Assembly (NCBI GenBank): GCA_964016885.1
Contig: OZ024743.1
Coordinates: forward strand, 188,790,001 to 188,854,000
From: Eledone cirrhosa
Taxonomy: Eukaryota
Reading direction: 5' to 3'
Length of the DNA stretch: 64,000 bases
Within the stretch, counting starts at the first letter, position 1, and each line of letters opens with the position of its first letter. Positions 1 to 64,000 of this stretch are shown in pieces. The translations under genes were made by a program, and so were the position numbers. Under the pieces are notes generated by a model, which was not told the DNA's origin, did not search any database, and saw only the letters and a list, made by a program, of their open reading frames with translations.

Positions 1-808
1 AAATGGCCATGTTCAATATGTAGGAAAGGAACTGGCATAAATTCTATAAAATGTACGCAATGCAGATCTTGGGTACATAGGAGATGTAGTGGGAGACAGG
101 CAAACTAACAGGTAGGGAAAACTACGTATGAAGTAGATGTACAGGGAAAGTTGGCAGTAGTAATCGCAGTGATAGACACATTTTTCCAATGCAGGTGAGT
201 TCTATAGAAGTGGTTGATAGCTTCTGGTACCTAGGTGATCAGATTAGCATGAATGTTCCGAAGCCATAGTATCGAGAATAAGGACGGGTTAGAAGAAGTT
301 TAGGGAGCTGCTTCCGCTGTTGACAAAGAAGGGTTTCTCCCTGCGTACGAAAGGAAGGTTATATGATGCCTGTGTGAGATGCCCGGTGATGCATGGTAGT
401 AAGACATGGGCAGCAACTGCAGAGGATATGCGATGGCTGGAGAGAAATGAAGCAAGCATGCTTCGTTGGATGTGCAATGTCAATGCGCGGGAACGACCAA
501 GCATAGACGAGTTGAGAAAGAAACTGGGTATAAGGGATAAGTTGTGGTGTACAGGAGAGAAGACTGAGATGGTATGGATATTTGATGCACATGGAGGATG
601 ACCGCTGAGTAAAGAAGTACCAAGAAATCCCAGTAGAAGGAAGACCAGGAAAAACATGGGCGGAGGTGGTGAGAGCAGACCTCGGACCGCTGAAATTCAC
701 GGAGAAGATGACGAAGGACCATGACAAGTGGATAGATGCTGTGCTGAATAGGACTCGTCCCACCCTTGCAAGCAGGGAAAAGTGGACGTAAAATGATGAT
801 GATGATGA

Positions 809-810
<2 letters not shown>
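1..810 (+). mobile_element. RTE-clade LINE, 3' fragment (decayed)
   Basis: C-terminal RTE ORF remnants ([36 protein letters not shown]) with frameshifts; ends in (ATG)n tail then (TA)n; homologous to 21066-22002 and 38329-39056. Confidence 0.9.
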
Positions 811-871
<61 letters not shown>

Positions 872-878
872 TACACAA

Positions 879-935
<57 letters not shown>

Positions 936-936
936 A

Positions 937-2200
937 ATGAGGTACACTCAAGAAGTTTTGAGACCTTTTTTCAGGCACTTTAAATTGACTGCTGTTACTG
1001 TCACTCTAAAATCCTCAGTTATAATAAGCTAACATGCCATATCTTTTTTTCCAGGTTGAAGATTTGGGCCACTACAGCACTTTAACCACTACCCATCATA
1101 CATGTTTTATCACACCGAGTGGCTCCACAATGCAGTTGGGGCCTGAGGACAACTTGGAGGCTCAATATGCAATATGGTTTTGTGTCAAGCTTTGCACAGA
1201 CTCAGCAGAAACGTATGAAATGCTTGAAACTGCTTACAGACTAACGTTCATGAGCCAGTTAACTGTTTTCCACTGACACAAGAGGTTGCATGTGGGCAAG
1301 GAGCAGGTGAGGGATGATGAATGGTGTGGCAGGGAGAGGGACATCAGAATGCCAAATCTGTTCGTCAAAATTTCTAAATTTCTGGAGGAGAACTATCGTA
1401 CCTTTCTTCTGACTTTTGCTAAACAATTTGAAGTGGCTGAGGGCACAGTGCACAGAGTCATTCATGATGATTAGATGATGTGCAAAGTTTGTTCCCAAGG
1501 GGCTCAATAAAGATCAAATGCTGAAGCGCATTGTGTCTCTTGTAACATGTGACGAGAGCAGGGTCTATTGTTATGATCCAGAGACCAAGAGACAGAGTGC
1601 TCATTGGAAACATTCTGACTCACCAAGACCCAAGAAGGCTGGGCAAAGCAGGTTCACAGGGAAGCTCATGATGATCCAATTATTCAACAGCAAAAGCATC
1701 ATCTACATGGTCCCCCATGGCTAGACAATCAACAAAGAGTACTACGTAGAGGTTTTGAGGAAGTTCAGAAAGAGTTTGTGTTGAAAGAGATCAGAACACT
1801 TCAGCTCTGGTCAGTGTCACCTGCACCAGGACAATGGCTCTGCCACAAATCCATCCTGGTGACCAACTACTTGGATGATATGGAGATCAAAACTGTCCGT
1901 CATCCTTCCAACAGCCCAGATATAGCCCCATGTGACTTCTGGTTGTTCATAAAGCTGAAGGGGCTGCTCAGGGGTATCTGCTTTTAGAATGTGGAGGGGA
2001 TGAAGGAGGCTGTCACAAGCATCCAGGACACCTTCACTTTGCAGGACTATGAGGGGCCCACCCAGAAGGAGCTGGAACACTATACTAAGTGCATTGGAAT
2101 TAGAGGATCCTAATTTAAAGGCGACTATAGTTTTCTGTTGATCTAAGTTGAATAAATGTATCTCTGATAAATGTCTCAAAACCTCTCGAGTATACCTCAT
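937..2200 (+). mobile_element. Full-length decayed mariner (DD34D-type) transposon
   Basis: About 28-bp TIRs atgaggtacactcaagaagttttgagac / gtctcaaaacctctcgagtatacctcat; about 1.26 kb; broken transposase with VTCDESRVYCYDPETKRQS and HPSNSPDIAPCDFWLF motifs. Confidence 0.92.
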
Positions 2201-2210
2201 ATATATATAT

Positions 2211-2544
2211 GGCGGCACATGGCTTAGTGGTTAGAGCATTGGCCTTGCAATCGAAAGGTTGTGAGTTAAATTCTCAGACTGGGTGATGTGTTGTTTCCTT
2301 GAGCAAGACACTTTATTTCACATTGTTCTAGTTTACTCAGCTGTAGAAATGAGATGATAGGGACTGGGGTCCATATCATTCCACTAAAAAGTGGTCGTGG
2401 AGGTGCCACGGCAAAAAAAACCCAGCACTCACTCTAAATGAGGTTGGTGTTAGGAAGGGCATCCAGCTGTAGAAATCAAGCCAGAATCAGTTCCCGTCCC
2501 ACTCTTGCAAGCAGGGAAAAGCGGACGTAAAATGATGATGATGA

Positions 2545-2548
<4 letters not shown>
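2211..2548 (+). mobile_element. tRNA-derived SINE with RTE-type 3' tail
   Basis: A-box tggcttagtgg, B-box-like gagttaaattc, 3' end shared with the RTE LINE (cttgcaagcagggaaaagcggacgtaaaatgatg); second copy at 26630-26965 on the minus strand. Confidence 0.88.
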
Positions 2549-2587
<39 letters not shown>

Positions 2588-2589
<2 letters not shown>

Positions 2590-2633
2590 TTGTTATGCTT
2601 TGGGAGGGTCATGTTGCCAGATTCAGAAACGAA

Positions 2634-2634
<1 letters not shown>
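2588..2634. mobile_element. Minimal two-ended remnant of the 15740-20742 PLE family
   Basis: tattgttatgctttgggagggtcatgttgcca (inverted short-arm end) fused to attcagaaacgaaat (tail end), inside (TA)n. Confidence 0.75.
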
Positions 2635-2664
<30 letters not shown>

Positions 2665-3812
2665 AGCATATTCGTAGGAGTATTATCGATCTAAATAACC
2701 ATGTTTACAAATATATATATACACACACACACACATATATACATATATATATATATACAGATGTGCTTTCTTGCCTCACAGTTTTTCCTTTCTTATTCTT
2801 CTCACTCTTGTTTGTCTTTCTATTTCTCACTTTTACTTCTCACTAGCAGAGGTGCTCGGCAGTGCATGGGTATTTTTTGAAAGTACCAATTTATTTTGAC
2901 GCATTACAAAATATGTTACCAATAAAGTAGAAGGACTTATATTTTCACAAATGTCAGAATAATAGCAGAATTTTCTTCTCTCTTGTTCAATGCAACTGAT
3001 CTAAATAAAAATATTACTAGTTTTGTTGAGTACTGTTGTTTTTGAATACTAGTCCGTATATATAATGCTTCGTCCATAGAATAGTCATTACGTACATTTT
3101 CAGTGAAAAGGGCAGGACCAAAAGAAAGTATTTTTAATTTTAAATCATCATCTTTTTTACACAATCAGAACCTCTTATATACCAGATATACGTTAAACTT
3201 ATATATATCTTCATTGCATGGTATTTTTTTCTGTGGTGTTTATGTATTTACTTATTGCACGCACATATACACACACATACACACACTTATATGTATATAC
3301 TTTACTTGTGTGTAATGTTTAATTATGGATGGTTCACCAGTTTGAGTACTTTATGCTATTATTTAGGTCTCATATAGGCACAAGTCCAACAATTTGTGGG
3401 GAGGAAGAAATTCAAGTAAACCTACTCCAGTGCATTACTGGTGCCTTATTTAATTGCCCCAGTAAGGATGAAAAACAAAGCTAATCTCACTGAGGTTATC
3501 TTTGACTTCCATCCTTACGGGATCGACAAAATAAAGTACAAGTATAAATAAACATAAACAGAGGAAGGGCGGATAGAAAATAAATATTCATATGCAAAAA
3601 AATAATGTGATGATATTAATGGGACGTTGAATAAACTATGAAATTAAATATCACAGAAATATTGAACTTTCTTTTCAAATATGTTAATATATAATCTAGA
3701 TAATGACAAAATGCATCTGAATCATATTCTTCTCAATTTATGTCTGAATTAGTAATACTACTAGAACAATGAACGGTGTACGAACATAATCTTTTATTTC
3801 TAAATATATATA

Positions 3813-6581
<2,769 letters not shown>

Positions 6582-6672
6582 TGTATATATATATATGTAT
6601 ATATATATAAATATACATATATATAAATATATATATATAAATATATATATGTATAAATATATATAAATATAC

Positions 6673-6886
6673 AATATATTAATAAATGGAAACTATATTT
6701 ATAAAACCATAATTATGTTATTGTATATATTTCAAGCGCGACCAAGCCAAACTTGGTGCGCTTTCATCAGATAAAATACAAAATTTGTTTTATAAATAGT
6801 GACATAACCATGGAAAACAACCTTGACGGTTGAAAATTTGCTGGATAGTATATCAGTTATAAACTTCTACATATATATAAATATAT

Positions 6887-6921
<35 letters not shown>

Positions 6922-8130
6922 AATATATATATACATAAATATATATATATACGAGATAACAAGTTATCGTTATAGGCAATCCACTTAGAATTATTCCAGT
7001 AAGAGTACGCCGTGTTGTGGATGGATTTAACGTATGGCTTAGTTTGACACAACAAGACGCTTCCATAGTGATGCAGCGAGTTCGCGTGATTTCTATTTAG
7101 GTTATACTTGGAGTAATAATAATTCAAGAAAGAAGAGTAACATGATTGGCTGTACAATAAGGGCTTTATTCACAGTGCTGACAATTGTTTTGTTGATTTG
7201 GTAGGTCTAGAGCTCGCTAATGTTGCGTCAATCGATCTCCAATACTTTGTTTACAACCAGTCAATTCATCAGAGCATGTGTTTGTGAGGATAATATGCAT
7301 GGCATGGCATGGCTTTTATAGAAGAGTGGTGTTAGACCAGAACAACAACATCAGTAACAAGCTATCTAGATACTGAATAATTAAAATAATAACATCAATA
7401 TAAGTAAGAAATAGAATGATAAAACACGCATGGTAAACGAACAGAGATGATACAGATGTATGAATTGACATGCGAAATCTACCATAGGGTACTTTAGAGG
7501 TAGTAGTTGAGGGATGAATTAACTTAGATGAAGAGATAACTAATAAAATATACTTAGAGACAGATTTTGGAATCTACACTTTAAGTGCAATTATGATTGA
7601 TTTAGATACAAGTGTGCTGTGGATCTGAAACCCACTAGCAATAAACCGGAGATTGATTTATGGTTTGACAGATATGTATTTTTTTTCTGTTGTATCAATT
7701 TAGTGAGACTGATGGAGTGAGTGTATAAAGATTTAAGACTTCCAGGCTTGACCATGCTAAGTAAAAACCGCTTGTTCTTTTGCTCCGCCAGCGCAAACAA
7801 TATGTAACGACAAAACATTATCTACGAGCCTGGCCAAACGCCTTCAGCCAGTCGCCCGTATTTTCTCTTGTAATCTTAATTGAATTATTTCATTTCTCAT
7901 GGCATGCCAGCTCAACCTCTGTTAATAAATAATGTAAAACCAAGCTAAAGTCGTTTGTTGATATTCCTATCATATCTCTCTACCAAACCTGGTTACTCGT
8001 GGCAACCTTACCAACTTCTAAATACTTCTCCGTTAAATTGGAATTTACATCTTCAACCCAATTGCTGACTTATACACAACAAAGAGAAAAACGTTTCTTT
8101 CCTTTATTGGTGACAACACATTCCTACACC
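6673..8130 (-). mobile_element. Heavily decayed PLE ending in a hammerhead motif
   Basis: 6673-6840 is homologous to 60074-60248; faint RT-like remnants on the minus strand (FCRY.., VGFRSTAHLYL). Confidence 0.5.
6716..6778 (-). ncRNA. Type I hammerhead ribozyme
   Basis: Minus strand ttttat CTGATGA aagcgc accaag tttgg cttggt c gcgctt GAAA tatata; long stem II, weak stem I. Confidence 0.7.
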
Positions 8131-8133
8131 AAA

Positions 8134-9569
<1,436 letters not shown>

Positions 9570-9573
9570 ATAC

Positions 9574-9650
<77 letters not shown>

Positions 9651-9693
9651 CATATATATATACATATATATATGTATATATACATATATATAC

Positions 9694-9756
<63 letters not shown>

Positions 9757-9769
9757 CATATATATATAC

Positions 9770-9800
<31 letters not shown>

Positions 9801-9805
9801 TATAC

Positions 9806-9910
<105 letters not shown>

Positions 9911-10343
9911 AAATTTCAAGTTATCAATAATGTAGTGATAATATATCGTTACGTTAGAGATGAACAGCGTACGTGCAGGTTTGCTCAACGAGTATAAATT
10001 ATATTCCGGAGAAAATGTAGAAAGGATGAATATAAAATGAAAGTGCTTTTTTTAAAAAAGGAGTCTATTAGGTATTGACATATGTTTCTGTAACAGACCG
10101 AATACCTATGTATCGCTGCTTGCGTAATCATATAATGTTAGCAAGTATTCGATAGCAAATGTATAATCAGTTGTCACTTCTTCAGAGATTTTGGATAAAT
10201 TGGATAAAATCAGAAAAATTGAAGTATTTATATTAGTAATAGAGGAAGAAAAAGAGGGGATAGTGTATGACAGATGTTAATTCAATTTACTGCTAAACAA
10301 GTATATAATGGGTTTCTAATGAGAATACCATGAGTAAATGGTT

Positions 10344-10514
<171 letters not shown>

Positions 10515-10563
10515 TATACATATATACATATATATATATATATACATATATATACATATATAC

Positions 10564-10628
<65 letters not shown>

Positions 10629-10651
10629 CATATATACATATATATATATAA

Positions 10652-10730
<79 letters not shown>

Positions 10731-10749
10731 TATACATATATAAACATAT

Positions 10750-10784
<35 letters not shown>

Positions 10785-10798
10785 AATATATATATATA

Positions 10799-11220
10799 CA
10801 CAAGAGCGTCTACAACATCAAAAGATTTTTATTGGCTTACAATGTTTCTTCCTTACGTAACCGTAGGGTTCGTCAGAGCTATAAAAGGGGTTTGATTGGT
10901 GTTATGGACTCTAAATCCTTATTACCTGTCCACCTTGTGTGTATGATTATAATTGATTGGCAGCATGCTAACTAAAGACTACCTACCTATATCACTCAAG
11001 AACATCCCAACCCCATCCAGGACTACTTATGAGACTTATCGTCCCCTACTTTTGCTCTTTACTCTCTTTACTCTTTGTTCTTGAATGTTTGGTTGGTAGA
11101 GTCCATAACACCAATCAAACCCCTTGTATAGCTCTGACGAATCCTACGGTTACGTAAGGAAGAAACATTGTAAGCCAATAAAATTCTTTTGATGTTGTAG
11201 ACGCTCTTGTGTTCTTTATC
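10799..11220. mobile_element. Fold-back hammerhead element in (TA)n
   Basis: Inverted arms about 10799-10913 and 11097-11212 with a hammerhead core in each. Confidence 0.85.
11129..11177 (+). ncRNA. Type I hammerhead ribozyme
   Basis: tagct CTGACGA atcctacg gtta cgtaagga a GAAA cattg TA agcca; inverted copy at 10833-10881. Confidence 0.75.
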
Positions 11221-11250
11221 ATATATATATACATATATTTATATATAAAT

Positions 11251-13055
11251 ATGTCATCGGCAAATTCAGCATCCGATACCTTTTTCGCCTTAACTCTCCT
11301 GCTCTGAGCCGGTGCTACAGTAAAGCCAGAGTCCTGGTGTTTCTCCAGTGCAAGGCGCATACAATAGTCCACTACGATGATAAAAAGGTAGGGAGTCAAT
11401 GTATCTCCCTGGAGCACTCCAGCAGTATCTCAAAGAACTCTGTCATCCCATCAGGTGTAATGACTTGGGCTTTGGTGTTGGTGTAGAGCAGTGATATCAG
11501 GTCCACTATCTACTTGGGGATTCCATAAGCCTGTAAGATCTTCATCAGGCAGTAAAGGTCCACAGAATCAAAGGCTTTCCTAAAGTCAATGAAAACCATG
11601 ACCCCAGGAAGGCACTTTGCTCTAGCTCCCTCTAATATCCTCCTCAGCATCTGGATATGACTGGTGGTTGATCTTCCCTCTCTGAAGCCGTTCTGGTTGT
11701 CCCTGAGCTACTTCTCCACCTCAGGCTGGATCCTGTTAAGAATCATCCTGTTGAGGGTCTTTGTCACAAGTGACGTCAGTGAGATCCCCCTGTAGTTGTT
11801 GGTGTTAGAGAGATCTCCCTTCTTTGGCACTGGGACGATGTTACAGATCCTCCACTGATTCGGGACAACTCCTTTCTCCAGTGCCCGGTTACAGAACCCC
11901 AGGATGATATCAAAATCACACCTCTTCATCACCTCCGATGCCACTCCATCTTCTCCATGAGCCTTGCCCTCCTTGATCCTCTTCTTGGCTCTCTGAAGAT
12001 CCTCTCTGGTGTAGGGCTCTGTCTCAACATCCAGTTCCCCAAACGGCCGCCTGATCTCCCCAGTGCTCTGGGCTGTGGAGGGTGGCTCTCCTAGTAGGGT
12101 CCTAAAATGGTCTAGGCATTTCCTCTTCCTATCCTCGGGCCCCGTTCCCTGGATCTGACTCGAACACCTCTTCCTCTCTGTGATCTCGTTGGTGATCATC
12201 CAGCTCTCCTTACATCCAGATCTGTCAACCGCTCTCTCCACACTTCTGACCTTCTCTATCAGTGCCTCCTCTCTGACCTCAGTGTAAGCGGTACAGAGTT
12301 CTTCCCTCATCACCTCCACAGTTTCCATCCTCTCCTCCATAGGATCAGCATAGAATTGGTCCTTGGCAGCGTTCAGGTGTTCTCTGGCTGCACACACTTT
12401 TGGGTTTGCAGAGTTGTCGTGCTTCCTTTTGTTCTTTTTCCTCGGCACCAGGGTTTCACTTGCTTCCGCCACTGCATTGGTGAAGTGCCCGTACCTCCTC
12501 GTCACACTCTCCTCAGTCCATCCAATCTCTCTCTCCTCTGACTCTCCACACAGAGCACTAAACCTGTTTCTCACTTCCACTGTGAACCTCTCCTGTAGCT
12601 TATCATCTTCCTTGAAAGCTCCCCAGTCATAGATTGCTCTCCGGGGCCGAGCCTTGCTCTTTCTTAAGTTCACCCGGACCTCACTCATAACAAGCCGGTG
12701 ATCACTACCCAGTGTACTGAAATAGTTGTATGGTTCTGTGTTCAGAACACTATTCCGCCACCTTTTCCTCACCAGAATGAAATCAATCTGGGACTTGGAA
12801 AGGTGCATATCTGAGATGTAGGTCCACATCTTCTCCAGATTCTTCCTAAACCTTAGGTATGGTCGCTATCAAGTTCGCCTCCAGCAGGGTGTCTCTCTGT
12901 AGTCTTCCATTTCGGTTGGAGTTGTTATGGAAGTACCAGCAACGATCTTTACTGCCCTCCTTACTCAGATGTGCATTGAAGTCCCCCAAAACAAGCAGGA
13001 TATTGTGTGCTTGAGTGGTGTTGACAGCTCTACACACCTCCTCATGGAACTCTTC
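11251..13055 (-). mobile_element. RTE-group LINE, inverted 5' part (APE endonuclease to RT)
   Basis: LGDFNAH, QIDFIL, GSDH, NYRGISL, NQNGFR, FIDFRKAFDS, GVLQGDTL, EFADDI; several frameshifts and stops. Confidence 0.92.
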
Positions 13056-13795
13056 CGCACTCACATCACTGTTCCCCTTGATGCGGGAGGTTGAGACTGT
13101 GTCGATGAGTGTGGGGCTGAGAATGAATGAGACTAAAACAAAATATCTGGTAGAGAATGTTGAGAAGCCAAAAGGGATCACTAATGTAGGCGGGAAGCCG
13201 CTAGAATTGGTTGAGGGCTTCCTGTATTTGGGAGCAAAGATTGGGAATACGGAAAATGATGTGGTTGAGAGGAAGAGCAACGCCTGGGCGGCGTACCACA
13301 GCTTGAGATCGGTGTAGAAGTCAGACCTTCGTGAAGACCTGAAAATCCGCCTCTTCATTGCTGTAGTGGAGTCTGTGCTGCTGTACGGGTCTGAGACTTG
13401 GACACTGACCAAGAAACTCACTCAGATGGTGGATGGGTGCTACACGAGAATGGTGAGGATGGCTCTGAAAGTTTAATCAGTATACACTGAGGATGCAAAA
13501 CTCAGAGCTGTATGGGAGCATCCCAAACGTCATCTCAAAAGTGACACAGAGGAGACTAAGGTTAGCTGGACATGCTCACCGACATCCAGAGTTGACATTG
13601 CACTCAGTGCTCCCGTGGGAGCCCCTACACGGACACACTAGAAGTGGAAGACCAAGGTTAACGTATGTTGATGCCCTAAGGACAGACACTGGTCTGTTGG
13701 AGACGCCGGACATGGCAGCGATAATGAGGGACAGAGACCGCTAGAGAGAACTCGTCCATGGATCTCGGAAATTTTACCCGCCTTAGACAGATAGA
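13056..13795 (+). mobile_element. Same LINE, 3' part in forward orientation
   Basis: Continues the RT (ALTS..GLRMNETKTKY..FLYLG..LLYGSETW..RRLRLAGH..GRP); ends in agat repeats then (TA)n. Confidence 0.9.
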
Positions 13796-13800
13796 TATAT

Positions 13801-13870
<70 letters not shown>

Positions 13871-13875
<5 letters not shown>

Positions 13876-15237
13876 GAATAATCGAGTATCGAAAAATCGG
13901 CGCACGAGTTCACGATAAACAAAATTCGATATGAGCGGCAGAGGGCTCAATAATTCAGATAAATCAGAGCTATAACTATCGTTAAAATACCGTCACACAT
14001 AGAACAGGTCTATAATCAACCGTACGACCGAAAGATTGCGATCTGGAAGATTCGGGACATTCAGAAAAAAATATCAAAATATCAATAAATCAAATAAATG
14101 TAAAAAGCATACCCGGACCCGCTAGAAAGATGGTAAATCTAGCTTCTTGGGTTTCTGTAAATCCTTAAACTGCCCTCTATCAGCTCACATAAAAATATAT
14201 GAGACTTCTAGAAGCCAGCGGACAGGAAAATTTACTTCCTCAACGAGCCTTTGTCCGAACGAATGAAAAGGCATAACCCAGGCTGAAGGAACGCACATGT
14301 AATTCAGCAAGGGAGATAACCTCTACATCCGCAAAAAATATTCGGGAAAATGTGGAAATACACATATCGAATAAGAGTGCTCAATAGACATGTTAAAATA
14401 AACAGGAGCTATTCATCATTTAATAGAATCGACAAAAAATGAACAATAAAATTAACTGGTCAATAGCTTTGTCTAGAGCTAAAAATAGTAGAATAATCGA
14501 GTATCGAAAAATCGACGCACGAGTTCACGATAAACAAAATTCGATATGAGCGGCAGAGGGCTCAATAATTCAGATAAATCAGAGCTATAACTATCGTTAA
14601 AATACCGTCACACATAGAACAAGTCTATAATCAACCGTACGACCGAAAGATTGCGATCTGGAAGATTCGGGACATTCAGAAAAAAATATCAAAATATCAA
14701 TAAATCAAATAAATGTAAAAAGCATACCCGGACCCGCTAGAAAGATGGTAAATCTAGCTTCTTGGGTTTCTGTAAATCCTTAAACTGCCCTCTATCAGCT
14801 CACATAAAAATATATGAGACTTCTAGAAGCCAGCGGACAGGAAAATTTACTTCCTCAACGAGCTTTTGTCCGAACGAATGAAAAGGCATAACCCAGGCTG
14901 AAGGAACGCACATGTAATTCAGCAAGGGAGATAACCTCTACATCCGCAAAAAATATTCGGGAAAATGTGGAAATACACATATCGAATAAGAGTGCTCAAT
15001 AGACTTGTTAAAATAAACAGGAGCTATTCATCATTTAATAGAATCGACAAAAAATGAACAATAAAATTAACTGGTCAATAGCTTTGTCTAGAGCTAAAAA
15101 TAGTAGAATAATCGAGTATCGAAAAATCGGCGCACGAGTTCACGATAAACAAAATTCGATATGAGCGGCAGAGGGCTCAATAATTCAGATAAATCAGAGC
15201 TATAACTATCGTTAAAATACCGTCACACATAGAACAA

Positions 15238-15242
<5 letters not shown>
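13871..15242 (-). repeat. 615-bp non-coding tandem unit, about 2.2 near-identical copies, within (TA)n
   Basis: Unit starts (tagtagaataatcgag) at 13871, 14486 and 15101; no ORF of 60 aa or more; strand inferred from the tail hairpin. Confidence 0.95.
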
Positions 15243-15275
<33 letters not shown>

Positions 15276-15278
15276 CAA

Positions 15279-15455
<177 letters not shown>

Positions 15456-15890
15456 TTTATATATAAATATATATATATACAATATTGAAAAAGTGAAGAA
15501 TAACATGGTCAACAGTACAAAAAAGGGGATTTATTTACAGTCTAACAATTGTTTCTCTGATTAAGCCATCTGCCAAACCTCTTGTTGAGTCAAGCAACGC
15601 CGTAAGCTAGAACTATCCATTATAAGAAGTATTCACAACCTCTAACTGGATTACCTATAACAATATTTTGTTATCCCTTATATATATATACATATATATG
15701 TATATAAATGTATATATTTATATATAAATATATATATATATTGTTATACTTTGGGAGGGTCATGTTGCCAATAAGAAACACACGCACCAGTTGTTTCACT
15801 TCAATTTATTATAATAAATTTATAAATTTAGGAATTTATAAATTTCTGGTTGGTTGGTTGGTTCCACAACCAGATAGTTGTTTATATATT

Positions 15891-15933
15891 GTCAAAGTTC
15901 TTTCGTCACCCATTCTGTGACCTCTTCAGTGAC
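15891..15933 (-). ncRNA. Type I hammerhead ribozyme in the PLE pseudo-LTR
   Basis: gtca CTGAAGA g gtcac agaatgg gtgac GAAA gaac TT tgac; copies at 19874-19916 (-), 20489-20531 (+, core mutated to CGGAAGA) and 27758-27800 (+). Confidence 0.8.
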
Positions 15934-16136
15934 TGGGGATTCTTTTCTTTGTTTTTGTGCCTCTCCTTTGTTCTGTCCTACGCCATTTTGTTTCTGTGTG
16001 TGTGTTGTGTGCTCAGTCTGCGCATGCGCCACATCCGGGTGTCTGTTTGTGTTTATGTTCATTTATTTATTTGTTTATTTACATGTTACTGGTTGGTTGT
16101 TTGTTCTATGTGTGTATGTGTGTTTTCATTTTGTCC

Positions 16137-19100
16137 TTAATTGTAAGTTGTGATGTTGCTGTTCCACTCATATTTTCTATTTAATTTTGGTTATAATTCT
16201 TTTATGTTTATTGCCTCTGTGATTTGTCTAAACATTGCGTCTTTTCTGTGTGTAGATTCTATTTTTATTTCTGTTCTCTAATTTATCCTTGTGTTCTATT
16301 TTAGCATGTTGGTAGAGTACAGATGATTCTTTACTATCTTGAAGGTCTCGCCAGTGTTCATTTATCCGTTCCCCTACACTACGAGCTGTCTCACCTATGT
16401 ACACTATATTTTTGTCTCTACATTGTCCTTCAGTACATCTTATGCTATACACTACATTTCTAGTTTTACAGTTAATATGGGGGCTTATTTTACAGGTTAT
16501 ACATTTCTCATCTATACATGAGGGTCTTTGAAAAGGGTATGTCTTGCTAATAAGTGTTTTTACGGAGGTGCCTGGTCTTTCTACTATCTTAATATTGAGT
16601 TTATGTTTATCTAGGGCCCTTATATATTTGTAAACTAATTCACCTCTAGGGGTTGTATCGATGAACATTACACTCTGGCATGTATTGCTATCATACCATG
16701 AATTTATTCTATTAGCCTTGTTCCTACTTCTTTCTATTCTATTCCAAAATTTGCTCCTATACAAGGGGCAGGTCCCATTTATGTCATTATTTACCATTTT
16801 TTCCCATTTGGTTGTGGCTCCTCTATACACTCTGATTTTATCTCTCTGATTGTAGCCAGAGAACTGCATACGGTGGATGAAGTGTTGTATGTGTCTCTCT
16901 ATTTCTTCGGGGTTGCACATGCGGGACACGTTTCTCATCACCCGTACCAAATCCGCAATCAGTATGTTGATTTTGGTATGGTCCGAAATGGCCGAGTTTC
17001 GGTGGATCAGATGTTTGGAAGTCATGGGTTTGGCATAATGGGAATGGAGGATTTGTTTTTTGTTATTAATGGTATCTAACTAGAGCTCTGTGTCTAGTAC
17101 AGGTAATCGATGGTTGGGGTGTTTACCTGGGTAGTCTATAGTAACTCTAATACTCTGGTGGATGGAGTTAGCTATTTGCTGGATGCTTTCCATTGTGTTT
17201 TTCTCTAGTTCCTGACTGTTCTCTAGTGGGGGTGTCTTAACTACGATGTTTATATCATCAACGTAGCGGGAGTACATTATCAGGGTTAAGGGGTCTTCTA
17301 GTTGTTCTTTAAGTTTAAGTTTACTGTGCCACCATACCATGAATAAGTTAGCTATGTCGCCTGCAATGCTAACACCAATGGCTGCTCCTTCTTCTTGGGC
17401 ATATGTTTTTCCATTAAATTTGAACATATGTTCCTTAAGGGTTATTTTTATGCTGGCCCCTACCGCATGTGCATTCATTTTCTCCAGTTCATCGTGGTTT
17501 TCGGGTGTCCGTATGGCTCTGGTCCACCCGTTCCATCTATCTGTGTGGGTTTTCTTGGCCATTGAGGTAATGGTAGGTGGTCTGCCTCTTGCTGGTCTTG
17601 TAGGGCACAGGTTGCGAAAGTCATATGTGTCTAGGTAATTATTACTATAGGTAAGTTTAAGTAGGAGTCCCAGCTCACTGGTATCAATCCCACGGAACTC
17701 AACATTGCTCTCACCGATCATTTCTACGCATTTCTCCACAGCAAAATCCACGTCAATAAATGGATACAGGGACACAACATCCATACTACCTATTATGCAG
17801 TTTGTTAGGTCCATAGATCGGTTACCCTCGCCGATTCTGCTGAGGTCCTCCGTGCTGTCACATACATCTGGGGACATTTCAATGATGGGGCGTATGATCA
17901 GGGAGAGGAAGTAGGACAGTCTGTAGTTACTAGCAATGTTAGCTCCACAGACTGGCCGTGTTGGTGGTCCCGTGACAGGGTCACTGCCCATTTTATGGTC
18001 TTTTCGAAGCCCATACAACGCCGGCACGTCATTGTTCCAGGCCTGGAAGTTGTTGGCAGTCCTTTTGTTGGGCTGCATTATATTCGTCCACATCACCATA
18101 TGGGCATTGAGGGCTTTTTCTCTATCCTCATGCTCCTGTGGTGTTACCTCTTTTGTGTTAGTGATGTGGGGTTGCATTGCCTGGATGTAGTTTGGCAGGC
18201 TGTCAACCGACATTCTGCCAGACTTGTCTGTTGGAAAGCATGCTATCTCTCCATTACGCGAGCGCTGCATGAGCTTACGCAAGCCATTTGCAGATTTTTC
18301 TCCCAGTTGCTGGGCCTCCATTCTATTATGCTTCTTGCTATACTGTTCTATAATATTTCTAAGTTCGGATCTAGCTATACTAAATTGTGCTTCTGTTTGT
18401 TCATCGACCTGCGACGTCAATTGCGTGCGTTTGTTAAATGGTAAAGTCGTGGCGTGGACTCGTCGCAGGTCGAACGATTTATCGGAGGGATTATAAAATG
18501 TAGAGTTCCAGGCTGCTGCTTTATGTGTACTAGTGCTATTGTTATTGTTAATTGTGTTGTTTCTATTTCTATTTCCACCAACAGCCTCATGGTTGTTTCT
18601 ATGTCTCTCATAATTACTCCTGTCTCTTTCCACTGGCTCATTGTTGTTATCTACCCTATTTTGTGTGTCTGTGTGTTCGTCTTGGTTATTTTCTTTGTCC
18701 TTAGTCTCCCTTCTCCTTTTAATCCTATTACATTCCCTTATTTCTGTGATTTCTGTGCTACTGTCATTACTTGTTTTCTGTGTCTGTGTGTTTGTTAAGA
18801 TTGTGGTGGTGGTGGTGGTGGTGGTGGTGGTGGTGAGAGGCATTGAATGTGTGTGTGTTGTTGTTGTTGATGTGTGCTGTTGTTGGTGTGTGTTGTTGTT
18901 GTTGTTGGTGTGTGTGTTGTTGTTATTGTTGTTTGTGTGTGTGTGTCTGTTGTTGTTGGGATGTGTGTTGTATATGTGTGTGCGTATATTGTTACTTTTG
19001 TTTTTGTTTTTGAGGCTCGAACGTAATTTTGTAAATGATTTTTCTATTTCTGACAGACAACTAATCATATTTACCTTCTTGAATGTCGCAAATTTCGGTG

Positions 19101-19769
19101 GTAGAAGTAATACAGATAACTCATCGTCATCTATTACCGTGTTGCCGTATATATTTGTGTTGTTGTTGTTGTTGAACTCATTTGTTAATGAGGTGTCGGC
19201 CATATTTATACCGTCAATTTGTCGGGATATCTATTGGTATTCTCTACAGTATCCTGATTTAGCTTTATCTGCTTAAGCCACTTTAGTTTCTTGTTAAAGT
19301 GCTTATCACATTCTTGAGCAATGCACTGTTCTTCAGGACATATAAGGCTTATAAATATTAGTTTCTCTCTTAGTGTAGTGATCCTAGCTATTTCTTGTAT
19401 TAGGTTACGCTTATGTTTTTCTTGATGACTTAATTCTCTATAGATCTTCTTTTTTATGTTTAGAATTAGTGTTCGTTTTAGCCTATCTGCTTGTTTTTTG
19501 GTGAGTTGTAATCTTCTTACGTCGGTGTTGATGGTGTTGGTGTAACTTCGGGACGAGGCACATTCTTTTATGAAGTGTAGTTGTCGAGATGTTATGGTTT
19601 TTCGTAGACAACAGAACATGGTGGTTTTCAGTATCTTGTTAGCCTGGCTAAAGCTTACGATATTTCGTTTCTGAATTTGTTTAGCAAGATTCTTTATCTG
19701 AAATCGTGTGTTGAAACCGATATTGTTATACTTTGGGAGGGTCATGTTGCCAATAAGAAACGCACGCAC
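16137..19769 (-). pseudogene. PLE reverse transcriptase-GIY-YIG endonuclease ORF (disrupted)
   Basis: TDKSG, LYGLRKDHK, RPVC, MDVVSLYP, GAAIG, RYVDD; Cys-rich linker CIDEKCITC..NC; VVYSIRC..YIGET..ERINEH; in-frame TAG at 17080-17082 and frameshifts near 19205-19270 and 16275. Confidence 0.93.
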
Positions 19770-20785
19770 CAGTTGCTTTCACTTCAATTTATTATAATAA
19801 ATTTATAAATTTAGGAATTTATAAATTTCTGGTTGGTTGGTTGGTTCCACAACCAGATAGTTGTTTATATATTGTCAAAGTTCTTTCGTCACACATTCTG
19901 TGACCTCTTCAGTGACTGGGGATTCTTTTCTTTGTGTTTGTGCCTCTCCTTTGTTCTGTCCTACGCCATTTTGTTTCTGTGTGTGTGTTGTGTGCTCAGT
20001 CTGCGCATGCGCCACATCCGGGTGTCTGTGTGTATTTATGTTCATTTATTTATTTGTTTATTTACATGTTACTGGTTGGTTGTTTGTTCTATGTGTGTGT
20101 GTGTGTTTTCATTTTGTCCTTAATTGTAAGTTGTGATGTTGCTGTTCCACTCATATTTTCTATAAAAATAGAATCTACACACAGAAAAGACGCAATGTTT
20201 AGACAAATCACAGAGGCAATAAACATAAAAGAATTATAACCAAAATTAAATAGAAAATATGAGTGGAACAGCAACATCACAACTTACAATTAAGGACAAA
20301 ATGAAAACACACATAGAACAAACAACCAACCAGTAACATGTAAATAAACAAATAAATAAATGAACATAAACACAAACAGACACCCGGATGTGGCGCATGC
20401 GCAGACTGAGCGCGCAACACACACAGAGAAACAAAATGGCGTAGGACAGAACAAAGGAGAGGCACAAAAACAAAGAAAAGAATCCCCAGTTACGGAAGAG
20501 GTCACAGAATGGGTGACGAAAGAACTTTGACAATATATAAACAACTATCTGGTTGTGGAACCAACCAACCAACCAGAAATTTATAAATTCCTAAATTTAT
20601 AAATTTATTATAATAAATTGAAGTGAAAGCAACTGGTGCGTGTGTTTCTTATTGGCAACATGATCTTCCCAAAGTATAACAATATCGGTTTCAACACACG
20701 ATTTCAGATAAAGAATCTTGCTAAACAAATTCAGAAAAGAAATATATATATATACACATATATATATAAATACATATATAAATAT

Positions 20786-20824
<39 letters not shown>

Positions 20825-21065
20825 TATATAAATATATATATATATACATATATATATATAAATATATATATACATATATAAATATATACACATATATAAA
20901 TATATATATACATATATAAATATATAAATATATATATATACATATATATTTATATGTACATATATATATAAATATATATATGTATATATATATACATATA
21001 TATACATATATATATATTTATATATACATATATATATATAAATATATATATACATATATATATAT

Positions 21066-22002
21066 AGAATAAATTCTGGCTATGGAAACAGCAGTTGGAA
21101 GCAAGAGGACTGAGAGTGAACCTAGCTAACACAAATGTGTTGATGAGTAGAAAAGAGGACAAAACTCTGATTCCGTCAGGGAAATGGCCATGTTCGATAT
21201 GCAGAAAAGGAACTGGCATAAATTCTATAAAATGCACACAATACTGATCCTGGGTACACAAGAGATGTAGCGGGATAGCAGGCAAACTAACAGGTAGGGA
21301 GAAATATGTATGCAGTAGATGTACAGGGAAATCAGACAGTAGAAGTCACATTGATAGACACATTTTTCAAATGCAGGCGGGTCCTATGGAAGTGGTGGAT
21401 AGCTTCCGGTACCTAGGAGATCAGATTAGCATGGGAGGGTGTGTTCCGAGGCCATAGTATCTACAATAATGACGGGTTGAAAGAAGTTTAGGGAGCTGCT
21501 TCTTCTGCTGACGAAGAAGGTTTTCTCCCTGCGTATGAAAGGCCGGTTATATGATGCCTGTGTGAGGAGCACGATGCTGCATGGTAGTGAGACATGGGCA
21601 GCAACTGCAGAGGATATGCGACGGCTCAAGAGAAATGAAGCAAGCATGCTCCGTTGGGTGTGCAGTGTAAATGTGCCTGAACAACCCAGCATGAATGTGT
21701 TGAGAGAGAAACTGTGTCTGAGAGGGATAGAATGTAGTGTATGGGAGAGGAGACTGAGTTGGTATGGACAAGTGATGCGCATGGAAGATGACCGATGGGT
21801 GAAGAAGTGCCAGGAAATGCCAGTTGAAGGAAGACGTGGTAGAGGTAGACCACAAAAAACATGGGCGGAGGTGGTGAGAACAGACCTCAGATCGTTGAAG
21901 CTCACGGTGGATATGACGAATGACCGTGGAGAGATGCTGTGCTGAATAAGACCCGTCCCACTCTTGCAAGCAGAGAAGAGCGGACGTAAAATGATGATGA
22001 TG
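21066..22002 (+). mobile_element. RTE-clade LINE 3' fragment
   Basis: GLRVNLANT, WPCSICRKG cysteine-rich insert, [30 protein letters not shown], (ATG)n tail. Confidence 0.92.
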
Positions 22003-22017
22003 ATATATACATATATA

Positions 22018-22308
22018 AAAATAAAATTTCGCTCTACATGGCTGAATACAATAAATGTAATCTTAGTTTTTCGAATATTAATAACAACATTCGATTCATT
22101 TGCAATTATGCAAACAAGCCTCAATTTTATAGCCATGTCAGTAGAATGAACACTTCATTCTTGCTCTTGTGGTGTCTTCGCATTCCAACACAAGAGCAAG
22201 AATGAAGTGTTCATTCTCCTCACATGGCTATAAAATTGAGGCTTGTTTGCATAATTGAAAACGAATCGAATGTTGTTATTAATATTCGAAAAACTCAGAT
22301 TACATTTA
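22018..22308. mobile_element. Fold-back element in (TA)n (no canonical hammerhead core seen)
   Basis: About 120-bp inverted arms around a 17-nt spacer near 22172-22188; left arm carries an extra tail of about 35 nt. Confidence 0.8.
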
Positions 22309-22322
22309 ACATAAATATACAA

Positions 22323-22422
<100 letters not shown>

Positions 22423-22946
22423 AGAGAGAGAGAGAGTGATGGATAAATTAGATCAACTCTTTTACAACCACACTGCTATGTTCAGGTATATTTGTAAAAA
22501 AAGCACCACATTATCAAGTCACACATAAATTAAAAGGCAGTGGCACAGTTTTTAACATAATGTGAAGAACATTAGAAAGATATTAGAAATATTAGAAAGA
22601 ATATTAGAAAGATGTAAATTATATAATAATTGTACTAAATGATGAGACCCTATCCTTCAGTGTGCTTATACAGACCCACACATAGAAAGAGTACCTAAAT
22701 TCTTTATTTAAGTACCATCTGCTATGGTTCTGGCACTTTCAATCATAACCTCTCTCTCTCTGACCCCACCACCATCACAACTAGATAAAAATAATATGTG
22801 TGCGCATATCAACAAACATATAGAGGTTTCTGTGTATGCATATATATTCATATTGTTGTATATTTGCAATTATGTATGCATGCATACACATTATACATAG
22901 ATGTATACTTTTATGTGTATGTCATCATCATCATCATCATCAAATG

Positions 22947-22977
<31 letters not shown>

Positions 22978-23081
22978 CAAAACTATATAGTGAGTTAAAA
23001 ATTCACAATAATCCCTTATAATCAAATTAGCTCAAGGAAAAACATTTTCTGAGCCTTATAACACAGTAAAGAGAGACAAAC

Positions 23082-23124
<43 letters not shown>

Positions 23125-23978
23125 TTCAAATCACAAGGGACAGAAACTGCCAGGGTGAAGAAAATACTGACTAAAGATAGTATGTTTCACAAAACTCAAT
23201 TAAATGGATAAATCAAGATATACAAACCTACTATGATAACTATGAAACATCTAGACAGTTTGATTTACCTGCTTACACATGTTTATCAATGAGATGTCAT
23301 AACTCAATGCTTACAGATAAGCAACACAGTCATTTACAACTATACATATATATATCTTCATCATCGTCATTTAGCATCTATCTTCCACACTAGCATGGGT
23401 TAGATGGGTTTGTTCTATTTGAGGCAAGTTGGGTCGGGTGACCATGTTTCATTCGTATAGGACTGTTTCTGGCTGGTTTTCTATGCTGGATGCCCTTTCC
23501 AATGCCAACCACATTTACAGTGTTTGCTTGGTACTTTTTACTGTATCTCGTACATGACCAATTTATAGTGTGAACTGGGTGCATTTTGTCGTGACACCTA
23601 CACGACCGCTTTACAGTGCGGGCTGGATGTTTTGTGGTACCAACATAATTTCACAGAGTTATCGTGGGGCGGGCAGAAGTGGGAGAGTTTTGTAGCGAGT
23701 GTGGGTGTATATTGGATCAAATATACTATGGGTTTACAATTTGTTCCTGGTACTCTACCAGTTTTAGTGACAAAATTTGTATGATTTATCCATAAAATAT
23801 TTTTCCAGGCTGTTTAGATATCTAATACTTTTATTGTGAGGGCTCATCTCTCACAACTATTAAGGAAGATGCTGAATATAAACTAAATGAAGAGCCAGTT
23901 TTGTATTCAATGATAATGCAACATTTTATTTTTGCAATTAAAACTAAATGTATTCACTCTGTTGCTCAAACTCTATTT

Positions 23979-24299
23979 CAGAGGTTCTCAAATCTTTGGA
24001 GCCACTGCCCTCCTCATGGCCATATAATGCCCTGAGCACTCCACAACTCTATTTCCAGAGAGACCTGCCTACACCCAAATTGTAAAATATATATAAAAAA
24101 TAAAATCGTTAATTTCTATATAATAAATAATATAATATATACTATGTATAAATAAATATTACATATTTTGTTATTTTACTATATTTATATATAATATGTA
24201 TCATGTGATATTTGATATACTATTATATCATCTCCTCCCTCCCAGTACCCCCTTAGACCTTCTCAATGACCCTAGGTGGGCTCACTTTGAAAACCTCTG
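23979..24299. mobile_element. hAT/Charlie-type MITE
   Basis: TIR cagaggttctcaaa / tttgaaaacctctg; near 8-bp TSD ctctattt/ctctagtt; homolog at 42567-42916. Confidence 0.82.
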
Positions 24300-26201
24300 C
24301 TCTAGTTGATTATGGCCTCAGTGCCAGAATTACAACTGGTCACAAATTGTACAAACACAAAATCATTAAAAAAAGTTCAATATTTCTGAGATATTTAATA
24401 TTCATTTATAGTTTAGTCAACCTCCCATTACTATCATCACGTTACTTATTTTGTATATGAATATTTATTTCTATCTGCTCTTCCTTGGCTTATGTTTATT
24501 TATTGTAGGTTCTTCTGTGGATACTGAAACAAAATTATGTCATTCACAGAATAATGGTTAAGAGACCATATTCTACCAAATATTCTTTCTTTGTTGAGCT
24601 ATTCTTTTCATGAGGAAATTAATGATCATAGCTCTTTTTTCTCACTATGCCATCTCTCATGAAACAAACCCATTATAAAAGCTGTTCCAGCTATGACAAT
24701 CCTTTATATTAATATAGATAGATCTACTTTGTCAAATGCATCCTTCTTTATTTCGACAGATTTTAATGATTTGGCTGGTCTTTCTAGAAGGTGGAGCAGC
24801 TGCACAGAGGTTTATTATGTTTTAAATACCAAATTGATTTAGAACTTCGCTGACACCCTTCAAAATTATTGTCTCACATAATTGTTACTAGTTATATAAA
24901 GTATTCCCATAATATTCATACTGTTACTAGGAAACCTCCGTTTTTCTATAATCATCTAACATGCTACACTATTAAATGCCTTCTGAAATTTTAGTGAAAT
25001 TTCAATTCTGTTTTTCATTTTCATAATTTAGTATAGATCCACTGCCAATGTCGCTATGATGATTCATGTTAATATGGTTGTGAAAGAAATTCACTAGCTG
25101 CCGTTTTGCAGCCCCACAACACACCATTACTATCAAAGATTGACTAAAACTATCAAAGAAGATAGAGTCTTAAAAACAGTCAAATAAGAGGAAAAACGAA
25201 TCTGAACAGGCATGAAGAGCAATGTGTTAGTCATTTCATTCCCTTAGACACTGTTGGGAATGTGTGGTTAAGAAATTTGCTTCATAATTACATAGTTTTA
25301 CATGTGATTCCACTTCAATGCACAATGGGCAACTGCCTTTTAACTTATTCTCAGGTCACCCAAACCTTGTGAATTAAATCTAATAGCTGGAACATGTACT
25401 AAAACCTCTCAGAAGGACTGTTCTTGATACACTTAATCTGAAATTTGGATAACTTTTATGGAGTGCTCTCTAATTCAGGCATTCAGAACATGTCTTTATA
25501 AAGGCTCGGGAATAATACTCTTCCTCTTTTAACTAAGAAATAGATGCATGGATGGGCCCATAACTGTTGGTTGAGTGTTGGGGACTTTGAAGCTGGGGGA
25601 GTTCATCCCACTCCAGGTCTGAAAACAGCTATCTTCCTGAGAAGAAGATAGATAAACTGAGAAAAGATATAAAGAAGAATCAGCCACAGTACTGGATAGT
25701 ACTTCTTTTATTGACATTAAAAATAACAATATCAATGATGCTGAGGAAGTAAGTTTGTTTAACCTGGTAAACAAAAATTACTCTTGCAGCTGACTGGTTA
25801 TTTTGCAGCTGTCATTCTCCATTTTTACTAATAGTCCTTACATACCAATATATCTACTCCAATGTTAGCCTTCATAAACAATAAACAATAACCTTTTTGT
25901 TACCAGCAGCTGAACTTGAAATTTATCATTTACATTTTTGTCTAAGAATATCAGGCTTGAACCTATTATGATCATATTTAATTGTCTGTAACTCAGATAT
26001 CAAACACACATGCAGAAATATACTAAATTCATTAGATGGCAACATATAGATGTATTCACTCATGCATATGCCACCAAATAGGGATTTTGGCTTAAGTTTA
26101 ATTACTTCTCTGGGTAGACAATTTATTGATATATCTTACCTTTTCATTGAGATGTCTAAGTATTAAAGACAGATAAATTTATATGTTGCATATATATATA
26201 T

Positions 26202-26457
26202 AGTGTGGATAGCAGAGTGAATTACTGGTGGTGGTACCAAATCAAGCACTCTATGCACAGGCAAAGTGTATATAATAGAAAAAAACGAAGAAGTTTCATT
26301 TACATATAAAAATATTTATTGTGTATCGACCTGTTACACGCATTTCATAGAGGATTGGCTCAAGGAACCCATAGGAGTTATGGACCCAAATCGAGTATCG
26401 ATCTGCTCGTCAGACTGGTCATGTGCCAAAAAAATTTTTTTGTGGTATGTGAGATGA

Positions 26458-26500
<43 letters not shown>

Positions 26501-26620
26501 CCATAACTCCTATGGGTTTCCTTGAGCCATTCCTCTGTGAAATGCACAAAACAGGTTGATACACAATAAATAATTTTTACATGTAAGCAAAACTTCCTTG
26601 TTTTTTTTCTATTATGTATA
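26202..26620. mobile_element. Fold-back hammerhead element
   Basis: Arms about 26268-26387 and 26497-26620 are inverted; hammerhead at 26328-26420 (-) and tail hairpin at 26247-26268. Confidence 0.8.
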
Positions 26621-26629
26621 TATATATGC

Positions 26630-26965
26630 CATCATCATCATCATTTTACGTCCGCTTTTCCCTGCTTGCAAGGGTGGGACGGGAACTGATTCTGGCTTGA
26701 TTTCTACAGCTGGAGGCCCTTCCTAACACCAACCTCATTTACAGTGAGTGCTGGGTGCTTTTTTGCCGTGGCACCGCCACGTCCACTTTACAGTGGAATG
26801 ATATAGACCCCAGTCCTATCATCTAATTTCTACAGCTGAGTAAACTGGAGCAATGTGAAATAAAGTGTCTTGCTCAAGGAAACAACACATCACCCGGACT
26901 GAGAATTGAACTCACAACCTTTCGATTGCAAGGCCAATGCTCTAACCACTAAGCCATGTGCCTCC
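26630..26965 (-). mobile_element. tRNA-derived SINE (same family as 2211-2548)
   Basis: Reverse-complement match over about 335 bp with a (CAT)n tail. Confidence 0.88.
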
Positions 26966-26984
26966 ATCACAAAAATATATATAT

Positions 26985-27998
26985 ATTGTTATACTTTGGG
27001 AGGGTCATGTTGCCAATAAGAAACACATGCACCAGTTGCTTTCACTCCAATTTATTATAAATTAAATTTATAAATTTAAGAAATTTGTAAATTAGGATAG
27101 TGGAAAGACCAGGTACCTCCGTAAAAACACTTATTAGCAATACATATCCTTTTCAAAGACATCGCTGTATAGATAAGAAATGCATAATCTGTAAACTAAG
27201 CCCCCATATTAACTGCAAAACTAGAAACATAGTATATAGCATAAGATGTACTGAGGGGCAATGTAAGGATAAGAATATAGTGTACATAGGTGAAACAGCT
27301 GGTAGTATAGGAGAACGATTAAATGAACACTGGCGAGAGCTTCAAGATAGAAAAGAATCATCAGTACTCCACCAACATGCTAAAATAGAACACAAGGGCA
27401 AATTAGAGAACATAGAAATAAAAATAAAATCTACACACAGAAAAGACGTAATGTTTAAACAAATCACAGAGGCAATAAACATAAATGAACTCCAACCAAA
27501 ATTAAATAGAAAACATGAATGGAATAGCAACATCACAACTTACAATTAAGGACAAAATGAAAACACACACACATAGATCAAACAACCAACTAGTAAAATG
27601 TAAATAAACAAACAAATAAACAAATAAATAAACAAATAAAAACACACTCAGACGCCCGGATGTAACACATGCGCAAACTAAGCACACAACACACACAAAA
27701 ACATGATGGCGTAGGACAGAAGAAAGGAGAGGCACAAAACAAAGAAAAGAATCCCCAGTCACTGAAGAGGTCACAGAATGGGTGACGAAAGAACTTTGAC
27801 AATATATGAACAACCGTCCGGTTGTGGAACCAACCAACCAACCGGAAATTTATAAATTTAATTTATAATAAATTGGATTGAATGCAAGTGGTGCATGTGT
27901 TTCTTATTGGCAACATGACCCTCCCAAAGTATAACAATATCGGTTTCAACACACGTTTTCAGATAAAGAATCTTACTAAATAAATTCGGAAACTAAAT
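26985..27998 (+). mobile_element. 5'-truncated, 5'-inverted copy of the PLE family
   Basis: Short inverted arm about 26985-27092; GIY-YIG C-terminus ORF 27100-27549 (NIVYSIRC..YIGET..ERLNEH..EAINI..PKLN); pseudo-LTR, hammerhead and tail. Confidence 0.93.
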
Positions 27999-28020
27999 AT
28001 ATATATATATATATATATAT

Positions 28021-28737
28021 TTCGTTGCCTCGTCGAGTGCTTGGCTGTACTGCTGAAGGCATTAGCTGCTGATCGAACTTCGAATATGCTGTACTATTGT
28101 ATTACTATCTCCTAGACATAATGATTAGTTAATTAATTTAATTTGACAATTCCATTGATTGGTTAATTATTTAAGTTTGTTTAATAACGGTGTGGTTGAG
28201 TGCTCAATTCAGTTTGTGCATGGAATCTTTTCCATTGCACATAATTTTTGAATTGACCGCTATAAACCGGGGTTACCTCCCTTTGGAGTAACATATGCTT
28301 CACACCGGGTTTTGGGTTTGAACGAAAGCCTGTTGAGAAAGTAAATTCCTCTGTTCGATCTTCCAGAAGCCTAACTTGTATACACCACAAGCGGATTTTG
28401 TTGATTTCGGATTTACAGAAACCTCACTTAGATATTCAGTAATTTTGAAGTGATGGTCCAGGTATGTTAGATATACAGATATGTGCACATATTTATGTAT
28501 GTATATTCTTATATGTATATATATGTATGTGTGTGTATATCCTTTTTTCACTAGTCACTTCTTTCGTTACTACAGAGCACGCAGCTGAATTAGTGGTCGC
28601 TATTTTCAATTTGCAAAGCCCTTTAAACTGTATGTAATTACTCTGAGGTCTATTCCTCGTCGAGTGCTTGGCTGCACTGCTGAAGGCATTCGTTGGCTTA
28701 GCTGCTGATCGAAATTCGAATATGCAGTACTATTGTA
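28021..28737 (+). mobile_element. Non-coding element with about 75-80 bp terminal direct repeats (period about 627)
   Basis: cctcgtcgagtgcttggctg... at 28028 and 28655; TA-rich flanks; bulged tail hairpin at 28639-28666. Confidence 0.7.
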
Positions 28738-28759
28738 TATATATATAAAGATATATTTG

Positions 28760-28975
28760 TGTGTGTCCTGGTTTCAAACAGGGGTAATCAGAGTAAGTAA
28801 GATACTCAATACCTTAGTAGAGTGAAAACATCAAATTTAATATAGAAATAGCTTCTACAGGACTAGAACTGTTTCATTTTAAAGAAATCATGAGGAAAGC
28901 CCTTTCCTGGTGATTTCAATTGAATGAAACAGGTCAAGTTCTGCAGAAGCCATTTCTATATTGAATTTGATGATA
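28760..28975. mobile_element. Old fold-back hammerhead element
   Basis: Diverged inverted arms centred near 28900; cores CTCATGA and CTGGTGA..GAAA cag; tail hairpin at 28803-28824. Confidence 0.7.
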
Positions 28976-29494
28976 TATATATATATGTTTTATTCAGGCT
29001 TAATTTTCTATGTGTATGTATCTTTTGCATAGTTGAGACTATTGCTATAGTATAACTTTTTTAAATGATACACACTTTGTAAATTATATGCATTGATATT
29101 TACACAGTGTTATCTTCATTTGTATTATGAGAGTATCCTTTAATTAGTGTGTAAGTACGTGTGCATCTGTGCATGTGTAGAGTATGTAAATATATATGTC
29201 TGTGTGTGTTTATATATATATATTTTTTTTCAGAGTGGTCTACCCTTGGTGGTAGGGTCCGTACCATATATAGAACTCAATGAAATCCAATGGTGAGTAA
29301 TCCAGTGAAATCCATAGAAAAGTTCTGTGTTCTGCTGAGTTATTTCATTAGATACAGACAGTCTGATTGAACCTGTATATGAGGTCTGACAATATGTCAA
29401 TATGATCAACCCTCCGAAATGATTGTAAAACAATGATATGAATAGGTACAATAACTTGACTTTGTTGTTTTTATTTTCATTGTTAATTTAATAC

Positions 29495-29538
<44 letters not shown>

Positions 29539-29541
<3 letters not shown>

Positions 29542-30826
29542 GATGAGTGGAAAGCTCCTCCCTAGTTTATTTTTTAAGCAATTATGACATATGGCATCTA
29601 TATTGAAAATTGATTGGTCAAACATTTTCACCTATGGTATAAATGTTTGTGTAAACAAATAATTTTTTTTTCTATTTTAGGCACAAGGCCAGCAATTACC
29701 CACTACATTACTGGTACTTTATTTTATCGACCCCGTAAGGATGAAAGGCAAAGTTAACCGCGGCAGGATTTGAACTCAGATCGTAAAGAGGCGTAACTAT
29801 GCTGGAAAGCATGTCCGACCCTCTACCGATACTGCCAATTCACCGCCCCTTTGTGTAAACAAATAATTGTTTCTACTTTAGGCACAAAGCCAGCAATTAC
29901 CCAGTGCATTACTGGTACTTTATTTTATCGACCCCGTAAGGATGAAAGGCAAAGTCAACCTCGGCGGGATTTGAACTCAGATCATAAAGGGGCGTAACTA
30001 TGCTGGAAAGCATGTCCGACCCTCTACCGATACTGCCAATTCGTGTAAACAAATAATGATATCATTTTCATTATTATACATGCAGTAAATGGAAGAATAA
30101 ATGTTGTCAACTAAAGAAAGAAATTCAATTGTTTTGTTAATGGCATAGTACATGTCTGTAATTATTGTTCAGTGAAAATGGTCAGGTCAACACAAATCAC
30201 CAGTCCCTTAAACACAAAACAATACAAGCTTGCAGAGTAAAATTCAAAGAAACAGGATTAGTACATGGCTTTGACAGAAGTGACCCAGTTTAAAGGAAGA
30301 CAAGAGGAAACAGATTGAAAAATGTTTAAATCATTTGCATTGTCACAAATGAAACAAATGCAATGTTTCTCAAGGATAGTTTACGTGCATGATGGTGCAC
30401 CCAGCCACTGGTCACTAATTGTAAAACAGTATCTGAATGAAAACATTAGAAACTGCTGGATAGATAATAATGGCCCAATTTATTGGGAATGAAGATCCCC
30501 AGATCTTACCCCAATGGATTTTTATTTCTGCGGTCGTATTATGTCTATTGTGCAAACTTTCGCTCTGAAAACTGTTGAAGAACTGAAACAGGCTAACTGC
30601 AATCACCAAAATAACAAAAGAACATCTTGAAGCTGCATCTGACAATTTCGTGAAGAGACTTGATATGTGCATATCTATGGAAGGTGGTCATTTTGAACAT
30701 TTTTCTTAACACTGTTAAACACTTTATATCATGTAATTTAAAAACATAAAGACAATAGATTGCTCGAATAATTTTTGTTATGATTATTTTCAATGAAAAC
30801 TAGGGAGGGACTTTACATTCATCCTG
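29539..30826 (+). mobile_element. Decayed Tc1/mariner-superfamily transposon
   Basis: TA-flanked TIRs caggatgagtggaaagctcctccctagttt / aaactagggagggactttacattcatcctg; remnants DGAPSHW and SPDLTPMDF. Confidence 0.85.
29670..30042 (-). mobile_element. Two tandem tRNA-derived SINEs (Meta-SINE-like core) nested in the transposon
   Basis: Core ttgcctttcatccttacggggtcgataaaataaagtaccagt, B-box gagttcaaatcc; gtgtaaacaaataat occurs three times around them. Confidence 0.88.
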
Positions 30827-31899
30827 TATATATGTGTATGTGTGTATGTGTGTGTTCATATAATAGGTATATGCATAAAACCAAAACAAATGGATGACAA
30901 ATTACTCACAGTGTCATTAGTTCTGGTTTTAAACTCTGTGTTGAAATCCCATCCAGTTTAAGGTTGCTTGTCATTCTTCTGTGGTTAATAAATATAATAC
31001 TAATCATCTATCCCATCTCTCTTGGTATCATCTGTTGCAGTGTAAGGAGCGTCAAGTGGGATCTCACACATATCCCCTTCTCTAAAAGCAAAGACAGAAT
31101 GAGAAAGAGGCTAGCTACCAAATCTCTTCTATTTTTCTACTGGAAACCCCCAAGAAGAGAAGGGAATTAATGTAAAACTAAGAAAACAAATATATACTTC
31201 CATATATTATGTCAATTATTCATGTTTGGTTTTTGCATATATTATTCAAAAGGTAGAATAAATTAAGAAAGAACTTAAAAAACTCAAATACTGGACTCAA
31301 AATATTTATTACTGACATTGGGTTTGTGCTTTCTCTTCATATTATAAATTTCAAAATTACAGACAAACTATTACTTATTGTATATATATGTATATTCCTG
31401 CTTGATGAATCAGTGAATCAGTGAAATATCATTGAATATTCAAATGAATGAATCTTGAAATTAAACAGGAAATAACACATGAATAATAGAAAGTTCTGGC
31501 TGAGAAAACTAGATTATTGGAAACAATTGCATATATTAAGTTTTATTTTTTCATATATTTATGTTTTCATTCATGGTTCAAAGTTGGAAAGTTAAAAAAG
31601 ATAACATGAAATATAGAAGCAGAGAAGAAACATGAAAGAAAAGATAAAAATACCCATAAAATATAGAAGTAAACAAGAAACATTAAAGATGAATATAAAA
31701 ATTAGAATGCTTAAGAAAAAACAAAGAAAATATATATTGTCATGAGAATATTTCCCTCAGACGTATTGTTGAATGGAATATAAGATAGTTTAGTTACAGA
31801 CATAGAGTCTATGAAATTTAATTCTTAATGGGTCTTTTTCTAAGAGGAATTTATTATATAAAATTAGTTGAATTATTATTATTATTATTACTATTGTTG

Positions 31900-32665
31900 T
31901 TGGTGAAGGATTAATGGTATAGGTAGAACATCTGGATGAAGTATTTTGCAGTATTATACATTCTGAGTTCTAAACTTGTCAAAGTCAACTTTGCCTTTCA
32001 TAAAGTACCAGCTAAGAACTGGGGTTAATATAATCAATTTCACACTTCCCAAAGTGCTAGAAATGTTTGAATGAAAAAATAATTATTATTGGTGTTATTG
32101 TTGTTATTATTGGCAGTATCGGTAGAGGGTTGGATGCCATGCTTTTCAGCATAGATTTATGGCCCTTTATGGTTTGAGTTCAAATACTGCCAATGTTAAC
32201 TAACTTTGCCTTTCATCCTTAAGGGGTCGATAAAATAAAGCCGTAGTAACGTACTGGAGTCAATTTAATCAACTTTCTCCTCCCCACAAATTACTGGCTT
32301 TTTGCTTATTCTCAAAATCATTATTATTGTTATTATTATATTGGCAGTATTGGTAGAGGGCTGGACGCCATGCTTTCTAGCATAGTTACGTCCCTTTACG
32401 GTCTGAGTTCAAATCCCGCCGAGGTTAACTTTGCCTTTCATCCTTACGGGGTCGATAAAATAAAGTACCAGTAATGTACTGGCTAATTGCTGGCCTTGTG
32501 CCAAAAGTAGAAACAATTATTATTATTATTTTTATGGCAGTGGATTGGAAGAATCACTGAAGTGTCAGACAAAATGTCATTGTGGTATTTGTTATGGCTC
32601 TTTACATTTTCAGTTCAAATCTTGCTGAGATCAACTTTGCCATTCATCCTTCTGGAGTTGGTAAA
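31900..32665 (+). mobile_element. Cluster of four same-orientation SINEs of different ages
   Basis: Repeated ggcagtat.ggtagag...gagttcaaat...ttgcctttcat units separated by (TTA)n. Confidence 0.8.
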
Positions 32666-32669
32666 ATAT

Positions 32670-33790
32670 GAAAACAACTATAAAATAACAACAATTGAAC
32701 TTGAAAAAGATTTAGAAGTATATAGAGGAGGACTGATAAATGTAATAAAGAAATATGAACAAGCATAAAATCTCTTCTATATAAAAGGTTGAAACAATAT
32801 ATTTAATTAACATCACAACAAAACATGACTAAGTAGGCAAGAAACATCATGAAAATTGAATTACAAAGCACACAAAGGGTGAAATGGAAAGAAAAAACAC
32901 TCCATGGCCAATATCTCAATAAACAAAAGCAAGAAGGCATAAGCCAAAGTGAAAGTCAACAATGGATCGAAAGCTCCAGATTTAAAACAGAAATGGAATG
33001 ATTGATTCTCACTGCAAAAGACTAATGTCTGACCAGAAAAATCAATAAGAAAAATATAATGATTCCTACTATAGGCATAAGGCCAGCAATAATTTTTTCT
33101 GGGTGGGGTGGGGTGGGGGCAGTCGATTAAATCAACCTCCGTGCATTACTGGTGCTTTATTTTATTGATCCCTAAGGATGAAATGCAAAGCTAACCTCGG
33201 CAGGATTTGAACTCAGAACGTAAAGGGTTGTAACTCTATGCCACAAAGCATATTATCTGACATTCTACCAATACTGCCAATCCAAAACGATATAAACAGA
33301 TCCTTACATCAAATGAAGAAAAAGCGCTCAGCACAATGAGACAGTTGACTACATTATCTCTAGATGCCCAATCTGTATAAATACACAGACTTGATCAAGA
33401 TAGCCATTATATCCACTTTACAATATGCCAACAATTCAACATGAAAACAGACAAGTGGTATAAATAGATTTCTGACTACATCATCTGGAATTCAAACTGA
33501 CAAAGAGATCAAGACAAACCATCCAAATAATATTCAAAGACTGGGAAAAAGCATGTGCACATTGATAGACATCCCAGTCCCTTCAGACTCAATTGTCTGC
33601 ACAGAAGTGAAAAAGCTGTCAACATACAAAGTTCTTGAAATTGAAAAATAAAAGATGTGGGCATGAGAGGGAACAGTGCTAATAATAATTATAGGTCTAA
33701 GTATATTAAAAAATATGAAAAAACATAAAAGCCACACCAGAATTTACAACACAACACACTATCACAAAAATAGCTCTGAAGGAATAATTT
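32670..33790 (+). mobile_element. Decayed R4/Dong-type LINE C-terminus, interrupted by a SINE at about 33065-33283 (-)
   Basis: Remnants LHGQY, LILTAKD, ETVDYIISRCP, LIDIPVPSD, KLSTYKVLEIE..MW of a restriction-like endonuclease. Confidence 0.7.
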
Positions 33791-33921
33791 GTTTCCTATG
33801 TAAGATATTATTGATTCAATAGTGCAGCTCAAATAGAACTGTCTTTCCATACAACATGCACCCTATACATTAAACATGAAATAAAATAAAACCAGACAAC
33901 TCACACAACATGTACTCTACA

Positions 33922-34082
33922 ACAGGCGTGTCAAACTGAGAGTCCCCCGAGGGCCACATGGGTCATGTGTTGTCTGAGGGCCACACACGGCAACTAATTG
34001 CACACATTACAACTAATTTTACGAAGATAAAACATGCTTGCGCTGTTTAAACCTTTGTGCAGGCCACATGCGGCCCGCTGGT
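33922..34082 (+). mobile_element. hAT/Charlie-like terminal fragment
   Basis: caggcgtgtcaaac terminus followed by repeated gggccaca motifs. Confidence 0.5.
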
Positions 34083-34418
34083 CACATACACCATAGATTA
34101 TGTATACTGTTAAATTTTATTCATTGTGAAAATTTCATTATTATTTAAATTGAAAATGAAGACAGAGACTTAGATAGCAAAATGTTCTTAATTACATTTT
34201 ACTTTTGCAATTCTTTGTATTTAATTTGAAAATTTCTTTATTTCATGAATATTTTTTTCTAAAATTTGAAGAAAGATCTCTAAATTCTGAGTACATACCT
34301 TTGTACTGTTCTTCTTTCTAAAGTTTTCAAAATTGAATAATTGTATTGTGTATATAAGGAAAAATTCATAAACATTCTAATTCTTTTAATGCAGACCATC
34401 AGTAGTTTCCTTAGACTT

Positions 34419-34453
<35 letters not shown>

Positions 34454-34762
34454 ATGTGTGCGTTTGTGTATGTACATATATGTTTTTCTGTTAATCTACA
34501 AATTCATAATACCCTTGTGTATTTGTCCATCACAAGAGATGACTGAGGAAGTAAGGGGTGTTAACAAACTTAGAAAGGAAGGTGTGATAACGTCAACTGA
34601 GAAAGGAAGGGGTGATAACATCGACTTAGGAAGGAAGGTGTGGCAGCATCCAATATTCGCTATATCTGTGTGTGTCTATATGTACAGTGAATTGGCTACA
34701 CATATTGGCTGTTAGGAATATGTGTGTGTTTGTGTGTGTATATGTCTGTTTGTATAAATTAT

Positions 34763-35520
34763 CATCATCATCATCATCATCAACGTTTAACGTCCGTGTT
34801 CCACGCTTGCATGGGTTTGGACGGGGGTAGTCCCACTTGAGGCAAGAGTGATTGTCTTGCTCGCATAGGACTGTCTGGCAGGTTTTCTACAGTTGGATCC
34901 CCTTCCTAACACCAACCACATTTACAGTGTGGGTCTGGGAGGTTTTTACCGTGTTGCCTACACGGCCACATTACAGCGTGGACTGTGTGTATTTTTGTTG
35001 TGACACCTACACGATCTCATTTGTTTCGGCCTGGATGGCGCGGCACCAACATAACTTTACATAGAACGGGGTGGTGTGGATGGGGTGGGGGTGGTGGCGG
35101 GACGGGGTGTATTTTGTTAGAGATGCCTACTGGCAAGGCGGGTCTTCTCTGTTACTGAGTACCGCCAAAGGTCTCGGTCCAGTGACATTGTCTTGGAGAG
35201 GTGTAAGTGTGTGAGGTCGGAGTTTATCAGCTCGTCCCAGGTTTTTCTAGGTCTGCCTATTCCGTGGCTACCATCTATCTTTATTGCCCTGCACTTTGTT
35301 ATACAGCTATCGACTTTCATGCGCATCACGTGTCCATACCAACGTAGCCTTCTCTCGAGTAAACAACATCTGATCCCTCTTATCTCTAATTTTTTCCTTA
35401 GTTCGTTTATGCTTTGCCGTTCACGTATATTACTGTTATACATGTAGGTCTCACTGCCAGGTCTCACTGCCATGCAACATTGCTGTTCGTATGCAGGCAT
35501 CGTACAACCTGCCTTTCATA
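34763..35520 (-). mobile_element. RTE LINE 3' fragment (family of 8727-9568)
   Basis: Near-identical reverse complement with a small deletion/duplication near 35445-35470. Confidence 0.92.
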
Positions 35521-38328
35521 TATAATATTTGTGTGGGTGTATGTGTGTTTTTATTTAGAATTACAAACACATACGAATCTACACATATATATATATATAA
35601 ACAGACACACTTTAAAAACATAATTATTACATACACACACATCTATGTGATGACTGATGAAGGAGGGTGGATAAGAAACTATAGAGGTCAAACGTTCTAA
35701 GATTTATCACAGTGTGTGTGTATGTTTGTATCACTTCTGTGAGTGTGTGTAGGAATCAACCAGCCAACCAGCAAATAAACAGACATCTCTTTTTTATATT
35801 ATGTGTACATATCACAATTAGCCATCATTTTTTACAGCACGGGGCCAGTCTGTATTTACATAATAGCTGTTTTCTGTATTTCCTAAATGAAATATATAAT
35901 AATGAAATAATATTTTTTTTTACTACTAGCATGACCTTTGGCCCAACCTGTATATATCTACTGCATAATTACTGATTTTGTTGTTCTTTAGCCCCAGGTC
36001 ATCCCTGAAATAGCAGCTGGATTATCAAAGGTAATTCAGCCTTTAACTTTGCAATCTTTTTGTTACATCATGTACTACAATGTCCAATTTATGCTTCTTT
36101 ATATAAAACAATAGAGTGTAACATGAAGGACATTTGGCTACAATATCTAGCAGGTTGGGTAACCCACATTAAGGCTCCCATGTAAAGAGTCACATGTATA
36201 TCTTTCACATAGAGGCTCCTGCATATGGAGCAACTAACACTTTATTTATATAGCTATGTACTGAATATTTTTGTTTCTCTTTATCTGGTAGCCAGTATAG
36301 TACTACTGAATAAGTATTGACTGCAATATATGTTTTCTTAAACATGTTTATTTTAACTCTTAACATCCAGGAATATCTTAAAACGGGTTTGTTAATTCAA
36401 ATGTTAGTAATATCTTTAATATTGGACATCATTATGAAAATTTGCTGTAAACCAAAGTAAAGATCTAAAATTTAGATATTATGTAGCATTTATATGGTCA
36501 TTTGACCTGCCTGAAATAATCTCTTTACTCACACCCAATAATTTAAAATAGGTATGTCAGCATTAAATGTAAAACAAAATCCATTAATCCAAACATGTAT
36601 GTATATGACTCATAAAAACACTCACAAATACATTCAAACGTATAGATACACACCAACATATACTTACTCAGCTAATAGGTTACCATTTCATAACACAGTA
36701 ATAAGGGAATATTATTTTACTTTCACGGAATCATTATCATCATCATTTTTACATCTAATTTTCCATATGGAATGTGTTCAACCGGATATTTAGAGAGAAT
36801 GCTTTATAGTTGGATGCCCTTTATGATGCCAATCCTTTTAGTTATCTCTTATAACATGCAAGGATACAATGTATCTACTCTAAATATCAATTATACTCAG
36901 CAAATATTTCATTTCTTGTCTTTCTTAACTATGTCATAGAAAATATTCTGTAAGTTACATTCACAACATTATTTCATTTCTCATTTGGTATGTCACCAAC
37001 GTTCTTGTGTAGATATATTAACATTGCAATCAGTTACAATTTCTCTATCCTTTGAAATCAATATGACTAATCAATAAGATGGATAGCTTTGATTAGGAAC
37101 AAGTCAAATTCATTCTGTATTATAATTTCAGCTACTCACAGTCCCACTCTTCCAAAACACTTTGATTGATTCATGCTTTTTAACCCTTTTGTCAAAGAAT
37201 ATCTTGATGAGATCAAAATATAGAGAGAGGAAAAATACATGTGTAATTCTAAAGGCTATGATTTATGAAGAGGAAAGTTAACAAATATGAAAATTGTGAA
37301 TTATCTGACCAAGTTTGAAGATCAGTGACCAAGTAACAATGAAATATATGGTGAGATAAATGTATGACATTAAATATATCTTTATTCATGAGACATTCAA
37401 ATATAAAACTAATTCTATGAATTTGCAATTGATGGAAACCAAATGCAGATTAGAAGTTGATCAAGTCTGTTGATATTTCCATACTTCAACCTTATGAAAT
37501 TAATGCAATCTTCAAATAACTTAGCAGGACAAATCTAATGCAGACAGTTACTGAATTAAGTATTCATTAAATAAGAATAATATAACTTCAGAGTATTGTT
37601 GCCATTGCTGTGTGTTATAAGGTTGTTCCTTTCTTTTTGTTTATTTTTCCTTATTTTCTAGATGAGGTTCATTACAGGACATAATGCTTTGCTGTTGTTA
37701 ATAATATATGTCTATTCCTTTACTGTTTTCATTAATTGGATTGCAGCTTTGCTCATAGACCTGGTACTTATTTTATTGATCACGAAGAAATGAAAATCCA
37801 AGTGGGTCTTAGTTGAATTTGAAACCAGAACCTAAAGAGAGTTAAGCAAGTACCTCAACGTATTTTGCATAATGCTCTACCAATACTGCTATCTAGAATC
37901 AAGTCTTTCAACTTACTACTTAGAGTTATATCATATGGCTGATCATATTTTTCTTAGTGAGTCAGCAGGGTGAAGGATTATGTGGAGATCTTTCTTGACC
38001 CCTTCAATGTAACTAATTTTATGAGAGAGAGAGAGGCAGAAGTAGTGAAAGGAAAAGATAGGAAGGGAATACAACTTCTGTACTTGGCTTGTACTTTATT
38101 GCACCTGTGAAGATGAAAGTCGAAGTCAAACTTAGTTGTATTTGAACGCAGGCTGCAGAGAGCCATAACAAATACTTTAAGGTATTCAGTCTATCCAATG
38201 TTCTAATAACTCTGTCAACTGATTAACAGATTATATTGTAGAACATTACAAAATGAAAAAAAAACTCTTTTAATCTATTGAGAAACATATTCACAAAACT
38301 ATAGTGTTTAAAAGAACGAAATTGATTC

Positions 38329-39056
38329 CATCATCATCATCATCATCATCATTATCATCATTTTACATCTGCTTTTCCCTGCTTGCAAGGGTGGGACAGG
38401 TCCTTTTCAGCACAGCATCTCTCCACTTGTCATGGTCCTTCGTCATCTCCTCCATGAGCTTCAGCAATCTCCGTTCTGCTCGCACCACCTCTGCCCATGT
38501 TTTTTGTGGTCTTCCTCTACTGCATCTTCCTTCTACTGGGATTTTTTGGCACTTCTTTACCCAGAGGTCATCCTCCATGCACATCACATGTCCATACCAT
38601 CTCAGTCTTCTCTCCCACACACCACAACTTATCCCTTTTATGCACATTGACATTGCACATCCAACGGAGCATGCTTGCTTCATTTTTCTCCAGCCGTCGC
38701 GTATCTTCTGTAGTTGCTGACCATGTCTCACTACCATGCAGCATTGTGCATCTCACACAGGCATCATATAACCGGCCTTTCATATGCAGAGAGAAATCCT
38801 TCTTTGTCAACAAAGGAAGCAGCTCCCTAAACTTGTTCCAACCTGTCCTTATTCTACTATGGCCTCGGACCCCCCCCCCTCTCCTATGTTAATCTTATCA
38901 CCTAGGTACCGGAAGCTATCAACCACTTCTATAGAACCCACCTGAATTTGGAAAAATGTGTCTATCACTGCGATTACTACTGTCAAATTTCCCTGTACAT
39001 CTACTGCATACGTAGTTTTCCCTACCTGTTAGTTTGCCTGCTATTCCACTACATCT
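38329..39056 (-). mobile_element. RTE LINE 3' fragment
   Basis: [37 protein letters not shown]; (CAT)n tail. Confidence 0.9.
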
Positions 39057-39445
39057 GTATTATAATAGATGAATCATAGAGTACTAGCTTATCATTGGTA
39101 AATTTTGTTATGGAGTAATGAAAAATATTTATCATCAGAAAGCCTTTATCAATCCTTTTTTGTATATGAATCATCAAAGATTGTAGATGCTGTAAAGGAA
39201 ATCAACTTAGTCAATGGTATAAGTGTTAATGTGTTACATAAAAGCACAACAACCTAAGTAATAAATCAGTATTATATTGTCATGCAATTCACCACAAAAC
39301 ATACATAGTAAAGGAATCATAAAACTGACAAGAATTTTAATAGATTCATGTGTTATGTTTAAAACCCACGTATAGCAGAAAAAAATCTTTCAAATCACAG
39401 GTAAACGTATACTAATTTAACAACCACTGAGTGACTTTGCATATA

Positions 39446-40679
39446 CAGGATTTCTTAGTTCTTAGAGAACGTCTTTTAATAGCTCTAACTGTTTTCTAAC
39501 TTGTTCTAATTATTATTTCTTTGAGATAAATGGTGACAGACATCAAGCTATCTCAGCAAATGAAAAGGCACACTGTAATAATCGCCTTAAATTCAGAGCA
39601 TAGTGATTTAGATATTTCATGCTTCCTGTTGTTTCTTTTCAAATTTTGTAAAGGGCTGCAAACTGTTGACAGGGATTCTACAGCAGTAGCCAAAAATAAC
39701 ACTCATGTTAAGGGTCCTAATACTATCAAAACACCTAAATTTGTATGAAAGGTGTAGCAAATTATGGATAAGGAATCCAGAAAACAATTTACACTATTGC
39801 TAAGAAGCTCAAGTTTTCAAGGCACATTATTGGAAGAATTTGTGCATGAAGATCTTCGATACAAGTCATATCAGATGCAGAGAGTCCAATTCATGTCTGG
39901 AAAGACAACTGATAACTATCTGATATGTGCAAAATGCTTGTTAAGCAAGCTGAATTATTAAGAGCATGGAATGCTTTGATATTTTTGGGGTGGTGAGAAA
40001 AACTTTGATTGATTGGGATCAAAAAGTCATCTGAATGAATGACTGATGGATATGTAAAGAGACCAAAGATGTTCTGCACACAAAGCTTTTGGCAAATGTG
40101 ATTGTTCTGGGAGACTTGAGCAATGAAGGAGATGTCATACCTTCTTACTTCTTTCCTCAGAACTTAGGGCCAATGTTGCTGACTTTAAGGTGTTGGAGAG
40201 GGTTGTGAGGGTTTAGATAAGAGTGTGAACAAAAAAAGACCATACATCTACCAAGACTCTCACTGTCTCATAAGGCCAAGACAACCTAAGAAAGGGTGAG
40301 TGACAATCTCCATGACCACTTCACTCCAAACATATGGCCTACAAGCATTTCAAACCTGAATCCATCAGACTATTATGTAAGGAGCATAGTCAAAAGGGAA
40401 GTCAATGAATACCCACATAACACTATGCTTTCTCTGGAGTCCATCATAAATGGCACAACGTTCAAAATAAATAAGTATCATCTGATATGGGCCTTTCAAC
40501 CGTTGAGATCTTGTATTGAAGCAGTCATCGATGCTAATAGCAGCTGCATTGAACAAATATATCAAAATGAGTCTCGAAATTATTCAGGCCAATTTTGTTA
40601 CAAATAAAGCTCTTCTTTTATGGCTTATGCATCTTCTACTAAATACATGTAAATGTCTTCAAAGAACTGAGTAACTCTG
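39446..40679 (+). mobile_element. Decayed Tc1/mariner-superfamily transposon
   Basis: TA-flanked imperfect TIRs caggatttcttagttctt / aagaactgagtaactctg; IWPTSISNLNPSDYY resembles WPxxSPDLNPxDY; about 1.23 kb. Confidence 0.75.
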
Positions 40680-41544
40680 TACTAGTCAAACATTCAGAAA
40701 TCTTGTGATGTCCATACGATTGTAATTAATTTCATTTATGTATTTTATATTAGGAGAGTTCCATGGTTACAGGTTTCCAAAATACTAACTACTGGTCATT
40801 CTGCTGATGACAGTAACAAGTTTATGTCAGTGGACTTTTCTTTTCTCATTGCTGCTTATATCTTCCACAGATATAAAACAGCAAAAGATGTGCACATTTA
40901 TATATACATATAAAATGTAATAAGTTCTTTAGCTCAATGTTCAGAGTAACAGAAGTTATCAACTTCTACAGAAGATTATTTGGATTGAAAATTGTTTATT
41001 TTAATGTTTTTCTTAATAGCAAGAGCAACAGTGAAATAAATTATTTCCAATCAAAAGAAAACTCCATTAAATGTGCCATATAATTTAGTCAAAAGGATGT
41101 GCATAATTGTTTCCTATACAAACCCTCATGATATATGACTTCAATAACTAGAGATACTCTTCAATACATCTTATCCCCCAACTTTATAAAATATGAGAAA
41201 ATAACAAGCCAAGACAATTGATACTTGGATACTAAGATAAACAAGACAAAATAACATTCTGAAATTGAAAGGGCTATCACACTCCTAGAAACAATTAATC
41301 TTACAATATTATTTTGCAAAATGTACTGATAATGCAGAATGCAGCCAGGATGAATGGAAGTTTACAAATGCATTGTATTATACAATAATTATGGTTTCTG
41401 ATTTAGGTACAAGGCCAACATATTTTGGGAAGGGGAAGTTGATTTAATCGACCTCAGTACTTTATTTGTACTTTATACTATTGATCCCCTGATGATTAAA
41501 AGAAAATGTAATATCTACCAACATTATCAATCTATTGCACTGCA

Positions 41545-43420
41545 TATACAGGCATCATATAATCTACACTTTAATTGATGAGAGAACCCCCTTTGTAGTC
41601 AACAGTGGCAGCAGTTCTCCAAACTTTTTTCACCCTTTTCTTATTTTGGCTCCCATAATCTCAAAGCAATCACCTAGGTAACAGAAGTTATCAACTACTT
41701 CTATGGAACATTATATGGATTGAAAATTGTTTACTTTAAAGTTTTTCTTAATAGCAAGAACAACAGCGAAATAAACTATTACCCATCCAAGGAAGACTCC
41801 ATAGAAATGATTGATAACTTCAGCAATATACAGAATTTCTCTTCTCTGTTAGCTAGCCTTTGATACTACTTGTTCTCTTGTGCACCCAATATTTATACTG
41901 GATTCACTAAATGGAGTTTCTACATACTACTTTTCTGCAAATTGAGCAGAGCCATTTTCCAGATGGTAGCATAATCATGTCTTCTTTCAAATTTATTAAA
42001 ATTTTGTCTTTGATAAGTTTACCCTAAGGCTTTTTAATTCTAGGTTTAATTTCCATTTCTGAAACTTCTCTAAATTTTTTGCAGATTCAGCTATATGTAT
42101 CAGCCCATCAGCATATATGAGTGGCCATGAAAAGTCAATTTTAAACACCTTAGTTGTTGTCTAGGGCACTATAGTAAGCAGGAATAGGCTGGTGATAATA
42201 TACACCCACTTGTACATTGAACTCATCACTAAATTCATTGCTTTCTTTCACTTAACTGACAACACTTCTGTATACATTTGAACTGCTTTCACAAGCCACT
42301 CTGCTACACTTACTTTTCTTAAAGATCACCAGGTGACATAATATGGCACTCTGTCAATGACCTTTTAGACATCAATGATACTTAGCTAGGAACATTATTG
42401 TAGTTGTTGCATTAAGAGAAGGGCATTGGTAGCAGTCCTTCTTGGCACAAAACAAAACTGCATCTCATCTAGTTTAATTATTTTCATAATTAGTTTTTTT
42501 TAAACCCTTTTTGCAATTTTCATAACTTGAACAATTAGTTTATTACCTATTTAGCTGCTTCTAGAGTAGAGTTTCTCAAACCTTTTGGGGCACCACCCCA
42601 CTCACAGCCATGTAAATCCCCTCAGCACCCCCATCCCCTATTTCCAGAGAGACCTGTATACACACACATTGTAAATAATATATAATAGATAATATAATAT
42701 ATATTATGTATAAATAATATTAGATATTTTTTATTTTCTATATTTATATATAATATGTATCATTTGATATTTGATATACTATTATCTCATATATATACAA
42801 TACTATGATAATATAAATAATAAATTCATAAGGTCCTACCATCTCCTTTGGCCCCCAGTGCCCTCCTGGATCTTCTCAATGCCCCTTGTAGGTAGTATCC
42901 ACTTTGAGAACCTCTGTTCTAGCGCATCCTATTTTCTGATGAAGAAAGTAATTATTACTATGCTATGACACAATCACATATCTACATGAGTGACCTACTT
43001 CCTTGGATGCTTTCAGTATTTTAGAAATTATCTCTGATAGTGCAGCAGCTTTTCACTTTTTCATATATGATATCTTTTGTTTACTATACTTGTTAACTGT
43101 AGTAGCTGGTTGCTCTACTTAGTTTAGTGGACGTAGTCCTTCCTTTTACTCATCCTCTACATTTTACAAACTCTCATTGTAACATTTTCAAGCCACTTTC
43201 CTCTGAGCATATAGGAAGCTATGAGCACCAGTATCATTCAGAACTCTTTTCTCAAATGACACTTTAATTGACACTGATACACAGCTTTGCAATGCAAATC
43301 CTTTCTTTACAAGAAATTGGCAAATCTGTAGCTTTCAGCTCCCCTACATGCTGTATATAAACTTACTGTCTAGCTTTTCTTTTAGCTATTTGATATTGTT
43401 ATTTGCTGTTCCTTTTCGTT
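41545..43420 (-). mobile_element. Old RTE LINE RT region
   Basis: Minus-strand remnants MQFCFVPRRTATNA, VQVGV, WPLIYADGL; segment similar to the 1-810 family near 41670-41705. Confidence 0.7.
42567..42916. mobile_element. hAT/Charlie-type MITE nested in the old LINE
   Basis: TIR tagagtttctcaaa / tttgagaacctctg; TSD ttctagag/ttctagcg. Confidence 0.82.
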
Positions 43421-44904
43421 CAGTCTTTTCATTCAAGAATAATATTGCAAGCATGCTAATTCTAAAAGAGATTCGTACTGAGATAAATGTTAAGCAAGCT
43501 TACTTGAATATTTGAGAAATAATGCATAAAAAAGGATGAAACTTTATTTCTTTAATCTACAAAAGAATATATAAATAGAAATCCTTATAACCAAAAATTA
43601 TAAAACTGTATAAAGTTTCTTTTTCATTAATTACAGAAAAACATTTACAATAATTAATATTTCAAACAGCAGTCACCTATGCAAACAAAAGCTAGTCTTC
43701 TAACAGAAAATATTTCTAATGTGTCAAACTACTTTTTTATCTTCAATTAATATTTCTAAAACTTAATTTTCAGCTTCATTGGTTAGTAATTGAATATTTA
43801 ATCAACAGAAAGCTATCCTTCTTTTCATATCTGTAACTGTTATGATGAAATTAATGTAAAAATGTTAACATTTTATGGTGGATCATATTTAAGGTCAAAC
43901 CAGTAAAAGTTGAGTCTATAAAGATGAACATCATTGATTCTGTCAACAATTACCATTAAAATCTATGTAATCCTTCATAATTACTTTGCTAGTGTTAAAG
44001 GAACAAACAGTCTTTAGTGAACACACAATATTTAATTTACTTTGTTTCTCTTTTATGAAAGACAAATTATCTTCATAAAATATAAGGTGTTTATATCTAA
44101 AGCAAGTTTTCATTAATTATATGGTATCAAAGCTAACCTTAGTGGAATTTGAACTCAGAACACAGAGTTGCAGCCCTTTATGTACTGGGTTTAAATCCCA
44201 CCAAGGTTTCGTCTTGCCTTTCATCCTTACGGAGTCGATAACAAAGTACCAGTAACCCACTGAGGACAATTTAATCGACTTTCCTTCCCCCAAATTGTTG
44301 TCTTTGTGCTTAAATCAGAAACGATTGATTATAGGGTAACAAATTCAGCTAGAGATAGGCTATACGTGACTGACTGGAGAATATAAGCATTCAAATAAGA
44401 AGCTGATAGTTTGTATCCTACACTAGCACTAACTAAATCATATATGTGTAGAAACAAAATTAATAAATGATCCAATCCAAAAATAAGTAAAAAATAGGAT
44501 AAGACTTACTATACCCAGCACCGAAAGCATAATAACATTGTATGTTCTTGTTTGTACAGTACTGCTGAATTTAGACCATCATAAAAATGTTAGCTTAAAA
44601 TGCTCATATTTTCAAGATACTGTATTAAGAGGTTCTCCTATGATATAACTTATTAAAAGACATGTTACAGCTACACACAAGTGTGGTGTATTATCAGGAG
44701 TGATAGAATACTTGATTAAATCCTTGGCTGTAATGGATTCCATCCTTTTATGCATTAAGTTCAGATCACAGTAGTTAGTTTTCCCTTTCACTCTTCTAGA
44801 ACTGATTAAAGATGTACCAGTAATATAATAGAAGCAGCAGAATAGCATGGACTCATTTAAACATTTATTGCAAACCACCAAAAACTTGTTTTGTTTTGAA
44901 TCAA

Positions 44905-46080
44905 ATACCCTTCTTCTTCTTCTGGCCCAAATACCGAATTGAAGATAACAAATTTAGTTTTTATACCTACCTCCATTCTTCTGATTACCAAATGCTGAAA
45001 CTGATGCATTAATGCACCAGCTCCTGTAATTCTTGCACTTAAATCAGCCTCCAGCCTTCCATCACTCATGCACATGGCTCCAAGATATTTGAACTTATCC
45101 ACTTGCTTAAGTGGAAATCCATTGACAAGAAGAGTGCACAGGCTTCCTTGAGAGGGCGAGTGTCCCAGTCATTGCAGCAGTGATTTTTCAGGCCTCTCTT
45201 AACACAAGCATCCGGCACAGAATCAAAGTGATCAGAGACAATAACAAAATCAATTGTCGATCTCTGTCCTTGATTCCCCTTATACCACATATATTTATGG
45301 ATGTCTTTGTGCTGGAAGAAGGTGATCATAATAGAGAGTCCATTCCTAGAGCAGAAGTCTAATAAAGCCTCACCATTCAGGATCAGTTTTCCTTCCAAAC
45401 ACTCTTCTCCTTGTCAGGTGGTCAGTGCCAATATGTGCATTGAATTTTCCCTTTAGGATATATGACTCAGTCTTCACTACATCCAACACTGCTGTGACTT
45501 CATCAAGGAAGGATCTGTATTCAGATTCCTTGCTTAGTGCATAAACTTGCACCATCCACAATGATCTATCTTTCAGCCTTAGCTTCAAGGGGCGGGCAAA
45601 CCCTTTCTCATAATGGGATCAAGTCTATAACACATTCTGACAGCCAGGGGCTTCTGAGTATCCCCAATTCCACATGTACAGTCATTTCTGTTGCCACATC
45701 ATAATAGGGGAGTTTCCATCCTCCATCCAACTACAGTACCAGATCCATAGAACTTTGTTGGGGAAACCATGACTAAATCTAGCTGGTAGCATCTAGCTTC
45801 TTCCACTAGTTCTTGATTCTTACCTGTAAGGGTGGTGATATTCCAGGTTCCAATTTTCAAGTTTTTCTCCCTTCCAGGCCCTTTTGAGGTTGCAGGATAT
45901 GCATCTTTGTCCATCCCAAGCCTTCTTGGACAGGTCACAGGCCCATCACCAGTTTTTACAGCATGAAATGAGGTCCACAATATATTCTTTGAACAGGCTC
46001 CTCTATCTAAGGCCTGAATGTGTCCCTTATTAACCTGTGCAAAAGACGATGCAGTATCATTTGATTTGTTACCTCTCACC
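44905..46080 (-). mobile_element. Internally deleted, decayed RTE LINE
   Basis: KIGTWNITTLTGK, VQVYA, GKFNAHIG, RSTIDFVIV (APE) joined to DKFKYLG (post-RT). Confidence 0.82.
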
Positions 46081-47439
46081 TTATTGCAGTTTTGGTGCTT
46101 TTATTCATGCCAGCCATCAATCTAGTTGTCTCTCAAATACCCAATTTTATGAAATTTCAACATGAACACAAATTAATGTTTAATTGGTTAATGTTGTACA
46201 TTCTCAGAAGGCATCCTTTTGCTAATTAATGTTTCAAATTTGTCAAGATCTGGGAAGAAGCATTAAAAATATAATAGCTATGGGACTTGTAGATTACTGA
46301 TTCAAACTTTGCAGAATGTATCAGGGATAGCATACTGTGTGAAAGTAATAGTTAAATACATAGTAATAACTGAACTTTGATTCCCAATTGATATACTGTA
46401 GTTCATTTTACATCTTTTATTCGCGATTTATATATCTAGTTGTCTTTAGAAAGATGGAGACTATTAATCTGATTTGTTTGCATCACAGAAAATAAAGAAA
46501 CATACTCTAGTATTGGCACTATGTGTCCTGAATAGTTACAAAGTGTTTTCCTTCATTATATCCAATGTGTATGTATATATATATATATCATCATCATTGT
46601 TTTATGTCCATTTTCTATGACGGCATGGGTAGAGTGGACTATCCCTTTGTGAGAGATCAGATTGGATGACCATGTTTCATTCAAATCAAACAGGGCTGAT
46701 TTTGGCCTGGTTTCTACAGCTGGATGCACTTCCTAATTACTGCATTACAATATATATATATATACACACACTAGACAAATCCAGGTGATTCTCCTTTGGA
46801 GAATGCTTTCTGTACTAGGCAATAGATAGATAGATAGGAATACATAGAGATAGAAAGAATAATACATAGATAAGTACAAATCAATGTGTGTGTGTGTTGT
46901 AGACACTAGTGTTTTATTTTGATGTCATTTCTCGCAAAAGCAGTTACCACAACATTGATAAATATAAAGATTGGAATACATAGAGATAGAAAGAGTAATA
47001 CATAATTAGATACAACTCAGTTTGGGTGTATGTGTTGTAGAAGATAAGGTATTATTTGGCTGTCATTTCTAGCAAGACAGATTACCACAACAAAGCTCTT
47101 TGCACCATGAATGACATACAAATATAAACGGCCAACCACAGAGACTCTAAGAAGTGCTTGCACACACATATGCTGTAATGACTGCAGCATTATACTTTGC
47201 TGTCTATCTAATCTCTTTCTGTAACTCTTTCCCTTTGTTACCCATATGTAATGTCTCCTCCTATTGGGGAAAATCGACTAATTTTTAAATTGCATTTGTG
47301 ATAATATTTTACACGTTTTTATTCTATGTAAACTTCCCCCTTTGTATTTGTCCCCTTCTTTTGTGCCCCTGTGGCTAATAAAGAAACATATCTATATATA
47401 ATATAACCACACACACACACTCTCTCTCTATATATATAT

Positions 47440-50100
47440 ATATAACACATCCTCGATGTAATTGCCTAAAGAATGAAAAATATAATACTAAATTAATTTA
47501 ACAATAACCTCGCTTCAGAATATTATATTCAATATCATACAACTCATAATATTGATAAAATTTCTACAGAACTTCCTCATAAACAATGTTTTTAACTTTT
47601 TCATCTTTTCTGTGATAATAAAGATTATTAGAATCTCCCAATCTTGAAAGTGATACATATAGTTTGTCCATGAGAAAATACTTCTTTTTTAAGATTGATA
47701 TCAACTTTTGTTAAATGTTTGACCTCACTGGCTCCTCTGCAAGTAATTTAATACTTGGTAATAATACTAATTCATATTTACACTTTCCATTTAGTATTTT
47801 TGCTTCAATTACATAATTTGTAAGGTATTCTATTATTAACCTCATTCCGTTGCATAACTTTGGATGTTGTAAATTTCTCAATAGAATATTTGGAGCTCAT
47901 TTCTTCAAATTCAATTTATGTAGTGGAAATCCTGATAATTCTGGAAAGTCTACTGCTTCATTTGCATCCACTTCTTGATCTATATAATTGTAGGTTCTTA
48001 ATCAATATTCTTCTATTTTGTTAAGTAATTGCATATCAATAGCATCAAAGTCTTCATTTTTAGCAGCTAAAACTATTCTTTCTGACATCCATTAGTGTAA
48101 TTAATTGCAATGTCCTCAAAGATAAATGTTTCTGAATCAAATTCATTCTCAACTTTATTTCCCACTGGTAATAATATCATGTGATTGTCCTCACTTGAGA
48201 TCCTTTTTTCTCCTATTTCTAATAGTTAATTTGCAAAGTCCTGTAACTCATTATTTATGAAGATAACCACACTCATAATAATTCTTAATGACAATTTGTG
48301 AAATAATGACCATAGATGTGATGCCTTGATTGATACATCTATTTCATCAGCTTTTGTACCTTTTGCTATTAGTGGAAGTATTTGTCTAAAATCACCAGCC
48401 AGTAAAAGAATAATACTATAATAGGTAAATTTTTGTTTTAATCTCTTTCAATGTTTCATCAATAGCATCTAAAATCTTTTTGTATGACATTGTAACTTCA
48501 TCCCATACTAATAAATTACTATTTTCTAAAGTTATTCAAATTCGACTATTTTTTCCTACTTGATGTTGTAAATTCATCAAGTATTGATTATGAAAATGGT
48601 AATTTAAACATTGAATAACTGTTTTTATCTATTAAAGTTGTCACTATTCCTGAAGAAGCAATGGCTATACTAATATAACCATTCATTTTATTTTTTGCTA
48701 GTAAATGATTGATCAAAAATGTTTATCCAACTCAACCTCGGGCATCAAAAATGTATAATCTTTGTTCATTTCTATTAATTGATTGTTGTGTAAATATGTT
48801 TGTTCTTCATTCACAACGGTTCATTCACTTGTACACAATTTCTTATTTCTAATTGTTTATTTACTGTTTCAATATTGTTTACTTCTAGTTCTCGATAAAT
48901 TGGTTCAGGTTGTCCTATTTCAAACAAAGTCTTTTGTCCTATTTCATGCAAAAAAGCTTCAAGTTTGTGTAAAGCTTCACTGTATAATATTTCTTCATCA
49001 TTTGTTTTCTTCTTCTTGATTGTTTGTCAATCGATTTAGAATGTCAATTGGCACTGGTTGTTTAAATTCTTCATGTCATGTTACTGGATCAGAAGGATTG
49101 CACTAAATAAGAATTATTACATATAAGTATCTCACTTGGCATGGTAATTTTATGGAAACAGTTTCTCTAAGTGCTATTTTTAGATGATTGTCATCTTCTA
49201 GCAATCCCCTTGCCAAAATTGCTTCTATAAATGTATTATAGACACTACCCTCATGTGTTTTTACCTTGTCTTTGAATGCTTTTGGACTTCTAACTACGTT
49301 CAGCAATAATCTCAGACAATAGCATTCTGTTTAATTAGGTGGTACAGAGTAATTTCTAGAATATGTTAGCACAAATCTACCATTCAATCTTCTTTTCCAT
49401 GTTTTATTCATTGCATGAATCCTGATAGAGATATTGATTCACCAACTCCAAAAGATGTCATTGAAAACAATTCATTATATTTTTTGATATTGTTAAAGAA
49501 GTTTCTGGAAACTTGAGTGTATTTAAAGGTTTGGGTAGTCTGTCCACCAAACTCAATTAATTTTCCCACATGAATAATATAATTCCTTAGGTTCATCATT
49601 AAATAGTTTTGCATAATACCTACAAACTAATAAAATTGTTTTTAATTTGATAGATTATCAATTTTTAGTTGGGTCATATTCAAATGCTGCATTTGTAAAT
49701 GATTTAACTGAACTACATAGTTCAGCATATCTTAATCTTCTTCTGATACAATTTCTTGTTCCTCCCTAATCTGAGAATTTCTTGCTTCAATGTGAGAAAT
49801 TCTAGTTTCTTCTCTAATTTCACCCCTTCATTTTTGTGTCAAATTTTCTCTCAACTTTTGATGAGCCAATCTGTTTTCTTCTCTAATTTCATATTTTCTT
49901 TGAATAGAGCATCTTTTCCATCTTTGATACTCCCGATTTCTTGCTCTCTGAATTACTCTCTCTTCTTCACTCATTTCATTTCTGTTTTGGCGTTTTCTTG
50001 CTGAGTCATTTAAATGTTTTCTTATATCATTATCTATTAAATTAATATTATTGTTGTTTAAGTTATTAGTTGCCTTATTTAGGTTTTGTTTACTAATGAT
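47440..50100 (-). mobile_element. Decayed Helitron RepHel (PIF1-type helicase)
   Basis: FFNNIKKYNELFSMTSFG, RGLLEDD, VWDEVTM, LAGDFRQILP, LAAKNE, LCNGMR, FSHG remnants, broken by many stops and frameshifts. Confidence 0.88.
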
Positions 50101-50116
50101 GAAAGGGTTATCATTG

Positions 50117-50310
50117 ATTGGCAGTATCGGTAGAGAGTCGGACACCATGCTTTAAAGCATAGAGTTACGTCCCTTTATGATCAGAGTTCAAATCCTGCTG
50201 AGGTTAACTTTGCCTTTCATCCTTACTGGGTCGATAACATAAAGTACCAGTAATGTACTTTTTTGCTGTACTTAATTGCTGGCTTTGTGCCTAAAATAGA
50301 AACAATTATT
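50117..50310 (+). mobile_element. tRNA-derived SINE (Meta-SINE-like core)
   Basis: Same family as 29670-30042; other partial copies near 3360-3545, 44130-44330 and 53870-53990. Confidence 0.85.
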
Positions 50311-50565
50311 ATGAGCCCTATTAATATTTTCTGAAGTGACACTATTGTTAAATGAATTTGTTTTTTTTTGGCTTCCATGGAGAAAAAGTATGGCAGACGA
50401 AAAAGAGTAAAATGAAATAAGAAAGTTGTGGAGAAGAGGGAATAGAGTGGTCCAGTTGTTCGAACAACGGAACACCCTGATCATGAAATTAATGCACAAA
50501 TGACTAAGTTTTCTACAGACACGTTCAGTCTTAGTGAACTTTTGCCAGGTATTGAACTCACAACG

Positions 50566-50630
<65 letters not shown>

Positions 50631-51036
50631 TAATATAAGATCAAAAGATGGTTAAGGAGTTCCATGTATTTTATTATGCGCATTTCAAAAACAAACATCA
50701 TCATGCAATAATATTTGTGTTTTCATCAGATAAAACAGGAGAACATGATATGAAGGCTAAAAAACACTTGTGGATAGTGCAGTTTTAAAAAAACTGCACT
50801 ATCCACAAGTGTTTTTTAGCCTTCATATCATGTTCTCCTGTTCTATCTGATGAAAACACAAATATTATTGCATGATGATGTTTGTTTTTGAAATGCGCAT
50901 AATAAAATACATGGAACTCCTTTAACCATCTTTTGATCTTATATTATGTATACTCCAGTCCTACAAACTGTAGAGTGCTTCTTATCCGATATCTGCATTG
51001 CTTTATTGTACTACAATAAAACTCACCTCCTACATT
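50631..51036. mobile_element. Near-perfect palindromic hammerhead element with a 3' tail
   Basis: About 155-bp inverted arms centred near 50786, then a tail of about 90 nt; (TA)n on both sides. Confidence 0.92.
50840..50908 (+). ncRNA. Type I hammerhead ribozyme
   Basis: ttctat CTGATGA aaac acaaatattatt gcat gatgatgtttgt tttt GAAA tgcgca TA ataaaa; palindromic stem III. Confidence 0.82.
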
Positions 51037-51054
51037 ATATATATATATATATTA

Positions 51055-51309
51055 ATTTATTAAAATAACAGATTAAAGTTTAAGCAAAGAATCGCTGCTT
51101 TCACCCTTAACGGGATCTTCTGAAACTAACAAAGTAGGACTTTGTTAGTTTCAGAAGATCCCGTTAAGGGTGAAAGCAGCGATTCTTTGCTTAAAGTTTA
51201 ATCTGTTATTTTAATAAATATTTGCTCTATGGTTCTTATATATTTTATATATATTTATCCTTATCGAGCCCTCTTTGGATTTTAGTCTTCAAATTTATTA
51301 TTATTACTA
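51055..51309. mobile_element. Palindromic element with a variant hammerhead and 3' tail
   Basis: About 81-bp arms centred near 51137 plus a tail of about 90 nt; same family as 3974-6510. Confidence 0.9.
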
Positions 51310-51334
51310 TATATATATATATATATATACATAC

Positions 51335-52070
51335 GATTTCGCTTCAAGCATAGCTTATACACATATGTATAAAAATGTTGTATTTCTAAAGAAACATGGT
51401 ATGTTTACAGGAAACATTTAGGAAGCTGTAGCTATGCAAACTGGTATCCAGCAGAAGCAAGGGGGACAACTGTCTATGCATTTCAGGCTTGACTAGCCTT
51501 CAACATGACGGGCCCTCCCACCGCTTGCAACTGCTGGACTTAAGAACAGTCGAGAATATATAGTTTTCTCATCTGTGTAAATGAGGTGATTAATCTCATT
51601 TGCATATGAAGCTGCATAAGTTGGCTCAACTTATAATAGAATAGAAATAAGATTTCGCTTCAAGCATAGCTTATACAGATATGTATAGAAATTTCGTATT
51701 TCTAAAGAAACACGGTATGTTTACAGTATGTTTAAGAAGCCATAGCTATGCAAACACCGGGGCTAACACCCTCTGGTGGTGTCCAGCAGAACCAAGGGGA
51801 CAATGGTCTATGTATTTCAGGCTTGATGGACCGTCCTGATGAAGGCCAGATGAGAAAACTATATATTCTTGACTGTTCTCAAGTCCATCAGTTGCAAGCG
51901 GTGGGAGGGACCGTTCTGATGAAGGCCAGTCAAGCCTGAAATGCATAGACGGTTTTTCTCCCTTGCTTCTGCTGGACACCACCAGAGGGCGTTAGCCCTG
52001 CTGATTGCATAGCTATGGCTTTCTAAATGTTTCCTGTAAACATACCGTGTTTCTTTAGAATACAAAATTT
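51335..52070. mobile_element. Retrozyme-like element: about 316-bp tandem unit plus inverted arm
   Basis: gatttcgcttcaagcatagc at 51335 and 51651; inverted copy about 51847-52070 with an intact hammerhead. Confidence 0.85.
51910..51953 (+). ncRNA. Minimal type I hammerhead ribozyme
   Basis: accgtt CTGATGA aggc cagtcaa gcct GAAA tgca TA gacggt; all three stems pair. Confidence 0.88.
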
Positions 52071-53053
52071 ATATATATATATATATATATATATTTGTTA
52101 TGTATATTTTATCAACTATATATTGTTCATAAAATAAACAAAACAAAATATATTTATATATGCCTAAAGGATGAGGCTGGCAATGTATGATTATTGACTT
52201 CATACGTCTTCTCTCATTAAAAAGAGCATTCACGTTTTGTTTATTTTTGTATTTGTTCTACAGTAAATCTTAGCAGACGGCAATTACTTGTGTGTGTATA
52301 TATAGGTTTCTGCACGCCAGTAATCATATCGTACAGTAAATCCCAGCAGACAATTCCTTGTAATTACTTTTAATTCTTTCCACTTTGACTAGAATCATCT
52401 TTGAGGGTGCCCGGTGTTAGAAAGAGCAGCCAAATCTTCTTTATACTCATCCTTGGGAAGTCTCATCTTTCTCAATGAAGATCTTCGAATTGTTTGACAG
52501 ACTAAATGACTGAAATAACGTATAAATGGCTGAGAATTCAACAGACATATGAACACAATGCAATTTTTAAGCTGAATTATTAAACAGAGATATAGAGAGA
52601 GATGTGTTCACTCAATATTTTAGCAAGACTAACATTATCTGTTGTAATGTGCGATAAAAAACCAACATTTATAATAAAAATAAAATTCAGAAAAGAGCCC
52701 AAAACAAATTTTTTTAATTTGTTTAAAAACAGCGGCGACAATTTCTACACCCATAAAAGGTATGTGTGCCTATCAATGTTTGTCTATGTATATAAACAAA
52801 CTCCATTGTCTTCGCTGGGAGAATGAGTATATATATATATATAAAATTACATACACTTTTATTTTCAATTGAATTAATATCATTATTATTATATATAATA
52901 TTTACATTCAAGTAAAAACTTGCACTGAAAACACTTTTTAAATTGCATTTGTTGAAGATGAACTCAATGTGCCTGTGCTAACTACTTGGAAGTGGACTGA
53001 CAGACGGACACAAAATTGAAATTATTAGTAAGATATATGTATGTATGTAAGTG

Positions 53054-53097
<44 letters not shown>

Positions 53098-53100
<3 letters not shown>

Positions 53101-53560
53101 GTCGTTTTGGAAGCCACAACAAGGCAGATGGATAAATCTCCGGGTAACAAAATCAGGTGGTATTGAGATGAGAGAGCGAGAAGTAGGAGGAAGCATAGAA
53201 AGAGATGTAGAGAGCATAAAAGAAAGGTGTAAAAAGATAAGAGATAGAGTTACCTCGGAAGCAATTTATTAGTCCCTATATTTTGGATTTCGCATCCATT
53301 AACAGGGGCGTTTTCCTTCACTGAGCGGCTTCCAAGAAAAGTAACAGGACTTAGTGTGCTGTATGAGCTATGATCGGGGTAGGGTTTAGTGGGTTGTATG
53401 ACATGATATCTGAGGAGTATGTAACTGTGAGCCATTGTATGCCTTTATGTGCTTTTGTTAATAGCTCCTCAATTTTAGGTCATCGAGCAATGAACCACCT
53501 TGAAGTTTCTGGTCTGGCTGGGGAAAATTCAGTTAGTAGCACTCAGAATACTTAAGCAAG
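53098..53560 (-). mobile_element. Old PLE-like 3' end with a degenerate hammerhead
   Basis: Homologous to 56208-56430; combined consensus ccc CWGTTRA t ggat gyga atcc GAAA tata TA gggac. Confidence 0.55.
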
Positions 53561-54651
53561 TGTATGGAAATAAGTGTATCTCTATAGCTAAATCTGATAT
53601 AGAAAAATATAATTAAAAGGTTTATATTGCTCAATATGACTTTCCTTTTTCAAGATGGTAGGGTGTAATTAAAGAGAGAATTGCTTGCTATTTCTAGCAG
53701 ATTGAATGATTACACACACACACAGACATATATATATCCCCACTTCCACTGGTACGCCCCAACAACTATCCCTACTACCACTGCACCTCCTTCCCCACCA
53801 TACTCCCTCAAGTACCACAACTTATCTACTCTTCCTGCTCTAAAGCCCTTAGATACTATCATTATTGCACATTGAGTTCAAATCCCGCCAAAGTTAACTT
53901 TGCCTTTCATCCTTACGGGGTCGATAAAATAAAGTACCAGTAATGCACTGGAATAATTGCTGGCCTTGTGACAAAAGTAGAAACAATTATTGCACCTTAA
54001 CTACTCTCTTTACCCCTTTTGCACCCGTCCACTGCCACCCCCTTAGCTATTTTCCCATCATTACCACCCCCCGCACACTACTGATCACAACATCTGCACA
54101 CCTCACACTACTACATCCCTTCTCCCTATATACTATCAGTCACACCCCTACCCATCAACACATTTACCATACACCTGTAACATCATACATATCTCCCTCC
54201 CTATCGCCCTCACCCCCACAGAGCAGACAGGACTGTTCAGGTCAGACTATAACCAACAACCTCTCTAGTGATGATAAGTTAGTTGGTGACAAGCACTATA
54301 GAAACCAGTCCTAAAAGAGTTAAGAGAACTCCTCAGCTGTGTCAAGGATATGACAACCTCCCTAGTGTTTATGATCTACACATTAATTAAACCCAGTACA
54401 TGCTATCAAGTGGTTGCTGATAGGATGGACATAGACTGATGAAGACCCATTCAACCCTTGCTAATAGGGACGTCAAATGACGATATATATAGACAGTCCT
54501 ATGCGAGCAAGACAACCACTCTTGCCTCAAGTGGGAAAACTCCCGTCCAAACCCATGCAAGCGTGGAACATGGACGTTAAACGATGATGATGATGATATA
54601 TATATATATATATATAAATTTAAAAGATACCAAAGATTTCAAGCATTTTTT

Positions 54652-54701
54652 AACTAACAGCTATTTCTGCCTATGTAACAATTATCGGTTTCTTCAGAAT
54701 T
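54652..54701 (-). ncRNA. Candidate hammerhead in an insert of about 100 bp in (TA)n
   Basis: aatt CTGAAGA aaccgat..ataggca GAAA tagctg TT agtt. Confidence 0.6.
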
Positions 54702-56207
54702 TATTAAAATGCTTATTATATATATATAATAGTAGGAGACACATCTAGAATCAAGTAGTTGTGAAGAAAACTGTTTAACCACCCAGCTATGCTTGTACTG
54801 ATATAATTATTTATTCAAACATATTACTGGATGTTTTTGTTGTATAGCTTCAGTTTAGCCCTGACTGATGGAAACTATAACCAAAGACTTTCCATCCCTT
54901 AATATACTATCCTATCTTCATATATTGCATTTGCTTAATTCAACATGTCCTTCTTTGTTTAAGATAATAGGTTATAAGTTGAGGGGGATTAGGCTGAATT
55001 TTCTGGCTTGTTACTTGTTGTTTTGATTACTTTGTTGTGAAACAATTGGGAAAGAATGGTTTCATGTTTTATATATATGTAATTTGACTGCTCTCAATTC
55101 AAATATTCTATGTCATTTCTAACAGTATATGGCAAAATTGCAAAAAGCATTTTCAAATATCTGTTTTTTTTAATTATGACTTAAGGAGAAAAGTAACGTT
55201 AGAACCTATGATATTTGCAGGATCTTCTGTACTGATGGGAATATACCACAACATAGAGTGAAAAATTGATTGAAATGATTCCCACAGATAGAACTCTACT
55301 GAAACTACTCAAAGTTATCATAGCTTTCCAAGCGTTGGGATGAATTAAGTCTACTGCCCCAAAATATGTAGATTGTGCAGTTTCATCCACCCAATATCAC
55401 TCACGTTATTTTAGTGGATTTGGATCTATGGTAATAAAATCACCACTTAGATAAAATGTTTCAGAGAGAGACTGTCAGAGTTAAAGATATTTAACATTAT
55501 GCTCGTTGTTAATTTCTGCATGAGCAACATATTTTAAATTCTAAATATTCACATTAACTCTTTAGCATTTACATTACTCTTTATTTACTACTATATTTTC
55601 ATGATAAAGGCTTTACCTCACATAATTATCTCACATAATATCGAATCAATGATATTTTGATATTTCTTTTGAGAACAATACCTTAACTTCAGTATGAGCA
55701 GCCTGTTACAGTTGGTTTGAACAAAAGGAGGTGAGAGAATTCTGGCCAGATATGGCTGGTTTAAATGATAAAGGGTTAATAGACGATTATTTTCTGCAGT
55801 ACCTTTCAAGGTCATTAAAAGATTTACTAATTAAAATAGTCAATTTACAGATGCATAAATACAAGCTTCCTGAATTAATAGCGATTTCTTATCTTCTTGA
55901 AATAAATATTGATTATTCCTAACAATAGAAACACATATACGCGTATGCATCATATTTTGTTCACAATATTCTCAAATTAATAAACTAGGAGAAATTTATA
56001 GAGATTCTAAACTTATTTAACTAATTTTACTGATGGCAACTATCTTTAATTTCCTTATAGTGTGGAGTTTCTTTTTGATGTTTTTCTTTATAATTTCATA
56101 AGAGTTCTCAATACAAATTAATGATGGAATATTTGATATATAATATTTCCTCATCATATATAATATATATATATAAATAAATACACACACATATATATAT
56201 ATAACTT

Positions 56208-56430
56208 TAAGTCGTTTGGAAGCCTCGACAATGCAGATGGGTAAATCTCCGGGTAACAAGATCCGGTGGTGGAGAGAGAGATGTAAGTGGGTGTATAAGA
56301 CGTGGAGAGGAATGAAGGAAAGAGCGTAAAGGATAAAAATAAAAATAACAACACGAGAAAGAGTTACCTTGGGAGAGATTTAATTGTCCCTATATATTTC
56401 GGATTCACATCCATCAACTGGGTTGTTTTC
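56208..56430 (-). mobile_element. Second copy of the 53098 family 3' end
   Basis: Shared gtcgtttggaagcc...aaatctccgggtaacaa...gagttacct...gtccctata. Confidence 0.65.
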
Positions 56431-56638
56431 CGGTGGGGGGGGGGTTGTCTGTCGGAAAGGTGCGAAACGTGTCCTCCGCTGTTCGTTGATTTAAATATCT
56501 GAGGTATTCAGCAGAGCGCGCGTGTGCGTGAAATGGGGTCAGGCAGACAGAGGTCAGCGGCCGAAGTAGTTCTTTCAATTGTGGGAGTGGGGTGGCGCTA
56601 GCTGTCAGTCCATTCCCTGCCTGTTTGGTGAATGTTAC

Positions 56639-56669
<31 letters not shown>

Positions 56670-56833
56670 GTTGTTGTCTCGCTTGAGTGTGTGTGTGCGT
56701 GTGTGTGTTGTTGCCTTGTTCCTCTGTATTGGCAGTGTAGTAAGTTCGTATGGTGGAATGCTACTGTGTGTGTGCGTGTGTTACTGTCTCGCTTGTGTGT
56801 GTGTGTGCGTGTGTTGCTGCATCGTTTGTTAAC

Positions 56834-57905
56834 TTAAACCAACCATCTCATTTCGCTTCTCTCGGATCGGTTGTTTAATTGTGGTCCTAGGCGTTTGATC
56901 CAAAGTGCTTCCTTGATACGTAACGTGCCGACGTTTCTTTCTGTCGCTAGAATTGTGACAATGGGCCGCCCGTCTTTGTTTCTGCATTTGGCTATGTGTT
57001 TCCGTAAAGACGAGGCCCTGGTGTTAGTGTGTTCCTTGATGCGGATGTGCAACGGCCGGATTTTGCTACCTATAGAGTATTGGTTGCACTTGTTACATTC
57101 TATCTTATACACGACGTATGTGCGTAGGCAACAGTTCACATGGCGCACGCGTCAGTTGATTTCCCAGGTTTCCTGGAGAGGCATCTTCGCAGGGAGGGGC
57201 CCGAGTGGGCCAGGTGGATGTCGAAGCCCTCCCTCCGTATAGCCTTGCGGATAGCGTTGGTGGTATCCTCGCCCAGGTGTGGCATTTTAAGGAAGCACTT
57301 GCCTTGGGTGCCTCTCTGTCTCTTGTGTCTGGTGTCTCCTACTCTGTCTGTAAGCGAGGTAGGGTACCCGTTCGTCTCCAGCACCTCGAGGAATCGCTTG
57401 GTGTGAGTGACACCACTCACAGGATCGCTACATCTGTTTTTGATTCGCGCGATCTCGTTCGTGATGTATCCTCTGTTGGCACTGTTAGGGAGGGCGGACT
57501 TGTAGTGAACGAACAGGTTCCTGCAGGCTGCCTTTCGGTAGAAGTTGTAGTGGATCCCTCCCTGTTCCGTGATGTTGATTCGGAAGTCGAGGAGGGCAAG
57601 TGACCCGTCGTCGTTGGGGTGTTCAACACTGAAGTCAATGTTCTCGTCCGCGTTGTTGAACGTCTCATAGATTCTGTTCGCCATATCTTGGAAAGATGTG
57701 AGTATGAGGATATTGTCCACGTACCTTGAGAAAAAGGCGATAGCGTTGGGGTGGCAGGCGTTGAGTGCCTTGCGCTCGTGGCTGTCCATGTAAGAGATCG
57801 TTAGCACACCCAACAGGCTTGATCCCATGGGCAGTCCCGAGGTTTGTTGGTATGTTTGGTCAAGGAATCCGAAGTAGGTGTTGTCGACGACGATGGAGAG
57901 GAGTA
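56834..57905 (-). mobile_element. 5'-truncated PLE, different family (RT C-terminal half plus GIY-YIG)
   Basis: GLPMGS, FSRYVDN, LALLD, FYRK, NGYP, VVYKIECNKCNQYSIGS..RIKEH, EALWI..PQLN; one frameshift; (CA)-rich 3' UTR to about 56440. Confidence 0.92.
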
Positions 57906-57984
57906 TTTGTGTATATATATATTTGTGTACATATATGTATATATATATATATATTTGTGTATATATATATATTTATGTATATAT

Positions 57985-58521
57985 GGAACAAAACAATCTA
58001 ACCCATGCTAGCGTGGAATATGATTGAGGAAAACATGCGCAAAGGTTGAGGAAAACATGCGTAAAGATCGGCGGATCACTCTGGATGCTCTCTGCATTTT
58101 GGTTCCTGAGGTTTCCCGAAGCACCATCCACAGGAAAAGTTGCAACTGTCTCGTCGGAAATTGACGGTCTCCCGCTCCTTTGTTCGTCATGAATTTCAGT
58201 ACGACCGGCTGTAAACTCTCTACACCACTTGCGAACGTTTTTGACATCCATGCACGACTGTCCATACACTTCCATCAATTGCGAATGATTTTCAATCGGT
58301 TCATCGCCTTTTGGGTTTAAAAACCGAATAACTGTGCGAACTTCGCATTTGGCGGTAGTGTTCAAGAGGAGGTCCATTCTCAACGGTTGCCAAGCCAAGA
58401 TTGAGCATCCCAGCGAAGCGCGCGCAACTTGTTTTTGGGGTGAAGGAAGCAACAATCGCAACAGTGTTCTCAACAGTCGTACGAACAGTTTCTCTGTATC
58501 CCCATCGCTTTCGAGACCTTA
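57985..58521 (-). mobile_element. Mariner 5' fragment with an internal inversion
   Basis: Terminus tacgagggcaatcc on the minus strand; HTH region CEVRTVIRFL..VRKWCREF..GR..IHDEQRSGRPS. Confidence 0.88.
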
Positions 58522-58538
58522 ATTTTAGGATTGCCCTC

Positions 58539-58597
<59 letters not shown>

Positions 58598-58602
<5 letters not shown>

Positions 58603-58910
58603 AGTATATGTTGGTTGTTTACCGACACCTAAGTATGCTGATTGGAGCACTCGACAAAGTGCGCCGGTTGGTTTGGTTACTCCGGAGTAATGTAAAATAA
58701 AATAAATAAGTCAAATGTTTAAAATTTGGCTTCGTTTATTACTGCTATATATATTTCGGTGGCAGCCATCTTTGGCTATGACCTCTTCAGGCAGTCCGAA
58801 TTGGTGTGGTAGAGACGGGTACACATGTTGAGGTGTTTAACTTCGTCAATACTCTGATATGCCCAGCTCCTGGTTGGGTTGATATTTCTCTGAGGAACTG
58901 GATCAATAAA
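58598..58910 (-). mobile_element. PLE-type 3' end with hammerhead and tail hairpin, in (TA)n
   Basis: Hammerhead at 58741-58795 and bulged hairpin at 58648-58689. Confidence 0.78.
58741..58795 (-). ncRNA. Type I hammerhead ribozyme
   Basis: actgc CTGAAGA ggt ca tagcca aaga tggctg cc acc GAAA tatata TA gcagt. Confidence 0.88.
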
Positions 58911-58924
58911 TATATATATACATG

Positions 58925-58991
<67 letters not shown>

Positions 58992-59010
58992 ATATATATA
59001 AATATACATG

Positions 59011-59063
<53 letters not shown>

Positions 59064-59156
59064 ATATATATATATACATGTATGTATATATATAAATATA
59101 TATATATATACACATGTATATACATATATATATACATATGTATATATATATACAGG

Positions 59157-59207
<51 letters not shown>

Positions 59208-59639
59208 TTATATATATATATACATCTGTTTGTATATATATACATGTTTGTATTATATATATATATACACGTTTGTGAATATATATATATATATATATAT
59301 ACATGTTTGTATATATATACATGTATATATATATATATACATGTATATATATATATATATATAAATGTATTTATATATATATACATACATCTATATATAT
59401 ATATACATACATGTATATATATGTATACATGTATGTATATATATATATATACATATATATATACATATATATATATATACATATATATATATACATATAT
59501 ACATATACACATATATACATACATATATATATATATACATTTATGTATATATATATATATACATATACATATCTATTTATTCATTTATTTGCTCTTTATT
59601 TATCTTTTTCTTTATCCTTTATCTTTTCTTCTCCCTCCT

Positions 59640-59812
59640 TTTCTCTTCTTTCTCTTTTTTTTCTGTTTTTTTTCTATATATGTTTTTCTTTTTTTCTTTT
59701 TTTCTTTTTTTCTTTTTTTCTTTTTTTCTTTTTTTCTTTTTTTTTCTTTTTTCTTTTTTTCTTTTTTTCTTTTTTTCTTTTTTTCTTTTTTTCTTTTTTC
59801 CTTTTCGTTTTT
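59640..59812. repeat. Pyrimidine-rich T6-8C simple repeat
   Basis: Repeated tttttttc / ttttttc units. Confidence 0.9.
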
Positions 59813-60073
59813 TCTCTCTCACTTTCTTTATTAATGATGTTGTAATTTGAATTCGTAGACATTGAGTATCTTTTTAACAGATTTTATCAGTTCTTCTGAG
59901 GATCTGGTTAAGCTAACAACGTTTTTAAAATTGAGTAGCACAGCTCCAAGTGTTCAGCAATTTTTAGACAACTTAATCAGTTAAATAATTTTTAAGACTG
60001 TAAATAAAACCCTTTTTTGTACTCTTGACCATGTTATTCTTCACTCTTTCAATATATATACATATATATCTTT

Positions 60074-60458
60074 CAATATTCAATGATATTAAATAAATGG
60101 AAACTATATTTATGAAATCATATTTATTCTATTATATATATTTCAAGGGAACGAGAACTTTGGTACACTTTAATCAGATAAAATACAAAGTTTGTTTTAT
60201 AAATTTTGACATAATCAAGAAAGGATACCTTAACGGTTCAAGATTTCCTTTGTATTTTGTCCGATGAAAGCGTACCAAAGTTCTGGTACCCTTGAAATAT
60301 ATATAATAGAATAAATATGGTTTTATAAATATAGTTTCTATTTATTTAATATCATTGAATATTATACTCCAGAAAAGCTGTCGAGGGCTCTGAATCAGTT
60401 ATAAACATTTATATTTGTTGAAGTACCAACAAATTGAATATCCCTTTTGTTTATCTTT

Positions 60459-60460
<2 letters not shown>
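60074..60460. mobile_element. Fold-back hammerhead element (family of 6673)
   Basis: Inverted arms; + strand core tattttgt CCGATGA aagcgtacca..tggtaccctt GAAA tatata TA atagaata at 60253-60313; tail hairpin at 60365-60387. Confidence 0.82.
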
Positions 60461-60533
<73 letters not shown>

Positions 60534-60634
60534 GAAACACACAGATACATGCGGACACACACATATATACATGAATGCATCCGCATACATATATATATAT
60601 ACATGTATATACATATATATACATATATATATAC

Positions 60635-60669
<35 letters not shown>

Positions 60670-60712
60670 AATACATATGTGTATATATATGTATGTATAT
60701 ATATGTATATAT

Positions 60713-60746
<34 letters not shown>

Positions 60747-61329
60747 GTATATATATACATATGTATATATATACATGGAGGGCCGTGACTCTATGCTGTA
60801 AAGCAATTATAATAATACTGGACTGTAGTACGATCGGCTTCAACGATACAAACTATTGAAAGTCAACAGTTGACATAATCTTGTAATCTTGTATCAGTAA
60901 TGACGGTATTATATATATATATGTGTGTGTGTGTGAGTAAGTGAGTAGAGTAGCGTGTGTGTGTTTGTTTGTATGTATGAATGTTGCTGTGTGCGCGCAT
61001 ATGTATGCGCGTGTGTGTATGTCGTACGTATAAGTGTCAATAAGTGATTTTTTTTTTTTTTTTTGCGCGGGGACATAGAAATAATCGGGCTGGATGCCCG
61101 ATCGCGCAGTTAAACCACTGGGAGTGAAGAACCCCTAGCTCTTGTCAGGGTATTCTTCTAGGAGAAGGTATCTGGGTTAACTCCGACATAAAACCTGCGG
61201 CTCAGTAGTTACCGATGATGTTGATCTTTTCTTCTTTTCGGGTTATAGCTACTGTCGCTGAGAGAGTGGGATTGGCTCAGTGCACAGTCTTTCCTCACTT
61301 TAAAAATATTCGTCACGCACACGCATTGC

Positions 61330-61578
61330 ACGAGTGCATTAATAATTATTAATAGTGTACTATTATTGTTATTATTATTATTTTATATTTTTATATTTTT
61401 TTTGTTAAATTAGTCTTGTCATTGTGCACTTTTACTCGACCTTATTGTAAACCCCCACTGTCCCTGTCTTTGTATTGTCCCCTACATGTCGGCCCTTGTG
61501 GCTAATAAATGAAATCATTATTATTATTATTATTATTATTACTATTATTATTACTATTATTATTACTATTATTATTAC
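61330..61578 (+). mobile_element. LINE-like 3' end with (ATT)n tail
   Basis: gtccc...cccttgtggctaataaa followed by (ATT)n; similar end at about 47290-47388. Confidence 0.5.
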
Positions 61579-61605
61579 TTTTTTTTTTTTTTTTTTTCCA
61601 ATTCA

Positions 61606-64000
61606 ATGATGTTCCAGAACAATATAAAAGAGATAATTGGCAATTTAGGTTCTGGAACAAAAAAGATCATTGGCAATAAGGGCAGGGCCCCCAGGTTATC
61701 ACAGCCTGGGCCCGCTCGTCATCGTGCCATTGTAATAGAGTCAAACAAGGCATTTAGTCTTGGCTGCTGGAACGTACGGACGCTGCTTGACAGGGATTCC
61801 TTTGGGAGTCCTGAACGAAGGACCGCTCTTGTTGCAAAGGAGCTTCGACGTTACGATCTTGACATCGTGGCTTTGTCTGAGACGAGGCTAGCTGGAGATG
61901 GTTATCTTACGGAATTTTGTGGAGAATATACATTCTTCTGGAAAGGAAGAGATGAAAGAACCAGAAGAGAGGCTGGGGTAGGATTTGCTGTTAAGACTGT
62001 GCTTGTGAACAAATTAGAAGAATTCCCAGTAGTGATTAGTGAGCGTCTTATGTCCATGAGAGTTCCGCTGGATAAGGGAAGATATGCTACACTGGTGAGT
62101 GTGTATGCTCCAACTATGAGTTCTGTCGATGAGGAAAAGGTGACCTTTTACCATGCCTTGAAAGGTGTTTTAAGAAATATCCCTCAGACAGACAAAGTCA
62201 TCGTGCTTGGTGACTTTAATGCTAGAGTGGGTAGGGATGTTAACACATGGAATGTAATCGGAAGGCATGGGGTGGGAAAGTGTAACAGCAATGGTATGCT
62301 CCTGCTGCAGATGTGTGAGGAGCTGGATCTGTGTGTTACCAACACCATGTTCCAACAAAAGAATAAATTCAAGACCACATGGATGCATCCTGCATCTAAG
62401 GAATGGCATCTTTTGGACTACGTCCTAGTCAGGATGTGTGACAGACAGGATGTGCAGTGTTTTCGTGTTCTTCGTGGAGCTGAGTGCTGGACGAACCACC
62501 GCCTGGTACGCGCAAAAGTGAAACTAATCACTAAACGTAAAATCCGGGCTCCTGGTGTTGCCCTGCCCCAAAGAATGAATGCTGCTCGTCTTAAGGATAA
62601 AAATGTGAAGAGGACATTGGAAGAAGAGATGCAGGCTGCAGATTTTGGTGAGGATTGCCCGACCCTTAAAAAGTCGGTTTATGATGTAGGCATGCGTGTT
62701 CTGGGATTGGCGCAGAGGAAACATCAGGACTTGTTTGATGAGAATGATGTACATATAGAAGACTTGTTGGCTGATAAGAGGCGTGCTCTGTCACGCTACT
62801 TGACGGCAAAACCACAGGAGAGGAATACGTTGCATGAGGAACCCAGGGATGTAAAATCACGTGTTAGGCGGAGTCTTTCTAAGATGAAGGATCAGTGGTG
62901 GAGTGAGAAGGCTGGTGAGATACAAACTGCGTCTGATTCCAATAACACAAAGCAGTTGTACAGTCTCTTGCGTGAGGTTTATGGACCGTCTTCTTCTCTG
63001 GTGACACCGCTTCGCAGCAAGGATGGCAAAGAACTTCTTCGTGACTCACAAGGAATTCTACGAAGGTGGCGAGAGCACTTTGATGATCTTTTGAATCAGC
63101 CGTCTGTCGTTAGTGAAGATTTCCTCAATCTCATTCCAGAAAGTCCTGTGAAAGTAGCTCTCGCAGAACCTCCGACGCTTGTGGAGGTTGCAGTGGCTAT
63201 TTCGAAGCTGAACAGTGGAAGATCTCCAGGCATGGATGGCATACATGCTGAGCTCCTACAATATGGTGGTGAGAGACTCCTGCAACATCTTCACTCTTTG
63301 TTTGGCAGGATATGGGCTAATGAATCCGTACCTGAGGACTGGAGATATGCAGTAATGGTGATCTTGTACAAGGGAAAGTGTAACAGGAACGATTGTGGGA
63401 ACTACAGAGGTATATCATTGCTTTCTGTCGTAGGGAATGTTTTATGTAGGGTGCTTCTGGACCGTCTGCTGACACTCATTGCAGATTGTGTTCTTCCTGA
63501 AAGTCAATCTGGTTTTCGTGCTGGACGCGGCACTACTGATATGATCTTCTCAGCTAGACAGCTCCAGGAGAAGTGCATGGAACAAGGCTTGGATCTGTAT
63601 CAGGTTTTTGTCGATCTGACAAAAGCTTTCGATACTGTTAACAGAGATGCATTATGGAAGGTTCTCCAGAAACTTGGTTGCCCTGATAAGCTCCTTGCTT
63701 TAGTTAGGTCTTTCCATGACGACATGAAGGCTTGGGTTAATGTCGGGGGTAACATGTCGGAGCCTATCTCAGTAAAAAATGGAGTGAAACAGGGGGATAT
63801 TCCAGCACCGACCCTGTTTGCCATATACTTTGCAATGGTTTTCTGTATTGCATTCAGGAATTGCGAGCATGGTCTTTACATCCGATATCGAACCTCAGGC
63901 AGCATATTTAACATCAGGCGCTTTGCTGCGAAGACAAAAGTATTTACATCAATCATAAGAGACCTCTTGTATGCAGATGATTGCGATCTTGTAGCGCACA
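61606..64000 (+). CDS. RTE-BovB-type LINE ORF (APE endonuclease plus RT), open to the window end
   Basis: ATG at 61606, no in-frame stop seen; WNVRTL, ALSETRL, YAPT, GDFNARVG, TWMHP, LDY, NYRGISLL, QSGFR, FVDLTKAFD, GVKQG, YADD at about 63970; missing from the ORF track because it has no stop in the window. Confidence 0.93.
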   Translation, partial: MMFQNNIKEIIGNLGSGTKKIIGNKGRAPRLSQPGPARHRAIVIESNKAFSLGCWNVRTLLDRDSFGSPERRTALVAKELRRYDLDIVALSETRLAGDGYLTEFCGEYTFFWKGRDERTRREAGVGFAVKTVLVNKLEEFPVVISERLMSMRVPLDKGRYATLVSVYAPTMSSVDEEKVTFYHALKGVLRNIPQTDKVIVLGDFNARVGRDVNTWNVIGRHGVGKCNSNGMLLLQMCEELDLCVTNTMFQQKNKFKTTWMHPASKEWHLLDYVLVRMCDRQDVQCFRVLRGAECWTNHRLVRAKVKLITKRKIRAPGVALPQRMNAARLKDKNVKRTLEEEMQAADFGEDCPTLKKSVYDVGMRVLGLAQRKHQDLFDENDVHIEDLLADKRRALSRYLTAKPQERNTLHEEPRDVKSRVRRSLSKMKDQWWSEKAGEIQTASDSNNTKQLYSLLREVYGPSSSLVTPLRSKDGKELLRDSQGILRRWREHFDDLLNQPSVVSEDFLNLIPESPVKVALAEPPTLVEVAVAISKLNSGRSPGMDGIHAELLQYGGERLLQHLHSLFGRIWANESVPEDWRYAVMVILYKGKCNRNDCGNYRGISLLSVVGNVLCRVLLDRLLTLIADCVLPESQSGFRAGRGTTDMIFSARQLQEKCMEQGLDLYQVFVDLTKAFDTVNRDALWKVLQKLGCPDKLLALVRSFHDDMKAWVNVGGNMSEPISVKNGVKQGDIPAPTLFAIYFAMVFCIAFRNCEHGLYIRYRTSGSIFNIRRFAAKTKVFTSIIRDLLYADDCDLVAH

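Follow-up and report, generated by a model that had tools for sequence, protein, structure and literature searches.

Fold-back insertions of Penelope-like elements pair one long and one short end, and in Hydra-type families a candidate bulged hairpin lies 3' of both

Fold-back insertions in a stretch of the Eledone cirrhosa genome join, as a rule, one long and one short end of a Penelope-like element (PLE), and in the Hydra-type families both ends appear to lie just 5' of the same bulged hairpin. The stretch analysed, hereafter the window, comprises 64,000 nt (188790001-188854000 of contig C4 in the 3.0-Gb genome). The kind of element and the asymmetry of its arms are known; new here are the strict long+short pairing and, as judged from sequence comparison, a covarying hairpin 3' of both ends and not of the short end alone. 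This cis signal and this pairing rule are specific, and they make the mechanism testable. PMC8557442 names the origin of the inverted repeats and of the one-sided tail of PLEs as an open question, and the question of how PLE ends are formed has so far been answered only partly, in vitro. We consider it fairly probable that the fold-backs are Hydra-clade PLE insertions produced by programmed twin priming, with an enzyme docked on each of two hairpins.

Fold-back insertions of Penelope-like elements in (TA)n

The region 50631-51309 consists of two neighbouring fold-backs, of families B and A, with one (TA)n tract in common (Table 1). The arms of the former (50654-50786 and 50790-50922) are complementary at 99% over 133 nt, and its right arm runs about 90 nt beyond the shared part, to 51035; the arms of the latter (51055-51135 and 51139-51219) are complementary at 99% over 81 nt, and its right arm runs on beyond 51219 to 51309. 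An earlier note on this DNA had named these and other fold-backs, and all were located: four further families lie at 60075-60363 (C, named from 60074), 26269-26618 (D, 26202), 28829-28972 (E, 28760) and 22052-22308 (F, 22018), and 3953-4033 is complementary to 6349-6510, with a nested insertion in between. At every one of these sites one arm carries an extra tail (~33-92 nt). With the sense strand set by the downstream ORF, the arms point 3'-outward and mostly into (TA)n, as had been claimed; the exception is at 60075, where the short arm does not enter clean (TA)n directly. The same asymmetry was found in a seventh family, G, absent from the earlier list; in its full-length element the short end is at 15738 and the inverted long arm reaches 20745. 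The 6510 copy does lack part of the hairpin, as had been noted, and since 0/74 other copies show this deletion it is private.

Other repeats lie close by. An element with 215-bp terminal inverted repeats (4379-4593 and 5259-5472), which contain 34-bp subrepeats, is nested in the 3974/6510 insertion; an additional complex inverted and direct repeat occupies 51325-52087, to the right of insertion A; and one more family is represented by two truncated long arms (28021-28102 and 28655-28738), which start within the 3' half of the hairpin motif.

Table 1. Fold-back insertions in the window and their parts (positions within the window).
Feature	Position	Strand	Remark
(TA)n target left of insertion B	50567..50630	.	
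Family B short arm	50631..50786	-	ends 4 nt before hairpin-1 position
Family B long arm	50790..51035	+	pLTR + ~90-nt tail
Family B hammerhead ribozyme motif (putative)	50847..50901	+	core, palindromic stem III by pattern and eye
Family B bulged hairpin 1	50952..50976	+	
(TA)n common to insertions B and A	51036..51054	.	
Family A short arm	51055..51135	-	
Family A long arm	51139..51309	+	end of pLTR + ~90-nt tail
Family A variant hammerhead core (putative)	51152..51175	+	pattern match in A unit
Family A bulged hairpin 1	51224..51269	+	TA-rich loop never serves as end
(TA)n right of insertion A	51310..51330	.	
Family A short arm, 3974/6510 insertion	3974..4033	-	
Family A long arm, 3974/6510 insertion	6349..6510	+	last 160 nt; private deletion in hairpin 1
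Family C fold-back	60075..60455	+	hairpin 1 at 60366-60386
Family D fold-back	26203..26618	-	long arm on - strand; hairpin 1 at 26248-26267
Family E fold-back	28748..28972	-	hairpin 1 at 28804-28823
Family F fold-back	22018..22308	-	33-nt tail; motif not found
Family G full-length Neptune-like (by eye) PLE	15738..20745	-	broken RT + GIY-YIG ORF; motif absent
Second family G fold-back	26983..28020	+	short + long arm

The named sites are fold-back insertions of PLEs in (TA)n, and on the evidence of their ORFs and motifs the families at 50631, 51055/3974, 60074 and 26202 appear to be Hydra-clade or tied to Hydra-type ORFs. Family A, with 22,461 exact genomic copies of a 37-nt core, carries a single 708-aa ORF (P0001) with a PLE-type RT and a GIY-YIG endonuclease and with 1599 relatives at E<=1e-20. 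Its alignment revealed DKT, RWR (a variant of RWK), CxCx5C, CxxC and CxH, and no CCHH; in a Pfam search P0001 itself was without a match, GIY-YIG being returned only for its homolog P0002 and for family G. According to the accessible text of Craig et al. (2021, PMC8557442), Hydra-clade PLEs have a short single ORF with RT and C-terminal GIY-YIG, DKT, a CxCx5C linker and no CCHH, a hammerhead in the pLTR, a (TA)n target and tails of 30-40 bp. The families described here resemble them in ORF plan, DKT, CxCx5C, lack of CCHH, pLTR hammerhead and (TA)n target, and the ORF motifs, pLTR ribozyme and TA target of family A fit the clade diagnostics in that text. The tail is at one end, as in EN+ PLEs, but is longer here (~65-92 nt) than the published range except in family F, and the family A unit of ~3.26 kb is slightly over the size given there for the clade (under about 3 kb). 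Partial tandem pLTRs with an inverted 5'-truncated copy were also present (loci L092, L100, L103 and L150).

Hydra-type endonuclease fragments were found upstream of the B, C and D arms, and the ORF start of family C is similar to that of family A. The hammerhead core pattern matched in families A, B and E; the ribozyme of the C and D copies in the window is decayed, as judged by eye only, and an Rfam search of the window, even at E<=1, returned low-complexity microRNA matches and no hammerhead. In the sampled loci neither E, which has both motif and ribozyme core, nor F, which lacks the motif, was linked to an ORF. Family G looks Neptune-like by eye: its broken ORF appears to have the Neptune/Nematis traits of a C-terminal GIY-YIG, a CxxC linker and a CCHH, with weak RVT_1 and GIY-YIG matches, and its tail is 60 nt. 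A few bases before and after both family G end sites are alike, a possible alternative signal.

Raw Illumina reads of two individuals from a separate study bear on the physical reality of these structures. About 2000 reads in each individual exit the reference into TA at 51221, the short junction, and the same data contain fold-back joints. The raw reads thus confirm the fold-back structure at the level of the family, not the 50631-51309 locus end to end, and it is to this extent that the palindromes of the earlier note are present in raw reads. In ~800-900 raw reads per run, family A hairpin 1 (51220-51270; L078:545-598) stands between two constant foreign flanks, which suggests another repeat that has captured just that segment; the left flank looks Helitron-like.

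Two end sites and their pairing

To count arm ends, loci were sampled by criteria that did not include the tail. The family A sample consisted of the first 100 exact core matches, equal to 90 loci (30 of 3 kb and 60 of 2-9.5 kb); the best 30 similarity matches to the shared part were taken for B, C, D and F (28 for B, two tandem-array loci being excluded), for E 14 small stretches and for G all 23 exact matches. Thirty loci from an initial genome search were excluded from all pair counts because the query contained the tail and thus favoured long arms. In the seven families, 373 of 397 terminal arms ended at one of two sites (186 short, 187 long and 24 elsewhere), when scored in broad bins of 12-29 nt for the short site and an open-ended bin for the long; 15 additional arms were internal copies. 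In young families the sites are sharp: 60 of 70 short alignments of family A share one end position, so that the short ends, tallied over many copies as the note had proposed, are not scattered. Across the genome, 10,647 occurrences of one exact short junction variant and 10,379 of one long variant were counted, a near equality that is only indicative since each is one of several variants.

The head-to-head pairs accepted for counting numbered 139: long+short made up 114, long+long 4 and short+short 4, and in the other 17 an arm had its end elsewhere. A further 4 were excluded because the gap between the arms was not element sequence. Thus 93% of the pairs with both arms at the two sites (114/122) combined one of each, compared with at most 50% by independent choice (p=2e-25). 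The Hydra-type families by themselves gave 96/102, and families F and G, which lack the motif described below, 9/11 and 9/9; two long+long pairs in family F appear to be misclassed internal copies. A replicate chosen by coordinate only, past C1 29.4 Mb, yielded 13 long+short pairs out of 14 and one long+long. These results bear out the earlier proposal of two defined end points, one of each per fold-back. To claim both points for every insertion goes too far: in family A, 96 of 139 arms were paired and ~43 (about 30%) had no partner, some of these having been truncated by locus edges or later insertions.

Both arms of a fold-back require the element as template, and copying of one arm from the other is unlikely, because the short arm often reaches further upstream and some arms do not overlap. 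In 40 pair rows (one pair counted twice), the further upstream reach belonged to the short-ended arm in 26, to the long-ended arm in 11 and to neither in 3, and in several pairs the arms had no overlap at all. On these grounds simple snap-back copying was rejected. The centres of most fold-backs abut to within a few bases, and the arms differ in sequence in 18 of 24 pairs. Subfamily sites were identical between paired arms in 73 of 82 comparisons (13 pairs), compared with 60% when shuffled, only 10 of 2000 shuffles being as high. This agreement fits one RNA or one source locus, to which shared age or gene conversion could add.

A bulged hairpin 3' of both end sites

At the start of each tail of families A-E we found the motif RCTCY...R-UN-GAGY, in which RCTCY would pair with R and GAGY round a two-base 3' bulge that starts with U; RC usually comes next. 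The short arm stops 4 nt (50631), 4 nt (51055), 2 nt (3974), 2 nt (60074), 4 nt (26202) and 5 nt (28760) before the stem, in agreement with the 0-5 nt of the earlier note and with its statement that the short arms of the 3974 and 51055 insertions end at essentially the same base. The rule holds at these six positions and fails at 22018, where the family F tail bears only a poor likeness to the motif; by the strict pattern the motif is absent from both F and G. The hairpin is not universal, F and G pairing their ends without it.

In the note the hairpin marked the second of the two sites. It does lie just 3' of the short end, but the motif recurs after the long end, in the 5' region of the element, so that in Hydra-type families it occurs ~2-8 nt 3' of both ends. 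This was seen in internal tandem copies of A and B, where the element continues past the long end and the motif appears again; this second hairpin is not copied into insertions. Hairpin 2 was then predicted, and found, in a third family: in 6/6 copies of family C, picked with a motif-free pattern and examined where the continuation was recurrent, it stands 7 nt past the long end and is followed by the ORF start, and the strict pattern scored it in both of the copies tested with it. In 3.5-kb units of family A the motif is confined to the positions that follow the two end sites, compared with a chance expectation of ~0.04 per kb, and a search of the antisense strand of full units yielded none. 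Leaving out 2-8 arms per class without an anchor, the minimal distance from arm end to stem was, in family A, 2 or 7 nt for short arms (54/62) and 3 nt for long (52/57); in B, 4 or 7 nt (17/18) and 6 nt (15/17); and in C, 3 nt (14/19) and 4 nt (17/22). The range was 0-8 nt in D and 2-8 nt in E.

Whole tails were no more stable than their shuffles (z -1.3 to +1.4), and the hairpin call therefore rests on covariation across families. About 0.98 Mb of loci was scanned with no pairing imposed, giving 238 matches in 52 clusters, compared with ~52 matches in each shuffled replicate. Seventeen clusters were multi-copy: every one of them had a Watson-Crick pair above the bulge (10 T-A, 7 C-G; control 47/157), and 15 had one as the outer stem pair (9 A-T, 6 G-C). 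With all 52 clusters counted, these two pairs were Watson-Crick in 33 and 38, respectively. The motif had been defined after families A-E were viewed, and 10 of the 17 clusters are new, i.e. unused in that definition. A TA junction peak was located 0-8 nt before the stem in 5 of these ten, at 10-20 nt in 1 and nowhere near in 4, in counts that may include some copies twice. The predicted probability of stem pairing exceeded 0.85 in A1, A2, C1 and C2, was 0.4-0.5 in B2 and one new family, and was at most 0.1 in B1, D1, E1, H1 and the family B and C copies of the window itself. By this modelling the hairpins are thermodynamically weak, with strong pairing predicted in only about half of the instances.

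Motif-like structures were also observed elsewhere. On the minus strand at 13870-15244, a 615-bp tandem array flanked by (TA)n has three motif-like hairpins per unit and a terminal end 8 nt before a one-mismatch copy of the motif; for these reasons it is probably a non-autonomous PLE derivative. Family H (58600-58900, minus strand) has a ribozyme core and a hairpin at 58649-58688, and its other copies stop 4-5 nt before the stem. A scan of metagenomes returned 7 loci, of which five were one and the same, and carried no information on ends; in a distant Hydra relative from metagenome records (L264:1726-1800), a canonical ribozyme core is followed only by an unbulged stem, whose terminal bases are those of the motif.

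A proposed mechanism and its alternatives

In the mechanism that we favour, the RNA would carry, in this order, the ribozyme, the short site, hairpin 1, the long site, hairpin 2 and the start codon. Two RT-endonuclease molecules, probably a dimer, would each dock on one bulged hairpin and nick both strands of the (TA)n target, and each target 3' end would prime within an A/U-rich spacer, 2-8 nt 5' of one of the hairpins, and that hairpin would thereby position the end. The two cDNAs would extend toward the RNA 5' end, halt at variable points and be linked in head-to-head orientation, microhomology at the joint being slight or absent; in the resulting fold-back one arm has the tail and the other lacks it. 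We infer the binding of protein to the hairpins, the dimer, the single RNA and the joining step. When the long partner arm is short, it halts at the short site or hairpin 1 in 12 of 19 cases (a window chosen post hoc), as if it met a second complex on the same RNA. Many long arms pass the short site, so that strand displacement or a second RNA is needed.

The 5' ends of arms pile up at -11 to +4 round the start of the ribozyme core, with none at -12 to -43, in a sample whose probe favours short arms nearby; in family A this 5' truncation pile-up coincides with the ribozyme 5' edge (~51141-51156 in the window). It may mark the RNA 5' end, possibly the transcript start. Ribozyme-cleaved templates were rejected, since no pile-up was found at the predicted cleavage site near +41. 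Tentatively, and with somewhat less than even confidence, we suggest that one Hydra-PLE RNA has two hairpin docking sites, one for each RT of a dimer, and that the fold-back is programmed, both target strands being primed at fixed points of the same RNA. If so, the 5' ends at the ribozyme edge would represent run-off to the RNA 5' end, and the motif would be a cis signal kept by non-autonomous tandem units for their mobilisation.

In LINE-1 twin priming, two target ends prime one transcript and a 5' inversion results; the first priming is at the 3' poly(A), the second primer anneals internally at positions that vary, and the two arms are without overlap. The fold-backs described here differ in that both sites are fixed and internal and the arms mostly overlap. 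Another parallel is the Poseidon PLE of Anolis (Frangieh et al. 2024, PMC11167929), for which the text available describes two internal RT starts that bound the tail in vitro, cutting and extension of both target strands with no strand difference, a binding region 3' of the start sites and a predicted dimer. The two sites bounding the tail are shared, and in the mechanism proposed here so are the extension of both strands, the bound region 3' of the starts and the dimer; however, Poseidon initiates inside an ORF stem-loop of AC-rich sequence, whereas the sites here belong to the 5' UTR, each just 5' of a bulged hairpin that is repeated, and the genome here has one of each end per fold-back where Poseidon has no strand difference. 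A text search of the PMC11167929 supplement gave no match for the hairpin; its RNA folding, Figure S2, is an image in which a similar structure could be drawn. Two start sites and a one-sided tail are thus already known, from that in vitro work and from the inverted copy and tail at only one end described in the accessible parts of PMC8557442 and PMC3846280. The Penelope elements of Adineta vaga (PMC3846280) likewise have head-to-head inverted pLTRs of which one is tailed; that paper, in the part available, invokes self-priming on an antisense template, which in its simple form does not suit the non-overlapping arm pairs found here. Neither pairing counts nor a hairpin after the ends was found in the available text of PMC8557442, and in the published literature searched, mostly open-access texts, the doubled hairpin and the pairing counts were not found.

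The end sites could instead be set mainly by TA-like microhomology and RNA accessibility, the hairpins only bounding accessible spacers and serving another role such as packaging or translation control near the start codon. All spacers are A/U-rich, the ends vary with the TA register (2 or 7 nt in family A), F and G pair long+short without the motif, and hairpin 2 is close to the start codon. We nevertheless think this unlikely: it leaves unexplained the same motif after both sites in unrelated families and the strict pairing, the accessible text of PMC11167929 reports initiation without homology to the cut DNA, and of the family A arms that extend into the loop of hairpin 1, 0/58 stop at its longer TA tracts, which argues against microhomology alone. 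As every spacer is also TA-like, microhomology contributes.

We hold it improbable that there is a single priming site and that the other end comes from endonuclease cleavage of the intermediate beside the recognised hairpin or its DNA copy ('EN-mediated resolution' in the portion of PMC8557442 available). Long+short pairs would follow from such a scheme without further assumptions, the motif once copied into DNA could act as a cleavage signal, and PMC11167929, in its accessible text, cites the tail as required for Penelope endonuclease recognition; but that text also maps both tail boundaries as RT starts, and the snap-back form is at odds with the greater upstream reach of so many short arms and with the non-overlapping pairs. 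No long read spans the 50631-51309 locus and (TA)n tracts draw many insertions, yet artefacts of assembly or library, or independent insertions that came to be neighbours by chance in TA hot spots, are a most implausible source of the palindromes given the differences between arms, the abutting centres and the junctions in raw reads from a second study, and chance adjacency would not yield the observed excess of long+short pairs.

If programmed twin priming on two hairpins is correct, PLEs would provide an RT system that writes onto both target strands from internal starts defined by the RNA. The short covarying motif, set at a constant distance 3' of the two ends, together with the pairing rule, specifies exact mutations for the existing assay format, and the motif offers a signature by which Hydra families and the non-autonomous elements derived from them can be annotated. 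In the parts of the papers on non-LTR retrozymes that were available (PMC7229834; bioRxiv 10.64898/2026.07.22.740005) no such cis hairpin is named. Like those elements, family B has a tandem unit with a ribozyme and no ORF: in an array at C18 29.487-29.491 Mb (L059, L060), the 296-bp unit contains the ribozyme and both hairpins, and this retrozyme-like array is bounded by an inverted short arm.
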